A stretch of DNA of 64,000 bases from Chlamydia trachomatis. GTDB taxonomy: Bacteria > Chlamydiota > Chlamydiia > Chlamydiales > 2-12-FULL-49-11. The notes under the pieces were generated by a model. It did not search any database and was not told the DNA's origin. It saw only the letters and a list, made by a program, of their open reading frames with translations. The translations under genes and the position numbers were made by a program. Positions 1 to 64,000 of this stretch are shown in pieces. The DNA lies in NCBI GenBank assembly GCA_945872565.1, contig CAMBZN010000002.1, positions 71,556 to 135,555 on the forward strand. The letters are read 5' to 3'. How positions within the stretch are numbered: the stretch's first letter is position 1; every line of letters begins with the position of its first letter.

Positions 1-1
1 C

Positions 2-517
2 TTTATCATAGACGATCAACCCGGTCTAAAAATCACTGACTTAAGAGCTCGAGCACGCAGGCTCAAGGAAGTCTACGACATCCAATTTCTCCTTATTGAT
101 TACCTCCAGCTTCTTTCTGGGTCACGGGGACAGTTCAATACAGAAAATAGACAAACAGAGATCTCTGAAATATCAAGAATGCTTAAAAACCTCGCAAGAG
201 AGCTAAACATTCCTATTATCTGCCCCTCTCAGCTATCACGAAAAGTAGAGGAGCGCGCAGGCCATAGACCAATGCTTTCAGATTTGAGAGAATCAGGTTC
301 CATCGAGCAAGATGCCGACTGTGTATTATTTATTTACAGAAGAGACTACTATAACGCCACCGATCACCCCGGAATGGCAGAGATTATCGTAGCAAAAAAT
401 AGACACGGTTCAACTGGGGATATCAAGCTTGCTTGGAGAAAAGAGTTTGCAAACTTCTCCAACTATGCCTATGATTCTAGCCCAGACGAGGATCCCTTCT
501 CCCCTTTTGGCAATTAA
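2..517 (+). CDS. dnaB: Replicative DNA helicase DnaB, C-terminal part (5' end lies outside the window)
   Basis: Frame is open from the window edge. 'FLLIDYLQLLSG...ISEISRMLKNLARELNIPIICPSQLSR...RPMLSDLRESGSIEQDADCVLFIYRRDYY' matches the RecA-like DnaB C-terminal motifs. Confidence 0.9.
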   Translation, partial: FIIDDQPGLKITDLRARARRLKEVYDIQFLLIDYLQLLSGSRGQFNTENRQTEISEISRMLKNLARELNIPIICPSQLSRKVEERAGHRPMLSDLRESGSIEQDADCVLFIYRRDYYNATDHPGMAEIIVAKNRHGSTGDIKLAWRKEFANFSNYAYDSSPDEDPFSPFGN

Positions 518-643
518 CTAGTTATTATTTTTTTTAAGATCAACTCTTTTCTCACTGCTTAAGATATTTTCGCATTTTACTTTACAAAATCATCACGGTT
601 CTATACACTGGTCACAAACTTTTTATAGGAAAAGGTATAAACT

Positions 644-733
644 ATGTCCTCAGTGAAGAAAAAACGTAAGCTTAAAATGAATAAGCATAAACGTAAAAAA
701 AGAAGCAGAAGAGACCGTCACAAGACTTCGTAA
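644..733 (+). CDS. 29-aa highly basic micro-protein, bS22 / AURKAIP1-COX24-type small ribosomal protein
   Basis: ATG at 644, TAA at 731-733, not in the ORF track because it is too short. Translation is '[29 protein letters not shown]', which resembles mycobacterial/Bacteroidetes bS22 (pattern SV.KKR.K.KM.K.KHRK...RR.R). The stop lies 2 nt before the mnmG ATG. Confidence 0.65.
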
Positions 734-735
734 TC

Positions 736-2547
736 ATGTGGCAATATCCTGAAAACTTCGATGTAATCGTTATAGGAGCAGGGCATGCTGGCTGTGAGGC
801 TGCGTATGCTGCCGCAAAAATCGGCGCAAAAACCCTGCTTTTAACAATGAACCTTGATACTATTGCAAAAATGAGTTGCAACCCTTCTATTGGCGGGTCT
901 GCAAAAGGGCAAATTGTCCGTGAAATTGATGCTTTAGGTGGCGTCATGGGGAAGATTGCCGATAAAACAGGTATAAACTTCCGAATGCTCAACCGTTCCA
1001 AAGGACCTGCTGTATGGGCGCCAAGGTGCCAATCAGATAGGTTCCTTTATTCCTACGAGATGAAGTATCTCCTAGAAAACACCGATAATTTATCACTCAT
1101 GCAAGGCTCAATAGAAACTCTCATCGTTGAAGATGGAGAAATCAAAGGGGTAACCGCCTCTCTTGGTGTCACCTATTTTGCAAAAACAGTAGTGATCTCT
1201 GCAGGAACTTTCATGCAAGGCTTAATCCATATTGGCGACAAGACAGCGAACGGTGGCCGCATTGGAGACCCCTCTTCACCAATTTCAGAGGAATTAAAAA
1301 GATTAGGGTTTAAGCTTGGTAGGTTAAAGACTGGGACTCCTCCTAGAATTCATGGTAAGACGATAGATTTTTCAAAACTTGAAGTCCAAGAGACTGAAAA
1401 GGACGTTTGTTTCTCTTATTCCTCAAAAGAAGAGCGTCTACCACAAGTTCCTTGTTATATCACCTATACTAATGAACAGACGCAGGCAATAGCTGAAAAG
1501 AATCTGCATCGTAGCGCTATGTACAGTGGGAAAATCCAGAGTAAAGGGCCAAGGTATTGCCCTTCCTATGAGGATAAAGTGACCCGCTTTAAAGATAGAA
1601 TTCGCCATCAGATCTTTTTAGAAAAAGAAGGGTTACGGACAGAAGAGTATTATGCAGCGGGGATTTCCACATCTCTTCCATTTGATGTGCAAGTAGAGAT
1701 GATCAAAACCATTGTAGGTCTTGAGAATGCAGAAATACTTCGTCCTGCTTATGCAATTGAGTATGACTATGTCACCTCTCTACAACTAAAAGCAACACTT
1801 GAGACTCATCTTGTAAAAAATCTCTTTTTTGCTGGTCAAATCAACGGTACTACAGGATATGAAGAGGCTGCTGCACAAGGTTTAATAGCTGGAATTAATG
1901 CAGCCCATAATGCACTAGAAAGAAAGCCATTTATATTAGGCAGGTCCACTTCCTATATTGGCGTCCTTATTGAAGAACTTATAACAAAAGAATTATCTGA
2001 GCCTTATAGGATGTTTACAAGTAGAGCTGAACACAGACTTCATCTGCGCTATGATAACGCAGACACCCGTTTACGTCTTTATGGGCACCATTTAGGTCTT
2101 ATTTCTGATGAAGAACTTGCAGTATTTACCAAAAATCAGTCTTTGATAACAGAGACAGTAGCAATGGTTCAAAGCACACGTAAAGAAATCGAAAAAAAGA
2201 GCATGTTTTTATCAGCATATCTTTCCCGTCCCGATAAAACTTATGCTGATTTAAAGGCACTTTTTCCAGAGATTGTTCCAGAATTACCCCTAAAGCTTGC
2301 AACAAGAGTAGAGATTGAAATCAAATATGCCGGTTATATTTCTCGACAGTCCAAGATGCTCGAAAAGCTACAAAACCTTGATGCTATTGCCATCCCCCCA
2401 GATCTTGATTTCAATATGAAAACTCTTCGTAAAGAGTCAGCAGATCGTCTTGCAAAGGTCCGGCCGCAAAATCTAGGAGCTGCAAGTAGAGTTGAGGGTG
2501 TAACTTCTGCTGACATTTCCATCCTTATGTTAACTTTAGGTTATTAG
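736..2547 (+). CDS. mnmG: tRNA uridine 5-carboxymethylaminomethyl modification enzyme MnmG (GidA)
   Basis: 603 aa. FAD fold '[15 protein letters not shown]', '[17 protein letters not shown]', and a typical C-terminal '[11 protein letters not shown]'. Confidence 0.95.
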
Positions 2548-2677
2548 ACCTTATTTTAAGTAGAGATACAAAATAAAAATACCTTCTATGGTAAAATGTC
2601 TATTGACAATCTAGTCAACACCCATTAAAAATAAGCACAATGGTATAACCGCCCTTTCTAGGGCAAAGGAACAACCA

Positions 2678-3100
2678 ATGAAAATACGCTATTGCATACC
2701 CCTATTTGCATCTCTCTTATCATCTCTTACTGCAGCGGCGCAAACAACTCCTGCTATGCAGCAAGGATCTAATAGTGAAAAAGCAACAATGAGCGCTGTT
2801 GCTCAAAGGCAAGCTACAGAGGCCCCTGAAGGTGGCAGTACAGATCCTTTTCCTCCATCAGATGTAATGATTGTTGATCCAAAAGAGGTAGCAAAAGATT
2901 GGACTAATGCCTACTCAATGCTAAAAAATAAGCAAACTGGAAACATCGTATTTACCCTCAGAGGGGGCGAAAAAATCGAAAGCATTGTCGAAATCCAACC
3001 ATTACCTGGTGGCTACTTAATGTTTCTCACCCTTAAAACATTACATGGCATGCAATATCGAATTATCAAAACCTCTGAAATATCTTCCCTCTCCTCATAA
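2678..3100 (+). CDS. Secreted hypothetical protein
   Basis: Signal peptide 'MKIRYCIPLFASLLSSLTAAAQ'. No domain recognised. RBS-like 'aaaggaac' lies upstream. Confidence 0.6.
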   Translation: MKIRYCIPLFASLLSSLTAAAQTTPAMQQGSNSEKATMSAVAQRQATEAPEGGSTDPFPPSDVMIVDPKEVAKDWTNAYSMLKNKQTGNIVFTLRGGEKIESIVEIQPLPGGYLMFLTLKTLHGMQYRIIKTSEISSLSS

Positions 3101-3756
3101 TGACCATCCAGCTACTTAAGTTAAAAAATACGGAAATACAAAAACAGCTTGCAATAGAGGAAACTCTCTTACGTTCCGACCAACGCTTTTTTGTAATCAT
3201 AGGAACTGACCTTCCACGAGCAATAGTTATGGGCTCTTCGCAAAAAAAGGAGGAGGTGATCCACCTCGATAAAGCCGAAAAAAATCAGTTCCCCATCGTA
3301 CAGAGGTATTCTGCTGGGGGATGTGTGATTTTAGATAAAGACTGCATCATGGTATCTTTTATCGCAAACAAACAGGATGTGTCCATCGATCTTTTTCCAA
3401 ATAGTATAATGAATTGGTCAGCAGAGTTTTATAAGCACGCCCTTCCAATCAAGCACTTTTCTCTCAAGGTAAATGATTATACCATTGGTGATAAAAAAAT
3501 CGGCGGCAACGCTCAATATATCAGAAAAGATCGCTTTGTTCACCACAGCTGTTTTCTTTGGGACTATAACCAAGAGCATATGAACATTCTCACCCATCCT
3601 CCTAAAGAGCCCAGCTATAGAAATAAAAGGCCCCATGAGGAGTTTTTAACAACGATAAAACCGCACCTTTCTAAAGAAGCGTTTGTTGAATCCATAGAAA
3701 ATGGGTTAAAAACATTTTTTAATCGAGATGTTCTGATAGACCAAACTTTCTGTTAA
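3100..3756 (+). CDS. lplA: Lipoate-protein ligase-like protein (catalytic domain only)
   Basis: 'KIGGNAQYIRKDRFVHHSCFLWDY' resembles the catalytic-lysine motif of the LplA/LipB/BirA family. The start overlaps the upstream stop (TAATG). Confidence 0.6.
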   Translation: MTIQLLKLKNTEIQKQLAIEETLLRSDQRFFVIIGTDLPRAIVMGSSQKKEEVIHLDKAEKNQFPIVQRYSAGGCVILDKDCIMVSFIANKQDVSIDLFPNSIMNWSAEFYKHALPIKHFSLKVNDYTIGDKKIGGNAQYIRKDRFVHHSCFLWDYNQEHMNILTHPPKEPSYRNKRPHEEFLTTIKPHLSKEAFVESIENGLKTFFNRDVLIDQTFC

Positions 3757-4507
3757 AATAACTTTTGACCACATCTTTCCCAATTGCTGCAATCGATGAT
3801 GTAAGCGGGATCTTTTTAGGGCAAACTTGAACACAGTTTTGCGCATTACCACAATCAGAAACACCCCCCTCCTCCATCATCACTGTAAGCCTCTCCTCTT
3901 TGAGGGATTTTCCTGTCTCATTTGCATTAAAAAGCTTTACCTGATTAATTGTAGATGCCCCCACAAAATTTGAGCGCGGCCCAAATTGCGGGCAAGCTTC
4001 AAGACAACAACCACATGTCATACAAGTAGACTCCACATACATCGCCTCTTGTTGTTTAGGATTGACAGTAGAGGCAAAATCCTCACTATGATACCCCTCT
4101 ATAGGTATCCACCCTTTAATTTTTTTAAGATTTTCAAACATGGATGATCTATCTACCACAAGATCACGAACCAAAGGAAACTTTGTAAACGGAGCTAAAA
4201 TAATCGTATCGGTCTTATCATCTTTTAAAATCTCTTCCACAAGTGCTGTACAAGCTTGACGAGGCCTACCATTAATAATCATAGAGCATGAACCGCACAC
4301 CTCTTCTAAACAAGCCTGCTCCCAAACAATGGGTGTTATCCTTTCACCACTTTTTGTAATGGGGTTTTTCTGAACTTCCATCAAGGCTGAAATCACATTC
4401 AAGCCCTCTTTTCTATCTAACTCAAATTCAACAAAATACTGGCCGTTTTTATCTCCGCGATATACCTTAAGATTGAACGACCCTTTATTTTCACTCATTT
4501 CTATCAC
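3719..4507 (-). CDS. sdhB: Succinate dehydrogenase / fumarate reductase iron-sulfur subunit
   Basis: Three Cys clusters: 'CLEEVCGSCSM', 'CMTCGCCLEACP', 'CGNAQNCVQVCP'. 4-nt overlap with sdhA. Confidence 0.92.
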   Translation of the reverse strand: MIEMSENKGSFNLKVYRGDKNGQYFVEFELDRKEGLNVISALMEVQKNPITKSGERITPIVWEQACLEEVCGSCSMIINGRPRQACTALVEEILKDDKTDTIILAPFTKFPLVRDLVVDRSSMFENLKKIKGWIPIEGYHSEDFASTVNPKQQEAMYVESTCMTCGCCLEACPQFGPRSNFVGASTINQVKLFNANETGKSLKEERLTVMMEEGGVSDCGNAQNCVQVCPKKIPLTSSIAAIGKDVVKSYFNRKFGLSEHLD

Positions 4508-6417
4508 CTCCGCCCATAGTCTAATTCTGTCACAAGGGGAACTTTTGGAACATCTTTTAGTTTGGGAGTTATTCGTTTTGCAACAGTATAATCTCTAAGC
4601 ACCGGATCTAAATGTCTTATATCAACAGGAAGATAGGAAATGATCGGCTCATCACTGTGAGGATCGTAAGTACAAACAGTTGTCTTTAAAAACTCCTGGT
4701 CATTTCTCTTAGGAAATTGTGGTTTATAATGAGAGCCTCTAAATTCATCCCTCATTAACGCCCCTTTTGCGATGCAAAGGGCAATTTCTAACATATATCC
4801 GAACTGGTTAGCAAAATGAAGGGTTTGATTTAAATGATGCCCTTTATCGTCCAGAGTAATATTTTGAAATCTTTCTCTAATCTCTTTAATTTTTTTAATA
4901 GCAAGCTTTAAGCCAGCATTAGTTCTTACAATCGTCACATTAGAAATCATAATCGCAGCAAGCTCATCATGGAGTTTATAAACATTTTCAACCCCATCTC
5001 TCTCTAATAAATTTTGCTTGATGGCAAGCTCATGGGCTATTGCCTCATCAAAGATTCCTTCGTTTACCTTACTATTTTTATGAGCAATATCGTCAATATA
5101 AAAAACCATTTCATTTGCAGCAACCATCCCACCAAATACACATGAAAGCAATGAATTTGCACCAAGCCTATTGGCCCCATGGTATTGAAACTCACATTCT
5201 CCAGCAGCAAATAACCCTTTGATGTTAGTCATCTGTCGATACCGTGTAAATCGATCCTCATCACCAGTTGCTGGCCAATCAATCCACATCCCCCCCATCG
5301 TATAATGCACAGCAGGGAAAATTTTCATCGGAACTTTTCTTGGATCTTCTCCGGTAAATTTTTGATAAATCTCTAAAATAGACTCAAGCTTATGCAACGC
5401 CTTTTCATTAAGATGGGTCACATCAAGATAGACTTGTTTTTTTCCATCAATTCCAAGTCCTGCCTCCTCCACAACTTTAATAATATACCGAGAGGCAACA
5501 TCCCGCGGAACAAGGTTTCCAAATGTTGGGAACAATTCTTCTAAAAAGTACCAAGGCTGTCCTGTAGTTCCGCATGCTACAAACTTTCCATCAGGACCTT
5601 CTATGCTTTTTGTACTATCTCCATAGACCCAAATTCGCCCTCCCTCACCACGTGCTGATTCTGACATCAAGCGAAGCTTATCCTCTCCTGGAATTGCTGT
5701 TGGATGAATCTGAATAAATTCAGGATTTGCAATTTTCACCCCTTGCATAAAAGCTCTTCCATTTGCCGCCCCTGTACAAATGGTTGAGTTGGTAGAATAT
5801 TTAAAAACAACTCCATTTCCACCAGTTGCTAGAAGCACTGCATCTGCCTTTAACGATGAAATTTTCGAAGTATGCAAATCCATAATGACAACGCCCCGAG
5901 TAATTCCATCGTCATCAATAACAGCCCTCATAAACTCATGATGTTCATATTTTGTGATTTTTTTAGCTACCTCAAACCTTCTTACCTGCTCATCGAGGGC
6001 ATAGAGCAACTGTTGCCCCGTTGAGGCCCCTGCAAATGCAGTTCGCTTGTACAGTGTCCCTCCAAATCTTCTAAAATCAAGATGCCCATCTGCCCTTCTA
6101 TTAAAAGGGACTCCCAACCGATCAAACATCCGAATAATTGTAGGGCCATTATAGCACATTTCTAAAATAGGGGGCTGATCCCCTAAAAAATCGCCTCCTT
6201 TGATCGTATCATAGGTATGAATGTCAACTGAATCCATTTCTCCCATCAAGTTAATAGCGACATTTATCCCTCCTTGGGCGCATACGGAATGGGATCGTTT
6301 TACATTGGTAAGGCTTACTAAATCCACTATACAGCCAAGATCAGCAAGCTTCATCGCAGCAGATAAGCCGGCAAGTCCTCCCCCAATTACAACTACTTTT
6401 TTTGGTCGATCACTCAT
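4504..6417 (-). CDS. sdhA: Succinate dehydrogenase flavoprotein subunit
   Basis: 'VVVIGGGLAGLSAA' FAD fold, 'RSHSVCAQGGIN' (covalent-FAD His region), 'HYTMGG', 637 aa. Confidence 0.95.
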   Translation of the reverse strand: MSDRPKKVVVIGGGLAGLSAAMKLADLGCIVDLVSLTNVKRSHSVCAQGGINVAINLMGEMDSVDIHTYDTIKGGDFLGDQPPILEMCYNGPTIIRMFDRLGVPFNRRADGHLDFRRFGGTLYKRTAFAGASTGQQLLYALDEQVRRFEVAKKITKYEHHEFMRAVIDDDGITRGVVIMDLHTSKISSLKADAVLLATGGNGVVFKYSTNSTICTGAANGRAFMQGVKIANPEFIQIHPTAIPGEDKLRLMSESARGEGGRIWVYGDSTKSIEGPDGKFVACGTTGQPWYFLEELFPTFGNLVPRDVASRYIIKVVEEAGLGIDGKKQVYLDVTHLNEKALHKLESILEIYQKFTGEDPRKVPMKIFPAVHYTMGGMWIDWPATGDEDRFTRYRQMTNIKGLFAAGECEFQYHGANRLGANSLLSCVFGGMVAANEMVFYIDDIAHKNSKVNEGIFDEAIAHELAIKQNLLERDGVENVYKLHDELAAIMISNVTIVRTNAGLKLAIKKIKEIRERFQNITLDDKGHHLNQTLHFANQFGYMLEIALCIAKGALMRDEFRGSHYKPQFPKRNDQEFLKTTVCTYDPHSDEPIISYLPVDIRHLDPVLRDYTVAKRITPKLKDVPKVPLVTELDYGRR

Positions 6418-7451
6418 TAACTATAATATCCTGTGCTAAAAAAATAACTTCCCCAAATAGAAAGCATTCCCAATGCTGTTAATATAAATGCAAGCCCATA
6501 GGCAAAATTCACCCATGCATTTTGTGATTTCCTTGAAAGTAAAAGTCCCCAAGTGATACAAAAAGTCCAAAACCCATTACTTCCATGAAACACCGCCGCA
6601 AGGACAAAAAGGGTATAGAAAACGCACATCCACACACTTTGAAACGCCTCACGAACATTTAACAAAATCAGATCAGCAGATTTTTTTGATGCGACAATGA
6701 CCTCTTTTGCCCCCAGCTTAAAGTGTGTCAATCCTTTGTAAAACATTTCCTTATCATGAAAAGCCGCCTGACTTTTAAACGCTGCATCTGCTTCAAGATT
6801 GTACCTGTCGCTGCCAATGACCCCTGTTTTTTTCATCTCTTCCAACCGTTTGTCCACCATAAGAGCCTTATTTTGCAATAGAGCTAAACTCTCCCGTTCC
6901 TTGTCGATCAAATCCTGACTATATATTTTCACCTGTAAATCTGCAGCCACTTTATAAAGACCTGGATCCACTGTATACTTTCCAAATGCCATACTTTGAG
7001 AGCCTAAATGCACTTTATAAGGATACATGACAAAACGCATTTGAATTACATGTAAAATAATACCAAAAAGGATGATCCAGGCAGAAATCCTTTGCATCGA
7101 ATAGGCTCTGTTTCTTTCATATTTTTGTGAAGTTGCCTTTCCTCCCCTACTGCGAACATTTCCCTGAGATGAGAGCATGTACCACACGCCCCAAATTGCA
7201 TGAATAGCCATCGGCACCCCAAGAAGAATGATCTCTACTAGCGGTAAATAGGGAATGCTGTGCAAGAAATTAACACTATTTACAAACCACATTACATTGT
7301 TACCGAAAAAAATCGCAGCTTGTGAGTTGGTAAACAAATGCTCCATTAAAAAGATCAAAAACCACAAGCCCATTAAAGATTGGAGCCTTCTCCAAACAAA
7401 TGCTTTTGGCACCAATCGCGTAGGTATTACTGCAGCCATATACAACCTCAT
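6417..7451 (-). CDS. sdhC: Succinate dehydrogenase di-haem cytochrome b subunit (B. subtilis type) with a large soluble insertion
   Basis: Five hydrophobic helices and four His in haem-ligand contexts ('MEHLF', 'AIHAIWG', 'ILHVIQ', 'VFHGSNG'). Position is upstream of sdhA. 344 aa versus about 200 aa for the B. subtilis protein. Confidence 0.8.
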   Translation of the reverse strand: MRLYMAAVIPTRLVPKAFVWRRLQSLMGLWFLIFLMEHLFTNSQAAIFFGNNVMWFVNSVNFLHSIPYLPLVEIILLGVPMAIHAIWGVWYMLSSQGNVRSRGGKATSQKYERNRAYSMQRISAWIILFGIILHVIQMRFVMYPYKVHLGSQSMAFGKYTVDPGLYKVAADLQVKIYSQDLIDKERESLALLQNKALMVDKRLEEMKKTGVIGSDRYNLEADAAFKSQAAFHDKEMFYKGLTHFKLGAKEVIVASKKSADLILLNVREAFQSVWMCVFYTLFVLAAVFHGSNGFWTFCITWGLLLSRKSQNAWVNFAYGLAFILTALGMLSIWGSYFFSTGYYS

Positions 7452-7495
7452 TTGTATAGTAAATTCTACAGTCTACATAAATCACTATTTAGAAT

Positions 7496-8260
7496 TCAAC
7501 AAAAGACTCGGCATCCATTTTCATACGTCTTAGAACAAATCTCTAAGAGAGTTACACCATAAAGATCGGCAATTGTTTGAGCAGTAACTACTATATTTGC
7601 TGGATGATTAGGTTTTCCTCGATATCCATGAGGGGAAAGCCAGGGCGAATCTGTCTCTATCAAGAGTTGATCTAAAGGTATTAAGCGGACGACCTCTTTA
7701 AGCTCCAAGGATTTATTAAATGTGACAATCCCACTAATAGAAAGATAAAAGCCAAGATCAAGGGCAGCTTTTGCCTGCTCTGCATTGCCTGTAAAGCAAT
7801 GTATTACCCCTGTAAACGGAGGATACTCCGATACTGCTTCAAAGAGGTTTTTAAAAGCACCATCCCCTCGAACATGAAAAACTACCGGCAATTTTGCTTG
7901 GATTCCAAGCTCTATATACCTTCTGCAAACTCTTTTTTGGATGGCTATGTTATCTGGCTGAATAAAATCATCAAACCCTGTTTCACCAACTCCTACAATC
8001 TTGCCCTCTAGTGCCATCTTCTCAAAATACTTAAAAGTATCTTCGGTCTCTTTTTCTGCATCATGGGGGGTTGTTGAAGCAATATTTGCAACGATCTTTG
8101 GATACTTTTGCTCTAATAGCATTCCTTTTTCTAGTTCAGAGGCGCTAGTACAAACATTTATAATCCTAAACATTCCCAATTCTTTAGCTCTTTGAATTGC
8201 CCCTTCAGCATCCATAGGAAACCCTTCAGAAGTTAGGTGAGCATGAGAATCCATAATCAT
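7496..8260 (-). CDS. tatD: TatD-family metal-dependent hydrolase/DNase
   Basis: 'DSHAHL', 'GETGFD', 'VFHVRGD', 'IHCFTG', 'ETDSPWL'. Confidence 0.9.
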   Translation of the reverse strand: MIMDSHAHLTSEGFPMDAEGAIQRAKELGMFRIINVCTSASELEKGMLLEQKYPKIVANIASTTPHDAEKETEDTFKYFEKMALEGKIVGVGETGFDDFIQPDNIAIQKRVCRRYIELGIQAKLPVVFHVRGDGAFKNLFEAVSEYPPFTGVIHCFTGNAEQAKAALDLGFYLSISGIVTFNKSLELKEVVRLIPLDQLLIETDSPWLSPHGYRGKPNHPANIVVTAQTIADLYGVTLLEICSKTYENGCRVFC

Positions 8261-8325
8261 GAGTATATATCCCTTTTCTTAGAAAAATGTTTTCTATAGT
8301 ATAGGTATAAAAGGAGTTTTTTTCC

Positions 8326-9018
8326 ATGAGCATTTTTTTACGTTCCTACTCTGATTCAGATTTTTTCGGAAAACTGATCTTTGTCATTTTATTTATATTA
8401 TCAGTTACCTGTTGGACGGTTCTTATTCGAAAATTTCGCATTTTAAAAGCTGTGCGTAATTTTGGCAAACAAACGCAAGAGCAAATGCATCAAACCGACT
8501 TAAAGACCCTTTTGTTTCACGGTGAATTAATGGTCACAAAAAGCCCATTTTCCACAATCCTTGCGGCAATTTCTTCAAAAACATCTCAGATAATCAATAA
8601 AAACCGCCATTTCAAAGAAGGGAGCACGGTTTTTTTATCCCAAAGGGACATGCAAACAATTGAAGAATACTCCTCCATTACCATTTACCAAGAAGTCAAG
8701 CGTTTGGGCAATGACCTATTTATCCTTTCAACAATTGTTACTCTAGCTCCATTTGTCGGAATCCTAGGCACAGTGTGGGGGATATTACTTTGCTTAGGCG
8801 AGCTTCAAAAAGGGGGTTCAAGTTCATCATCTATTGTTCTCTCTGGCCTTTCCACCGCTCTTGCAACAACTGTCTTAGGCCTTGTGATTGCAATTCCGGC
8901 ACTCATTGCCTACAATTACTTGAAAAATTCCCTCCTTGATATAAGCGCAGAGATGGAGGGGTTTTCTCACGGGGTACTCTCAGAACTAGAACTACAGTAT
9001 AGACACGTTGAGGTATAA
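8326..9018 (+). CDS. tolQ: TolQ/ExbB/MotA-family proton channel protein
   Basis: Three TM segments. 'APFVGILGTVWGI' and 'LSTALATTVLGLVIAIPALIAYN' motifs. First gene of the tol-pal order. Confidence 0.85.
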   Translation: MSIFLRSYSDSDFFGKLIFVILFILSVTCWTVLIRKFRILKAVRNFGKQTQEQMHQTDLKTLLFHGELMVTKSPFSTILAAISSKTSQIINKNRHFKEGSTVFLSQRDMQTIEEYSSITIYQEVKRLGNDLFILSTIVTLAPFVGILGTVWGILLCLGELQKGGSSSSSIVLSGLSTALATTVLGLVIAIPALIAYNYLKNSLLDISAEMEGFSHGVLSELELQYRHVEV

Positions 9019-9449
9019 TGAGAAGACGAAGCACCACAGGAAATTCCGACGATAACGAGCTGATTAATTTAACTCCCCTACTGGATGTATTGTTTGTTGT
9101 ATTAATTCTTTTCATTATCATTGCACCCCTTACAAAATTAGATCGGATAGACTTAACCGAAAGCTCTTCAAAAACTCTCTCCCCCTCCTCAATGGATGAA
9201 CCCTTTGCATTTGATATCTCTCTTTATGCAAATGATACTTTAGCAATCAATGGCAAACTAGTTGAGAAACAGACCCTTCGCCTTGTGTTGCAAGAAATAC
9301 AAAAGACAAGTAAAGATGCCATCCCTCGCCTTTATATCGATAAAAAAAGCTCTTTTGGCGCATTTTCGGAGACAAAAGATTTGATCGAAGATTGCGGATT
9401 TGCCTACCTAGATCTTGTGGTAAAAAGCAATGGAAATGCCGGGAAATAA
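9018..9449 (+). CDS. tolR: TolR/ExbD biopolymer transport protein
   Basis: 'INLTPLLDVLFVVLILFII' N-terminal TM with the conserved Asp. Start overlaps the tolQ stop. Confidence 0.85.
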   Translation: MRRRSTTGNSDDNELINLTPLLDVLFVVLILFIIIAPLTKLDRIDLTESSSKTLSPSSMDEPFAFDISLYANDTLAINGKLVEKQTLRLVLQEIQKTSKDAIPRLYIDKKSSFGAFSETKDLIEDCGFAYLDLVVKSNGNAGK

Positions 9450-9512
9450 TTGCCTATGTTAATTCTCCTACTTAAAAATAGACTGTCAAGCAAAGGATTT
9501 GTATAACCCAAC

Positions 9513-10115
9513 ATGAAGCAAAATTTTCTCCTTCCCGTGCTCATCTCGCTTTTACACATCCCCATTCTTTTTATCACTATTGGAAGGGGCCCTCTACCGG
9601 AAGTGCCGAAAAAAAAGATCCGGGTCACTACCATTTGCCTTCTTGAGAACCCCCTGCCTAAAGCTGTGGAGCACTCGGTTCAAACGATCTCCCCGCCAAA
9701 AAAAACCCCACCTTCACCCCCTTTGATAAAACCAAAAAAACGTGTTTCTAAAGAAAAATTGCAAAAGCAACTAAAGCAATCCATAGCAAAATCAAAATCA
9801 ACTCCAGTAGCAAAGGGGCAGCCCTTAAAAAAAATTGTAAAAAATGATGCAGGAAACGCCCAAAGGGAATACAATGATTACTTACACAGTATTTTTGAAA
9901 TTTTAAGTGACTCTCTTACCTTACCTGAACAAGGAAAAGTAAAACTTGCAATCACTGTAGGGGGAGATGGAAAGGTAGTAAAGATTGAAACTCTCTCTTC
10001 AAAGAGCGCTTTAAACTTAAGCTACCTTCAACAAAATGTAATCAACTTACAATTTCCAAAATACACAAAAAAAGAAGATAGAACCTTTACCATACTATTT
10101 AGTGATGAAAAATAA
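9513..10115 (+). CDS. TolA/TonB-like energy-transducer protein
   Basis: N-terminal TM, a Pro/Lys-rich linker ('PPKKTPPSPPLIKPKKR') and a small C-terminal TonB_C-like beta domain. Sits between tolR and tolB. Confidence 0.6.
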   Translation: MKQNFLLPVLISLLHIPILFITIGRGPLPEVPKKKIRVTTICLLENPLPKAVEHSVQTISPPKKTPPSPPLIKPKKRVSKEKLQKQLKQSIAKSKSTPVAKGQPLKKIVKNDAGNAQREYNDYLHSIFEILSDSLTLPEQGKVKLAITVGGDGKVVKIETLSSKSALNLSYLQQNVINLQFPKYTKKEDRTFTILFSDEK

Positions 10116-11451
10116 ACATTTTTTCCCCCTCCTTCTCCTTTTAACCATTAACTTGTTTTGCCAAGAGCTTGAAATCACCCTGCCTATTCAAAATAAGGAA
10201 CATACAGTATACATCGGAACCTGCAGAGATAACAATCAAGACCTTGCATCTCTTGTAAATTATGTACTAAATGAAGATTTTAAACTCGATGGTAGAGGCT
10301 TGATCTTTGAAAAAACAGCTGAATTTCTTACCTTAGAAAAAACACCAGATGAGAAATTTTATACAAATCCAATATGGAAACAAAATAGAATTGAGTATGT
10401 AATTATCCCCTCCCTAACTGAAGATAAAATCTCTTTTACTCTCTATAACGTAAAAACAGCGACCATGAAAACTCTTAACCCTGTCGAACTTACAAGAAAT
10501 AAAGACCAGCAAATACATACGCTACACAATTTTTCAGACTTTTTTATGACAGAGGTCTACGGAAGCGCTGGAATTGCCTCAAAAAAAGTTCTGTTTTCTT
10601 TTAAACCCTATAAAAAAGAGAGCGAAGGAGAGATCACCCATTGGAATGCTGAGATCTATCAAACAGATTCTCTTGGATTAACTAGTAAAAGGGTAACATT
10701 TGATAATAATTATTCAATCACTCCCGAATTTGTATCAGACCTATCAAAATCCCCTGACCATGAGTTTGTCTACGTAACATATAAACAAGGTCTACCGCAA
10801 ATCTATCAAGGCAACTTAAACGGAAAAGCCGGCAAAGCTTTGATCAGTCTTAGAGGAAACCAACTTCTTCCAAAAGTCTCCTATGATGGTAAATACATAT
10901 CCTTTGTTTCAGATGCATCTGGAAGATCTGACATTTTTATTCAAGAATTAGACAGCAACTTTAGCCCTGTGGGTAAACCCATACAAATCTATTCTGGCTT
11001 AGAACAAACCTCTGCATCACCCCACCTTAGCCCAGACAACAAATCGATGACATTTGTCACCAACAAGTCTGGAAAACCGATGAGTTATGTCGCTCATATT
11101 GAACAAACAATAAAATCAAGGCAAGCCCCTCAATTAGAATTGATTGAAACCCCTTGTGATGAGTGCACATCTCCCTCTTATTCACCCGATGGGAAATGGA
11201 TCACATTTTCTGGAAGCATCAACGGTAGAAGGCAAATTTGGCTATATGATACTAAGGCAAAAAAAGCCCATCAGCTCACCACAGGTGGCGAAGATAAAGA
11301 AAACCCCTCTTTTGGAAGTGACAGCAGACACATTGTCTACAACACCACTTTTCCAACCACCGATCTTTTCATACTAGAGATTGGACAACAAAAAATTAGA
11401 AGAATAACCAAGGGAACGGGCGACAAACATTACCCCTCCTTTGAGAAGTAA
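10102..11451 (+). CDS. tolB: TolB periplasmic beta-propeller protein
   Basis: Signal peptide. Repeated 'SP..SPDG/N' blades ('SPHLSPDNKSMTF', 'SPSYSPDGKWITF'). Confidence 0.85.
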   Translation: MMKNKHFFPLLLLLTINLFCQELEITLPIQNKEHTVYIGTCRDNNQDLASLVNYVLNEDFKLDGRGLIFEKTAEFLTLEKTPDEKFYTNPIWKQNRIEYVIIPSLTEDKISFTLYNVKTATMKTLNPVELTRNKDQQIHTLHNFSDFFMTEVYGSAGIASKKVLFSFKPYKKESEGEITHWNAEIYQTDSLGLTSKRVTFDNNYSITPEFVSDLSKSPDHEFVYVTYKQGLPQIYQGNLNGKAGKALISLRGNQLLPKVSYDGKYISFVSDASGRSDIFIQELDSNFSPVGKPIQIYSGLEQTSASPHLSPDNKSMTFVTNKSGKPMSYVAHIEQTIKSRQAPQLELIETPCDECTSPSYSPDGKWITFSGSINGRRQIWLYDTKAKKAHQLTTGGEDKENPSFGSDSRHIVYNTTFPTTDLFILEIGQQKIRRITKGTGDKHYPSFEK

Positions 11452-11460
11452 GGAAATATT

Positions 11461-12150
11461 ATGAAAAAAACACCTATTGTTTCATTGTTAAGTTTGCTCC
11501 TACTTACAGGGTGCACAAATACCATTGCACTATTTTCTCAACATGCTTCCAAATTCACTCGATTAATACAGACAAAAGTTGCACGGCTAATAGACCCAGA
11601 TGATCACCAGTCAAGACTCATTGTTAGTACAGCTGAATTTTATGGAAATCTTAACGATGAGTTTGTTCCACTAAACATCGATGAGTTTGATAGCATGAAC
11701 GTAAATCCTCCCATCCCCCAACCATTTCACACCCCAGGATCAGAAGGTAGTGTAGTTCCTGGAATTGATAGTTTTAGCATTCCAGGGGGACATCTTGCAG
11801 AACTGTTTAAACGAATTCATTTTAATACAGATCAATACACACCCTCCTCTCAAAATGATAAAATCCTCCTTCAGAAAATGGCTGCTTACTTAAAAAAACA
11901 TCCTAATACTTACGTATTTATTGAAGGACATTGCGATGAAAGGGGTTCTGAAGCATACAACCTCGCCCTTGGCACAAAGCGTTCAGGCACTGTGCGAAAT
12001 ATACTTATCAGCTATGGAGCGAATCCAAATCAGCTATACAGCATCTCCTACGGCAAAGAAAAGCCCCTTACCCTTGGTAAGTCAAAAGAAATCTATGCAA
12101 AAAACAGAAGAGCAAGCTTTAAGCTCTACTCAAAAGGAACCTCCAAATGA
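11461..12150 (+). CDS. pal: Peptidoglycan-associated lipoprotein Pal (OmpA-like C-terminal domain)
   Basis: Lipobox 'LLLTGC'. 'FIEGHCDERGSEAYNLALGTKRSGTVRNIL' OmpA_C motif. Confidence 0.9.
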   Translation: MKKTPIVSLLSLLLLTGCTNTIALFSQHASKFTRLIQTKVARLIDPDDHQSRLIVSTAEFYGNLNDEFVPLNIDEFDSMNVNPPIPQPFHTPGSEGSVVPGIDSFSIPGGHLAELFKRIHFNTDQYTPSSQNDKILLQKMAAYLKKHPNTYVFIEGHCDERGSEAYNLALGTKRSGTVRNILISYGANPNQLYSISYGKEKPLTLGKSKEIYAKNRRASFKLYSKGTSK

Positions 12151-12605
12151 AGCGTATCTTCCCTTCACTTGTAATCTGCACCCTTATTTTTTTACAAAGC
12201 TGCTACGGTAAAGCTTCCAAAGTCACCGCTTCGCAAAGTAGCGACCTTTTAATCCACCAGTTACGAGTAGAACTTGAAGAAATTAAACATCACATACACA
12301 CAACTGTGATGCAAATGAACATTCTAACCAACAAGATGGTCAATGCCGAAGACGTTCTTTTTGAACTTAAGCAACAAGATCTTATCACTCAAAAACAGGC
12401 CCTAGAAGTGAATTCCGATCGCCTTGTTCAAGCCGAAAAAAAACTTGAAGAAATTGTACACTCTAATGTTGCACAAAATTTAGCTTTTGCCTCCTTGGAA
12501 ACTGAAGTGAAAACTCACAAGAAATCTCTAGAACAGAATAAAAATAAAATTCAAGAAATGGAAAAACATTTCTTATCATTTTCTGAAAACCCACTTAAAA
12601 AATAG
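12147..12605 (+). CDS. Coiled-coil lipoprotein in the cpoB/ybgF position of the tol-pal operon
   Basis: Lipobox 'FLQSC'. The rest is predicted coiled coil. 4-nt overlap with pal. No TPR domain. Confidence 0.5.
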   Translation: MKRIFPSLVICTLIFLQSCYGKASKVTASQSSDLLIHQLRVELEEIKHHIHTTVMQMNILTNKMVNAEDVLFELKQQDLITQKQALEVNSDRLVQAEKKLEEIVHSNVAQNLAFASLETEVKTHKKSLEQNKNKIQEMEKHFLSFSENPLKK

Positions 12606-12742
12606 CTCGCTTCAATTCTACACCTGCATTTTTTCTTTTTCTCCCCCCCAAATTAAAATTGAAGTTATATAAAAAGCCTTGTAGATTAATCCATTATTGG
12701 TTAAAATGCTCTTCAAACTTATTTTCCCAAAAGGAACCGGAT

Positions 12743-13474
12743 ATGGTACAAAGAAAAAGAATATTATTAATCGAGGATGAGGAAGACATCGCTTCTCTTA
12801 TCAAACTACAAGCAGAAATCTCAGGATATCAACTTCATGTAGAAGTAGATGGAATCAACGGTCTTAGGGCTGTTGAGCGCGAAAAGCCAGACCTTGTCAT
12901 ACTAGACATCATGCTTCCTGGCCAAAATGGTTTTGATGTTTGTAGAAAAATTAAAGGAAATTCTGAGCTAAGAAACATCCCTTTAATCATTCTATCAGCA
13001 AAAAATGATGAGATAGACCTCCTATTAGGCTTAGAGCTAGGCGCTGATGATTACATCGAAAAACCCTTCTCTCCAAAAGTTCTTATGTCAAGAATCAAGG
13101 CCATTTTAAGACGAAATAGAGAATCAGAAAAAACCTCTAAAAATATTGTCTTTGGCGAATTCACCCTTGAAGTGGACCGCTACCTTTTAAGAAAAAATGA
13201 TAAAGTCATCCCAATCACCCTTTCAGAGTTTGGAATTTTAAAAAGATTACTTCAAAATAGAGGCAAAGTTCTCACAAGAAATCAACTTCTTGACGATATT
13301 CACAACGATGATTCTTTTGTTGTGGACAGAAACATCGATGTTCACATCGCTTCTGTAAGAAGAAAACTCGGACCAAATTTTAAATGGATTGATACTGTTC
13401 GCGGCATTGGATATAGATTCAAACTAGATCTTGCTGAAGAATCCGTTGATAGTGAAGAACTTGTAACTTCATAA
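12743..13474 (+). CDS. OmpR/PhoB-family response regulator (no cognate kinase nearby)
   Basis: Receiver motifs 'LLIEDEED', 'DLVILDIMLPG', 'ILSAK', 'EKPF', plus winged helix 'TVRGIGYRF'. I prefer the ATG at 12743 (RBS 'aaaaggaac') to the TTG at 12659 used by the ORF track. Confidence 0.85.
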   Translation: MVQRKRILLIEDEEDIASLIKLQAEISGYQLHVEVDGINGLRAVEREKPDLVILDIMLPGQNGFDVCRKIKGNSELRNIPLIILSAKNDEIDLLLGLELGADDYIEKPFSPKVLMSRIKAILRRNRESEKTSKNIVFGEFTLEVDRYLLRKNDKVIPITLSEFGILKRLLQNRGKVLTRNQLLDDIHNDDSFVVDRNIDVHIASVRRKLGPNFKWIDTVRGIGYRFKLDLAEESVDSEELVTS

Positions 13475-13485
13475 ATAAACGACCG

Positions 13486-13513
13486 CTAGAGGCCTGATTG
13501 TTCAAGCCTCTAG
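13486..13513 (+). terminator. Possible hairpin downstream of the response regulator gene
   Basis: Inverted repeat CTAGAGGC-N12-GCCTCTAG, but with no following T-run. Confidence 0.25.
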
Positions 13514-13593
13514 TAACAAGCAGAATTCTATTGTAAAGATTTCTTTAATTATATATGTGGAGTTTATGTATAATTAACGATATAGATTAACCG

Positions 13594-13965
13594 ATGAGAA
13601 TTTCTGTTTTTGCCATATTTTTCTTGAGTGTAGTGTTACACTCCTGTTCGAAAAATACAGAAACTTCTGTTTCAAAATCTCTCCAGCAGAGCAGCGGGCG
13701 TGAAATATCTGCAATAAAATTAAACCCTGATGATCTTTTAGTATTAGAACTTCATTACCCTGATCTTTTACAAAAACTTCTCATCCAAGAGGAGTTAACA
13801 GTAACTGATATTGTCATTCTTAATGAAATCGGAATCAAAGAGGACGTGCTAATTCATTTAATAAAATATACAAGTAGTAATTTCATGTTAACAGCATCTG
13901 ATGTTGTTACCCTGCAACTAGAAGGAGTTCCATATAGTGTAATCAATTTTATGATCGAGTCTTAA
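13594..13965 (+). CDS. Small putative lipoprotein, unknown function
   Basis: N-terminal 'FFLSVVLHSC' signal/lipobox-like. Two internal similar segments ('TVTDIVILNEIGIKEDVLIHLI' and 'TASDVVTLQLEGVPYSVINFMI'). Confidence 0.5.
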   Translation: MRISVFAIFFLSVVLHSCSKNTETSVSKSLQQSSGREISAIKLNPDDLLVLELHYPDLLQKLLIQEELTVTDIVILNEIGIKEDVLIHLIKYTSSNFMLTASDVVTLQLEGVPYSVINFMIES

Positions 13966-14059
13966 ACTTAACGACCCTCTTGGAAATTCACCTTGAGAAT
14001 ATGTATGGTTTTAGTTAAATATAAAATCTTAGTTCATCAAAAAATCACTTAATCTACTT

Positions 14060-15088
14060 ATGGCAACATTTTATCAAACATTTACTTCTGCATCCTCGCC
14101 GCCAAAGCTGTATACAAGCTTTGTTTCCAAGGCAAAAACAGCCTCACTTGCCAAGTTTAAAGTTCTTATGCATCAAAGTGCCTTCATGCATTTTTCTTTT
14201 CTCGTTTTTATCATGGTCCAAATGATTGTTACCTGCTCTCTTTTTTCCATCAACTTGTTCTCAATGTACACATCAACCTCTATTGCCTTGCTTTTTTTAA
14301 GTGTTGCCTCCTATTCTTTGATCGCATTTTACCAAAAGAATAGAAAATTAGATGCAATTGACTCTATTTGTAAAGAATTTCGCCATCATTGTTTTGTCAA
14401 TCTTTCCAAAAATATTGAAGAAAATGACAAACTTCATTTAGCCATTGCAGAGTGTGCTCGAGACTTGGCTGAAGCTTTACACACTCAAGAATTATTTTAC
14501 CTAACCATCCATCCTTTTAAATTCTCAAAAAAGCATATCATCTCTCATTTTCTCTATTTCCACTACAATGATATTGTCTATTTTCAAGAAAAGTTACTTC
14601 AACTCTCATTAGACCAACATGCAAATATTTTAGAAGATTGCGCCTGCAGTTTACAGTTTCATTCCTCTCTATCAAAAACCTATTCCACCCTTGCAACTTG
14701 TTATAAAAAACCCGATGGAAAGCACCTGGAAAAAGCTTTTAATTATTCTACCTTTTTGAAAAGAAACGAATTTTCCTCAGCTCTTGAAAAGTATTACCAT
14801 TTAGCCATTGAAGAGCTCAAAATTATTAGTGAAATTTGCGATGAAGAGTGCTGGGTTCATGCAGATTTAGCATCCTTATACTCATTTTTCGGCGATTTTG
14901 AAAAAGAAATGGAGCAGTATGAGATCTTAAGCGGTAAAATTTCTGATGATAAAGAAATCATGTACAAGCTTGGGATGTTATATTTTAGGCACCAAAAGAC
15001 TTCCAATGGGCTAAAAATTTACAATAAATTAAGAAAATTAGATGCATTATATGCCAAAAATCTTCTTTCCCATTATCATTTTTCGTAA
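14060..15088 (+). CDS. Membrane protein with an Inc-like bilobed hydrophobic domain and a TPR-like C-terminal region
   Basis: Two adjacent hydrophobic segments at residues ~42-66 and ~71-91. C-terminus is helical-repeat-like ('MYKLGMLYFRHQKTSNGLKIYNKL'). Confidence 0.55.
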   Translation: MATFYQTFTSASSPPKLYTSFVSKAKTASLAKFKVLMHQSAFMHFSFLVFIMVQMIVTCSLFSINLFSMYTSTSIALLFLSVASYSLIAFYQKNRKLDAIDSICKEFRHHCFVNLSKNIEENDKLHLAIAECARDLAEALHTQELFYLTIHPFKFSKKHIISHFLYFHYNDIVYFQEKLLQLSLDQHANILEDCACSLQFHSSLSKTYSTLATCYKKPDGKHLEKAFNYSTFLKRNEFSSALEKYYHLAIEELKIISEICDEECWVHADLASLYSFFGDFEKEMEQYEILSGKISDDKEIMYKLGMLYFRHQKTSNGLKIYNKLRKLDALYAKNLLSHYHFS

Positions 15089-15104
15089 AAAGTAAAAAAT
15101 TCAT

Positions 15105-15132
15105 TTGTCCTATAATATTTCCTTTGTATAAT
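15105..15132 (+). promoter_or_regulatory. Sigma-70/66-like promoter candidate for the 938-aa TPR gene
   Basis: TTGTCC-N16-TATAAT, ending 26 nt before the ATG at 15158, which has a GAGGA RBS. Confidence 0.35.
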
Positions 15133-15157
15133 CAGACACAAAAAATCTGAGGATACA

Positions 15158-17974
15158 ATGAGATATTTTGTTAGTTTTCCAAACATTAATAAGTGCTTTT
15201 CTTCCACATTCATCCTTTGCACCACCTCTTTCACTGCTATTTTTGGGGTTACTTCGTATGAAGCTACGACTAAAGAAGAAGGCTTTATGCTTCGAAGAAT
15301 TACTGAATTTTGGAAAGATCAAGACTATGAAACTGTAAAAAAAGAGATCTTAGGGTTCCTAAAAACTCATGAAAACAGCAAATTTTGCGACCAATTGCGT
15401 GGAAATTATGGTGATTTATTAATTCAAGAAGGAAATTATATTGAGGCTCTTGCCTCCTATCAAAAAATCAAGCATGCCTCTGTTGTTGAAACATTTCTCC
15501 TTAACCAAATGCAATGTTTTTACGAACTTGAGCAATATGACGAACTAATTTCTTATGGAATGCCCTACCTTACAAAGATGTCCAAAGAGTTACTTGAAAG
15601 AAAAGATGAGTTTTACTTCCTCATGGCAGAAGGGTATTTCAGAGCATCGCTTAAAATCAGCGCTATGGATAAAAAAAACACCTACCTAAATAAAGCGCTG
15701 CCCCTTTATGAGAAGATTTTAGACTCCTCTTTTAACGATCCGTGCATGTTTGCGCTAGCAGAAATCTACAGACTCCAATCTTCCAATGACAAAGCGCAAT
15801 CCTTTTTTGTAGAACTTTCAAAAAGACATCCAGCAAGAAAAGAAGAGCTACTATTCCATGCAGCCCTTGCCCAAGCTGAATTTGATAAATCTTTGGCAAT
15901 TACAACATTTTCCGAAATCATGAAGATGAAAGGGGAAAAGAGCAAGGATTCTGCCTTAAATAGATTGATTCTTTTTTTCCAAGAAGAAAGATACCAAGAA
16001 GTTGTTTCTCATTATTCAGAGGTTTTAAATCTTATTGAGGAGGAGAAAAAATCCACTTTAGAGTATATCATCGCAAGAAGCTATTTTGCTTTGAAATCTT
16101 ATGATAAAGCAAACCTCCACCTAGAAAAATTCTTAAGTGCCAATGAAGGGTCAAAAGAGGAGCGTCGAAATGCATTACTAATGCAGCTTTCTACAGCGCA
16201 ATTTTTGAAAAATGAAAAGTTATACAAAGATGCATTAGATGAACTTGAAATTGCCTTTCCAGATGACAAAGAGCTTTGTCAGGCAGTGTTTATCCATGCT
16301 ATGATGTTAAAAGAGCTTGGAAGGGCCTCTGAAGCAGAGTTTACCCTTGCTAAATTGATCGAGAATAAAACCATCTTTAAAGATGAGGAAGTGCTCTATC
16401 TTGAATATGGGCTTGTTGCTTACAACAACGACAACTGGGCTCTTTCTAGAAAGACCTTAAATGATTTTGTAAACAAATATACAACAAGCAATCACTCCCC
16501 CATTGCATGGAAGTATCTTCTCTCGTCTTCTTTGAATCTGCTCAAAGCAAATCAAGAGGGTAAGCAACGAGACTATTCTAAAGTTGAATTCTTAAATGAT
16601 TTGAATAAAATCATGGAACGCAGCGAAGTATTAGACACTGACGAGAAACTTGAATGTTTATTTCTACAAGGAAAACTTTGTTATGAATTAGAAAAGTATG
16701 ATGTTGCACTAGCTCACTTAAAAAAATTCATCTATGATCATTCTCAAAATGACCACATCGCTGAAGCTCATTTATTAACAGCCCTTTGTCACCATAAGTT
16801 AGGAAATTCTAATGATATGTTTTGTACTCATGCTGAAAAAGCACTATCACTAGATAAAAACTTAGCAAAAAAGGGAGCGTTACATTTAGAACTATTCAAT
16901 GTGTATCTTACCATCGCTAAAGATTCAGAAATGCACAAGGCTTTGATAGAAAAGGCACGTCTTCATCTTTACACTGCCCTATCTCTTGGGGAGAAAAACA
17001 TCAAAGTTGAAAATAGACTTTGGCTTGCTCATTCCTACCTATCTGATCTTTTTTCAGATGCACAAGTATTTTTCACCGATGGAGATGTCCCCGCTGATCT
17101 TGAGACATTCAACAGATCCTTTGCCCTATTTGAAGAAATTCTTCTTGATCCATCAACAGATGCCTTGGCTGGAATTTCTGCTGATCAAACATTTCTAGAA
17201 TGGGAAGTATTGAAATATGCTAATCTACTAGGGAGAAAAAAGGAAAGTCAAAAGAAAATTCGTGTATTAAGATCACTAATTGAGCAACAATCGCACAACC
17301 CTTCATGGAATTGGCAGGCTCGTCAAGAGGCATTATTTGAAATTGCTAAAACATACGAGCTAAGTGGCGACAATGAAAATGCAATAGATACCTATTCTTT
17401 TATCTCTACTTTGCAATCTAATAAAAAAACTTTTATTGAGGAATATGCAAAATTCAGCGCCATGCGGTTGAATTTTGACAGATTTCCACTTAATCAGAAA
17501 AATGAAAATAACAAGATGATTTTCACTATTTTAAGCACTCTCAAAGATACTCAGATACAAAAGAGCCCTGCCTCAGAGCCTTTACATTTAGAATCAGCAC
17601 TCGAATATGCAAAAATCAGAGGTCTTATTTCAAAAAATAAAGATCCTCATCTAAAATACCTATTCTTTTTAAACAGAATTACTGAAGATTTTACCAACAA
17701 CCAAGACCCTATGGTTGAAAAATATTCTCATCAAACACAAGAGAAGGAAAATTGCACCAAGCTTTTTGCTCAGTATATGAAGTTTATCGAAGCTGAGTCT
17801 TTAAGAATAGAGGCAATCATCAAAGTAAAAGATAACCATATCGCGCTAAGTGTAGACTTATCACAAAAAGCTAAACAACTCCTACTCTCTCTTAAAAAGG
17901 AAAAAGTAAGTGTGTACCTATCAAGAAGAATTGATGAGAGCTTAAATTTGGTAAAAAAAGGAACCCTTTTTTAA
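15158..17974 (+). CDS. Large (938 aa) all-helical TPR-repeat protein with a hydrophobic N-terminus
   Basis: Long uninterrupted ORF. Recurrent TPR-like A/Y/L spacing (e.g. 'GNYIEALASYQKI', 'YDKANLHLEKFL', 'YDVALAHLKKFI', 'NENAIDTYSFI'). N-terminal 'FILCTTSFTAIFGV'. Confidence 0.65.
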   Translation: MRYFVSFPNINKCFSSTFILCTTSFTAIFGVTSYEATTKEEGFMLRRITEFWKDQDYETVKKEILGFLKTHENSKFCDQLRGNYGDLLIQEGNYIEALASYQKIKHASVVETFLLNQMQCFYELEQYDELISYGMPYLTKMSKELLERKDEFYFLMAEGYFRASLKISAMDKKNTYLNKALPLYEKILDSSFNDPCMFALAEIYRLQSSNDKAQSFFVELSKRHPARKEELLFHAALAQAEFDKSLAITTFSEIMKMKGEKSKDSALNRLILFFQEERYQEVVSHYSEVLNLIEEEKKSTLEYIIARSYFALKSYDKANLHLEKFLSANEGSKEERRNALLMQLSTAQFLKNEKLYKDALDELEIAFPDDKELCQAVFIHAMMLKELGRASEAEFTLAKLIENKTIFKDEEVLYLEYGLVAYNNDNWALSRKTLNDFVNKYTTSNHSPIAWKYLLSSSLNLLKANQEGKQRDYSKVEFLNDLNKIMERSEVLDTDEKLECLFLQGKLCYELEKYDVALAHLKKFIYDHSQNDHIAEAHLLTALCHHKLGNSNDMFCTHAEKALSLDKNLAKKGALHLELFNVYLTIAKDSEMHKALIEKARLHLYTALSLGEKNIKVENRLWLAHSYLSDLFSDAQVFFTDGDVPADLETFNRSFALFEEILLDPSTDALAGISADQTFLEWEVLKYANLLGRKKESQKKIRVLRSLIEQQSHNPSWNWQARQEALFEIAKTYELSGDNENAIDTYSFISTLQSNKKTFIEEYAKFSAMRLNFDRFPLNQKNENNKMIFTILSTLKDTQIQKSPASEPLHLESALEYAKIRGLISKNKDPHLKYLFFLNRITEDFTNNQDPMVEKYSHQTQEKENCTKLFAQYMKFIEAESLRIEAIIKVKDNHIALSVDLSQKAKQLLLSLKKEKVSVYLSRRIDESLNLVKKGTLF

Positions 17975-17997
17975 AGGAAGGGTGGGTGTAGAGTACG

Positions 17998-20900
17998 ATG
18001 GATTTATGGAATAGGAAGATCTTTATTGCACTTACAACCCTTGCTTTTTACCCCTTAAATTTACAAGGAGAATCAATTGCGCCCGCACCTACTGTGGAGC
18101 TTAATTCTCTAGATTTAGTTCCACTTACATTTAAGATCCCACGGATCGATGCTTCTAACACTCTTTCTTCTTTTGTTTCCTTTGATGAGTTACTTATCGC
18201 ACATGTTATCCTTCTCCCCGATCAAGCCCCCCCACTCTCTTGGGAGGTTAAAAATAAAAAAAAACAATTACCTTATCCTTTGATCTCCTCTGAAATTAAA
18301 ATAGAAAAGTTCAAGGAAGAAGGGCCCCGCCCCAGCCCATCTGCAAGCGCTCAATCTACAAGGGAGAACTATTTTGAAAAGAATTTTTTTGATGATCTTA
18401 TAGGAAATCTAGAAAAAAGAAGACAGACCCAAGATATAAAAGCCCTTTTTTATCCCCATGATCAAGTGAATAATACAAGCGTTCTTCAAGACAAATTACA
18501 CTCTTCACTAGAATTTAAAGTTCTTACCTTTGCAAACAATCGAAGTTTCGCAACAGCCGTCCCTGCAGCAGAGCAGGCAACTATCAAGACATTGAAACTT
18601 ACCCCCCCATCGATAAAAAGAAATCCTGCTTTTTTATCCAAGCATCAAAGCCCGCCTTTAGAAGAAAAAATGGCTATCAACCGTGAATCTTTGACCAAAC
18701 AAAAGGGTCTATCACCCCTTTGTCAGAAGCAAACAAGCCAGTCTATCAGTTTAGAAGAACTAGTTATTCCTCAGTTTTCAACAAAAAATTCAAATATTTA
18801 CACTTTTCTTCCAGGGGTTTGCATTGAAAATGTTTCTTTTGAACAAAATCCGTTTATTTGTATTGAAAAGCCTTCTATGAAAATGCACAGCAGCTCCTTG
18901 GACATTGCCGTTACCTTTTTGCCAGCCTCACTTATAGTAAAAAAGGTCGATCAAAACATCACCCCATCTCCTATTGCATTAGATAACAAGTTGCTAATCT
19001 ATCCTCTATACATAAAAGAACATCCCAGAAATTCCGCTGCATTAGAAAATAGCCATTTTATTTCCCATTCCGAGCAAGACTCCACCCCTTACTTCATTAT
19101 AAATTCAGTTTCACCTCAAAAGCATTGTATTGAAAAAAGCACCGCTATTTACCCATCTTATGCAGAGCTTAACCCCGTAGACTTACCCCCGTTAGATAAA
19201 AATGAATCCATTCAAATAACCCCCACACCACTTGATGAAATTACCGTTACATCAGATAGGATTTTTTTATCCCTTCACTTAATAAAAAATGCTACTCCCC
19301 ATGAATTCATTCCAAACGATCTTATTCCCATCTCAGGGGATGAACTGATAGAAATACGGACCTATGCATCTGTGAAAAATTCTACCCTTGTCAGTCAAAA
19401 AGAATTAAATGAGCTACCTATACTATTAAACTGTGAATGTATTACTCAAAGTGAGGCCCCAAGTCTTTCATATTTGGAAAAAAAACTACTTCCAAAAAAC
19501 GAGCTAATCAACAAAAACACCCCCCTATCTTTTCACATACGAAGTGTCGATCAAAAAAATCCTATCCAAGGGGCTCTTGCTTTTTATCCTCTCAATCAAG
19601 ATGAAAATATTGCACTTGCTCAACCAACATTTGGCAGATTAGGAGAAAATGCCCCTGCAGTGTTTTCAAAAGCTATTCCAAACTACACAAATGAAACTGA
19701 TGGGATCTATTTTTTTGAAAATATTTTATCTACTAATGATCATTCAACATTGAAACGATTACCTCTTGCGGTTAATCTTTCCCTCCCTTTTAAGCAAATC
19801 CATTCCAGCCAAATTAACTCAAACCTACAACCAAAAAAAGTAAACACTAAACATTCATTTAAACCGGCAGTCTCTGCTATTTTTTTTACCCATCAAATGG
19901 GTATACTGGACCAGGCACTGTTAGCAAAAAAACAGGCAACGGGCAGTACAACTTCTGTTAATTACAGCAAAGAAGAGGAGCTTGCTCTCATCAGCGAGAG
20001 TTTGAAAGTAGGTCCTCTTCTTCAAGCTCAAACCCCCTATCAGTCAAAAAACGTCTCTTTGCAAAACGAGCTTTCTATTAACAAGGCTGAGTTCAAAGGG
20101 GATATTACTCTACCAAAACTTCTAACAATTAACGATGAAAATTCATTTTTTTTAAATCCAATGCTCTCATTGATAGATTCCACAGCATTTGCTGAAGACT
20201 ACACACAGTTTGGTGAACCCTCTATAGTGAATAGAAATAACAGAATGACTCAAAGCTGGCTATTTAACCAACCCTCTTTAGTTGAATTAAATACTGATTC
20301 TCTTCCAGAGGCATTTAATATTGAAACAAGGCTCCTTTCAGGGGACGCTCTAACTGATAATGATTTTGCCTGTATCTTAAAAACTTCAGAAAAAAATGTT
20401 TTCGATCCTTTGCCTGTGCATATCTTATACATCCTAGACACCTCCACATCGATCGAACCCCATCGATTTAAAACCTTCAAAGAGGCAATTATCTCATCCT
20501 TAGATCAATTAGATTCCAGCTCAACTTTCAATATTGCCATCTTTTCCCGAGGGAAAGTGGAGATGCTTCATGAAAAGAACCCTCATCCTACCACTAGTTC
20601 CAAAGGATACGCAAAAAGATACTTGAAAAAAGTAACACAAACAGCTCAAACTTCATTCAAAGATCTTATCTCTCTTCTAGAAAGGGAAAAAACCCTTGCC
20701 TCTGAAGAATTCACTCATCGATCTTGCCTTATTCTCTCTGATGGAAAATTTGCAAGCAACATCAGAATCGATAGAAAATCATTAGATAGTTTATCAAAAA
20801 TAGATGCGGGTAATTTCTCTATTTATACCGCATCTGTAAGTGACAGCAATAACAACGCCATGCTCTCTTTACTTGCAAAACTAAATCACGGATTTTCTCT

Positions 20901-21324
20901 TTATACTCGCACCCATGCGTCGTTTTCTCGTAAATTCTCCACCCTGTTAAAGCACATCAAACACCCCCTAATCCATGATGTAATGATTTCTTTTCCCGAT
21001 GATGACGGCGCTTTAGCTTATATTTCAGATCAGGTGAGCCCTGTGCTTCTTGCTGATAAAGAGTTCACTTTTTATGGCCATAGTAAAGAAAAAAAACGTT
21101 CCAGAGTCTTTATTCAGGGTCGCTCTGGAAATCGATGGGTCAATATTTTAAAAGAATTACCATTAGATTCGGCTCGCAAGGGAAGAGCCCCCCTTAAAAA
21201 GAAACTTGTCGGACAAAAAAGTGTCTTATCCCTTCAATCATTTGTTGATACAAAAGATGAAAGCTACCTACTTAAAGCGCAAGAGCTCGGATTTGAGTAT
21301 AACCTATCCCTTCCAGTACCTTAA
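17998..21324 (+). CDS. 1108-aa secreted protein with a C-terminal von Willebrand factor A (vWA) domain
   Basis: Signal peptide 'IFIALTTLAFYPLNLQG'. MIDAS 'LYILDTSTS' at 20437-20451 followed by 'FNIAIFS...' and 'LILSDG', typical of vWA. Starts 23 bp after the TPR gene. Confidence 0.65.
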   Translation: MDLWNRKIFIALTTLAFYPLNLQGESIAPAPTVELNSLDLVPLTFKIPRIDASNTLSSFVSFDELLIAHVILLPDQAPPLSWEVKNKKKQLPYPLISSEIKIEKFKEEGPRPSPSASAQSTRENYFEKNFFDDLIGNLEKRRQTQDIKALFYPHDQVNNTSVLQDKLHSSLEFKVLTFANNRSFATAVPAAEQATIKTLKLTPPSIKRNPAFLSKHQSPPLEEKMAINRESLTKQKGLSPLCQKQTSQSISLEELVIPQFSTKNSNIYTFLPGVCIENVSFEQNPFICIEKPSMKMHSSSLDIAVTFLPASLIVKKVDQNITPSPIALDNKLLIYPLYIKEHPRNSAALENSHFISHSEQDSTPYFIINSVSPQKHCIEKSTAIYPSYAELNPVDLPPLDKNESIQITPTPLDEITVTSDRIFLSLHLIKNATPHEFIPNDLIPISGDELIEIRTYASVKNSTLVSQKELNELPILLNCECITQSEAPSLSYLEKKLLPKNELINKNTPLSFHIRSVDQKNPIQGALAFYPLNQDENIALAQPTFGRLGENAPAVFSKAIPNYTNETDGIYFFENILSTNDHSTLKRLPLAVNLSLPFKQIHSSQINSNLQPKKVNTKHSFKPAVSAIFFTHQMGILDQALLAKKQATGSTTSVNYSKEEELALISESLKVGPLLQAQTPYQSKNVSLQNELSINKAEFKGDITLPKLLTINDENSFFLNPMLSLIDSTAFAEDYTQFGEPSIVNRNNRMTQSWLFNQPSLVELNTDSLPEAFNIETRLLSGDALTDNDFACILKTSEKNVFDPLPVHILYILDTSTSIEPHRFKTFKEAIISSLDQLDSSSTFNIAIFSRGKVEMLHEKNPHPTTSSKGYAKRYLKKVTQTAQTSFKDLISLLEREKTLASEEFTHRSCLILSDGKFASNIRIDRKSLDSLSKIDAGNFSIYTASVSDSNNNAMLSLLAKLNHGFSLYTRTHASFSRKFSTLLKHIKHPLIHDVMISFPDDDGALAYISDQVSPVLLADKEFTFYGHSKEKKRSRVFIQGRSGNRWVNILKELPLDSARKGRAPLKKKLVGQKSVLSLQSFVDTKDESYLLKAQELGFEYNLSLPVP

Positions 21325-21363
21325 ATAGTAGAAAAAAAGCTCCTTGAATGATACACTATTTTT

Positions 21364-21933
21364 ATGATTCGTATTTCTGGTGGGGAATTTAAGGGAAAAT
21401 CGATTAAAATCCCCAAAACAGTGCTTACAAGACCCTCTACTTCCTATTCAAGGAAAGTGATTTTCGATACCCTTATGGGACAAATGTTCAACGCAACAGT
21501 TCTTGACCTATTTGGTGGTTCTGGATCCCTTGGTATAGAAGCACTAAGCAGAGGGGCAAAATGTGCTATCTTTAATGACTTGGGTAAAGCTCAAATATCT
21601 ATAATAAAAGAAAATCTAGCAAGTTTGGGTCTACTTTCAAAAAGTACACTCATTCAAAAAGATGCAATGAAAACTCTCAAAGAATGGTCACATGAAAAAA
21701 TTGATGTTCTCTTTCTTGACCCTCCCTACTCTATGAATATTAATCAAATATGTGAAATTCTTACTTTGATTGAGCAAAAACAGATTTTACAACCAGGCGG
21801 AGTCATCTGCTTAGAAATTCATTCAAGCAATCTTGAAATGATACAAAAACTCCCCTTTTCTTCCCTTAAAATTACTAAAGAGAAGAAAAAGGGGAGTACA
21901 ACGCTCTTATTTATCGGATGTTTGTCTGCCTAG
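21364..21933 (+). CDS. rsmD: 16S rRNA (guanine966-N2)-methyltransferase RsmD
   Basis: 'RISGGEFKGKSIKIP...RPSTS', 'VLDLFGGSGSLGIEALSRGA', 'LFLDPPY'. Confidence 0.85.
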   Translation: MIRISGGEFKGKSIKIPKTVLTRPSTSYSRKVIFDTLMGQMFNATVLDLFGGSGSLGIEALSRGAKCAIFNDLGKAQISIIKENLASLGLLSKSTLIQKDAMKTLKEWSHEKIDVLFLDPPYSMNINQICEILTLIEQKQILQPGGVICLEIHSSNLEMIQKLPFSSLKITKEKKKGSTTLLFIGCLSA

Positions 21934-22331
21934 CACTGCTTATCAGCTGATGCCTTCTTTTTCATGGAATAAGATAAAGAACCACCGGCAACAAGTCCAA
22001 CTAATGCAAAAATCAATACTGGAACAAATATTCCAATAATAACCATTACAACCCCTATCACTATCAATATAATTTTATCTTTATAGATAAAATCCAGTGC
22101 TTTTGAAATCCATCCCATCATAGAACATGAAATTAATGCCCCTACAATTCCAAAAATCATACATAGAATAATAGACCAAACCATCATTGCCCCACCCCAG
22201 ATCAATGTGAATACTCCAGTGACTAAAAATATCACTGCAAGCCCTATCTCTGAAGCAAATCGCTTGGCTGTTCCCTCTAACTCCGAAACAGTAAAGCCCT
22301 TTTTGTTTTTCTTACTTTCATTATTTTCCAC
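21930..22331 (-). CDS. Small integral membrane protein (four hydrophobic segments in two pairs)
   Basis: 133 aa, nearly all hydrophobic after a short charged N-terminus. No family recognised. Confidence 0.5.
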   Translation of the reverse strand: MENNESKKNKKGFTVSELEGTAKRFASEIGLAVIFLVTGVFTLIWGGAMMVWSIILCMIFGIVGALISCSMMGWISKALDFIYKDKIILIVIGVVMVIIGIFVPVLIFALVGLVAGGSLSYSMKKKASADKQC

Positions 22332-22443
22332 AATACACCTCTATTCCTTCGTATAATAATTACATTAATTTTACACTATCGTTTATATTATCATTTAATT
22401 AGTTTTTAATATTTATTCAATCTGTTTTTTATCTCACAATTGA

Positions 22444-22472
22444 TTTACAAAAAACAAATGGTTCATTATACT
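22444..22472 (+). promoter_or_regulatory. Sigma-70/66-like promoter candidate for the T2SS operon
   Basis: TTTACA-N17-TATACT in the AT-rich divergent intergenic region, about 30 nt upstream of the 22504 start. Confidence 0.45.
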
Positions 22473-22503
22473 ACGTTCTGAAATAATTAAAAATTGGATC
22501 TAT

Positions 22504-23739
22504 ATGATTGTTAGCAGCATGCGCTACAGAACCTGGGAGAAGACCATGAGACTTAGCTCTTATTTTTTTCTTGCAACAACAGTCCTTTCTCCATTTTTGG
22601 CAGTACTCTTGCCCCTATTCGATACGGATTTTGACGTTCCTTTTGTCAAAAAAAAACTTTCAACCCTTTCAAAAAGCGCAAAAGCCCCCTCCTCTTTAAA
22701 GCAAGGAACAACTCACTCTTTACCAATGACTAATCATTTGCACTACGTTCCTAGTCCAGACATTGCAAAGCACCTTCAGTTTGTTTCCTACAATGATAGA
22801 CCTGATCAGGGGGAGCCGAAGGATAGATTCATTAACATTGCCTCCTCCGACAACTCCATTCTTACTAAATTGAATGAAGTGATCTTTTTTAAGTGTTTGG
22901 AATCAAATAAAATTCTCTTTACTAATGAGATCACCCCCTACTCTATTACCCCAGTTATTGTACAAGATGATTCGCTATGGGTTAATTTCGACGTTGTGTA
23001 TAAAAACAAAGAGAACAAAACGATCTATCACGCAAGTGAATCTATCCCTCTTGTTAAATCCGCTGTTACATCAGACAAAGAATTCCAATCAGTGAGCGGT
23101 ACCCTTGGATCTGCAAAATTTTTCACCTCTGATAAACTGATCTCACTAATGGGAGGAACAGAGTTTTCCAGGTCAAAAGACTTATCAAGAATCTATTTTA
23201 GCTCAAATTCTATAGATCCAATGATTTCTGTAAAAGAGCAGGATCAATTCTCTTATGAAAACGGCAATTGGATAAAAAATAGTAAAGAGACCAAAGGTAA
23301 GCCATTATTTCTTGTCGACTCAGTTCAAACTAATCAAGTTACAGGGACACTTTGGAGCTTTGATGGATTTAATAAGACCAAAATCACGATCCCATTGCAT
23401 AAAGAAGTAAGCTCAAAAGTACAAGGTTTTACATTTGATACTGTGTATAAGAGAAATAACGAATCTGTGATTTGTAAGCTTGACGGAAGAACCTATATCC
23501 TTAAGCCCAATGATTGGCTTGTAAAAAAACATAAAACCTGGAACCAAGTAGAAACTCTGCAGGAATTTAATGACATTATCGATTTTAAAAATTTAAATGA
23601 AGTGATCATTTTTGATCATATTGAAAAAAGTGGGGACGGTGAAGACTTTATAGGATATATATTTGATGAAACACGGTCAAATTTCAAGAAACTAAAAATT
23701 CCACTTAAAAAAAACGCAACATCAAGGTATAGTAAATAA
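22504..23739 (+). CDS. Membrane-anchored hypothetical protein in the GspC position (immediately upstream of gspD)
   Basis: N-terminal TM 'YFFLATTVLSPFLAVLLPLF'. 20-bp gap to gspD. No PDZ or HR domain recognisable by eye. Confidence 0.55.
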   Translation: MIVSSMRYRTWEKTMRLSSYFFLATTVLSPFLAVLLPLFDTDFDVPFVKKKLSTLSKSAKAPSSLKQGTTHSLPMTNHLHYVPSPDIAKHLQFVSYNDRPDQGEPKDRFINIASSDNSILTKLNEVIFFKCLESNKILFTNEITPYSITPVIVQDDSLWVNFDVVYKNKENKTIYHASESIPLVKSAVTSDKEFQSVSGTLGSAKFFTSDKLISLMGGTEFSRSKDLSRIYFSSNSIDPMISVKEQDQFSYENGNWIKNSKETKGKPLFLVDSVQTNQVTGTLWSFDGFNKTKITIPLHKEVSSKVQGFTFDTVYKRNNESVICKLDGRTYILKPNDWLVKKHKTWNQVETLQEFNDIIDFKNLNEVIIFDHIEKSGDGEDFIGYIFDETRSNFKKLKIPLKKNATSRYSK

Positions 23740-23759
23740 AGGTTACTCAAAGGTTTTAA

Positions 23760-26105
23760 TTGTTCAAAAGCTTTCTTACATCTCTTTTTCCGCTACTTTT
23801 TCTTTCAAATTGTTTTGCTTACACAATTGAAGAAAAGCGTGCAGGCATGCTTGAAAAAGCAAGCAATGGCGAGGTTTCCAGCTATCAAGCTCAGAACAAC
23901 TCAATAAAAGATTTATATAAAAATCTTGAATCCGAGTACCAAGCGGCGGCTCATGCTATCTCTGAAAGTGGTGATGGAGCCGCATTTGAAAGATCCCGAG
24001 AGAAAATTCTTGGATTACAAGAGGAACTTTTAGACATAGAAAATGCCTGGAAGTCTTCCCAGTCAGCCGATTACAGTGCAGGGGCTGATAGTTCTGGAAT
24101 ATGGGACCTTGGGGAAATACCTATTTCGAAATTAATCCTTGAATATGGAAGTTGTGAATCCTTATACATTATTCCACCTGAAATTGCCTCTTTAAAAATC
24201 TCTATTCATAGTCTTTTGACCATTCCTAAAGAGAGCTGGCCGGCGATGATTGAACTTGTCCTTACTCATAATAACATCGGGGTAAAAAAGCTCAATCCTT
24301 TTGCAAAACAACTTTATCTTTTAAAAGAAGATTTTACAAATGTTGAGGTCATCACTTCTGATGTCGCTCATCTTGATGCAATAGATGAAAATAGTCGAAT
24401 AATTTTTATCTATACCCCCCCTATTGAAAATATTAAGACTTCTTTTTACTTTTTAGATAAGTTTAAAAATCCAAAAAATACCTATATTTATCAAGTGGGT
24501 GCAAAAGTAGCAATCGTTGGTCTTGCAAGAGACATTTCCAAACTCATTACCCTTGCTGAAAATGTCTGGGATAAAAATGATCAGCGTGTTTCAAAGATCC
24601 TTTCCCCTCAAAAAATCTCCGCTGATGATGCAGTAAAGCTATTAAGCTCCTACTTTGGGGGATTAACTGATTATTCAAAACCTATGGTATCTATGAAGGG
24701 GGGCAATGGTCTTTCTGCCTTTGCTTTAAAAGGGGAAAATAGTCTCATTCTTATTGGTTCAGCAGAGATTGTCGATCAGGCAGAGTCATTATTGCGCTCA
24801 ACAGAGTGTCAGGTAGATGATCCTTCTGAAGTTACAATGTACTGGCATAACTGTAGTCATGCAAAACCAGAGGTGCTGGCTGAGCTTCTTTCGAAAGTTT
24901 ACTTAGCATTACAATCCACTGAGATTACTAACTCCTCCTCTGCAATGTCAGCATCTGTTACCCCCATACAAAAGGCCCCCAACGCTCAGATGGGAAATCC
25001 TCCAACTCAGGGTTATACTCCTCAAAATCAAATTGCTTCGATTCAAAAGCAAAACGATAGAACTAAAGCTGCCTCAGAGCATTTCTTCCCTTTTCCAGCC
25101 TCACATTCATTATTAATTGTGGTGAGAAGAGATACCCTTCCCAAGATTAAAGAAATTCTTAAAAAGCTCGATACGCCGAAAAAAATGGTAGAAATTGAAG
25201 TTTTACTTTGCGAACGAAGGGTGGGAAGTAGCTCTAAAAGTGGCATCAACCTCTTAAAAATGGGCGATGCCTCTTCCAATACCAATGAAGGCTCATTTGG
25301 ATATGATGGAACTAAATCCGGCGGCGGCATCATGGATTTTATACTAAAAACGACTTCAAATTGTACAACAAATCTTTTTGGCGGCGCTGTAAAGTCTATC
25401 CCTGCCATTGATTTAAGCTACAGCTTTTTACTCTCACAAGAAAATGTAATGGTCACAGCATCCCCATCAACAACCACTTTGAATCAGATGCCCACAACTT
25501 TATCCATAACCGATCAAATCTCCATCAATAATGGCGCTGTAATCAAGGAAAAAGAGGCCGTCTCAAGTTACACAAGAGAAGATTTTGGTATCACTTTAAC
25601 TCTTACCCCTACCATTCATGAGCCAGAGGGTGATGACTTAACCGGCCAGCAATACATCACTTTGGAAAATGATATTCAGTTTGATACCATTCAATCCAGC
25701 ACAAATGATAGACCAAGTGTTCATAAAAGACACATTACAAACACAGTACGAATTCCAGATGGTCAGACAGTGATCATAGGTGGATTGCGATCTTCAAAAG
25801 TAGAAGAGTTGGAATATAAAATACCATTCCTAGGAGAAATTCCGGGATTTGCTAAAATTTTTGGTTCTAGCAAAACAAGTAATTCAAATAATGAGATGTT
25901 TATTTTCATTAAGCCCCGAGTGATTAAGGATCCTTCCACTGATTTAATACGCATAAGAGAGAATCGCCTGAAAAAGAGACATGGCGATATTGATGAAATT
26001 CTAACAAAAATCAATGAATCTAGAAAAAATGGAGAGGTCAAAAGGCTACGAAAAAGTCTAGATTTGATTTATGGAAGTGGAATTAGCTATGAACAAAACC
26101 TTTAA
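23760..26105 (+). CDS. gspD: Type II secretion system secretin GspD
   Basis: Signal peptide. C-terminal secretin motif 'VRIPDGQTVIIGGL...KIPFLGEIPGFAKIFG...EMFIFIKPRVI'. TTG start as in the ORF track. Confidence 0.88.
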   Translation: MFKSFLTSLFPLLFLSNCFAYTIEEKRAGMLEKASNGEVSSYQAQNNSIKDLYKNLESEYQAAAHAISESGDGAAFERSREKILGLQEELLDIENAWKSSQSADYSAGADSSGIWDLGEIPISKLILEYGSCESLYIIPPEIASLKISIHSLLTIPKESWPAMIELVLTHNNIGVKKLNPFAKQLYLLKEDFTNVEVITSDVAHLDAIDENSRIIFIYTPPIENIKTSFYFLDKFKNPKNTYIYQVGAKVAIVGLARDISKLITLAENVWDKNDQRVSKILSPQKISADDAVKLLSSYFGGLTDYSKPMVSMKGGNGLSAFALKGENSLILIGSAEIVDQAESLLRSTECQVDDPSEVTMYWHNCSHAKPEVLAELLSKVYLALQSTEITNSSSAMSASVTPIQKAPNAQMGNPPTQGYTPQNQIASIQKQNDRTKAASEHFFPFPASHSLLIVVRRDTLPKIKEILKKLDTPKKMVEIEVLLCERRVGSSSKSGINLLKMGDASSNTNEGSFGYDGTKSGGGIMDFILKTTSNCTTNLFGGAVKSIPAIDLSYSFLLSQENVMVTASPSTTTLNQMPTTLSITDQISINNGAVIKEKEAVSSYTREDFGITLTLTPTIHEPEGDDLTGQQYITLENDIQFDTIQSSTNDRPSVHKRHITNTVRIPDGQTVIIGGLRSSKVEELEYKIPFLGEIPGFAKIFGSSKTSNSNNEMFIFIKPRVIKDPSTDLIRIRENRLKKRHGDIDEILTKINESRKNGEVKRLRKSLDLIYGSGISYEQNL

Positions 26106-27603
26106 ACCTCAGTCGCTCCCACCAAAAGAATGGGCAAAAGCAATTGGGATAGAGTTTGTAGACGACTTTTCACCCTACGAATACATTCAGGAAAAAAAAG
26201 CCCTCCTCCCTTACGATTTTGCAAGTAAACATTGTATGATCGCATTAGGATTTGAAGACGGAAGAATCGTCGTTGCAGTTTCTAATCCTTATGCATTAGA
26301 AGAATTAAAGGAGGCTCGGTTTTTACTAAAAGCCCCCTTAAAAGAGGTGCTCTCCCCGGGAGAATCGATTGAAAAGGAAATTGAAACGTTATATTTCAAG
26401 GACGAGCAGTCTGGTTATCATGAAAATATCAATGAGCAGACCTCTTATCTTCCCTTAAATTTAGACAAAGAATACGATCTTTTAAAGGAAAATAATAACT
26501 CCTCTGTAGTCTCGCTACTAAACAACATCCTTATCGAGGCACTAAGAGCTGCGGCCTCAGACATTCATTTTGAACCCACAGACACCCATTTGCTAGTAAA
26601 ATTTCGTGTAGATGGAATGTTGTTTACTAAACATAGCCTTCCAAAGCACATCGAGAGCCAGATCATCACCCGGCTAAAGGTGCAGGCGGAATTAGATATT
26701 GCCGAATCTAGGATGCCTCAAGACGGCCGCATCAAACTAAGAATGGGTCCAAGAGAAATTGATTTCCGACTAAGCACTGTTCCTGTAATTTTTGGGGAAA
26801 GGGTTGTATTAAGAATTTCAGATAACAACACTGTTTTATTAGGACTTGATAACCTCGACCTAAAAGATGAGCTTTTGGCAAGTCTTAAAAAAGATATCAA
26901 TCGAAGACAAGGGATCATTCTAGTAACTGGTCCAACAGGTAGTGGTAAAACAAGAACTCTCTATAGCGCTCTAACTGAAATTTCTGGGGGTGATCTAAAT
27001 ATCATGACTATTGAGGATCCAGTAGAGAATAAACTTTCGGGAATGGCGCAAATCAACACAAATCACAAAAGAGGGTTAACCTTTGCAAAAGGGTTAAAGC
27101 ACATCCTCCGTCAAGACCCTGATGTAATCATGATTGGTGAAATTAGGGATAAAGAGACTGTTGACATTGCAATAGAGGCATCCCTAACAGGTCACCTTGT
27201 TTTTTCAACGCTACATACTAATGACGCCCCTTCTACCATCATAAGATTAATTGATATGGGTGTGGAGCCCTATCTAATCTCTTCTTCATTAATTTCCATT
27301 TGTTCACAAAGATTAGTTCGCATGGTTTGCACAAAGTGCAAAAACACCTCACCTGCAAAGGATCTGTGCACTAATTGCCTAGGATCAGGCTACAAGGGGC
27401 GCAGGGCAATATATGAATACCTTTCCATCACTGATGTTATGAAAAGGGCAATCACAGGAACTGTTGATGCAATGACTCTTATGCAGGTAGCAAAAGCAGA
27501 AGGGATGAAAACCCTTTTTGAAGATGGTCTTTCTTATGTGGATAAGGCAGTTACTACCCTTGATGAAATTAGACGTGTAACTTCTTCACCTGAGGAGAAT
27601 TAA
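26089..27603 (+). CDS. gspE: Type II secretion ATPase GspE
   Basis: Walker A 'GPTGSGKT', 'ILRQDPDVIMIGEIRD', 'TGHLVFSTLHTNDA', tetra-Cys 'CTKCK...CTNC'. I prefer the ATG at 26089 (GGAAGTGGA upstream). The ORF track starts at 26071. Confidence 0.92.
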   Translation: MNKTFKPQSLPPKEWAKAIGIEFVDDFSPYEYIQEKKALLPYDFASKHCMIALGFEDGRIVVAVSNPYALEELKEARFLLKAPLKEVLSPGESIEKEIETLYFKDEQSGYHENINEQTSYLPLNLDKEYDLLKENNNSSVVSLLNNILIEALRAAASDIHFEPTDTHLLVKFRVDGMLFTKHSLPKHIESQIITRLKVQAELDIAESRMPQDGRIKLRMGPREIDFRLSTVPVIFGERVVLRISDNNTVLLGLDNLDLKDELLASLKKDINRRQGIILVTGPTGSGKTRTLYSALTEISGGDLNIMTIEDPVENKLSGMAQINTNHKRGLTFAKGLKHILRQDPDVIMIGEIRDKETVDIAIEASLTGHLVFSTLHTNDAPSTIIRLIDMGVEPYLISSSLISICSQRLVRMVCTKCKNTSPAKDLCTNCLGSGYKGRRAIYEYLSITDVMKRAITGTVDAMTLMQVAKAEGMKTLFEDGLSYVDKAVTTLDEIRRVTSSPEEN

Positions 27604-28782
27604 GTGGCAGTATTTCGCTATAAAGAGCTTAATTCAAAAAATAAAGAGTTTCGATTTATCGATGCAGAAAATCTCGAGCACGCTAAAAAAAAGCTTAATG
27701 AATGTAAAATCCTTGCTACGAAAATTTCAGAGCAAACCTCTTTTAGAAGTAAGTTTACTGTAAACAAAAAAACAATTCTCTCAATCACCAAAGATTTATA
27801 CTACCTACTTCACTCTAACCTCCCCCTATATGAGAGTTTGTTGACTCTTGAAGATAAATATAAGAACACAAAAGCCTACCCAATGGTTTTAGACCTTACC
27901 GACAGTGTCAAATATGGAAAATCTTTATCAACTATCCTATCCCAGTACACATGTTGCTTTACCCCAATCTATGCGTCTATGATACGATCTGCAGAGCAAA
28001 GCGGACGTCTTGACAAGGCATTTTTCGAACTCTCTGCTATGCTCGAATCCGATGAGCAATGGAATAAAAAAATTAGGAGCACCCTTTTATACCCTTGCTT
28101 CTTACTCCTATTTTCCTTTGTTATTTTACTTGGGCTATTTCTTTTTATCATCCCTTCAATGAAAGAATTATTTGAAGGAAGGGAGCTTCACCCCCTTACT
28201 AGCGCTGTATTATCTGTTAGTAACTTCATGTGCGCATATTTATATTATTTAGCCGCCATTTTTGCAGCCTCTATTGCCGCCGTTATTTTATCTATTAAAA
28301 ACCAGTTGATCAAGCAATCTATAAAAAAAATTGTATATAAAATTCGTATTATTAAGGATCTTACTACAAAAATTTCTATTGTCCGGTTCACAACTAGTAT
28401 GTATAACCTACTAGAAAGTACAGTTCCGATTCTTACCGCACTAGAACTTTCTAAAGGGGCTTTGCAACACCCCTACCTTGAAGAGGATTTAGATAGGGTT
28501 ATTGCGCAGGTAAGGCAAGGAGAAAAATTTTCAAAAGCAATAGGAATTTCTAAACATTTTCCTATGCTTGTATCAAAAATGATCTCTACCGGAGAGCATG
28601 CTGGATCGTTATCCCCAATTTTGCGCCATATTACCGCTCTTTTTCACGAAGAAGTGAAAACAGCACTTGAAAAATTTACCGCTTTATTGCAACCTATTCT
28701 ACTACTTCTCATTGGGATTATTGTAGGGGTTGTTTTGCTAGCTGTTTTAATCCCTTTAACAGATGTTTCAAGTTTACTATAG
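27604..28782 (+). CDS. gspF: Type II secretion inner-membrane platform protein GspF
   Basis: 392 aa, duplicated GspF/PilC architecture with 3 TM segments. GTG start directly after the gspE stop. Confidence 0.85.
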   Translation: MAVFRYKELNSKNKEFRFIDAENLEHAKKKLNECKILATKISEQTSFRSKFTVNKKTILSITKDLYYLLHSNLPLYESLLTLEDKYKNTKAYPMVLDLTDSVKYGKSLSTILSQYTCCFTPIYASMIRSAEQSGRLDKAFFELSAMLESDEQWNKKIRSTLLYPCFLLLFSFVILLGLFLFIIPSMKELFEGRELHPLTSAVLSVSNFMCAYLYYLAAIFAASIAAVILSIKNQLIKQSIKKIVYKIRIIKDLTTKISIVRFTTSMYNLLESTVPILTALELSKGALQHPYLEEDLDRVIAQVRQGEKFSKAIGISKHFPMLVSKMISTGEHAGSLSPILRHITALFHEEVKTALEKFTALLQPILLLLIGIIVGVVLLAVLIPLTDVSSLL

Positions 28783-28792
28783 GAATAATTAG

Positions 28793-29242
28793 ATGAAAAT
28801 AAAAAGAAAAAGCCCATTAACCATCATCGAGATCATGATTGTGATATTTATTATTTCAATTGTAGGTGGAGTAATGAGTCATAATATGAAAGGAAGTTTA
28901 GTTAAAGGGAGAGCTTTTAAAACAGAGACAGCATCTAGAGAGGCGTATGATATTTTATCATTGGAACTTGCTTCAGGAACAACGTTAGAGGAGATTGTTG
29001 CAGATCCTGATAAAGTATTGATGGGATCGGGGCTTGTAAAATCTACGAAAAAGCTTCTTAAAGATGGATGGGGAGATGATTTTAAAATTTTGATGGTGGG
29101 CACTGAAGATTTTATCCTTTATTCTGAGAAGTGGACAGCCTATTTAAGCGGAGAGAAGGGGATGTCTTTTACCGAGATTCAGGAAAATTACCCTTGGGCA
29201 TACAACTTGAGCGTTATTGATGACCCAAAAAAAACATCGTAA
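28793..29242 (+). CDS. gspG: GspG-like major pseudopilin with a non-canonical leader
   Basis: 'MKIKRKSP|LTIIEIMIVIFIISIVGG': basic leader, hydrophobic helix and Glu at +5, but Pro instead of Gly at -1. Confidence 0.7.
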   Translation: MKIKRKSPLTIIEIMIVIFIISIVGGVMSHNMKGSLVKGRAFKTETASREAYDILSLELASGTTLEEIVADPDKVLMGSGLVKSTKKLLKDGWGDDFKILMVGTEDFILYSEKWTAYLSGEKGMSFTEIQENYPWAYNLSVIDDPKKTS

Positions 29243-29648
29243 GCATTTTTTCACTCTCGTCGAGATTTCTCTCTGTTTGGCCCTTCTTTTGATTCTCACG
29301 TCCGTCTTTTCAACCTTTGGTTATGAAGGAGTAAAGGAATTTAGAAGGAGAAACGGAAGAGCTGAATTTAAAGATACCCTTTTATATCTTCATCAAGAAA
29401 ATGGGATTAGAGAAAATAATCTTATGCTGCTGATTGCCCAAAAGGGGGATTATATTGAAACTACTTTAGGTGGAAATACCACTGGTTTAGAGGTAAAAAA
29501 AATTCGTACCTCATTTTATACAGGCAAATTGTTTGAAGAAGATGCTGTGTATGCAATAAAAATTACCCCTGCAGCGTTTCCCTCGGACAAAAATTTGACC
29601 AATTGGATAGTTCAAAATGACTGTATATTTCAATTTTATGCGGACTAA
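29217..29648 (+). CDS. Second pseudopilin-like protein
   Basis: 'MMTQKKHRKHF|FTLVEISLCLALLLIL': FTLVE motif with Glu+5. Phe instead of Gly at -1. Confidence 0.6.
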   Translation: MMTQKKHRKHFFTLVEISLCLALLLILTSVFSTFGYEGVKEFRRRNGRAEFKDTLLYLHQENGIRENNLMLLIAQKGDYIETTLGGNTTGLEVKKIRTSFYTGKLFEEDAVYAIKITPAAFPSDKNLTNWIVQNDCIFQFYAD

Positions 29649-29658
29649 CTCCGAAGAA

Positions 29659-29687
29659 TTGTAAAATATCCCTATTTATTGTATAAT
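29659..29687 (+). promoter_or_regulatory. Near-consensus sigma-70/66 promoter
   Basis: TTGTAA-N17-TATAAT, about 30 nt upstream of the ATG at 29718, which has an AAGGAAGG RBS. Confidence 0.5.
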
Positions 29688-29717
29688 TTTAATATCTTAA
29701 CAAAAGGAAGGTTTTTT

Positions 29718-30368
29718 ATGAGCATAAATCCAACAGGAGCAGGGGCAGCGGCACCAGCTGCAGCAGCACCAGCAGGCAATAGTTTTCCACAACTATCTAC
29801 AAAGGCCTCTCTTGGTATTTTAACAACACTTGGGCAAGCAAACATTGCGGGTATACTTAGTACTTTTGGACCTAATACCTTGCCAAATGGGGCTCAAGCG
29901 TTTGCGCTATTAAGCCCGCAAGCTCTTACTGCTCTACAAGTTCCTTTTGGAAAATCAGATCAAATCACTGCTCTAGAGGCAGCAAAAACAAAATTAGAAA
30001 AGGCTACAGAAAGAAGAGCCTCAGCTTATGCGCGTATAGAGGAACTAGGGGAAAGCAATTCAGATTTTGTAGAAAAAAGCTTAAAAAATTATAAAGATTT
30101 ACACATTACAGAAAATAATCTACTACTTGCAAGGAGTCATGCAGCTTCGCTTACTAGTGAAGGTGATAAAGAAGCAAGTAACGATGCAATCAATATCCTT
30201 GAGAGAAAAAAACGCGCGCTCACAAAAAAAATTGTGGCTGCTAAAAAAGTAAACAAATCGCTTGATACAAAGGTTTTTGTATCAGCTAATGCCATTAACT
30301 GCTCTGAAGATATAATAAGAGAATCAACGGCTTTGATTGCAGAATTAGAAAGGAAATTGGAAGAGTAG
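29718..30368 (+). CDS. Ala-rich N-terminus / coiled-coil hypothetical protein
   Basis: 'MSINPTGAGAAAPAAAAPAGNS...' followed by a long helical, charged region. I prefer the ATG at 29718, because the track's TTG start at 29679 falls inside the predicted -10 element. Confidence 0.55.
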   Translation: MSINPTGAGAAAPAAAAPAGNSFPQLSTKASLGILTTLGQANIAGILSTFGPNTLPNGAQAFALLSPQALTALQVPFGKSDQITALEAAKTKLEKATERRASAYARIEELGESNSDFVEKSLKNYKDLHITENNLLLARSHAASLTSEGDKEASNDAINILERKKRALTKKIVAAKKVNKSLDTKVFVSANAINCSEDIIRESTALIAELERKLEE

Positions 30369-30701
30369 ATTCGTTGAGGGCGGCAAACTAAAGAGCTACG
30401 GTAGAAGCATCCATGTTTATTTTTTTAAAGTAACCCCGGAAACTTTACAGCTTTGATTGCATGAAAGAGAAATTTTGCCATCACTATATCTAATCATCCG
30501 CCTTTTCAAAAGAACTAGTGCTTGTCTAATGCCTTAATTAAATGAAGATTAGATTTTGGCATTTTCCCGTAAGAAATACACTTTTAATAGACTCTCTTTC
30601 GCTAATCCATTTTTGATAAATTTAGTTACGTGATAAAACGCTCCTAATGGCAGCATTGTATTTACTCGCATTTTAGTAGAATTAAGACCTGTTTATTTTG
30701 A
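30369..30701. other. 333-bp ORF-free spacer containing only stop-interrupted fragments (possible gene remnant)
   Basis: No ORF longer than about 40 codons in any frame. The longest is minus-strand 'MRVNTMLPLGAFYHVTKFIKNGLAKESLLKVYFLRENAKI*'. This is the largest non-coding gap in an otherwise compact window. Confidence 0.3.
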
Positions 30702-31526
30702 TCACTTAGCTCCCCAGTAAATGACTACATTCTTATCCGTATTCATATCTGTTGAGACTGTTTCAGCTCTAACTTTAGGATCTATTCCATACATTCTTAA
30801 TCTATCGCACCAGTCAGAAACATTGTAAGCTTTTTCATAAATCGAATTATATAAAATATACCCTCTTTTACAAAAGCAAATAACTTTTTCTAGATACTCA
30901 TCTTGAGTCTTTTTATCACACTCTGAAATACCATAATTACTAATAAACAAGTCGTAATCTGTTATGTTGCCATATTCTTCAGGGCTCTTTGTTATAAAAT
31001 TTTTCACTTCAAGTGCATTTAAATATCTATTTACCAACGGTAATACGTAACTTAAGTCGATTAGTTCGTAACTACTAAAATTAAGAAATTTGGATACAAT
31101 AGCACATTGCCCTCCATAACCCACTCCGATCTCTACAATTTTACAGCCATCTTTTAGATCAAACATCTTATCAAATTCACCTAAGAAATGCACGTATCGA
31201 AGTGTAACCGGAGAAAACTGACCATAAGGATAAAATTCACACTTAAGAGGGGCTCCATATAGATCATTCTTACTAAACTCAGGTAAATAATCTAATAAAT
31301 TAGGATGATACTTTACTATATTTGCAAAAAATATAGACCCAAGAGCAGGGGTCACATGTTCATATACTTCCATTATACTTTGATCTTTTCTGAAATTTTC
31401 AAAAGAAAAGTCGTCTTCTGCACTTTGTATAACAGCAGCCTTATATCTATCATAAGCCGATGTCAAGGAAGCGGTAAATAGATTTGATGTGCATACAAGC
31501 GCTATACTTGTTAATATAACTTTCAT
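30702..31526 (-). CDS. Class I SAM-dependent methyltransferase-like protein with an N-terminal signal peptide
   Basis: Motif I 'VEIGVGYGGQ'. I prefer the ATG at 31526 ('MKVILTSIALVCTSNLFTA', RBS AAAGGA) to the track start at 31598. The gene is AT-rich. Confidence 0.6.
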   Translation of the reverse strand: MKVILTSIALVCTSNLFTASLTSAYDRYKAAVIQSAEDDFSFENFRKDQSIMEVYEHVTPALGSIFFANIVKYHPNLLDYLPEFSKNDLYGAPLKCEFYPYGQFSPVTLRYVHFLGEFDKMFDLKDGCKIVEIGVGYGGQCAIVSKFLNFSSYELIDLSYVLPLVNRYLNALEVKNFITKSPEEYGNITDYDLFISNYGISECDKKTQDEYLEKVICFCKRGYILYNSIYEKAYNVSDWCDRLRMYGIDPKVRAETVSTDMNTDKNVVIYWGAK

Positions 31527-31662
31527 ACTAAAATCCTTTTGTAAATTGAAAAAAGATTTTAGTATATCTTTTGCTTTTTGTAAAGTTTTTTCCAACACGA
31601 TTTACAAAGCATTGTCTTTACCTACAATATTTTATAAAATCGAAAAGTACTTTTAGCGCAGC

Positions 31663-34173
31663 TTAATTGTCTCCAAAGGTCTGCTTGTCTACTCTTACAT
31701 CGTCTTCATATTTTTGAAATATTTTCTTCCTGCCGTCATCGAAATATTTATTAAAAATCCCATGCTTTAATCCATTCTTATATTCAGCCTCGAAAATCAA
31801 AATTCCATTTTCGTTATAGCTTTTTGCTAATCCATGTAGCAGGCCATTTTCGTATGTCTTAGAGTGCTTTATAGATCCATCATGATAATAGGCAATTTCC
31901 TCGCCGGTGGGAGCTCCAAGCAAATAAGGGGTCTTTATTTTTACAATCCCGTCTTTATAGAATTCCTTCACCTCTCCATTAGGAAGCCCTTTGGAAAAAC
32001 TTGCCTCACGTAACAAAACATTTTGATCGTTCCAGAACGTTGCCTTACCCTCCATTAAACCCTTCACCACTGTATACTCCTCAGCAAGGGCCCCATTGAT
32101 GTGAAACTTTTTTACCCGCCCTTGCAAAAACCCTCCAACATTGTACCCTTCTATATATTTAACAAGACCATACTGCGGATCAAGGGGATAAAAAACTCTT
32201 ATTAATCCCTCTCGAACACCATTTTTATATGTCACTTCTGTGCTAACACCCTTTTCATTTTTGACATAAAGAAGCCCATCTATCTCTCCATGGTGATAAT
32301 TTGCCGCTTCAATGACTTCTCTTTCATCATCACAAATCCGTTTTGGTCCGTGCATCTGATCGTCTTTATAGGTAATTAGGCTTTTCACTTCTCCATCTGG
32401 ATAAAAAATCTTCTGCTCACCGTCTCTTTGTCCCTTTTCATTGTAATTTTCAACTATGGCCTTAACTTCACCGTCTGCATCAAAATACTGAATCTGCTTG
32501 CCCACTAAATTTCCAGCCTGATATTGCCGATGATACGAAGGTCTGCCACTTTTGTAAAAACCGCTAGATTCCCCATCTAATTGACCATCATTATATCTTT
32601 CCAAGTATGCTTGCGTTCCATCGTTATAGTAGCCATAAGACTTGCCGTCGAGTTTTCCGTTCCTATACTCTTCCTTTTTATATAAAACATCCTTCTCATA
32701 GTAAAAAACACTCGGACCATGCTGCTTACCAGCCAAAAATTTCCCTTGATAACGAGGAGATCCATCTTCAAAATAATCGAAATATTCTCCATTATGCGCC
32801 CCATCCTTCATCTGAATAAAAGCTTTAACAATTCCCGTATCATAGTAATGAATTACTTCCCCATCTAAAACTCCATCCTTATAAGTTAATGAAGTACATA
32901 AGGCCCCATTTTCATGATAAATTTTATGTTCACCATCGAGATTTCCATTTTTAAACAGTTCTTTCTTTAATAACTGGCCGTTTTCAAACCAAGAGAAACA
33001 ATCTCCATCTGCAACACCCGCTACGTAATTCCCTTGATATCGTTTATTGCCGTTACTGTAATATTCTTCAATAAGTCCATGAAATTTCCCTTCTTTATAA
33101 TGAAAGGATTTCATGATATTGCCATTATCATAGTAGGTAAGAAAGTCTTTTTCAAAATCACTTCCCTGCTTGAAGTAATTTGCAATAAGCACCCCCTGCT
33201 CGTTGTACTCCTTGATAGAATCTAGTAATCGACCGTTTTTGTCATACTTAGCTAGGAATAGAATTTGTCCTTTGCTATTTTTTCTAAAATGTTCCCCAAC
33301 AGGTAATCCATTTTTAAACTCACTAATTCCGAGAATCTCCCCACCTTCAGAATACTCAAATTGCTTTCCTTGAAGTTTGTCCTCAAAATAGACATGGTAA
33401 TTTTTTTTATTTCCGCCAGGGAAAAATAAGACATGATCCCCATGCTTTAGACCATTTTTATATCTTTGCGTAGAACTTAACGATCCATCTTCAGAATAAA
33501 AAATTAACGCAGCTTTTGTTTCAGTGTCGTTAAGTTCCCCATTACTAAAATAACGGTGCGACGATATTACCCCCGATTCATGCCAAGTAACTCCCATCCC
33601 TTGTAAGATCCCCTTCTCGTAAGGCCATTTGCTCACTCTTTTTCCTGATGGGTAATAGGACCAAAATTCTCCTTCAATCTGACCATTTACATAGAAACAC
33701 TCCGTCTTTTTTTCACCGTTTTCATAAAACTCCTCAACCTTTCCAGAAAGAGCCCCATTCTCATAGTGTGCTACTTTTTCCTCCTTCCCATTTCTATACA
33801 ACTCTACGGCAAGTCCATGTTGCACACCATTTTGGTACTCCTTCACAGACTGCACAGAAGATGGAGAATAAAAAGATACAGACGTTCCATGAGGAACTAC
33901 TTCTAAAACTCCCCCCATTTCCACTTCAGTTACATCCTCTTCAAGAATTAAGGTACCAGATTCGGAAAGAATACAACGCTTTACAGCAACGTCCTTCACC
34001 CCCTCTTTTTGATAAAATTGAATGATATGATCCTGTCCATTAAAGTGCCTTTTTAAAATAACCGGTTTCCAATCAGGGGCTTTCAATTTTAATGGCTCTT
34101 TAAGGGAAAGCTCCAAACCAAATGCACTAGCGCATAAACAGACTAATAATACACAAATTTTTTTAACATTCAT
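31663..34173 (-). CDS. Secreted MORN-variant / YwqK-type repeat protein (836 aa)
   Basis: Signal peptide 'ICVLLVCLCASAFG'. Some thirty degenerate repeats of the form 'Y..G....G....YY.NG......Y..G...G'. Confidence 0.75.
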   Translation of the reverse strand: MNVKKICVLLVCLCASAFGLELSLKEPLKLKAPDWKPVILKRHFNGQDHIIQFYQKEGVKDVAVKRCILSESGTLILEEDVTEVEMGGVLEVVPHGTSVSFYSPSSVQSVKEYQNGVQHGLAVELYRNGKEEKVAHYENGALSGKVEEFYENGEKKTECFYVNGQIEGEFWSYYPSGKRVSKWPYEKGILQGMGVTWHESGVISSHRYFSNGELNDTETKAALIFYSEDGSLSSTQRYKNGLKHGDHVLFFPGGNKKNYHVYFEDKLQGKQFEYSEGGEILGISEFKNGLPVGEHFRKNSKGQILFLAKYDKNGRLLDSIKEYNEQGVLIANYFKQGSDFEKDFLTYYDNGNIMKSFHYKEGKFHGLIEEYYSNGNKRYQGNYVAGVADGDCFSWFENGQLLKKELFKNGNLDGEHKIYHENGALCTSLTYKDGVLDGEVIHYYDTGIVKAFIQMKDGAHNGEYFDYFEDGSPRYQGKFLAGKQHGPSVFYYEKDVLYKKEEYRNGKLDGKSYGYYNDGTQAYLERYNDGQLDGESSGFYKSGRPSYHRQYQAGNLVGKQIQYFDADGEVKAIVENYNEKGQRDGEQKIFYPDGEVKSLITYKDDQMHGPKRICDDEREVIEAANYHHGEIDGLLYVKNEKGVSTEVTYKNGVREGLIRVFYPLDPQYGLVKYIEGYNVGGFLQGRVKKFHINGALAEEYTVVKGLMEGKATFWNDQNVLLREASFSKGLPNGEVKEFYKDGIVKIKTPYLLGAPTGEEIAYYHDGSIKHSKTYENGLLHGLAKSYNENGILIFEAEYKNGLKHGIFNKYFDDGRKKIFQKYEDDVRVDKQTFGDN

Positions 34174-34182
34174 AACGGCCCT

Positions 34183-34833
34183 CTATTTTGCTTCGGTCAT
34201 TTGCTTTTGGATTACACTTAAAAATGGACTTTTCTCCACTAATTCTTTTCCATCCCCCTCTAAAAAAACCTTAAGCGCTTGCCCGGTTTTTATTGCCTCA
34301 TCTTTTCGATCAAGTAATTCTTCCAGCAAAAGGAGTCTATATTGATTATAAACAGTTAAAAAGGGGCGTTGCTTTTTAGAAAGAAGCCTCTTCTGTGCAG
34401 CCTTGCTCTCAAGATACGCACCCTCTAAATCTTTTTTCTCAATAAGCACCGAAGCATCAGAAAATAAACTCACTTGAGGATTTTTTATCACAAGGCGTTC
34501 ATTGATCCCCTTTAAAATGGAATCTACTTTATCAAAATTTTCTTCCTCTAAATACCTCTTAGTAAATAGTGGATCAAACATTGGGGCAAGGGCTTTAAAA
34601 GAAAGGAGCTTTTTTTCTAAAGATGGCAAATTCACTTCAGTGCCGTTTTTTATAGATTCAGCCATAGAATATAAGTAATTATAATCCCTACCCTTTGATT
34701 GCTTTTCTGGATGTAGTTTAGATAGACAAGAGGCAAGCCCCACTAAAAGAGCAAAAATCCCTAACAAAACCCATTTCAAATGAATCAATACATTCATAAC
34801 AGTAGGCTTTTCGTGCACTAAATCCGACTTCAT
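34183..34833 (-). CDS. Single-pass membrane hypothetical protein
   Basis: TM 'WVLLGIFALLVGLASCL' followed by a helical soluble region. 9-bp gap to the MORN gene start. Confidence 0.5.
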   Translation of the reverse strand: MKSDLVHEKPTVMNVLIHLKWVLLGIFALLVGLASCLSKLHPEKQSKGRDYNYLYSMAESIKNGTEVNLPSLEKKLLSFKALAPMFDPLFTKRYLEEENFDKVDSILKGINERLVIKNPQVSLFSDASVLIEKKDLEGAYLESKAAQKRLLSKKQRPFLTVYNQYRLLLLEELLDRKDEAIKTGQALKVFLEGDGKELVEKSPFLSVIQKQMTEAK

Positions 34834-34952
34834 CGTTTCCTCTATTCAAAAGAAGAATTATAGTGTTTAGAAAATATAGAATCAAGAAATTAGAGAAAAA
34901 AACTTTGAAAGTCAAACTGTAGATTAGAATCTTATGCGTCAATAAAACAAAT

Positions 34953-35528
34953 TTACAAATTAGGATTTCGCCCGCATCGTTTGAAAAGTAAAAAAGAAAC
35001 ATCCCCGGACCCGTCGATCCCCACCGTTTTGATTTTATGCTGAAATAGCAATAAATCATGAGCTCTCATAATTCTCTTATAATTCTCTAAATCGCGGCTT
35101 TCAAATGAATAGACATTTCCATCAACTTTAGACTGCTCAAGCGATTCAGCAACAAGGAGCCACTTGCACCGAACATTTTTCATTATCTCATGAATTTTTT
35201 CTTCTGAAAGTTCCGACAAAACTCTGCACGCCATAAACATCTCTGTAGTATAAATACGATCAGACGGTGTTGTAAAAACGTAGTCAGAGAATCTATTTTT
35301 GGCATTAATGATGATCTTTTCATCAATATCAAGCCCTAAATACCCCTCTTTAGAAAAAGCTTTACAGAGCCTTCCATCCCCGCAACCAAAATCAATAACA
35401 TCTTTGACCGCAAAATCTCTGCTTATGGTCGCAACCATGTCGGAAAATTCATGGTCGTGCGATGGCCCTTGCATGTAGGGGATCCCTTCGGTAAATTCAA
35501 GAGCCTTTTTCATTCCTTTCATATCCAC
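34953..35528 (-). CDS. Class I SAM-dependent methyltransferase
   Basis: Motif I 'VIDFGCGDGRL', post-I 'LGLDID'. 191 aa. Confidence 0.7.
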   Translation of the reverse strand: MDMKGMKKALEFTEGIPYMQGPSHDHEFSDMVATISRDFAVKDVIDFGCGDGRLCKAFSKEGYLGLDIDEKIIINAKNRFSDYVFTTPSDRIYTTEMFMACRVLSELSEEKIHEIMKNVRCKWLLVAESLEQSKVDGNVYSFESRDLENYKRIMRAHDLLLFQHKIKTVGIDGSGDVSFLLFKRCGRNPNL

Positions 35529-35546
35529 GACATACTCGAAAACAAG

Positions 35547-36575
35547 TTATCTTGCAAACACTATCTCTGCTAAAATTTTTCTGTGCCCAGCAGAGAACGG
35601 ATAGGCTCCCAACATCTCCTTGCAAACTAACTCATAACCATTTGGCAAGCAGATAGATCCAGAAACTCTGCATTGGATAGGGTACAGTGACGCTTTATAT
35701 TTAGTAAAAAAATGAACCACCTCTTTATATTCTTGTACTTTTTCCAATTTACAAGAAAAAAGTTGTTCCATTATTTTAATACCAGCTGCACAAGAGCCCA
35801 TCTCTACATAGGGAAATTCATAAAGTCCGTTCATTAGCTTTTTTGACTCCCTTTTTATTACAATAGCACCATCCATTTCTATTACAAAAACCGTCCTAAA
35901 AATCTTTTCCACTTTTGGTTTTGGCTTCACAACAGGAATAACATCCGTCAGCTGTTCATTAAACGCCTTGCAGTTTCCCATCAAGGGACAACTAGTACAT
36001 TTAGGTTTTTTTGTACAAACGGTTGCGCCAAGCTCTATGAGTGCTTCAAAAGGTTTGTGGCTATTTTTCGGCGGCAGAAATTGATCCAACAGCTCAATCA
36101 CCTCATTTCCACGATCAACCCTCCGGCTGACACCATAAAATCTTGCAATCACTCTAATGATGTTTCCATCAGCACCCAAAACCCTCCGATTAAAAGCAAA
36201 ATGAGAAATTGCAGCTGCTGTATAAGGACCGATCCCTTTGAAGGATAGGATTTGCTTTTGATCAGAAGGAAAAGTCCCTCCAAATTGTTCCATCACAGTG
36301 ACAGCAATTTGTCGAAGATTTCTCGCTCTAGAGTAGTACCCAAGACCCTCCCAAAGCTTCATCACCTCTAAATCAGAGGCTTTAGAGAGTGTTTGAAAAT
36401 CTGGAAGGAGCCTCATCCACCGCTCATAAAATGGAACCGCTGCAGCTGCACGAGTTTGTTGCAGCATAATTTCTGAGACAAGAACTCGATAGGGAGTTTT
36501 ATCCACTCTCCAAGGAAAGTCCCTTGCAAGAGTGTTAAACCAATTTGCCAATTCCTCTGCATGCTCATACTTCAT
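35547..36575 (-). CDS. mutY: A/G-specific adenine DNA glycosylase MutY
   Basis: 'ILVSEIMLQQTR', 'GLGYYSRARNL', 'GIGPYTAAAI', Fe-S loop 'CTKKPKCTSCPLMGNC', and a C-terminal NUDIX-like domain. Confidence 0.92.
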   Translation of the reverse strand: MKYEHAEELANWFNTLARDFPWRVDKTPYRVLVSEIMLQQTRAAAAVPFYERWMRLLPDFQTLSKASDLEVMKLWEGLGYYSRARNLRQIAVTVMEQFGGTFPSDQKQILSFKGIGPYTAAAISHFAFNRRVLGADGNIIRVIARFYGVSRRVDRGNEVIELLDQFLPPKNSHKPFEALIELGATVCTKKPKCTSCPLMGNCKAFNEQLTDVIPVVKPKPKVEKIFRTVFVIEMDGAIVIKRESKKLMNGLYEFPYVEMGSCAAGIKIMEQLFSCKLEKVQEYKEVVHFFTKYKASLYPIQCRVSGSICLPNGYELVCKEMLGAYPFSAGHRKILAEIVFAR

Positions 36576-36629
36576 ACAAAAACTATACCAAATTACTAGT
36601 TTTATTACCTCACTCTTGCTATAAAAAGA

Positions 36630-37583
36630 ATGATGAGAACAATCGCTGGACTTTTATATGGCAGAGACGATGGTCACCTAGATCATCTTGCACCCACCTG
36701 CTCTATTTTAAACATTCCGCTGTTTATCACATCAGGCACTCTTTATTCTTTTGCCCTCAAACAATACCCTGATCTTACCTGCATTTTAGCAGCTCCCAAT
36801 CAAGTGGCAACATTGATCACAAAAGACTATGACACCCTTATATCTACCCTTCCCAGACAACTTATCGATCCAATTTTTCTCTTTGACCAGATTGCCTACA
36901 ATAAAAGACTCTCCACTTTTTGGTTGCCCCATGGTGCATCAGATAAAGACAATATGAAAGCACTCCTAGGTGAAGATTTTCTCCTTGTTTATGGTAGTAA
37001 AATGCGATCAATGCTTCCAGAACAGGCACAAGAAAAAGCCATTCTTACTGGTAACACAAGGCTTCAATATTTTATGAAGCACAAAAATTTCTACGATAAC
37101 CTCATCCCACCGCAATGGAAAAAAACAGATGAGCGATTAAACATATTGTATGCCCCCTCCTGGGAATCTGATCCGGCCTGCTGGATCAATCTAATGATCG
37201 CTCAAAGGCCGGCGGATACTAATTTATTTATAAAGCTCCACCCCAATAGCTATAAAAATGGAAGGCTTACTGCCCTTGCTATAAAATATGAAGGGTGTGA
37301 GGGGGTGTATTTCATTCAAGACTTTTTCCCCATCTACCCGTTGCTTGCTCAGATGGATGCTCTTTACACAGATACAAGTTCGGTTGGGTATGATTTTTTG
37401 TATTTTGATAAACCTCTTTTTTTTACAAACGACTTCATCACTCCTTTACATTCTTGCGGGACGATGGCAAGCAAAGAATCTATTTTTATCACCCCGCAAA
37501 CTAATTTATTTAGAGAAAATAGAGCAAAGCTTTATGCTCAGGTTTATGAAAAACAATGTAAACCAGATTTACATAGGTGGTAA
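36630..37583 (+). CDS. CDP-glycerol glycerophosphotransferase (TagB/TagF) family catalytic-domain protein
   Basis: 'ILYAPSWE', 'LFIKLHPN', 'LYTDTSSVGYDFLYFDKPLFF' match the family motifs (YAPTWR / K.HP / TDYSS..FDF....P..F). Confidence 0.6.
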   Translation: MMRTIAGLLYGRDDGHLDHLAPTCSILNIPLFITSGTLYSFALKQYPDLTCILAAPNQVATLITKDYDTLISTLPRQLIDPIFLFDQIAYNKRLSTFWLPHGASDKDNMKALLGEDFLLVYGSKMRSMLPEQAQEKAILTGNTRLQYFMKHKNFYDNLIPPQWKKTDERLNILYAPSWESDPACWINLMIAQRPADTNLFIKLHPNSYKNGRLTALAIKYEGCEGVYFIQDFFPIYPLLAQMDALYTDTSSVGYDFLYFDKPLFFTNDFITPLHSCGTMASKESIFITPQTNLFRENRAKLYAQVYEKQCKPDLHRW

Positions 37584-38630
37584 AATCGATACTTTTCTTA
37601 AATCTGAAAACTCAGGTAGAGCAATTTTTGCCTCAAGCTCACAAGATACCGCCCCTTCCTTTAATGAAAACACTTTGGAAACAAAAGCAACTAACAATCC
37701 TGCAGGAAACACACCGTCAAGTCCAGTAGTTAAAAGAACATCTCCCTTTTGAAATAATGGGACGGATGATCCTTGGTGAATTGACCTTGGCGGACCCTCA
37801 TCATCTCCGAAATCATAGTTAAACCCCACCCCCTGCAAGGTAAGGCTTCTGCCCCTCCATACAGGATAGCTACTCCCCATCATATACCCTTTTGCAAGGT
37901 AATAGCTCGGCTCAGCCTCTTTGAGAGAAGAGATCAAGCTTTCAACCTCTTGAATAAGCGATCTATTCACCTCAAGATCTTCAATTTGTAAAAGATCTTT
38001 TAGATGGTTACAGCAATTGTAAAGATGAACTTTTTGTTCATCGCCGCGAACGCAGCGAACTGCTGGATTAACCTTTGAATCTGTAATTAGTCGAACAAGG
38101 CTTTTAGTCCGTTCTACTTTTTCTACCACACCGACCAGTTGATTTCCAAATATTACGGGACTATTCACTGCTATAATTTCTTTTTTATAGATTTTATTTT
38201 CTCTTGACCCCACATCAACCCAAATTGCACTGCTCCAATTTGCAGGGTCTTTGTAAATCACATTGCATGGGACCTGCCATTTTGTTTGCTTTAAAAAGCT
38301 CACCATTTCATCCAAACGACGTGTATAAAAAGAAGAAAATTCTTCAGCATTTTCATTTTCATATCTGGTGCATTTTTTGTAGATGCTTTCGATATGATCA
38401 GCTGATAAAAGGTAGGCAGTAGCTGCCTCTATTTGTGTTTTTAGATGTACATTTTCTGCCCGAAGCTCTGAAATTTCTAAAGCTTTGTGATCAAGAGAGG
38501 ACAAGGCAAAAAGATCCTCAAAACCAAAAAAAGGGCCCCTAAGTGTTGAAAGGGGTGAAAATGGTAAATTAAGCAGTAAAAAGCACAGAATTGCTAGAAT
38601 AAAGTAAGAAAACCACGCCCTTTTTTTCAT
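37569..38630 (-). CDS. mreC: Rod-shape/cell-division protein MreC
   Basis: N-terminal TM, coiled coil ('LEISELRAENVHLKTQIE'), C-terminal 'GDVLLTTGLDGVFPAGLLVAFV'. Confidence 0.8.
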   Translation of the reverse strand: MKKRAWFSYFILAILCFLLLNLPFSPLSTLRGPFFGFEDLFALSSLDHKALEISELRAENVHLKTQIEAATAYLLSADHIESIYKKCTRYENENAEEFSSFYTRRLDEMVSFLKQTKWQVPCNVIYKDPANWSSAIWVDVGSRENKIYKKEIIAVNSPVIFGNQLVGVVEKVERTKSLVRLITDSKVNPAVRCVRGDEQKVHLYNCCNHLKDLLQIEDLEVNRSLIQEVESLISSLKEAEPSYYLAKGYMMGSSYPVWRGRSLTLQGVGFNYDFGDDEGPPRSIHQGSSVPLFQKGDVLLTTGLDGVFPAGLLVAFVSKVFSLKEGAVSCELEAKIALPEFSDLRKVSILPPM

Positions 38631-39815
38631 CTACCCTTCCTTTACCTTCCTTATACAATCCATAACATAGTCAAAACTTTTACTATTTAATCCAGGAAGG
38701 CTTACTCGCCCTGAATTAGTCAAATATACACCAAATTCTTTTTTTAATCGAGAGACTTGTTCAACGGTAAATGGAATCTGACAAAAAAAGCCGTACCCAT
38801 TTTTAATAGAAGCGCTAAACTTTTCTCCGAAAATAGGGGCAAGGGCGGTGCTAAATTTTTCTCTAATACCGTTAATACGGTTACGATAGCCCTCTAGCTC
38901 GTTTTCCCAAAGAGCTTTTAGGTGAGGATCCTTTAATATATTTCTAATCGCAAGGGCACCATGTGCAGGAGGGTTTGAATAATTCACTCGGACAAGGCGA
39001 TTTAAATTTCTTTGCAAGAGCCCCACTTGTTTAGGGTCTTTGATCACTGCATAAAAAGCACCTACCCTTTCATTGTAAATGGCAAAAGATTTAGAGAAAG
39101 AGTGAGCAACAAACAGATCATGCCCTTGATCTAAGAAAAAACCGATGACATGAGCATCCTCTTCTAACGACTGAGAAAAACCTTGGTATGCAGAATCAAT
39201 AAAAGGAAACAGGTCCCTTGCTTTGAGAATCGATGAAATTTGCTCCCACTGGGCTTTTGTAAAATCAATGCCTGTAGGATTATGACTTTTTGATTGAAGA
39301 AGTACTACCGTTTTTTCTGGTAGTTCATGTAAGTGCTTTACAAGGATAGAAAAATCCTCTACAGCCTGCTGATGCGGATAGGTGACTATTTGATAATCAA
39401 GGTCAGAAAGGATCTGGTTGTGATTATCCCAAGTAGGATCAGAAATCGAGGCGGTTTTGTACCCATTTTTTCTTAAAAATTCAAATCCTAAATGAAGCGC
39501 TGATGTACCCCCAACAGTTTGAACCATTGCCATCCTAGATTGATCGGCATCGTTAAAAATAAGCTTGGCTGTTGCCTCTAAAAATTCTCTATCTCCGCTA
39601 ATACTAAGATAGGCCTTGGTTGTTTCCTCCTCAATTAGCATTTTTTCTGCCTTTTTTAAGGTAGACATAATAGGAGGTTTTCCCCCTTCATCTGGAACAT
39701 ATACCCCAACAGTTAAGTCGACCTTAAAGTCTCTTAAATCTTGTCGATACTCTGTTTGGATTCCAAATATTGGGTCTGTACCTGGGTCATTTAAGCGATC
39801 AACTATTGCCATCAT
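38631..39815 (-). CDS. aspC: Aspartate/aromatic amino acid aminotransferase (class I)
   Basis: PLP-lysine motif 'HSFSKSFAIYNERVG', 'GVY.PDEGG', 'SKSHNPTG'. 394 aa. Confidence 0.9.
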   Translation of the reverse strand: MMAIVDRLNDPGTDPIFGIQTEYRQDLRDFKVDLTVGVYVPDEGGKPPIMSTLKKAEKMLIEEETTKAYLSISGDREFLEATAKLIFNDADQSRMAMVQTVGGTSALHLGFEFLRKNGYKTASISDPTWDNHNQILSDLDYQIVTYPHQQAVEDFSILVKHLHELPEKTVVLLQSKSHNPTGIDFTKAQWEQISSILKARDLFPFIDSAYQGFSQSLEEDAHVIGFFLDQGHDLFVAHSFSKSFAIYNERVGAFYAVIKDPKQVGLLQRNLNRLVRVNYSNPPAHGALAIRNILKDPHLKALWENELEGYRNRINGIREKFSTALAPIFGEKFSASIKNGYGFFCQIPFTVEQVSRLKKEFGVYLTNSGRVSLPGLNSKSFDYVMDCIRKVKEG

Positions 39816-39838
39816 TCCTCAAAAAAAATAATAAATAT

Positions 39839-39911
39839 TGGAGTGTAACGGGATCGAACCGATGACCTCAACGCTGCCAGCGTTACGCTCTACCAATTGA
39901 GCTAACACCCC
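39839..39911 (-). tRNA. tRNA-Ala (anticodon GGC), CCA not encoded
   Basis: Reverse complement is GGGGTGTTAGCTCAATTGGTAGAGCGTAACGCTGGCAGCGTTGAGGTCATCGGTTCGATCCCGTTACACTCCA. It folds as a 7-bp acceptor stem with the G3:U70 Ala identity pair, anticodon loop CTGGCAG and T-arm GGTTCGATCC. Confidence 0.9.
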
Positions 39912-39966
39912 ACTATAGAGCAGAAGTATACCCGGCAGTGCCTATAAGGTCCAGAAAAATCACCCC

Positions 39967-41640
39967 TTATGAACTGCTGTTTTTCTCAATAGCTTCTAGA
40001 AAGGCTTGCAGTTGACCGGCCCTTGTAGGATGTCGCATCTTTCTTAAAGCTTTGGCCTCAATTTGCCTTACCCTTTCTCTTGTAACCTTAAAGTGAAGGC
40101 CTACTTCCTCAAGAGTTTTTGGTTTTCCGTCAATTAGACCAAATCGTTCAATTAGCACCGTTCGCTCTCTTTCAGTAAGAGAGTGTAGCACCTCGTTCAT
40201 TTTTTCTTTTAAAATCGAGTAGCCTGTTGCATCAGAGGGCGATTCTACAGAAGTGTCTTCTAAAAAATCTCCAAATTGACTCTCGCCGCTATCTCCAACT
40301 TCAGCTTGCAATGAAATTGGGTGTTGAGCGATCTTATAGATTTCACGCACCCGATCTGGGGTAAGGCCAAGTTCTTTGGCAAGCTCTTCTGGGGTTGGTT
40401 CTTTTCCAGTTTCCATCATGAGCTTTTTAGCACCTCGTAGCACTTTATTAATTGTTTCTATCATGTGCACAGGGATACGGATCGTTCTTGCCTGATCTGC
40501 AATAGCACGGGTCACAGCTTGCCGAATCCACCATGTTGCGTAGGTAGAAAATTTATACCCGCGACGGTATTCAAATTTTTCTACCGCCTTCATAAGGCCC
40601 ATATTTCCCTCTTGGATAAGATCAAGAAAGGAGAGCCCTCGATTGGTATACTTTTTTGCGATAGAAATCACAAGGCGAAGGTTAGATTCAACCATCTCTC
40701 GTTTTGCCTCACGGCTTTTGTCCATCCAACGTTGGAGCATTCGCACATCTTTTTTAAACTCATCAATTGTTCTACCGGCAGCAAGCTCTAATCTAATGAG
40801 CTTTTCTGTACTTGAGTAAAGCTTTGCACGAGCGAATCGATTTTTCTCTGCTCGGGGGATAAGTTCTGTGATCTCCTTTTCCAAGATTAAAAAAATGTCA
40901 TAGCTTGATAATACCACCTCTCCAAGATCTTCCACAATATCATATCTAAAGTGCATACGTCGCAAGTATGCCTGAACACGAATCCTACTTTTTTCTAATT
41001 CTTCTAAGACCTTTACTTTTTCTATTTTAGTAAGACTTGATTTTTTCACCTCACGAAGATAGGCGTCCTGCCTCTCATCTTCATCGCGCATCAGTCTATA
41101 GAGCTTAGGTAAACTGTCAAAAAACTTCTTCTTGTCAGGGATTTCCTTTTCTGTGACTATTTTATCAAAACGCTCTTTTCCTTTATTTAAAAACTCAATC
41201 ATGGAAAGAGTTTCTGAAATTGCATACCTAAAGCGTAAAATGATTTTTTCTACTTGAATTTGCGCTTTTTCAATACGCTTAGAAATCTCTACTTCCTCTT
41301 CACGGGTAAGCAGTGGCACCGATCCCATCTCTTTTAGATACATCCTAACAGGATCATCTGAGGACCCCTCATTTCTTTTAGGGGCGGCATCAACTTCTTT
41401 TGCTTCTTTTTTTCGCTCTTTTTGGCGATCAACCTCTGCCTGATTGAAAATCTGAATGTCCATCCCGCTTAAAAAAATCAATATTTGATCGATGTCTTCT
41501 GCGGAATCAAAACTCATTGGAAGAATATCATTAATTTCTTCGTAGGTGATATATCCTTGATCTTTTGAGATAGCAACAATTTCTTCAATCTTTTGCTGGT
41601 ATTGAGGATCAAACGTTTTTGAACTTTGAGAATCGGACAT
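39967..41640 (-). CDS. rpoD: RNA polymerase primary sigma factor (sigma-70/sigma-66 type), downstream copy, 557 aa
   Basis: All regions present: 1.1, 1.2 ('[11 protein letters not shown]'), 2 ('[72 protein letters not shown]'), 3 and 4.2 ('[19 protein letters not shown]'). Confidence 0.95.
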
Positions 41641-41670
41641 AAAAACCTATACCCATAGAGGAATTAGCCC

Positions 41671-41699
41671 ATCCTAGCATTTTAAATTTATATTGTAAA
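41671..41699 (-). promoter_or_regulatory. Promoter candidate in the 80-bp spacer between the two rpoD copies
   Basis: Minus strand reads TTTACA-N17-TAGGAT, ending about 30 nt upstream of the downstream rpoD ATG. Confidence 0.3.
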
Positions 41700-41720
41700 T
41701 TAGTTAATACTATTTATTAT

Positions 41721-43382
41721 TTAAGCACATTTAGCCTTATTTGCCACTTCTAAAAATGCCTGCAACTGAGAAGACCTTGTTGGATGCCGCATTTTTCGGA
41801 GCGCCTTTGCTTCAATTTGCCTTACTCGTTCACGGGTAACTTTGAAATATACACCCACCTCTTCAAGAGTTTTTGGCTTTCCATCAATGAGCCCAAATCT
41901 TTCGATTAAAACCGTTCTCTCTCTTTCTGATAGGGAGGACAAAACTTCATTGATTTTATCTTTCAAAATGGTATAGCCAGTTGCATCTGATGGCGATTCC
42001 GCCCCAGTATCTTCCAAAAAGTCTCCAAATTGACTATCGCCTGTTTCTCCCACCTCTGATTGTAATGAAATGGGATGTTGAGCTATTTTATAGATTTCCT
42101 GAATTCGATCAGTACTAATGCCTAAGATTTTAGAAAGTTCTTCAGATGTCGGCTCCTTGCCTGTTTCCATCATCAACCTTTTTGCCCCTCGAAGCACTTT
42201 ATTGATTGTCTCTATCATATGAACTGGGATTCTAATTGTCCTTGCCTGATCTGAAATCGCCCGTTGCACTGCCTGCCTTATCCACCAAGTTGCGTAGGTA
42301 GAAAACTTATACCCTCTGCGGTACTCAAATTTCTCAACAGCCTTCATAAGACCCATATTCCCCTCTTGGATCAAGTCCAAGAAAGAAAGACCTCGATTGG
42401 TGAATTTTTTTGCAATGGAGATAACCAACCGAAGATTGGATTCAACCATCTCTTTTTTCGCCTCCTGGCTTTTATCAATCCATCTCTTGAGCATACGAAT
42501 ATCTTTTTTAAAGTCGGTTAAAGATCGGCCAGCAGCTAGTTCCTTTTTTCGTAGCTTTTGCTCAACAGATCGTAACTTAGCACGAGCAAACCGATTTTTC
42601 TCAGCTCGCGGTGCAAGCTCTTTCATTTCATTTTCAAGTTTTAAAAAGACATCATAGCTAGATAAAATCACCTCTCCAAAGCTTTCAATGATTTCATATC
42701 TGAAATGAAGGCGTCGTAAATAAGCTGCAGTTCGAATGAGGCTTTTTTCAATTTCCTCAGAAATTTTTGCTTTTTCAATTTTTGAAACACCCTCATCTTC
42801 TAACATTAGAAGGTAATGATAGAATTTCTCATCTTCATCACTCATAAGCTTATGCAGTTTAGGAAGCATCTGGTGGAACCGATTTTTATCAGTAATCTTT
42901 TTCTCTATCACAATTCTATCAAATCTTTCCTTTCCAGCATTCAAAAAATTGATGATTGACAGTGACTCAGAAACTGCATATCTAAAGCGGAGAATAATTT
43001 TTTCCGCTTGCATTTGTGCTTTTTCAATCCTTTTAGAGATCTCTACTTCTTCCTCTCTTGTTAGCAAGGGAGAAGAGCCCATCTCTTTTAGGTACATTCT
43101 TACCGGATCATCAGAAGTCCCTTCGGTTCTTTTAACAGCAAAGGTCTCTTTTGACTCCTTTACTCTTTCAATTCTTCGATCCACTTCTGTTTGATTTAAG
43201 ATTTCTACGTCCATTCCAATCAAATAAATAAGAATCTGATCTAACTCATCGCCTGAATCAATGGATAAAGGCAATGTATCATTTATCTCTTCATATGTAA
43301 TAAATCCCTGATCTTTAGCAATTGCTACGATCTCCTCGATTTTTTGATGATAGGAAATATCAAGCGTATTTTGCTCAGACAT
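41721..43382 (-). CDS. rpoD: RNA polymerase primary-type sigma factor (sigma-70/sigma-66 type), upstream copy, 553 aa
   Basis: Same full domain set. Region 2.4 reads '[25 protein letters not shown]'. Strong AAGGAGG RBS. Roughly three quarters identical to the neighbouring copy by eye. Confidence 0.93.
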
Positions 43383-43491
43383 AAATAAAAACCTCCTTTT
43401 GAAGGAGAAACTTTACCATTTTTATATAATATTGTCCATTCTTCATAGTTAAAAGGTGCAATAAAAATTCCCGTCAAGGTAAAATCAGAGT

Positions 43492-44088
43492 ATGTATATC
43501 AATAACCGACTACACCTTGCAGTTCAGCGTAAGATCATCCAACTAATAGGGGAAAACTGCTGCAAATTAGAGCACCGAATCAAAAATCATATCGCCGATA
43601 TCTACTGGGTGTCTCAAAACATTGTATTTGAGGTGCAATGTTCCCCCATCACTTTAAAAGAAGCTGTTTCCCGCACCAAAGATTTTGAAAATTTAGGAGT
43701 TGGTATCATCTGGATTTTACATCAAAAAACCTATAATAAAACCCACATGAATCCTGCCGAAAAATATTTAGTAACCGGAAAAAACGTCTACTATAGCAAC
43801 ATCGATCAAGGGGGTGATGGGATCATATTTGATCAAGAACAAGCCATTTTATTTAACAAACGGCTGCACAAAAGCTGCCCCAAACAAGTAAACCTGACCC
43901 TTGTCTATAAAAGTTTCTTTTCAAAAAAACTCAAATTCGAAGGGGCTGTTCAAAGAACAAATATTTTAAAAAGAATAGCCCTTCACCCCGAAATATTTAA
44001 GAAAAAAATGTCTTTTACCCTACAAATAATGCGACAAAGGGCGATCTACGCTTTTACCGCTTTAAAGTGGCATATCTCTTTAGGTTAA
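43492..44088 (+). CDS. CoiA-like (competence protein CoiA family) nuclease-domain protein
   Basis: 'ADIYWVSQNIVFEVQCSPITLKEAVSRTKDFENLGVGIIWILH' parallels the CoiA core ('..D....I.IE.QCS.....L..RT..Y...G..V.W.L'). Confidence 0.55.
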   Translation: MYINNRLHLAVQRKIIQLIGENCCKLEHRIKNHIADIYWVSQNIVFEVQCSPITLKEAVSRTKDFENLGVGIIWILHQKTYNKTHMNPAEKYLVTGKNVYYSNIDQGGDGIIFDQEQAILFNKRLHKSCPKQVNLTLVYKSFFSKKLKFEGAVQRTNILKRIALHPEIFKKKMSFTLQIMRQRAIYAFTALKWHISLG

Positions 44089-44631
44089 TATTTTTTCTGA
44101 AAAAAACCGCTTTTGTAAGATAGAGAAATATACAAAGATCCCAAGACCAATCAGTGCATAAACCATCTCTTTAATAGGAAAGAGTCGAGTAAGAGAGACA
44201 ACTGGATCTTTTTCAGAACCATACCAATAGCATTTCCAATCCCGATTCTTCATTTGCTCTATTGCAGCAAGGGCTCCCTCTTCAGAAAGATAGGGGCTTG
44301 TTTCAAAAAGATACTGGGATGTATGCTCCTGCACCCCCCTTGTATGAAATTTAAAATCGGCACAAATGACAAACCTTTCCTTTTCCATCTCTATCACTCC
44401 CCAGTCAAATATCTGGACGATAGAGGTGTTAGCTTGCTTGTTATAAATAAAATACTTCACAGCAAACCCTGCAAAAAGCCAAAGAAAAGTCAAAAGGGAG
44501 GCCATGACCAGAGCGGCCCATACATTTTTTGGAGTAATATATTCTTGAATTATCTTCATACAAACGTCCTTACAATTTTCTTTGACAAAAAGTCTATTCC
44601 CATTTATACTTTGTCTTGAAAATAAATTCAC
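44080..44631 (-). CDS. Two-TM membrane protein (TM, soluble beta region, TM; DUF3592-like layout)
   Basis: TMs 'VWAALVMASLLTFLWLFAGFAV' and 'VYALIGLGIFVYFSIL'. The family assignment is only a guess. Confidence 0.4.
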   Translation of the reverse strand: MNLFSRQSINGNRLFVKENCKDVCMKIIQEYITPKNVWAALVMASLLTFLWLFAGFAVKYFIYNKQANTSIVQIFDWGVIEMEKERFVICADFKFHTRGVQEHTSQYLFETSPYLSEEGALAAIEQMKNRDWKCYWYGSEKDPVVSLTRLFPIKEMVYALIGLGIFVYFSILQKRFFSEKILT

Positions 44632-44666
44632 TACAAAAAATTGTTTGATTTAATAGAGGTCCTGTA

Positions 44667-44942
44667 ATGTCAGAAGATAACAAAGACGAGAAGAAATTTC
44701 CTAATAGAAGGCCGACAGAATTAAAGCGTCACCTTCAAGATGAAAAAAAACACTTGAGAAATAGAACTTGGAAGAGAAGAATACAAACCGCTCGCGTGCA
44801 ATTCTTAAAAGAAGAATCTACACCAGCAAAAGCTCCTCTTTTACAAACGTTTTACAGCCTTTTAGATAAAGCTGTTAAAAACAAAATCATTAAGAAGGGA
44901 AAGGCATCTCGCCTAAAATCCCGCTTTGCGAAAAAAGTCTAA
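44667..44942 (+). CDS. rpsT: 30S ribosomal protein S20
   Basis: Basic 91-aa protein. 'RHLQDEKKHLRNRTWKRRIQT...LDKAVKNKIIKKGKASRLKSRFAKK' fits the S20 pattern. Confidence 0.85.
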   Translation: MSEDNKDEKKFPNRRPTELKRHLQDEKKHLRNRTWKRRIQTARVQFLKEESTPAKAPLLQTFYSLLDKAVKNKIIKKGKASRLKSRFAKKV

Positions 44943-44945
44943 TTT

Positions 44946-44976
44946 AAAAGCAGCTTGTAACCCATGCTGCTTTTTT
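44946..44976. terminator. Rho-independent-type hairpin between convergent rpsT and tpsB
   Basis: AAAAGCAGC-N11-GCTGCTTTTTT: short GC stem flanked by an A-run and a T-run, so it could act in both directions. Confidence 0.45.
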
Positions 44977-44982
44977 AAACTT

Positions 44983-46665
44983 TTAATACGTTGCAATTAA
45001 GCTAAAATAAAAGCGAACTCTTGAATCATACGATGCCTCAAAAGGGACATCTCCCAACCTTATCCCTAGATCAAACCTAGTGTAAAGATTATTAGAGATA
45101 TCATATCTTACCCCAGGACCAATCCCAGCTAAAAAGTAATAGCTAGGCTGTCCTACCATCGGCTTGTAAATCCATCCATTACCAATATCAAGAAAAACCA
45201 CCCCACATAATCGATCCAATGTTCGGTATTTTTCATTGATATATTTAAAAAGAGAAATCTGAGGGGTCCTTACATCAAAGTTAAAGATACATGCATTGTC
45301 AGTGTTCACTTCCCTATCCACATAACCCCTTACACTATCAATTCCCCCCAGCCCAAATTGCTCGATCGGGATGAGTGCATCAGAAGCTATTTGCCCTTGA
45401 AGGCGCACTTTTGCTGAAAAAGCCTTATTATTGTCCTCTTGGTAAGTATATTTTGATGATCCTCTAAGTATAAAATAAAGGGGATTTGAATCAGGTCTAA
45501 GGGCACTATAGGCACTATCTGACATGCTACTTCCTATTTGCCAAGGTTGAGCAAGCATAAGCGCTTTACCACTTACATGATGCCCGTCAAACTTCAAACC
45601 CCCAGTGTACTCAGCCGCAAGCTGAAATATAGTGACCGGAAGCTTGGAGATGTTTGTTTCATTTACGATAAAGTCATTATTAGTGGATTTATAGTCTAAA
45701 CCAAAGTCAATCGTCTGATGCATCTTCAACGATTGAGGGAGGGCAAGATCGTACCGACCAGATATTTGCCAGGCCTGGCCTAAATTTAAAGCTAAAGGCA
45801 AAGAGACATCCTCTGCTTGAATTCTAGAATAACCCCCATAAACGCGTAACCGATCATCATTGGGAAGAGGGGCAGAATAATCTAAGAAAAATGACTGATA
45901 TCCAGAAAAGTCTGGGGAGGTTGTATAACAAATGGCAAGAACTTGATCAAGTTCAAACATGTTCCCCCAGTTAAATCCAATATAGAGTCTAGAATACTCA
46001 GTAATTCTAAATCCAGTATTGTCAGCTCCCGCATAAAAATTGATGGGCTTTTTATCCTCAACAACTAATTCAATATCTGTTTCAAGGGGGTTTTTTCCAG
46101 CCTTATAGATCACCTCCGCTTTTCTCCACGGACTACTATTGATTCGATTGACCCCAGCAAAAAGCTCGTCACAGTTAAGAATATCATTGTGCGCAAGGGT
46201 GATGTACTGTAAGTATCGCTCCTTTGAAAACCAGTAATTGCCAGTAACTGTTATATCCCCAACCTTAGATTCAGAGACTTTAACCACAATCACCCCATTT
46301 GTGCAATCCTGTTCAGGTAACGTCACCGCAACATGTCTATGGCATTGTTTAAGGTAGTAGTCAGCAATTTTTCGTTTACATTCTTGCACATCTTTAAATG
46401 TAAGGGGGCGTCCTATCATCTCCTTTTCTAGGCTCTTACAAAATAGTATTTGCACATCCATATCTTCTGGCGGTCGTACTCGGTAGAATAATACCCCTTT
46501 TGTTGTTTTAAGAATATAGTCCGGCGGGGAATTATTCTCTCCAGAAATAATAAAACCTTTAACCTTTTGAACTATCATCTCTTGATTATCAATATAGCTT
46601 TCTTCTACTTTTCCAAATAAAAGAGTAGGGACCAAACATAATAATAGGATTTTTTGTACATTCAA
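44983..46665 (-). CDS. ShlB/FhaC/HecB-type (TpsB) Omp85-superfamily outer-membrane transporter
   Basis: Signal peptide. POTRA-like 'VKGFIISGEN...ITVTGNYWFSKERYLQYI'. Loop-6 motif 'GGIDSVRGY'. C-terminal aromatic 'FSLIATY'. Confidence 0.75.
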   Translation of the reverse strand: MNVQKILLLCLVPTLLFGKVEESYIDNQEMIVQKVKGFIISGENNSPPDYILKTTKGVLFYRVRPPEDMDVQILFCKSLEKEMIGRPLTFKDVQECKRKIADYYLKQCHRHVAVTLPEQDCTNGVIVVKVSESKVGDITVTGNYWFSKERYLQYITLAHNDILNCDELFAGVNRINSSPWRKAEVIYKAGKNPLETDIELVVEDKKPINFYAGADNTGFRITEYSRLYIGFNWGNMFELDQVLAICYTTSPDFSGYQSFFLDYSAPLPNDDRLRVYGGYSRIQAEDVSLPLALNLGQAWQISGRYDLALPQSLKMHQTIDFGLDYKSTNNDFIVNETNISKLPVTIFQLAAEYTGGLKFDGHHVSGKALMLAQPWQIGSSMSDSAYSALRPDSNPLYFILRGSSKYTYQEDNNKAFSAKVRLQGQIASDALIPIEQFGLGGIDSVRGYVDREVNTDNACIFNFDVRTPQISLFKYINEKYRTLDRLCGVVFLDIGNGWIYKPMVGQPSYYFLAGIGPGVRYDISNNLYTRFDLGIRLGDVPFEASYDSRVRFYFSLIATY

Positions 46666-46726
46666 AAGTCTTTACCAAAAAAAAGAATAACCCTAGTATA
46701 TATAATTAAACATTTATCCAGTCAAT

Positions 46727-47935
46727 ATGAAAAAATTCTTCTTTTCATTGCTCATTACAATTTCTGCCTCTTTGCAAGCTGCAGACAATGACAGCATGAA
46801 TTTAGAGGCTCTAAAAGAATGGATTGCAACAAAGCGAGCTCTAACTCTAGATGAGCGCGGCGGGGCATTATCCCTTAGTGCTGATTTTCATGTAGAGTAC
46901 ATTGCTCTTTCCGAGCAAAAAAATGGAATAAAAAATCTTGGATCGCAATCTTTAAACCCCTTTATTCCTTCAGATCAATTCGATATTGAGTTTAACTTTC
47001 TCCTTGATTACAGAACAGATATGACATGGGCATCTGCTAAAATTGAGTACGATAACAACATGGGGATCAACTTAGGAACATTTAATAGGATCTTTTTAGA
47101 AAGGGCCTTTTTTGGATTTCGTCTTGATGAAACAGAACTTTCCACTACCGATATCGAATTTGGAAGACGGTTTTTAAGCTATACCTTTGATTCCCAAATA
47201 CAGTTTGGGGCGCTAATGGATGGAATTTTATTGTTATACAACCAAACTACTGAGCTCTATGGCGATTTTTATATTTATGCAGCTCCATTTATTGTAAATG
47301 AAACTCTCTCTCATATTTCCTTTGTAGTTGAAACAGGTCTTTTAAACATTTTTAACACAGGGTTTTACGCAAAATATTCATTGATTGATTGGGCAACCCA
47401 TGACTATGAAGACCGGCTGTTAAATCTTGCTTTCAACTATTTAAATAGTCAGTTTCTCCTTGGCTATCGACTTCAAAATCCCTTTTTTGACGCTGTTACC
47501 ATCTTTTATGGTGCATTTTTAGTGAATGCTCTTGCTAAACCCTTTGAAATTCTTGACGGCCGGCTTGACAACCTTGCAGGGTATGTTGGTGTGTCCATGG
47601 GGGAGATTAGAAAGAAGAACGACTGGTCGCTAGACTTTAATGTCCAATTTGTCCAACCTCAGGCCGTCCCTTTTATAGATTTTTCTGGAATCGGTATTGA
47701 AAATCCTGAAAATATTGGATTATATACTCTCCTATCTGACGGGGGGGGGCTTGCAACAATTAAAGAAACTGCCGTTGCAAATAGCAATTACTGGGGTTTT
47801 AAACTCTCCTTTCTTTATGCTTTGCAAGACACAATCACCCTCTCTCAAAGTTTTTCTTTAACTAGACCTTTGATGGACGTGCATAATAAATTTGATTTTC
47901 AAAAGTATAAGCTTGAGTTAATCTATGCATTCTAA
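46727..47935 (+). CDS. Predicted outer-membrane beta-barrel protein / porin candidate
   Basis: Signal peptide 'LLITISASLQA|AD'. Alternating-hydrophobicity strands. C-terminal 'YKLELIYAF' (terminal Phe). Family not recognised. Confidence 0.6.
   Translation: MKKFFFSLLITISASLQAADNDSMNLEALKEWIATKRALTLDERGGALSLSADFHVEYIALSEQKNGIKNLGSQSLNPFIPSDQFDIEFNFLLDYRTDMTWASAKIEYDNNMGINLGTFNRIFLERAFFGFRLDETELSTTDIEFGRRFLSYTFDSQIQFGALMDGILLLYNQTTELYGDFYIYAAPFIVNETLSHISFVVETGLLNIFNTGFYAKYSLIDWATHDYEDRLLNLAFNYLNSQFLLGYRLQNPFFDAVTIFYGAFLVNALAKPFEILDGRLDNLAGYVGVSMGEIRKKNDWSLDFNVQFVQPQAVPFIDFSGIGIENPENIGLYTLLSDGGGLATIKETAVANSNYWGFKLSFLYALQDTITLSQSFSLTRPLMDVHNKFDFQKYKLELIYAF
47741..47749 (+). repeat. G9 homopolymeric tract inside the OMP gene
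   Basis: 'gac ggg ggg ggg ctt' encodes D-G-G-G-L at codons 338-342. It is the longest G/C run I found in the window. Confidence 0.95.
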
Positions 47936-47949
47936 TTAGTATCATTTGC

Positions 47950-48669
47950 ATGGACAAAAGTTATGTAAAATTGCATGAAGAGGGGTTTCTTCCTGGCCCA
48001 AAAGAATCCAAAGAGGCATTTTTTTATAGAGTTTCCTTACTGCGAAAAATTGCTACTTGTCCGGCAAAATATATTACTGAAAAAAGTTTCAGGGGGCGGG
48101 TTTTTACCCCTGTGGACAGGGCTTACCTTTTGGTCGATCAGTGCAAACATTGCTTCTTTCAAGCCTCTTCTACAACCATTATAGAAGTAGAATCGGGCGT
48201 ATTCATTCCAATAATTAAAACCCCCTCAAAATTTTCCTCTTTATTTGTAAATTCCAAAGAGGTGATGGCCCATGAGCAAATCCACGCAAAAAGAGCACAA
48301 TTTGACGAGCCAAAATTTGAAGAAATCATTGCCTATCGATCTTCTAAATCCCATTTTAGACAACAGATCAGCCCGGTTATTTCTACAACTAAGCAGCAAG
48401 GTCTATTTTTTCTCCTCGTCCTTTTTATGCCAGTTTCATTATACCCCATTTTAGCTTTCATTTTATGGTGTTCTATTACATCTTTTACCCGTCAAAAGCA
48501 TATTCACAGGTGCCTTGCCCATCTTAAAAAAATTTCAAACTCTCCTGAAGAGATTTTGATTGCAATGACAGACAAAGAGATCCTTCAAATGAGCAAAAAC
48601 GGTGCTCTACCTAACGATCCTGATGAATTTCGCTGGCAATTTATTACCAAATTATTTATCCAATTATGA
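47950..48669 (+). CDS. Hypothetical membrane protein with an HExxH motif
   Basis: 'VMAHEQIHAKR' at 48271-48285. Paired hydrophobic segments 'GLFFLLVLFMPVSLYPILAFILWCSITSF'. Starts 14 bp after the OMP gene. Confidence 0.5.
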   Translation: MDKSYVKLHEEGFLPGPKESKEAFFYRVSLLRKIATCPAKYITEKSFRGRVFTPVDRAYLLVDQCKHCFFQASSTTIIEVESGVFIPIIKTPSKFSSLFVNSKEVMAHEQIHAKRAQFDEPKFEEIIAYRSSKSHFRQQISPVISTTKQQGLFFLLVLFMPVSLYPILAFILWCSITSFTRQKHIHRCLAHLKKISNSPEEILIAMTDKEILQMSKNGALPNDPDEFRWQFITKLFIQL

Positions 48670-49358
48670 AAAAGTTTTATCTACTAGTACTAACAGCTAT
48701 CATTGCAACCGCAGCTTTGTTCTCCTGGAAACGCCCCTATGAAGAAAACTTCGCTGCGGATGAAAAGTACTTAACCGACTATGATTTTCATTTTTTAGCC
48801 ATCTACGAAAAAAATGATCGATATTTTCATCAAAAAATTCAATCGATGTTAAATCAAAATTATGAAAACTACGAAATCACCATTTTTATTGATAAAGATT
48901 ACACAGCAGAAGCTGATAAAGTAAGGTTGAATGCTAAAAAGGCGTGTAAAGGGCACCTTGTAAACTTTGTTGAAATGGACCAAAATGCTCCAATAACATT
49001 AATCGTTAAAGATGCTACAGCAGGGTTGAAACAAGACACCGTCTTAGTCCTTTTGGGAAAAAACTGCATGTTCACAGAATCTTCTACCTTGAAGGAATTA
49101 AATTCCATTTACAAAAAGCAACCTACTGTTCAATTGACCTATTCTAACTTTATGAATTTTCCCACTTTTTTAATAAATAAAATGCCCCTTGACTATAGAA
49201 AGTCTAGTTTTAAAACAATTCTTGCTCGTTTGTTCAAAAATGGTACTCTGGATAAGCATTCAAGTGCTAACCTTGATCAAGCCTTTGCCTCTTTCGACGA
49301 GGTTACTCTTGAAAAAGCCCTCTATATCAACCACCCATTCTACCTTAAAGTTCGATGA
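48666..49358 (+). CDS. Membrane-anchored GT-A-fold glycosyltransferase-like protein (degenerate)
   Basis: N-terminal anchor 'LLVLTAIIATAALF'. 'FLAIYEKNDRYFHQKIQSMLNQNYENYEITIFIDKD' resembles the GT2 N-terminal motif. ATGA overlap with the upstream gene. Confidence 0.4.
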   Translation: MKKFYLLVLTAIIATAALFSWKRPYEENFAADEKYLTDYDFHFLAIYEKNDRYFHQKIQSMLNQNYENYEITIFIDKDYTAEADKVRLNAKKACKGHLVNFVEMDQNAPITLIVKDATAGLKQDTVLVLLGKNCMFTESSTLKELNSIYKKQPTVQLTYSNFMNFPTFLINKMPLDYRKSSFKTILARLFKNGTLDKHSSANLDQAFASFDEVTLEKALYINHPFYLKVR

Positions 49359-50557
49359 TATGCCCCGGAAATATGTAATTTCTTCCTGTACTTTGCAACT
49401 GTTCGTCTTGAACAAATGACTCCAGAAGCTTGCAGTAATTTCTTAAGTATTTCATCTGGGTAGGGCTCTTGCTTATTTTCTTGATCGATGATCTTTTGCA
49501 AAAGCTGTTTTGCTTTTTCTACAGTTTGATCACAAGATGGGGTAAGAGTTGGTCTAGAAAAAAAGTACCCTAAAGAAAAAAGGCCCGCTGGAGTCTGGAT
49601 ATATTTTTCTGATAAAATTCTAGAGAGGGTACTTTCAGAAATATCTAGATCCTGGATTACTTGCGCCCTTGATAGGACTTTTTTTTCGCCCTTGCCTAGC
49701 AAAAACGCCTCTTGCGCCTTTACAATTTTGCTCACAATCCACTCTAAACGGTTCTTCCTTTGGTGAAGCTGGTAGATAAATCGCTTTGCATCCATCTGCT
49801 TTTTTGCTGACCCTGCACGTCTTAACTGTACACTAGGATAAAACTCTTTGACAAACTCCAAATGCCACTTTCCATCAAATGAAAGAATCATCTCTGGAAC
49901 AATATGTTTTACTACCTCACAGTCAAACCTTCTTCCCGGAAAAGGATCTAACCGCTTAATCTCTTCAATGGCCCTTATAATCTCTTGAGTGGAAACATGG
50001 TTCATTTGAGATAACTTTTTGATATCACGGACTAAAAAGGCTTTGTAACCCTCTTTTAAGATGTCGGTGGCAAGCTGATGCACGCCTTCTTGTTCTTGCA
50101 ATTGTAATATCAATGCCTGCTGCGGGCTTGCCGCTGCAATTCCTACTGGGTCTAATTGCCATATTTTTTCAAGAACTGGTGTCACCTTGCCGGAATAAAA
50201 TCCATTATGATCTAAACTTGCAGCAATAGTTAACGCCTCTTCCTTTTCCCCCTGCAGAAAGCAAGTTTCAATTTGAAATGCCAAATGTTCATAAAGAGAC
50301 TCTTGCTGTTTTAATTGGTCATAGTCAACTTCATCAATAAAAAAAGCTTTGGATCGAACTTTTAAACCACCATTATCCTTACAATACTCTTGAACAAAAT
50401 CTGAAAAAAACACCCCTGGCAATGCAAGCACGTTTTGAATCATCTGGACGTCATATCCTTGCAAAAGACTTTGGTCGAGCTTAACAGCTACTTTTTGATT
50501 CATCTTCATAATTTCTTTATAGAAAATGCCGCTTAAACTGTAAAGAAAATTAATCAA
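49340..50557 (-). CDS. rpoN: RNA polymerase sigma-54 factor RpoN
   Basis: C-terminal HTH and RpoN box 'SRRTVAKYRKKL'. The start is uncertain: TTG at 50557 (track) or ATG at 50509/50503 ('MKMNQK...'). Confidence 0.88.
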   Translation of the reverse strand: MINFLYSLSGIFYKEIMKMNQKVAVKLDQSLLQGYDVQMIQNVLALPGVFFSDFVQEYCKDNGGLKVRSKAFFIDEVDYDQLKQQESLYEHLAFQIETCFLQGEKEEALTIAASLDHNGFYSGKVTPVLEKIWQLDPVGIAAASPQQALILQLQEQEGVHQLATDILKEGYKAFLVRDIKKLSQMNHVSTQEIIRAIEEIKRLDPFPGRRFDCEVVKHIVPEMILSFDGKWHLEFVKEFYPSVQLRRAGSAKKQMDAKRFIYQLHQRKNRLEWIVSKIVKAQEAFLLGKGEKKVLSRAQVIQDLDISESTLSRILSEKYIQTPAGLFSLGYFFSRPTLTPSCDQTVEKAKQLLQKIIDQENKQEPYPDEILKKLLQASGVICSRRTVAKYRKKLHISGAYHRTLR

Positions 50558-52670
50558 GCAGAGTTAATCTTGCATATTTTGCAACAAGGGTTCGTTTTTG
50601 ATTATCTGAGTAAAATAACACATCATAGGTGAGCCCGTATGATGTCTCATAGATTTTATCAATGACCCCTTTGCCAAAACTTTTGTGGACAACACCCCCC
50701 CCGACCCTTGCTGTGTTAGAGCAGATCTCTTCTTGATCCATTTCCTTTCCTGCTACATGCTTTAGCGGAAGCTCACTTAAAAATCTTGAAGCTGTAAGAA
50801 TTTTTTCTGTTCCCCATAAAAAGCGTCTTTTAGCCAAGGTCATATGTAGATATTGTTTTGCCCGAGTCATTCCCACATAGAACAAACGCCTCTCTTCCTC
50901 AATGTCCTCATAAGAATTTTTAGCTCTAATATGGGGGAATACATCCTCTTCTAAACCGACAATAAAGCAAACGCTAAACTCTAATCCTTTTGCATTATGA
51001 ATAGTCATCAACGATATTTTTCGCTCAATATTCTCATCTTTTATGCCGTCCACATCCAAACAAACATCTTCCAAAAATTTCTGAAGAGTGCCTTGTTTTT
51101 GTTTATCATACGCATCTGCTTTAGAAATTAATTCATCAATATTTTCAAGGCGATCACGCATGGACTCTTTATCTTCAGAAAGGACGGCACTGTACCGGCA
51201 GCAAGCATATACTTCTGCAATAAGCTCCGCAATTGGGGGCGACTCTTGCGCAAAACTACTCATTTGGTCGTAAAATTTTACAAAATCCTTTACCCCTTCC
51301 AAGGCAGTTGCTGTTAGTTTAAACGGCGCTTCCCCCTTGATGATCGAATGTAATGTATCGATAATAGTGGTATTACCGTCCCTACTTGCAGTGATAATTT
51401 TTTCTATTGATTTTGGTCCCACCCCTCTTTTTGGCAAGTTAATCACTCGGGTAAAACTAACAGGGTCTGAAGGTGCAGATAAAATCCTTAAAAAACCTAA
51501 AATATCTTTAATTTCCTTTCGCTGATAAAAAGAGAGCCCCCCTATAATTTGATAAGGGATGCCATTTTCGATTAATCCATCTTCAAACATCCTTGATTGA
51601 GAGTTTGTCCGATAAAAAATCACAATCTCCTCTGGCAAAATGTGATTTTTTAAATACCCTTTTATCGTATTTACCACAAACCGAACCTCTTCATATCCAT
51701 TAGAAAATGGGTGCACATGAACTTTTTCTCCATCTCCTTTATCGCTAAATAAGTTTTTTTCATACAATCGATTGTTATTTTCAATCACATGATTTGCAGC
51801 AGATAAAATATGGGCCGTACTGCGATAATTTTGCTCCAGGGCGATGACCTTTGCCCCTGGAAAATCCTTTTCAAAGTTCAAGATATTGCTTATCTTAGCC
51901 CCTCTCCAAGAATAAATGGATTGGTCTGGATCCCCAACAACAAAAAGATTTTGATGTCTTGCGCTTAATGCTTTACAAATAAGATATTGAGCATGATTTG
52001 TATCCTGGTACTCATCTACCAAGATATATTTCCAACGATTTGCGTATTTTTCACTTAAATCTTTATCTTTTAGGATAAAAACAGTAAGCATGATTAAATC
52101 ATCAAAATCAACAGCATTAGATCCTTTTAATCTTTCCTGATAGGTCTTGTAAGTTTGAATAAAAAGAGACTTTTCAGCCTCACTTTCAAAAAACAATTCC
52201 TTTGAAAAATTTGATCCTGGCGGATAAAGCTTTGATTTAGCAGAAGAAATTTTACTTTTCATCTCTTTAACCACAGCCTTTTCCTTTTTTCCAGTAAGCT
52301 CAAGTAGAATTGCTGCTAAAAGGGAATCTGAATCAGACTGATCGAAAATTAAAAAGTCATTACCGTACCCAAAATGGTGAATTGATTCACGAAGGATCCT
52401 TACTCCAAGAGCATGAAACGTTACAGTTAATGGAGGGATTAATGCTTTTTTTTCTAATCGTTCTCTTAGTTCGTTTGCTGCCTTATTTGTAAAGGTAAGG
52501 GCTAATATCTCAGAGGAAAGAACCCCTTTTTCTAGCAAATTAGCAATTCGGTTGATTACAACAGCAGTTTTTCCAGACCCAGCTCCTGCGATAACTACCA
52601 AAGGGCCCTCTAAATGCCCAACAGCATCCAATTGCCTCTTGTTTAATAAAATTCTTTCAGACATAATCAA
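50550..52670 (-). CDS. uvrD: UvrD/PcrA/Rep-family ATP-dependent DNA helicase
   Basis: 'AGAGSGKT', 'TFHALG', 'ILVDEYQDTN', 'VGDPDQSIYSWRGA', 'QNYRS', 'TIHNAKGLEF', 'YVGMTRAK'. Confidence 0.93.
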   Translation of the reverse strand: MIMSERILLNKRQLDAVGHLEGPLVVIAGAGSGKTAVVINRIANLLEKGVLSSEILALTFTNKAANELRERLEKKALIPPLTVTFHALGVRILRESIHHFGYGNDFLIFDQSDSDSLLAAILLELTGKKEKAVVKEMKSKISSAKSKLYPPGSNFSKELFFESEAEKSLFIQTYKTYQERLKGSNAVDFDDLIMLTVFILKDKDLSEKYANRWKYILVDEYQDTNHAQYLICKALSARHQNLFVVGDPDQSIYSWRGAKISNILNFEKDFPGAKVIALEQNYRSTAHILSAANHVIENNNRLYEKNLFSDKGDGEKVHVHPFSNGYEEVRFVVNTIKGYLKNHILPEEIVIFYRTNSQSRMFEDGLIENGIPYQIIGGLSFYQRKEIKDILGFLRILSAPSDPVSFTRVINLPKRGVGPKSIEKIITASRDGNTTIIDTLHSIIKGEAPFKLTATALEGVKDFVKFYDQMSSFAQESPPIAELIAEVYACCRYSAVLSEDKESMRDRLENIDELISKADAYDKQKQGTLQKFLEDVCLDVDGIKDENIERKISLMTIHNAKGLEFSVCFIVGLEEDVFPHIRAKNSYEDIEEERRLFYVGMTRAKQYLHMTLAKRRFLWGTEKILTASRFLSELPLKHVAGKEMDQEEICSNTARVGGGVVHKSFGKGVIDKIYETSYGLTYDVLFYSDNQKRTLVAKYARLTLLD

Positions 52671-52697
52671 ATTTTCCTTGCAAAGAGGTTACGATAT

Positions 52698-53921
52698 ATG
52701 TCTATGCGATTCAAGGTTTTTCTCCTTCTTTATCCAATTTTTACCTTTGGGGCAAAAATTACTTTAGGGATCGACACTTTTCTTTTAAAAGACAACCTAA
52801 AAAATTATGCAAACAAGCGTATCGGAGTGATTACAAACCATACTGCTATTTCAAAAGATGGAAGTTTAACAATTGATCGCCTCCTTGCTGAACCTACCCT
52901 TTCGATAAAAACGATATTTGCTCCCGAACATGGTTTTTATGGAAATGTCGGTGCAGAAAAAATTGTTGCAGATGACTTGTATAATAGCACCATCCCCATC
53001 TACAGTCTTCATGGGCTGATAAAGCGTCCAACAAAATCCATGCTCAAAGATCTAGATGTGTTAATTTATGATATCCAAGACATTGGCATCAGACCTTACA
53101 CTTATACTACAACGCTATTTTACTGCATGGAGGAGGCTGCAAAATTTAACATCGAAATGGTCGTTCTGGATAGACCCAATCCAATGGGCGGTCTATCTTA
53201 TGACGGTCCTATGTTAGAAGAGTCTAAACGATCTTTTCTTGGGTATGTAAATGTTCCCTACTGTCATAGTTTAACAGTCTGTGAGCTTGCTCTGCTGTTT
53301 AATAGAGAATATAAAATTGGGTGTAATCTTAAATGTTGCCTGATGACTGGTTGGGATGATCGAGCTGTATTTAAAGAGACTGATTTACTTTGGGTTCCTG
53401 CAAGTCCTAATATTCCTGATCCAGAGACCCCTTTTTACTATGCAACAACAGGGGCAATTGGCCAGCTTGGCATTATTAATATCGGAATTGGGACTGGCTT
53501 CCCGTTTAAAGTTTTAGCAGCACCATGGGTAGATGCTAAGCAATTTTCCGCAGCGCTAAATCTTGCAAAACTGCCCGGGGTGATCTTTACCCCTTTTACC
53601 TATACGCCGTCTGTAGGAAGCATGAAAAACCTCTCCTGCAACGGAGTAAGAATTCATATTATCAATACAAAGATTTATAAACCTGTTAAAACAGGGCTTA
53701 TGATGCTTGGTATCCTTAAATCTCTCTACCCAAAGATAATGAATGAAAAGCTTGATTCCACCACGCAACTTTTTAGAGGGCTATACAATCAAGTAAATGG
53801 TAGCGAAAAGTACCTTTCTATCCTTATCAATGAGAAATTTCCTGCTTATAAGCTCATCCAAGAGCAAGAAAAGGATCACTTAAGTTTTGAACAGATGAAA
53901 GTTAAATACCGCATGTACTAA
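52698..53921 (+). CDS. DUF1343 / NamZ-type (exo-beta-N-acetylmuramidase family) protein with signal peptide
   Basis: 'LGIDTFL....KRIGVITNHTA', 'FAPEHGF', 'LIYDIQDIG.R.YTY', 'VLDRPNP' follow the DUF1343 pattern. Confidence 0.65.
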   Translation: MSMRFKVFLLLYPIFTFGAKITLGIDTFLLKDNLKNYANKRIGVITNHTAISKDGSLTIDRLLAEPTLSIKTIFAPEHGFYGNVGAEKIVADDLYNSTIPIYSLHGLIKRPTKSMLKDLDVLIYDIQDIGIRPYTYTTTLFYCMEEAAKFNIEMVVLDRPNPMGGLSYDGPMLEESKRSFLGYVNVPYCHSLTVCELALLFNREYKIGCNLKCCLMTGWDDRAVFKETDLLWVPASPNIPDPETPFYYATTGAIGQLGIINIGIGTGFPFKVLAAPWVDAKQFSAALNLAKLPGVIFTPFTYTPSVGSMKNLSCNGVRIHIINTKIYKPVKTGLMMLGILKSLYPKIMNEKLDSTTQLFRGLYNQVNGSEKYLSILINEKFPAYKLIQEQEKDHLSFEQMKVKYRMY

Positions 53922-54797
53922 TCATCTATCAATAAACTCAAAAGCGATATCTTGATGAACTGAAGTGACCAAAGAACTATCGAGCGAATAGATGTCCATT
54001 TTCTTTCCTGCTAGGAAAAGCTCATTTAATTCCTTTGTTGTATAGTTTCCAATAATCTTATTCTGCCAGGAGGTATTGACGATGTTCATAGGGATATTAA
54101 TCGTTTTGCTATGTCCATGACAGGCAGCAGTTCCTTTTGCTTTATTATATCTTTGCCAATTACTTTCTAGGGTGTTTGGATCTACATACTCCATATTTGT
54201 AATAGCAGCTTGTATTTGACTCTTTCTGTACATTGTACCATCAAGATTATTTTGATAATGCCAGTCTGATGTTCCTGCATAAAATTGCCAAGTGTAGATA
54301 TCTTCCCCTACTGATGTAAGTTTGGGCACGACAAGGTCTCTTGTGATTGTAAAATTTTGCTTAATAATATTTTTTCCCAATCGGTAATAAAAACCGTATA
54401 TATTAGGATTGTCATTTAAAAGATTCTCTCCCACTCTTAAATCAATTGACTCAAGCACTAACATATCATCCATTAAAAAAACAACATGAGAGGAAGCAGC
54501 AAGCTTTCGATCATACACCGATTTTACAAACAATGGCTTAAAACTACTACGGCACCTGGCTGAATTAGGTTGAAAGAAAAACCTAGCTTTTGGAAAATCT
54601 TTTTGGACAATATCATAGCCTGTTTTATATTCATCATCCGATCTACATATTACAAGCACCTCATCAACTCCACTTACACGCTGATCGATACTTTCTAATA
54701 ATGCATAAAGCTGCATCGGTCGATTAAACGAGCATATCACAAGGTCTGCGCAAAATACTGCTGGTACTAAACTCAGTAGAAATAGAAACTTTTTCAT
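53922..54797 (-). CDS. Secreted GT-A-fold glycosyltransferase-like hypothetical protein
   Basis: I prefer the ATG at 54797 (GAGGAG RBS; 'MKKFLFLLSLVPAVFCA'). 'LVICSFNRPMQLYALLESI' resembles the GT2 N-terminal strand-helix motif. Confidence 0.45.
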   Translation of the reverse strand: MKKFLFLLSLVPAVFCADLVICSFNRPMQLYALLESIDQRVSGVDEVLVICRSDDEYKTGYDIVQKDFPKARFFFQPNSARCRSSFKPLFVKSVYDRKLAASSHVVFLMDDMLVLESIDLRVGENLLNDNPNIYGFYYRLGKNIIKQNFTITRDLVVPKLTSVGEDIYTWQFYAGTSDWHYQNNLDGTMYRKSQIQAAITNMEYVDPNTLESNWQRYNKAKGTAACHGHSKTINIPMNIVNTSWQNKIIGNYTTKELNELFLAGKKMDIYSLDSSLVTSVHQDIAFEFIDR

Positions 54798-55005
54798 TGA
54801 TCTCCTCAAAAATGTTAGCAAACTATAGTTATCCGGAGTAAATTCAGTCAAGTAATTTCATCAATTGAAAGCTTTACTTGTCTTTAATACCATATTGAAT
54901 CTATGCTTAGTGGTAAAGCTACTCTTAGTGATGCAAGGTTAGTTTACCCTTTATTTTTAACAAGATAATCAGTATTAAAAAATTTTACAACGAAAAGTAA
55001 TACAC

Positions 55006-57531
55006 ATGAAAAAAGCTTTAATTATTGTTGAGTCTCCTGCAAAGATAAAAACGCTTCGGAAATTTTTAGGAAGCGAATATTTGTTTGAGTCTTCTATTGG
55101 TCACATAAGAGATCTCCCCCCGAAAAAATTTGGTATTGATCTAGATAACAATTTTGAGCCTGAGTACGAAATTTTAGAAGGGAAGAAAAAAGTTATCACT
55201 GCATTAAAAGCTGCTGCCAAAGCTTGTGAGATGGTTTACCTATCTCCCGATCCAGACCGAGAGGGGGAAGCAATTGCCTGGCATATTGCAGAGATCCTTC
55301 CAAAAGGCACTAAATATCAAAGGATTACATTCAATGAAATCACAAAAGAAGCAGTAAAAAATGCAATAAAAAATCCACGTGAAATTGATATGAATCTTGT
55401 TGATGCCCAACAAGCAAGACGATTTTTAGATCGAATAGTGGGTTATAAGATCTCCCCCATCCTACATCAAAAAATTCGTCGATCCACGCACACCTTATCT
55501 GCTGGTAGAGTTCAGTCAGTTGCGCTAAAAATTGTTGTAGATAGAGAGCGGCAAATCGATGCATTTATTCCCCTTGAGTACTGGAATCTTTCCGCGCACC
55601 TTAAAAAAGGGTCAGAGACATTGATTTCTTCCCTCCACCTGGTAAATGATTTAAAAGTAGAAAAAGAAGAGTCTGATAAAAAGCAGGTTTTTATCATTGA
55701 TAATCAAAGAATTGCTGCAAATGTACACGATGCATTAGAAAAAAGTAAGTATACTATTACAAAAATTGAAAAGAAAGAACGCAAAAGGCAACCTTCCCCC
55801 CCATTTATTACTTCTACCCTCCAACAGGAAGCATCACGTCACCACAGTTTTTCTTCTAAAAAAACAATGATGGTTGCTCAAAACTTGTATGAGGGTATTG
55901 ATATGGGAGAGGGGACAGAAGGTCTTATCACCTATATGAGAACAGATTCTGTTCGCGTGTCTACTGAGGCAACCCTTGGTTGTAGGCCCTATATTTCAAT
56001 TATGTATGGTGATCAGCATGTTCCCGAAACTCCCCCTCAGTACGGGTTAAAAAAAGCTGCTCAAGATGCCCACGAAGCAATTCGTCCTACCAATTTTGAA
56101 AATTCCCCAGAAAAAATCAAAGGTTTTTTAAATCCTGATCAATTTAAACTCTATTCTCTCATTTGGAAGCGATTTTTTGCCTCTCAAATGAAAAATGCCA
56201 TCTACGACACTGTCTCCGTAGACATAGATGCAATTCCTTCCGGGCATAAGGAAAAAACCATAAAAACGATGATGATGAGACTTTCAGGCTCAAACATCAA
56301 ATTCAAAGGGTTTTTAGCAGCTTATGAGGAAAAAACTGACGAAGAAACTGCCGAAAGTGAAATGATCTTGCCACCACTAGAGGTGGGAGAGCACCTGCTG
56401 CTAAAAAAAGCAGAGATGAGCCAGAGCTTTACAAAACCTCCAGCACGATTTACCGAAGCCTCCTTGGTCAAAGAATTAGAGCGCTCAGGAATTGGCCGTC
56501 CCTCTACTTATGCTGCGATTATGAATAAAATCCAATCGCGTGCCTATACAATAAAAGAAAAGGGGACGCTTTTTCCAACCGATTTAGGAAAAATCATTTG
56601 TCAATTGTTAGAAGAAAACTTTCAAGATATAATGAATATTCAATTTACAGCTGAGATGGAACAAACTCTTGATCAAATTGCAGAAAATCACCACGATTGG
56701 AAAAAGTTCCTGCAAAAGTTCTGGGATAAGTTTAAACATGAGGTGGAGGCGGCAAAAAAAGATGCAAAAATTCCAAGAATTCCCACAGATATTGATTGCC
56801 CAAAATGTAAAACCAATAAACTTAATAAGATTTTTGCTAATGACAAGTATTTTTATGGTTGCACAGGTTATCCAGAATGTGATTATAGCGCTCCTATAGA
56901 AGAGGAAAAAGCAATTGATAAGAGCCCCTATGCTGATGATTTTGATTGGGACCAAAAATGCCCTAAATGCAACGGCGAAATGAAAACAAGAACATCCCGT
57001 TTTGGGTTGTTTCTTGGTTGTGCAGCCTACCCCAATTGCAAGACGATTGTAAACATACCGAAAAAAGGGGAAGTGTTTGTAAGTGATTTACCCCCTTGTC
57101 CAGCAAGAGGCTGTAATGGAAATCTCACTCAAAGAAAGTCAAGGTATGGAAAAATGTTTTTCTCCTGTTCGAATTTTCCTGATTGTAACGTTATAGCAAA
57201 TAGCGTAGAAGAAGTGCAGGAAAAATACAAAGATCATGAAAAAACTGCCTATGAGAAAAAAGGCCGGGCAAAAAGCGGAGGAACACGTAGAACTTCCCCT
57301 TTTCTAAAAGTATCAGATGCTCTTAAAGCTCTTGTCGGTGAAAAAGAACTAACACGTGGAGAAATAACAAAAAAACTCTGGGTGTACATCAAAGAACATA
57401 ACCTTCAAGATGAAAAGAACAAGCGCCTGATTGTCCCAGACAAATTAATGGCAGGGTTTTTTGGAAATAGTGAACCTCTTGACATGATGCAGCTAGCTAA
57501 ATGTATTTCAAAAAACATTGTTAAAGAATAG
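55006..57531 (+). CDS. topA: DNA topoisomerase I with C-terminal Zn-ribbon repeats and a terminal SWIB/MDM2 domain
   Basis: TOPRIM 'LIIVESPAKIKT', 'DPDREGEAIAWH', active-site 'ITYMRTDS', CxxC...CxxC ribbons. The last ~80 aa ('LTRGEITKKLWVYIKEHNLQDEKNKRLIVPDKLM') form a SWIB domain. Confidence 0.95.
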   Translation: MKKALIIVESPAKIKTLRKFLGSEYLFESSIGHIRDLPPKKFGIDLDNNFEPEYEILEGKKKVITALKAAAKACEMVYLSPDPDREGEAIAWHIAEILPKGTKYQRITFNEITKEAVKNAIKNPREIDMNLVDAQQARRFLDRIVGYKISPILHQKIRRSTHTLSAGRVQSVALKIVVDRERQIDAFIPLEYWNLSAHLKKGSETLISSLHLVNDLKVEKEESDKKQVFIIDNQRIAANVHDALEKSKYTITKIEKKERKRQPSPPFITSTLQQEASRHHSFSSKKTMMVAQNLYEGIDMGEGTEGLITYMRTDSVRVSTEATLGCRPYISIMYGDQHVPETPPQYGLKKAAQDAHEAIRPTNFENSPEKIKGFLNPDQFKLYSLIWKRFFASQMKNAIYDTVSVDIDAIPSGHKEKTIKTMMMRLSGSNIKFKGFLAAYEEKTDEETAESEMILPPLEVGEHLLLKKAEMSQSFTKPPARFTEASLVKELERSGIGRPSTYAAIMNKIQSRAYTIKEKGTLFPTDLGKIICQLLEENFQDIMNIQFTAEMEQTLDQIAENHHDWKKFLQKFWDKFKHEVEAAKKDAKIPRIPTDIDCPKCKTNKLNKIFANDKYFYGCTGYPECDYSAPIEEEKAIDKSPYADDFDWDQKCPKCNGEMKTRTSRFGLFLGCAAYPNCKTIVNIPKKGEVFVSDLPPCPARGCNGNLTQRKSRYGKMFFSCSNFPDCNVIANSVEEVQEKYKDHEKTAYEKKGRAKSGGTRRTSPFLKVSDALKALVGEKELTRGEITKKLWVYIKEHNLQDEKNKRLIVPDKLMAGFFGNSEPLDMMQLAKCISKNIVKE

Positions 57532-57607
57532 TATGCTCTCAAAATTTGATGGGAAATTTTTCGAAAACTGGTCTATTTTTTTGAGCAAAGCGAATGTCGA
57601 AAGTGGC

Positions 57608-59581
57608 CTAATCTAAAAGTAATATATTCCGGTAAGACTTGATCTCGTCGCGAAGGGTTGCTGCAAGCTCAAATTCATAATTGTTTGCTGCCTTGTTCAT
57701 GGCTTTTTCTAACTCACGAATCTTAGAGGTGATCTTCTTGGAATCAACCATGGTTTTTTCAAAAGTAACGTCTAAAGACTGGTACATTTTACCCATAGCA
57801 GTAGCAGTTGTTGTAGCGGGTGTGATACCATGTTGTTTGTTGTAGGCATCTTGAATGGCACGCCTTTTTTTAGTAGTATCAATACATTTTTGCATAGATT
57901 CAGTAATTTTATCGCCGTATAAGATCACTCGTCCAAAGACATTTCGAGCAGCTCTGCCGCAAGTTTGTACAAGGGCTGTTTCAGAGCGCAAAAAACCCTC
58001 TCTGTCTGCATCTAAAATAGCAACAAGACTCACCTCAGGAATATCTAACCCTTCTCGAAGTAAGTTAATCCCCACAAGCACATCGAATTTTCCTGTGCGT
58101 AAATCTCCGATAATTCTCATTCTCTCAAGAGTTTTAATATCACTATGAAGGTATTTTGCTTTCACACCAATTTCTTGTAGGTAGGTTGTAATTTCCTCCG
58201 ATAGCTTTTTTGTTAGGCAGGTAACAAGAACGCGGCGGTTAACCTTTACCTCTTTTGCAATTTCAGCAATAGCATCATCGAGTTGATTGACTGCAGCCCT
58301 CACTTCAATTTCAGGATCTAATAGCCCTGTAGGACGAATCACTTGCCTAACCACAATGCCATCGGCTTGCATAATCTCCCACTCTGAGGGTGTTGCTGAA
58401 ACATAAATGGTCTGGTGCTTTTTTTCGCAAAATTCATCAAAAGACAATGGCCTGTTATCATAGGCAGATGGGAGCCTAAACCCAAAATCTACAAGAGAAT
58501 TTTTCCTAGATCTATCCCCATGAATCATAGCCCTTACTTGAGGGATACTTTGATGCGACTCATCTACAAAAAGAATATAATCCTCGGGGAAATAATCCAT
58601 CAAGCATGAGGGAGGCTCCCCGGGGCTTCTTTCATCAAAGTGTAAAGAATAGTTTTCCACCCCTTTACAAAAGCCGATTTCTTTAATCATCTCCATATCA
58701 TAGCGTGTTCGTTGCCTAATACGAACCTCTTCGGCAAAAGCGTCTTTCTCTTTGAAGTATTTGATCCGCTCATCCAGTTCTTTGTCTATAGAAAACAAAG
58801 CCCTATCACGTACCTCTTCAGGAGTGACATGATGTGATCCAGGAAAAATGGTTAAATGTTCCACTCTAGATATTACTTTACCTGAAAGGGGGTCGATAAT
58901 ACTGATTCTTTCAACCTCATCACCAAAAAATTCTACTCTGTAGCACGCCCTATCTTCATAGGCAGGAAATATTTCCACAATATCGCCCCGTACACGAAAA
59001 GATCCACGAGGAAAATCCATGTCCGCCCTTTTAAAATGCATCATTACTAATTGTAGGAGCAACCTGTCTCTAAAAATCTCTTCACCTACTTTTAGAGTAA
59101 AGACCATTTTCTCATAGTTTTTCTTTGAACCCAATCCATAAATGCAGGAAACGGACGATACAATAATTACATCGTCTCTTTCGATGAGGGACCGGGTGGC
59201 TGAAAGCCTCATCCTGGCTATCTCCTCATTAATAGCTAAATCCTTTTCAATGTAGGTGTCACTTCTTGCTAAATAGGCCTCAGGTTGATAGTAGTCATAA
59301 TAGGAAACAAAGTACTCCACAGCATTATTTGGGAAAAATTCTTTAAATTCTTCGTACAGCTGAGCAGCAAGAGTTTTATTATGAGCCAAAATAAGGGCAG
59401 GCCGGTTAGTTTCTTGAATGACATTTGCCATAGTAAATGTCTTTCCAGAGCCAGTTACCCCAAGGAGCACTTGAGAATTAATGCCGCTATTTAACCCTGA
59501 AGAAAGTTGCCTTATTGCCTCTATTTGATCACCTTTGGGGGTAAATTTGCTCTCTAACTGAAACTTCCTAATTGGGATCAA
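57608..59581 (-). CDS. uvrB: Excinuclease ABC subunit B
   Basis: 'GVTGSGKTFTMA', 'DESHQSIPQ', 'YVSATP', and a C-terminal UVR domain 'FELAATLRDEI'. Confidence 0.95.
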   Translation of the reverse strand: MIPIRKFQLESKFTPKGDQIEAIRQLSSGLNSGINSQVLLGVTGSGKTFTMANVIQETNRPALILAHNKTLAAQLYEEFKEFFPNNAVEYFVSYYDYYQPEAYLARSDTYIEKDLAINEEIARMRLSATRSLIERDDVIIVSSVSCIYGLGSKKNYEKMVFTLKVGEEIFRDRLLLQLVMMHFKRADMDFPRGSFRVRGDIVEIFPAYEDRACYRVEFFGDEVERISIIDPLSGKVISRVEHLTIFPGSHHVTPEEVRDRALFSIDKELDERIKYFKEKDAFAEEVRIRQRTRYDMEMIKEIGFCKGVENYSLHFDERSPGEPPSCLMDYFPEDYILFVDESHQSIPQVRAMIHGDRSRKNSLVDFGFRLPSAYDNRPLSFDEFCEKKHQTIYVSATPSEWEIMQADGIVVRQVIRPTGLLDPEIEVRAAVNQLDDAIAEIAKEVKVNRRVLVTCLTKKLSEEITTYLQEIGVKAKYLHSDIKTLERMRIIGDLRTGKFDVLVGINLLREGLDIPEVSLVAILDADREGFLRSETALVQTCGRAARNVFGRVILYGDKITESMQKCIDTTKKRRAIQDAYNKQHGITPATTTATAMGKMYQSLDVTFEKTMVDSKKITSKIRELEKAMNKAANNYEFELAATLRDEIKSYRNILLLD

Positions 59582-60792
59582 GAAAGTAATCCCCCTATTC
59601 TTTCAAGACTACTTGTAAAAAAATCCCATCGTATTAGGATGTTTACGACAATTACGCTAATAGCAAAAACTGTAATCAAACCTATTAATCCCTTTCCTAA
59701 AAGACTTCTATAAAATGGATGTCCTTTTAAATTCCATACCATCGCAGCTGGAATAAAGATCAAAATAACCGCAATAAAAGCCCCTCCATATTGAAGAGCT
59801 AGCATAAATCCACCAGGATAAACGTTTACAAATATAAGCGGAGGAATAAATGTAAGCACTACAGCAAGCAATCTCCCCTCCCATCCTTTTTTTATTTTCA
59901 ATCCATCTATTAAAAAATCTGCAAGGCTCAATCCCACCCCTAAAAAGGAAGTTAAAATAGCAAAAAAGGAAAAAAAGTAGACCCCTGCAGAAATGCTAGG
60001 GGATCGAACAATAGAGGCAAGGGCTTGCGTAATAGGAGCCCCCTCCTTCCAAACTTGACTTAAAAGACTAAGTGGCATCGCACCTAAAACAAGAAATTGC
60101 CAGTACACATTGATTAACAAAGCTATAACACTTCCAATTACCACCGAATAGATCATCAATCTTCGATCATAATCCATGTAGGTTCCAAGAGTTGGTATGA
60201 TAATATGGTATCCAAACCCGGTAATAATCACAGGCAAAGCATAGAAGAACACATCTGCTGAATAATGCTGTAAATTCACCCATTCTATATGAGAGGGCAA
60301 GGCCCAGGCCAATACAATATAAGATAAAACAAGACCTACCATCAATACCCTGTTAATCATATCCACTCCAAAGGTTCCAAGATAAATCACCCATGAAAAT
60401 AATATAACCAAAATAAAATTTGAAAATGAATCTGAAAGAGTAATTCCAAGAAAATAGGCACTTGCATCTTGAAATAAGGGGGCACTTGCCGCTAAGTATA
60501 ATGATACTAAGGCATACATTAGGAGCAGGTAAGAAAACCACGAAACTAGCATTCCCCACCTTCCAAGAGTATGTTCTGCCATTGTGATGATATTTACTTT
60601 TTTCCTAATATCACAAGTCACATCAACAAAAAAGATTCCTGTGCATAACATGATCATCCACGTGATGACAAACATAACCATAGATAAAGAAAATCCCATA
60701 AACGCACAGGTTGTTGGTAGCCCCAAAAGGGATGCACCAATTGTTGTTCCGCTCACAAGAAGCGTTCCTCCTATGACTTTACTTTTACTCAT
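59578..60792 (-). CDS. tyrP: Aromatic amino acid (Tyr/Trp) permease, Mtr/TnaB/TyrP family
   Basis: About 11 TM segments. N-terminal 'IGGTLLVSGTTIGASLLGLP' is typical of the family. 4-nt overlap with uvrB. Confidence 0.8.
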   Translation of the reverse strand: MSKSKVIGGTLLVSGTTIGASLLGLPTTCAFMGFSLSMVMFVITWMIMLCTGIFFVDVTCDIRKKVNIITMAEHTLGRWGMLVSWFSYLLLMYALVSLYLAASAPLFQDASAYFLGITLSDSFSNFILVILFSWVIYLGTFGVDMINRVLMVGLVLSYIVLAWALPSHIEWVNLQHYSADVFFYALPVIITGFGYHIIIPTLGTYMDYDRRLMIYSVVIGSVIALLINVYWQFLVLGAMPLSLLSQVWKEGAPITQALASIVRSPSISAGVYFFSFFAILTSFLGVGLSLADFLIDGLKIKKGWEGRLLAVVLTFIPPLIFVNVYPGGFMLALQYGGAFIAVILIFIPAAMVWNLKGHPFYRSLLGKGLIGLITVFAISVIVVNILIRWDFFTSSLERIGGLLS

Positions 60793-60804
60793 CTTAATTT
60801 TTCC

Positions 60805-62949
60805 TTATATAATTGATAGAATGGATAGTATTTCCCAATCACTTTCATGAAAACGAATCTTTTCCCCAATTTTTTTATTTAATAAATCTTTTGCAAGGTT
60901 CGATTGCTCTGAAATAATATTTTTATCAACGTCTGCATCATATGGACCTAAAATCACATACTCTCGCTCCTTTCCATTTTGATCTTTTAAAGAAACTTTA
61001 GTTCCGATAGAGACTTTAGATGTATCGATATCATCTTTTGACAAAACTCTCATCATTTTTAACTGTAAAGATAAAGTTTTTAATTCTCTTTGAAGGGCAG
61101 CACGTCTTTCTTGCGCAAATTTATACTCACTATTTTCTCGTAAATCCCCATGCCCTCTTGCTGTTTCAATATCTTTTGCATTTTCGATCATCTCTTTTGT
61201 AGCAATTTCTTCCAAGCGCGCGGTGATTTTTTTTAAGCCTGCTGCAGTTGTCCAAATGACTTTTTGCTCTTGATCACTTTGCTTTGAGTCCCTTTTTAAC
61301 TCAGGATGAACAACTTCAGCAAGAGAATGCATGATTGTTTGATCATGCGCTGATAAAATTTGACATTTGGTAGCAAGAAGTAAAATTTCTTTTGTCGCTA
61401 CAAGATCCTGCCCTTTAAATATCCTTCGAACGATTTCAAATCGTTTGTCAGCAAGCATTGAGTACATCTTTTTAGTGAGAATTCGATCCTTTAAAGAGAC
61501 CTCTACATAATACATCAGAACAAAAAAACCTTCAAAAAGACGATTTAAAGAACTTTGATCGACAAACAAATTTGTCTTCTTTTTCATCATTTTTTGAAAG
61601 AACCATAAGAAGGTATGGGGTGAAATTTGAGGATGATCAATTACCCCTTCCATTTTTTCAATAAATACCGCCTCTTGCTTCTTGTCGATCATTTCGTCGT
61701 ATAAAAAATCTCTTAATGGATGCTTCTCCTTTGCCACAATCAAATCACTATAGATTTCTATCCAATCTTCTCGTAGAGCTAAAATCTCAGACAAAAGTCT
61801 TCTTTTATAAGATAAGATGTGAATCCCTTCAATTATTCTAAGGATTTTTGGAAGATTTTTAATCGTTTCTTTTAGCTGCACAAGAGATTGCTCTCCTAAA
61901 TCTTCTAACAAGAAAAGAATTTGTAAATGCTCTGCAGTTGTAATGGTTTTGCTCGCCAATAAATTTCCCAATTCTTTTCTTAGATAGGAATTTAGTTCAC
62001 TATCTTTTGCAAAACTTGGAAAATCTCTTAAAAATGAATAGACAATTTCAATCAGACTTTCTACCGATGGTGCGTTTGCCATGGCTTTTTTTAGCCTATC
62101 ATCATGGGTGACTTTTTTAGCATTTAATTTAAAGGGCTTGTCTAATGACTCCGGATAGAGAATTTCTGCATCCTTTTTTAGCTTTCCTCGCACGCTGCTC
62201 CACCATTTTGCCCATTCCGCTTCTGGAATGACTAGATCGGCCATCTCCTCTTTGATTTCAAAAGCAGTCATATCTCCCATATCTTTTAGAAGAAGTTTGA
62301 TAGAATCAATGGGGTTTGCTCTTGTAAATGCTTCAAATTTCTCTGCGTCTCCAAAACGTCTGGCTAAAAAATGATCTTTTGAAATAGGTTTTATGCTATG
62401 GAACGCATTTTTGAAACTCACCTCTTTACAATCTGAAACCAAATCAAATTCAATCGAAACCTCCCTTCTAAGGAGGGAAATATCCATTACCTCTCCCACT
62501 CCCCAACCCCCAGTGTGAAGACAAAAATTTCCTTTTTGTAAGTGAATGAGCAATTCGAAGTTACGAATACACCCTTGAAACCCTTCTCCATCGCGCAGTC
62601 CAAGAATTTTTAAAAGGTCATGAAAGATGTCGATAGAACCATATTTTTCACTTAAATATTTATGAGCAATATCGGCATAGGTGGGTGAGTCTGTTGTTTG
62701 AATATCAAAGATTAATTTAATAACTGTGTCTTTTTCCTCTGAAGGAGCTAAGTTTTCCCAAAGCCCCAGCCCTGCATCTACATACACTCCAAATGATTGA
62801 GCAAAAGGACCCCTTTTGATCTCTTCTAAAATCAAACTCATCTCGCTTGGATCGACCTCATCGCTCAAGCAGTACTCCTGCCATAAATTAACCGTTGAAG
62901 GGAGACTATTGTCTTGAATGTGTCTTTTAAATTGCTTGTAATATTCCAT
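60805..62949 (-). CDS. greA: Long chlamydial-type transcription elongation factor GreA (714 aa)
   Basis: C-terminal ~150 aa carry the GreA core ('ARGHGDLRENSEYKFAQERRAALQREL...'). A large N-terminal extension is present, as in Chlamydia GreA. Confidence 0.85.
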   Translation of the reverse strand: MEYYKQFKRHIQDNSLPSTVNLWQEYCLSDEVDPSEMSLILEEIKRGPFAQSFGVYVDAGLGLWENLAPSEEKDTVIKLIFDIQTTDSPTYADIAHKYLSEKYGSIDIFHDLLKILGLRDGEGFQGCIRNFELLIHLQKGNFCLHTGGWGVGEVMDISLLRREVSIEFDLVSDCKEVSFKNAFHSIKPISKDHFLARRFGDAEKFEAFTRANPIDSIKLLLKDMGDMTAFEIKEEMADLVIPEAEWAKWWSSVRGKLKKDAEILYPESLDKPFKLNAKKVTHDDRLKKAMANAPSVESLIEIVYSFLRDFPSFAKDSELNSYLRKELGNLLASKTITTAEHLQILFLLEDLGEQSLVQLKETIKNLPKILRIIEGIHILSYKRRLLSEILALREDWIEIYSDLIVAKEKHPLRDFLYDEMIDKKQEAVFIEKMEGVIDHPQISPHTFLWFFQKMMKKKTNLFVDQSSLNRLFEGFFVLMYYVEVSLKDRILTKKMYSMLADKRFEIVRRIFKGQDLVATKEILLLATKCQILSAHDQTIMHSLAEVVHPELKRDSKQSDQEQKVIWTTAAGLKKITARLEEIATKEMIENAKDIETARGHGDLRENSEYKFAQERRAALQRELKTLSLQLKMMRVLSKDDIDTSKVSIGTKVSLKDQNGKEREYVILGPYDADVDKNIISEQSNLAKDLLNKKIGEKIRFHESDWEILSILSII

Positions 62950-63053
62950 TAATATTGTAACCTTTTGCTTGAAGAATGTAATTTATATTATCAAAAATAT
63001 ATGATATAAACAGTATACCCAAAAAAAGTATTCTATGCAATTGGAGAATCCCT

Positions 63054-64000
63054 ATGAGTCAAATTTCAGTATCAAAAGGCCTTAATCTGCCCTTTAAAGA
63101 ATCCGCTGATCAAAGCAAAGTTATAGAAAGGTTTTCACAAATCATCGCTATAGACTTATCCCCTTTTACCCGTTTACACCTACGACTTAATAAAAATGTG
63201 GGTGATTGGATCGAAAAGGGGGAAGTCATTGCAAAAGATCTCGATTTTGAAGATAGAGTGTTTTTATCTCACGTATCAGGATCGATCATTGAAGTGATTC
63301 GAGGGGAAAGAAGAAAGATCCTCTCAATTATTGTAAAAAAGGGGGAAACAAAAGAAAAAATCCTTCCAAAAGTTGACATGGGCCTTGGAAAGGAGGCGAT
63401 GATGAAAGAGATTTTTCGAAGGGGAGCAAGTTTTTTTATTCGTAAACGCCCTCTTGAAAGGGTAATAGACGCAAACGATTTTCCTTGTGCAATTTTTATT
63501 AATACAGTGACATCTGCTCCCTATTTACCGCCTTTTTCTCATATCCTAAAAGGCAATGAGGAGATTTTTGCAGCAGCAATTGCTGTATTAGAAAAATTCG
63601 GAAAAATAGATTTATTTTATAATGACCCGGTTTTTTCTAAGCAAAAGGGTTGTTGCTGCCATGAAATGATCGGCCCCCACCCTATTGAAAGTCCTTCCTT
63701 GCATATTTCTGCCCTCCTTCCTAGAGTCTTTGTCACAGATGTAATTTGGGTATTAGATGTTTATGATCTATTATCCATTGGATCAATTATGTCCAAAGGA
63801 TCTGTCTTCGATAAGAAAATTGTAGCCCTTGCTGGCAATGGATTTGAACGGTCAGAAAGAGTATTGATTCGAACTGATTTGGGGGCAAGGGTCGAAGAAA
63901 TTGCCCCTAAAGCTCCTTATATTATTGCAGGAACTCCCCTAACAGGAAAACTCCATGAAAAATATTTGCGATCAAGGGATTACTGTCTTACTAGTTTTAC
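63054..64000 (+). CDS. nqrA: Na+-translocating NADH:quinone oxidoreductase subunit A (3' end outside the window)
   Basis: My own translation from the ATG at 63054 is 'MSQISVSKGLNLPFKES...GSIIEVIRGERRKILSIIV...IGPHP...IIAGTPLTGK', collinear with NqrA ('KKGLDLP', 'GPHP'). The frame stays open to the window end. Confidence 0.85.
   Translation, partial: MSQISVSKGLNLPFKESADQSKVIERFSQIIAIDLSPFTRLHLRLNKNVGDWIEKGEVIAKDLDFEDRVFLSHVSGSIIEVIRGERRKILSIIVKKGETKEKILPKVDMGLGKEAMMKEIFRRGASFFIRKRPLERVIDANDFPCAIFINTVTSAPYLPPFSHILKGNEEIFAAAIAVLEKFGKIDLFYNDPVFSKQKGCCCHEMIGPHPIESPSLHISALLPRVFVTDVIWVLDVYDLLSIGSIMSKGSVFDKKIVALAGNGFERSERVLIRTDLGARVEEIAPKAPYIIAGTPLTGKLHEKYLRSRDYCLTSF

Follow-up and report, generated by a model that had tools for sequence, protein, structure and literature searches.

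Chlamydiae serve as a model of minimal transcriptional control, and the timing of the biphasic cycle in lineages that lack sigma-28 still calls for an explanation. Three sigma factors have been described in Chlamydiaceae and two in environmental lineages, which have reportedly lost sigma-28 and are left with sigma-66 and sigma-54 (PMC4652624). The window, that is, the whole stretch of 64,000 nucleotides analysed here, carries two adjacent genes of the sigma-66 type. This raises the question of whether the second gene is a lasting member of the sigma factor set and, if so, in what respect its product differs from that of the first. No earlier report of a second sigma-66 in Chlamydiota was found in the part of the literature that was searched. 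Two things limit the weight of the case: in other phyla, paralogues of sigma-70 whose specificity has shifted are frequent, and the organisms concerned are uncultured.

A tandem pair of sigma-66 genes

The two genes are arranged head to tail on the minus strand, 80 bp apart, and a tRNA gene lies next to them:

41721..43382, minus strand: copy B, upstream gene (553 aa), diverged sigma-66 paralogue (open reading frame, Pfam, NF004562)
39967..41640, minus strand: copy A, downstream gene (557 aa), conservative sigma-66 orthologue (open reading frame, Pfam, NF004562)
39838..39912, minus strand: tRNA-Ala(GGC) (ARAGORN; Rfam RF00005, 60.1 bits)

A preliminary description of the window had placed two intact primary-type sigma genes with all sigma regions here, and our analysis agrees with it to the exact boundaries of both reading frames. 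The five Pfam domains Sigma70_r1_1, r1_2, r2, r3 and r4 scored above cutoff in A and in B, including Sigma70_r1_1 of B (45.8 bits, cutoff 22.5), and the non-conserved region of chlamydial type is kept in both. Against the NCBIfam model NF004562, with its curated equivalog cutoff of 779 bits, A scored 1002.3 and B 928.2 bits. The similarity of the two proteins to the sigma factor of the MzaA anti-phage system (NF041931; A 361 and B 348 bits, cutoff 800) is only that of sigma-70 proteins in general, and this assignment was rejected. The copies are 76% identical over 549 aa with one gap (BLASTP) and approximately 70% identical as DNA.

Both proteins thus have the full region 1.1 to region 4 architecture, non-conserved region included, of chlamydial sigma-66 (RpoD/SigA; CT615 of C. 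trachomatis). The local gene order also resembles CT609–CT617 of C. trachomatis: rpsT lies upstream, and rpoN is separated from the pair by a few genes. The locus differs from that of known chlamydial sigma-66 in having two copies, of which B carries Gln for the invariant Thr440 and Ser for Ala444 (E. coli sigma-70 numbering). The tRNA-Ala(GGC) gene has the same orientation as A and follows it after 54 bp; no terminator-like site was found between them on the minus strand, and the two may form one transcription unit. Likewise, no terminator was found between B and A on the coding strand.

The arrangement recurs beyond the window, always in metagenome assemblies of uncultured organisms. The B–A pair is present in three separate assemblies of the window organism (Logan ERR3719163; ENA ERZ27280245 and ERZ27280294). 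The tandem genes are less than 300 bp apart in L001–L003, which represent the same organism, and in five further species-level metagenome-assembled genomes (MAGs; L005, L007, L008, L009 and L011). In L012 they are 534 bp apart, L004 contains B followed by the start of A, and in P_S1_9 both copies occur, on separate contigs. The order B then A was thus seen in further species, whose sources are sponges and several different lakes, and Ca. Parasimkaniaceae is the assigned family of two of the MAGs with the pair. MAGs that carry the pair include O_S4.2_20 (GCA_022601435.1) and JBIKLZ01, and O_S4.2_102 and RIFCSPHIGHO2_12_FULL_49_11 are examples of Parasimkaniaceae with a single copy. L024 has a tandem duplication of its own, which is recent, arose independently and left region 2.4 unchanged.

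Region 2.4 and the possible role of copy B

The most telling difference between A and B is a pair of substitutions in the region 2.4 helix, which the preliminary description did not mention. Residues were numbered after chain 3iyd_F of E. coli sigma-70, with which the query aligns without gaps (query residues 258–545 correspond to chain residues 325–612, offset +67). The codons concerned are as follows:

42264..42266, minus strand: Gln373 of B, equivalent to E. coli Thr440, region 2.4 (translation, alignment)
42252..42254, minus strand: Ser377 of B, at the place of Ala444 in E. coli and a single helical turn past 440 (translation)
40510..40512, minus strand: Thr377 of A, at the place of Thr440 in E. 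coli, with the ancestral state kept (translation, alignment columns)

Position 440 is Gln in 8/8 B orthologues and Thr in 7/7 A orthologues and in 65/65 single-copy chlamydial sigma factors. Among 147 diverse bacterial primary-type sigma factors, it is Thr in 141, Ser in five and Val in one, and Gln does not occur. Position 444 is Ser in 8/8 B orthologues and Ala in all A orthologues and 65/65 single-copy sigma factors; five of the 147 diverse representatives also have Ser there. In addition, R436K is found in three of the eight B orthologues. A stretch of 45 residues across regions 2.3–2.4 does not vary among the A copies, Chlamydia, Simkaniaceae and Rhabdochlamydia; only B departs from it.

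The remaining promoter-reading residues are kept. A has all of Q437, T440, H455, E458, R584, E585 and R588, and B has the same set apart from position 440. The preliminary description had reported identical protein blocks in region 4.2, and this −35 recognition helix is indeed identical in the window's A and B, as are the residues for the extended −10 element (VHMIET) and for melting.

In E. coli sigma-70, residues 437 and 440 face the major groove at promoter position −12, and no sigma-70 suppressors of a promoter mutation from T:A to C:G at −12 are known other than Q437H and T440I (PMC2613000). Such specificity changes in region 2.4 shift the preferred base at −12 (PMC2613000, PMC8321222). 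In B the alteration falls on position 440, as in T440I, and thus on the helix face that is changed in these mutants. Unlike T440I and Q437H, which are laboratory mutants, and unlike the T440L/I of Carsonella, an erosion in a reduced endosymbiont, B has Gln, and it is a second copy beside an unchanged primary sigma factor, fixed throughout its clade under purifying selection.

On balance, we favor, as somewhat probable, the reading that B uses promoters of the sigma-66 type and that its preference where the −10 element begins, at its upstream end, is a shifted one. According to this reading, both duplicates have been kept as working genes since the duplication and A stays the housekeeping sigma-66, while B would have undergone a burst of substitutions and then been frozen by purifying selection. 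B would retain everything needed for binding core RNA polymerase, melting the −10 element and reading the −35 element, and the helix that reads position −12 is altered by T440Q, A444S and sometimes R436K. The B holoenzyme would then serve a regulon that overlaps with that of A and is nevertheless distinct from it. The second sigma-66 would thus add a regulatory layer, as the preliminary description had proposed, and the T440Q/A444S pair is a natural experiment on −12 recognition.

The known suppressor at position 440 is Ile, and Gln might leave the choice of promoters almost unaffected. T stands at −12 in the predicted promoters of A and B themselves, and no promoter class with another base at −12 was seen.

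The coexistence of related sigma factors is familiar from the group 2 sigma factors, such as RpoS of proteobacteria, SigB–SigE of cyanobacteria, HrdA/C/D of Streptomyces and SigB of mycobacteria. In RpoS, the residues equivalent to 437/440, together with region 3.0, set the preference around −12/−13. B resembles these proteins in coexisting with a group 1 sigma factor to which it is highly similar in regions 2–4 (0.92, 0.81 and 0.82 amino-acid identity for regions 2, 3 and 4) and, putatively, in the general type of promoter used, with slight deviations around the −10 element. In contrast to group 2 sigma factors, in which region 1.1 is typically absent or reduced, B has a full-length region 1.1 and a lineage-specific non-conserved region; moreover, it lies in tandem with the primary sigma factor and is young enough to be its sister within one family.

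B may alternatively read the same promoters as A and have been retained for the timing or level of its expression (in different stages or hosts) or for dosage. The signals upstream of the two genes bear on this account:

43410..43438, minus strand: predicted B promoter, TGGACA, 17-nt spacer with TG, TAAAGT (consensus scan, conservation)
43392..43398, minus strand: strong Shine–Dalgarno sequence of B, AAGGAGG, 9 nt before ATG (sequence)
41671..41699, minus strand: predicted A promoter within the 80-bp spacer, TTTACA, 17-nt spacer with TG, TAGGAT (consensus scan)
41646..41649, minus strand: weak Shine–Dalgarno-like sequence of A, TAGG (sequence)

The architecture of the B promoter (TAGACA/TGGACA/TTGACT, 17 nt with TGn, TAnnnT) is kept upstream of 8/8 B orthologues and is also found upstream of the single-copy gene of the sister lineage (L075, L078, L015, L020 and L021). 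The pattern AATTTACAaTATT...TGnTAGGAT/TAGTAT/TAATAT is kept upstream of 7/7 A orthologues, even in L012, with its 534-bp spacer, and in L010, where A and B are on different contigs. The preliminary description had pointed to promoter-like hexamers before each copy; their number in itself does not exceed that in shuffled sequence (12 found, 9.6 ± 3.0 expected), and what stands is the specific pair of predicted promoters, for which the support is cross-species conservation. The contrast in ribosome-binding sites that it described was confirmed and extends to the orthologues: a GGAG core precedes ATG in those of B (a GAGG/GGGA variant in L007), and TAGGT is conserved in all those of A. Since the copies have separate promoters and very different translation-initiation signals, the A:B ratio could be regulated if both promoters are active. 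A hairpin that would sequester the Shine–Dalgarno sequence of B (43408–43392) was considered, but no function is proposed for it: its 5′ arm starts 2 nt past the predicted −10 element, so that transcription would begin only beyond its greater part.

These separate conserved promoters and opposite Shine–Dalgarno strengths are consistent with a difference in expression only, as is the identity of region 4.2, VHMIET and the melting residues in the window's copies. The recent duplication in L024 also suggests that duplication alone, without change in region 2.4, can be tolerated or favored. However, a difference in expression only leaves unexplained why two positions of the DNA-reading face, invariant in 65/65 single-copy sigma factors, were replaced once and fixed in 8/8 B orthologues, and why Gln440 is absent from the 147 diverse sigma factors. 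We therefore regard this explanation as possible and somewhat improbable.

A more far-reaching form of the favored reading appears rather doubtful. In it, one branch of Ca. Parasimkaniaceae has evolved B anew as a sigma factor for development or for particular conditions, and has rebuilt a third promoter class by duplicating sigma-66 and re-tuning the −12 residue. If it holds, the genes under B would form a set of their own, such as late or stage-specific genes. B is a concrete and testable candidate for an extra promoter class.

It is also conceivable, albeit unlikely, that B differs from A mainly in its regulation by protein partners, that is, by GrgA or by an RsbW-type anti-sigma factor, which controls how much sigma-66 is available, or in its autoinhibition through region 1.1. 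Most of the extra divergence of B lies in region 1.1 and the non-conserved region, a distribution that hints as much at regulation as at DNA reading. In five genomes compared for both copies, identity within region 1.1 is 62% for B and 89% for A, and five of the 15 changes fixed on the B stem fall in the non-conserved region, including Q223A at a position invariant elsewhere. GrgA is conserved in environmental chlamydiae and contacts the non-conserved region of sigma-66 (PMC10418237), and sigma-66 is a target of the Rsb network in C. trachomatis (PMC4552016). Nevertheless, the rate of change in the non-conserved region is nearly as high for A (dN 0.115) as for B (dN 0.149), which makes its divergence weak evidence, and regulation by partners is compatible with an altered −10 preference rather than exclusive of it. 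The N-terminus of the B clade is acidic (mean net charge about −10, residues 1–66), and no difference of note in the net charge of region 1.1 was found between the copies (mean −8.9 in A and −10.2 in B).

Age of the duplication and selection on both copies

The preliminary description had inferred an old duplication from many synonymous differences within identical protein and from strong divergence of region 1.1 and the spacer; these observations were reproduced. Amino-acid identity between A and B is 0.64 in region 1.1 and in the non-conserved region, against 0.92 in region 2. Identity at third codon positions is only 0.37–0.51 in every region, blocks of identical protein included, and dS is saturated. 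Saturated dS and this third-position identity exclude a recent duplicate or gene conversion, and no sign of recent gene conversion between A and B was seen in any region. The divergence of region 1.1 and the non-conserved spacer is in itself uninformative, because these are the fastest-evolving parts in both clades.

In a neighbor-joining distance tree of this one protein (100 replicates), the A clade and the B clade each received a bootstrap value of 100 and A+B received 95. Both copies fall within the chlamydial sigma-66 clade, where they are nested among sequences of Simkaniales. Since the two clades are sisters, they go back to one old duplication, and the A/B split predates the divergence of at least eight species-level lineages. 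The long branch of B could in principle distort its placement in a distance tree. The tandem duplication, promoter included, probably dates from an ancestor that belonged to the low-GC branch of Ca. Parasimkaniaceae (Simkaniales, environmental chlamydiae).

The claim that both copies are under purifying selection is supported by comparisons of orthologues, in which this selection proves strong, with omega about 0.03 for each copy: dN 0.046, dS 1.41 and omega 0.03 between the window's B and that of L004, and dN 0.058, dS 2.17 and omega 0.03 between the window's A and that of L011. These are NG86 values, as YN00 was unusable for most pairs owing to saturation, and dS above 2 is to be read as “saturated” only. 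B is intact in eight species, with omega about 0.02–0.04. A long-kept, constrained second sigma-66 with its own predicted promoter and a fixed change at a residue known from genetics to set promoter specificity implies that the sigma factor repertoire of the phylum is not fixed.

That B is a decaying copy, or was acquired horizontally from another chlamydial lineage, is very improbable. Its branches are longer and its dN is higher, as either origin would have it, but its omega and its intactness in eight species exclude pseudogenisation, and in regions 2 and 4 B is under the same constraint as A (region 2 dN: B 0.019, A 0.014; region 4 dN: B 0.021, A 0.044). The monophyly of A+B in 95/100 bootstraps and the lineage's ancestral promoter on B make a horizontal origin unlikely. 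An artificial origin of the pair, through mis-assembly, the collapse of strains or a chimeric MAG, has no support that we found other than that every source is a metagenome assembly. Its probability is practically negligible, since mis-assembly, which the preliminary description had also discounted, is excluded by the three separate assemblies and the pair in other species, and since copies 76% identical with saturated dS are not collapsed strain variants.

The two copies have diverged asymmetrically. For the same species pairs, dN of B is 1.4–2 times that of A. At 354 columns conserved in at least 90% of single-copy chlamydial sigma factors, B departs in 34 and A in 10, and 15 changes are fixed on the B stem against five on the A stem. 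A is 78–83% identical to the single-copy genes of the closest lineages, and B is 72–75% identical. A is thus the conservative sigma-66 orthologue and B the faster-evolving copy; because A is the conservative copy, it presumably holds the essential housekeeping role.

The sigma-66 pair and region 2.4 of copy B

Two sigma-66 (rpoD) genes, encoding the chlamydial primary sigma factor, stand in tandem in the window, 80 bp apart, and together with rpoN they occupy ~10.6 kb.

39967-41640, minus strand: copy A, the downstream gene, a complete ORF of 557 aa
41721-43382, minus strand: copy B, the upstream gene, a complete ORF of 553 aa
49340-50557, minus strand: rpoN (sigma-54), with Sigma54_CBD and Sigma54_DBD, ~6 kb upstream of copy B

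It is close to certain that the pair reflects one old duplication, retained with both copies constrained and asymmetrically diverged. The preliminary description had placed both ORFs exactly here; its observation was confirmed overall and its interpretation was supported. The proteins share 76% identity over 549 residues, with one gap of one residue. Regions 1.1, 1.2, 2, 3 and 4 exceed the Pfam threshold in both, and the NCBIfam equivalog NF004562 (curated cutoff 779 bits) gave 1002 bits for A and 928 bits for B. The regional pattern noted earlier was recovered, with amino-acid identity of 0.64 in region 1.1 and in the non-conserved region, 0.90 in region 1.2, 0.92 in region 2, 0.81 in region 3 and 0.82 in region 4. 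Third-codon-position identity was 0.37-0.51 in all regions, including the blocks of identical protein in which many synonymous differences had been described, and the A/B dS (NG86) was above 2 or not computable. These values indicate that the copies are old and have not been homogenised by gene conversion.

A 45-residue stretch of regions 2.3-2.4 shows no difference among the distant chlamydiae displayed and 7/7 A orthologues, except for a final K/R in L024, a locus of another chlamydial lineage. In 8/8 B orthologues, Gln replaces Thr of QAVTR and Ser replaces Ala of AIADQ, and in 3/8 Lys replaces Arg of WWIRQ. When aligned without gaps to E. coli sigma-70 (3iyd_F; query 258-545, chain 325-612), these positions correspond to T440, A444 and R436. 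In sigma-70, no substitutions other than Q437H and T440I are known to suppress a promoter mutation from T:A to C:G at -12; residues 437 and 440 share a helix face directed towards the major groove at -12, and R436 mutants are impaired in binding duplex -41 to -12 DNA (PMC2613000). Residue 444 follows 440 by one helical turn and would be expected on the helix face of 437 and 440. Among the best 150 representatives of a library clustered at 50% identity, 147 contain the motif. In these, Gln never occurs at position 440, which is occupied by Thr (141), Ser (5) or Val (1); all 147 have Gln at position 437, and residue 444 is either Ala (142) or Ser (5). Within the window, A and B do not differ in the recognition helix of region 4.2, in the extended -10 residues (VHMIET) or in the aromatic residues used for melting. 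The B stem also fixed Y394F, K469R and E516D (E. coli numbering) and, in the non-conserved region, Q223A (A numbering), each at a position that is invariant elsewhere.

We lean towards tandem duplication followed by neofunctionalisation. Copy A would have stayed the housekeeping sigma-66, and B would be a functional sigma with intact core-binding, melting and -35-reading parts, a -12-reading surface altered once and then fixed, and a faster-evolving autoinhibitory N-terminal region. Its preference would be shifted at the upstream end of the -10 element, giving a partly distinct regulon. The change of specificity itself we consider about evenly balanced.

By domain content, curated score and phylogeny, both proteins belong to the chlamydial sigma-66 family; of its defining features, B lacks the canonical Thr440. 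In function, B may resemble the group 2 (primary-like) sigmas of other phyla. Three features set it apart from these: region 1.1 and the chlamydial non-conserved region are both retained, its sister within one family is the primary sigma, and the two genes stand in tandem. Sigma paralogy is common outside Chlamydiota. Within the phylum, the sigma set is regarded as minimal and fixed; a primary-sigma paralogue whose specificity residue is putatively re-tuned would be somewhat surprising to chlamydia specialists, and T440Q/A444S yields a directly testable hypothesis; all pair-carrying organisms are uncultured. Sigma factors go unmentioned in the paper that released two MAGs with the pair, and our incomplete literature search found no prior report of a sigma-66 paralogue, which is absence of evidence only.

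Predicted expression signals

43438-43410, minus strand: predicted B promoter, TGGACA-17-TAAAGT
41699-41671, minus strand: predicted A promoter, inside the 80-bp A/B spacer
39838-39912, minus strand: tRNA-Ala(GGC), 54 bp downstream of A

Upstream of B, 8/8 orthologues carry a -35-like hexamer (TAGACA/TGGACA/TTGACT) and a TAnnnT hexamer, with TGn closing the 17 nt between them. The TAGACAATATT...TGnTAnnnT element also precedes the single-copy gene of the sister lineage (L075, L078, L015, L020, L021), indicating that the predicted promoter was copied along with the gene. Upstream of A, 7/7 orthologues carry AATTTACAaTATT and TAGGAT/TAGTAT/TAATAT with a TG-containing spacer of 17 nt between them, and this predicted promoter is kept in L012 and L010, two loci where A has shifted away from B. 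The promoter-like hexamers reported before each copy proved to be conserved in orthologues, but consensus matches in the region were no more numerous than expected from shuffled sequence; cross-species conservation is what supports both predictions. The reported contrast in ribosome-binding sites also held across orthologues, with a GGAG-type Shine-Dalgarno in all B genes and a weak TAGGT in all A genes.

A hairpin, TCTCCTT-CAA-AAGGAGG followed by a T-run (43392-43408, minus strand), would pair the Shine-Dalgarno of B with an upstream pyrimidine tract, and visual inspection suggests comparable pairings in several B orthologues (L004, L007, L008, L012). Its 5' arm begins only 2 nt past the predicted -10, so it may be absent from the mRNA. 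Neither the gap from B to A nor the interval from A to tRNA-Ala(GGC) holds a terminator-like hairpin. Read-through from the predicted B promoter into A is therefore plausible, and the tRNA may be co-transcribed with the sigma gene(s).

Under neofunctionalisation, the two promoters and the two very different ribosome-binding sites would set the A:B ratio. The same signals would serve a division of labour through expression only, a possible but doubtful account given the substitutions fixed in region 2.4 of every B orthologue.

Unequal divergence

Copy A is the conservative copy, as indicated by its higher identity to single-copy genes of the closest lineages (78-83%; B, 72-75%), fewer departures (10/354; B, 34/354) from columns at least 90% conserved in single-copy chlamydial sigmas, fewer fixed stem changes by parsimony count (5; B, 15) and lower dN. 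For the same species pairs, dN of B was 1.4-2 times that of A (for example, 0.083 vs 0.058, 0.127 vs 0.067 and 0.178 vs 0.091). Strong purifying selection acts on both, as the preliminary description had proposed: omega was 0.03 between the B genes of the window and L004 (dN 0.046, dS 1.41) and ~0.03 between the A genes of the window and L011 (dN 0.058, dS 2.17).

It is mainly the N-terminus that accounts for the extra rate of B. Compared over the same five genomes, identity in region 1.1 was 62% for B vs 89% for A, and region 4 was equally constrained (92% and 93%). An altered interaction of B with regulators, which is compatible with a shifted -10 preference, is unlikely in our judgement. 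The candidates are GrgA, which is conserved in environmental chlamydiae and binds the sigma-66 non-conserved region (PMC10418237), and the Rsb anti-sigma network, which targets sigma-66 in C. trachomatis (PMC4552016).

Distribution and origin of the duplication

Three separate assemblies (Logan ERR3719163, ENA ERZ27280245 and ENA ERZ27280294) encode both proteins of the pair, unchanged and side by side. In a wider scan of one genome per GTDB species, B precedes A by less than 300 bp in five further species-level MAGs (L005, L007, L008, L009, L011); L004 shows B, the start of A and then the contig end, and 534 bp separate the two genes in L012. The sponge MAG P_S1_9 has B and A on different contigs (L006 and L010). 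On L006 (interval 6678-8090), B is followed by a 145-aa ORF, and the A contig opens with a ~75-bp direct repeat (copies at 1-80 and 166-240) that probably broke the assembly; the arrangement suggests an insertion or rearrangement between B and A, with A retaining its own promoter. The other ~65 chlamydial loci, spanning Chlamydia, Rhabdochlamydia, Simkaniaceae, Parachlamydiales and Anoxychlamydiales, have a single sigma-66 gene within the fetched flanks, with L024 as the sole exception.

In a neighbour-joining tree of 80 sequences, A-type and B-type genes form sister clades (bootstrap 100 each; A+B 95) nested among single-copy Simkaniales genes, which, with the A/B dS, bears out an old duplication. 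The pair-carrying MAGs O_S4.2_20 and P_S1_9 are classed as Simkaniales, Ca. Parasimkaniaceae, as are the single-copy genomes O_S4.2_102 and RIFCSPHIGHO2_12_FULL_49_11 (Data S6, Dharamshi et al. 2022, PMC9666466). The duplication therefore arose within that family, and is placed in its low-GC branch (35-38%; window 34-41%, in keeping), which occurs in lakes and sponges. Given the recurrence across assemblies and MAGs, the constraint on both copies and the nested clades, artefact, decay or horizontal transfer, even taken together, are very improbable.

L024 (CANLTW010000001, MAG ZE-3nov15-36) has its own tandem rpoD pair at 4965-6653 and 6817-8514. The copies, with dN 0.008 and dS 0.24-0.37, differ at 9 residues, none within region 2.4; the sequence preceding the downstream copy is different and includes a strong AAAGGAGA Shine-Dalgarno. 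The close relatives L025-L027 and L030-L032 have one copy within the fetched flanks. This recent duplication arose independently of the A/B pair and much later, so sigma-66 may undergo tandem duplication repeatedly in environmental chlamydiae.

The rpoN/rpoD proximity matches the C. trachomatis layout (CT609 rpoN, CT615 rpoD) and is thus probably ancestral synteny. Around these genes, ORFs of 402, 239 and 230 aa between a ShlB/Omp85-like gene and rpoN (46727-49358, plus strand) and a 183-aa ORF adjoining a CoiA-like gene (44080-44631, minus strand) had no Pfam match; the position of the first three is conserved in other assemblies of the same organism. An 836-aa protein (31663-34173, minus strand) matches the MORN-repeat variant PF07661 (E-value 8e-39).
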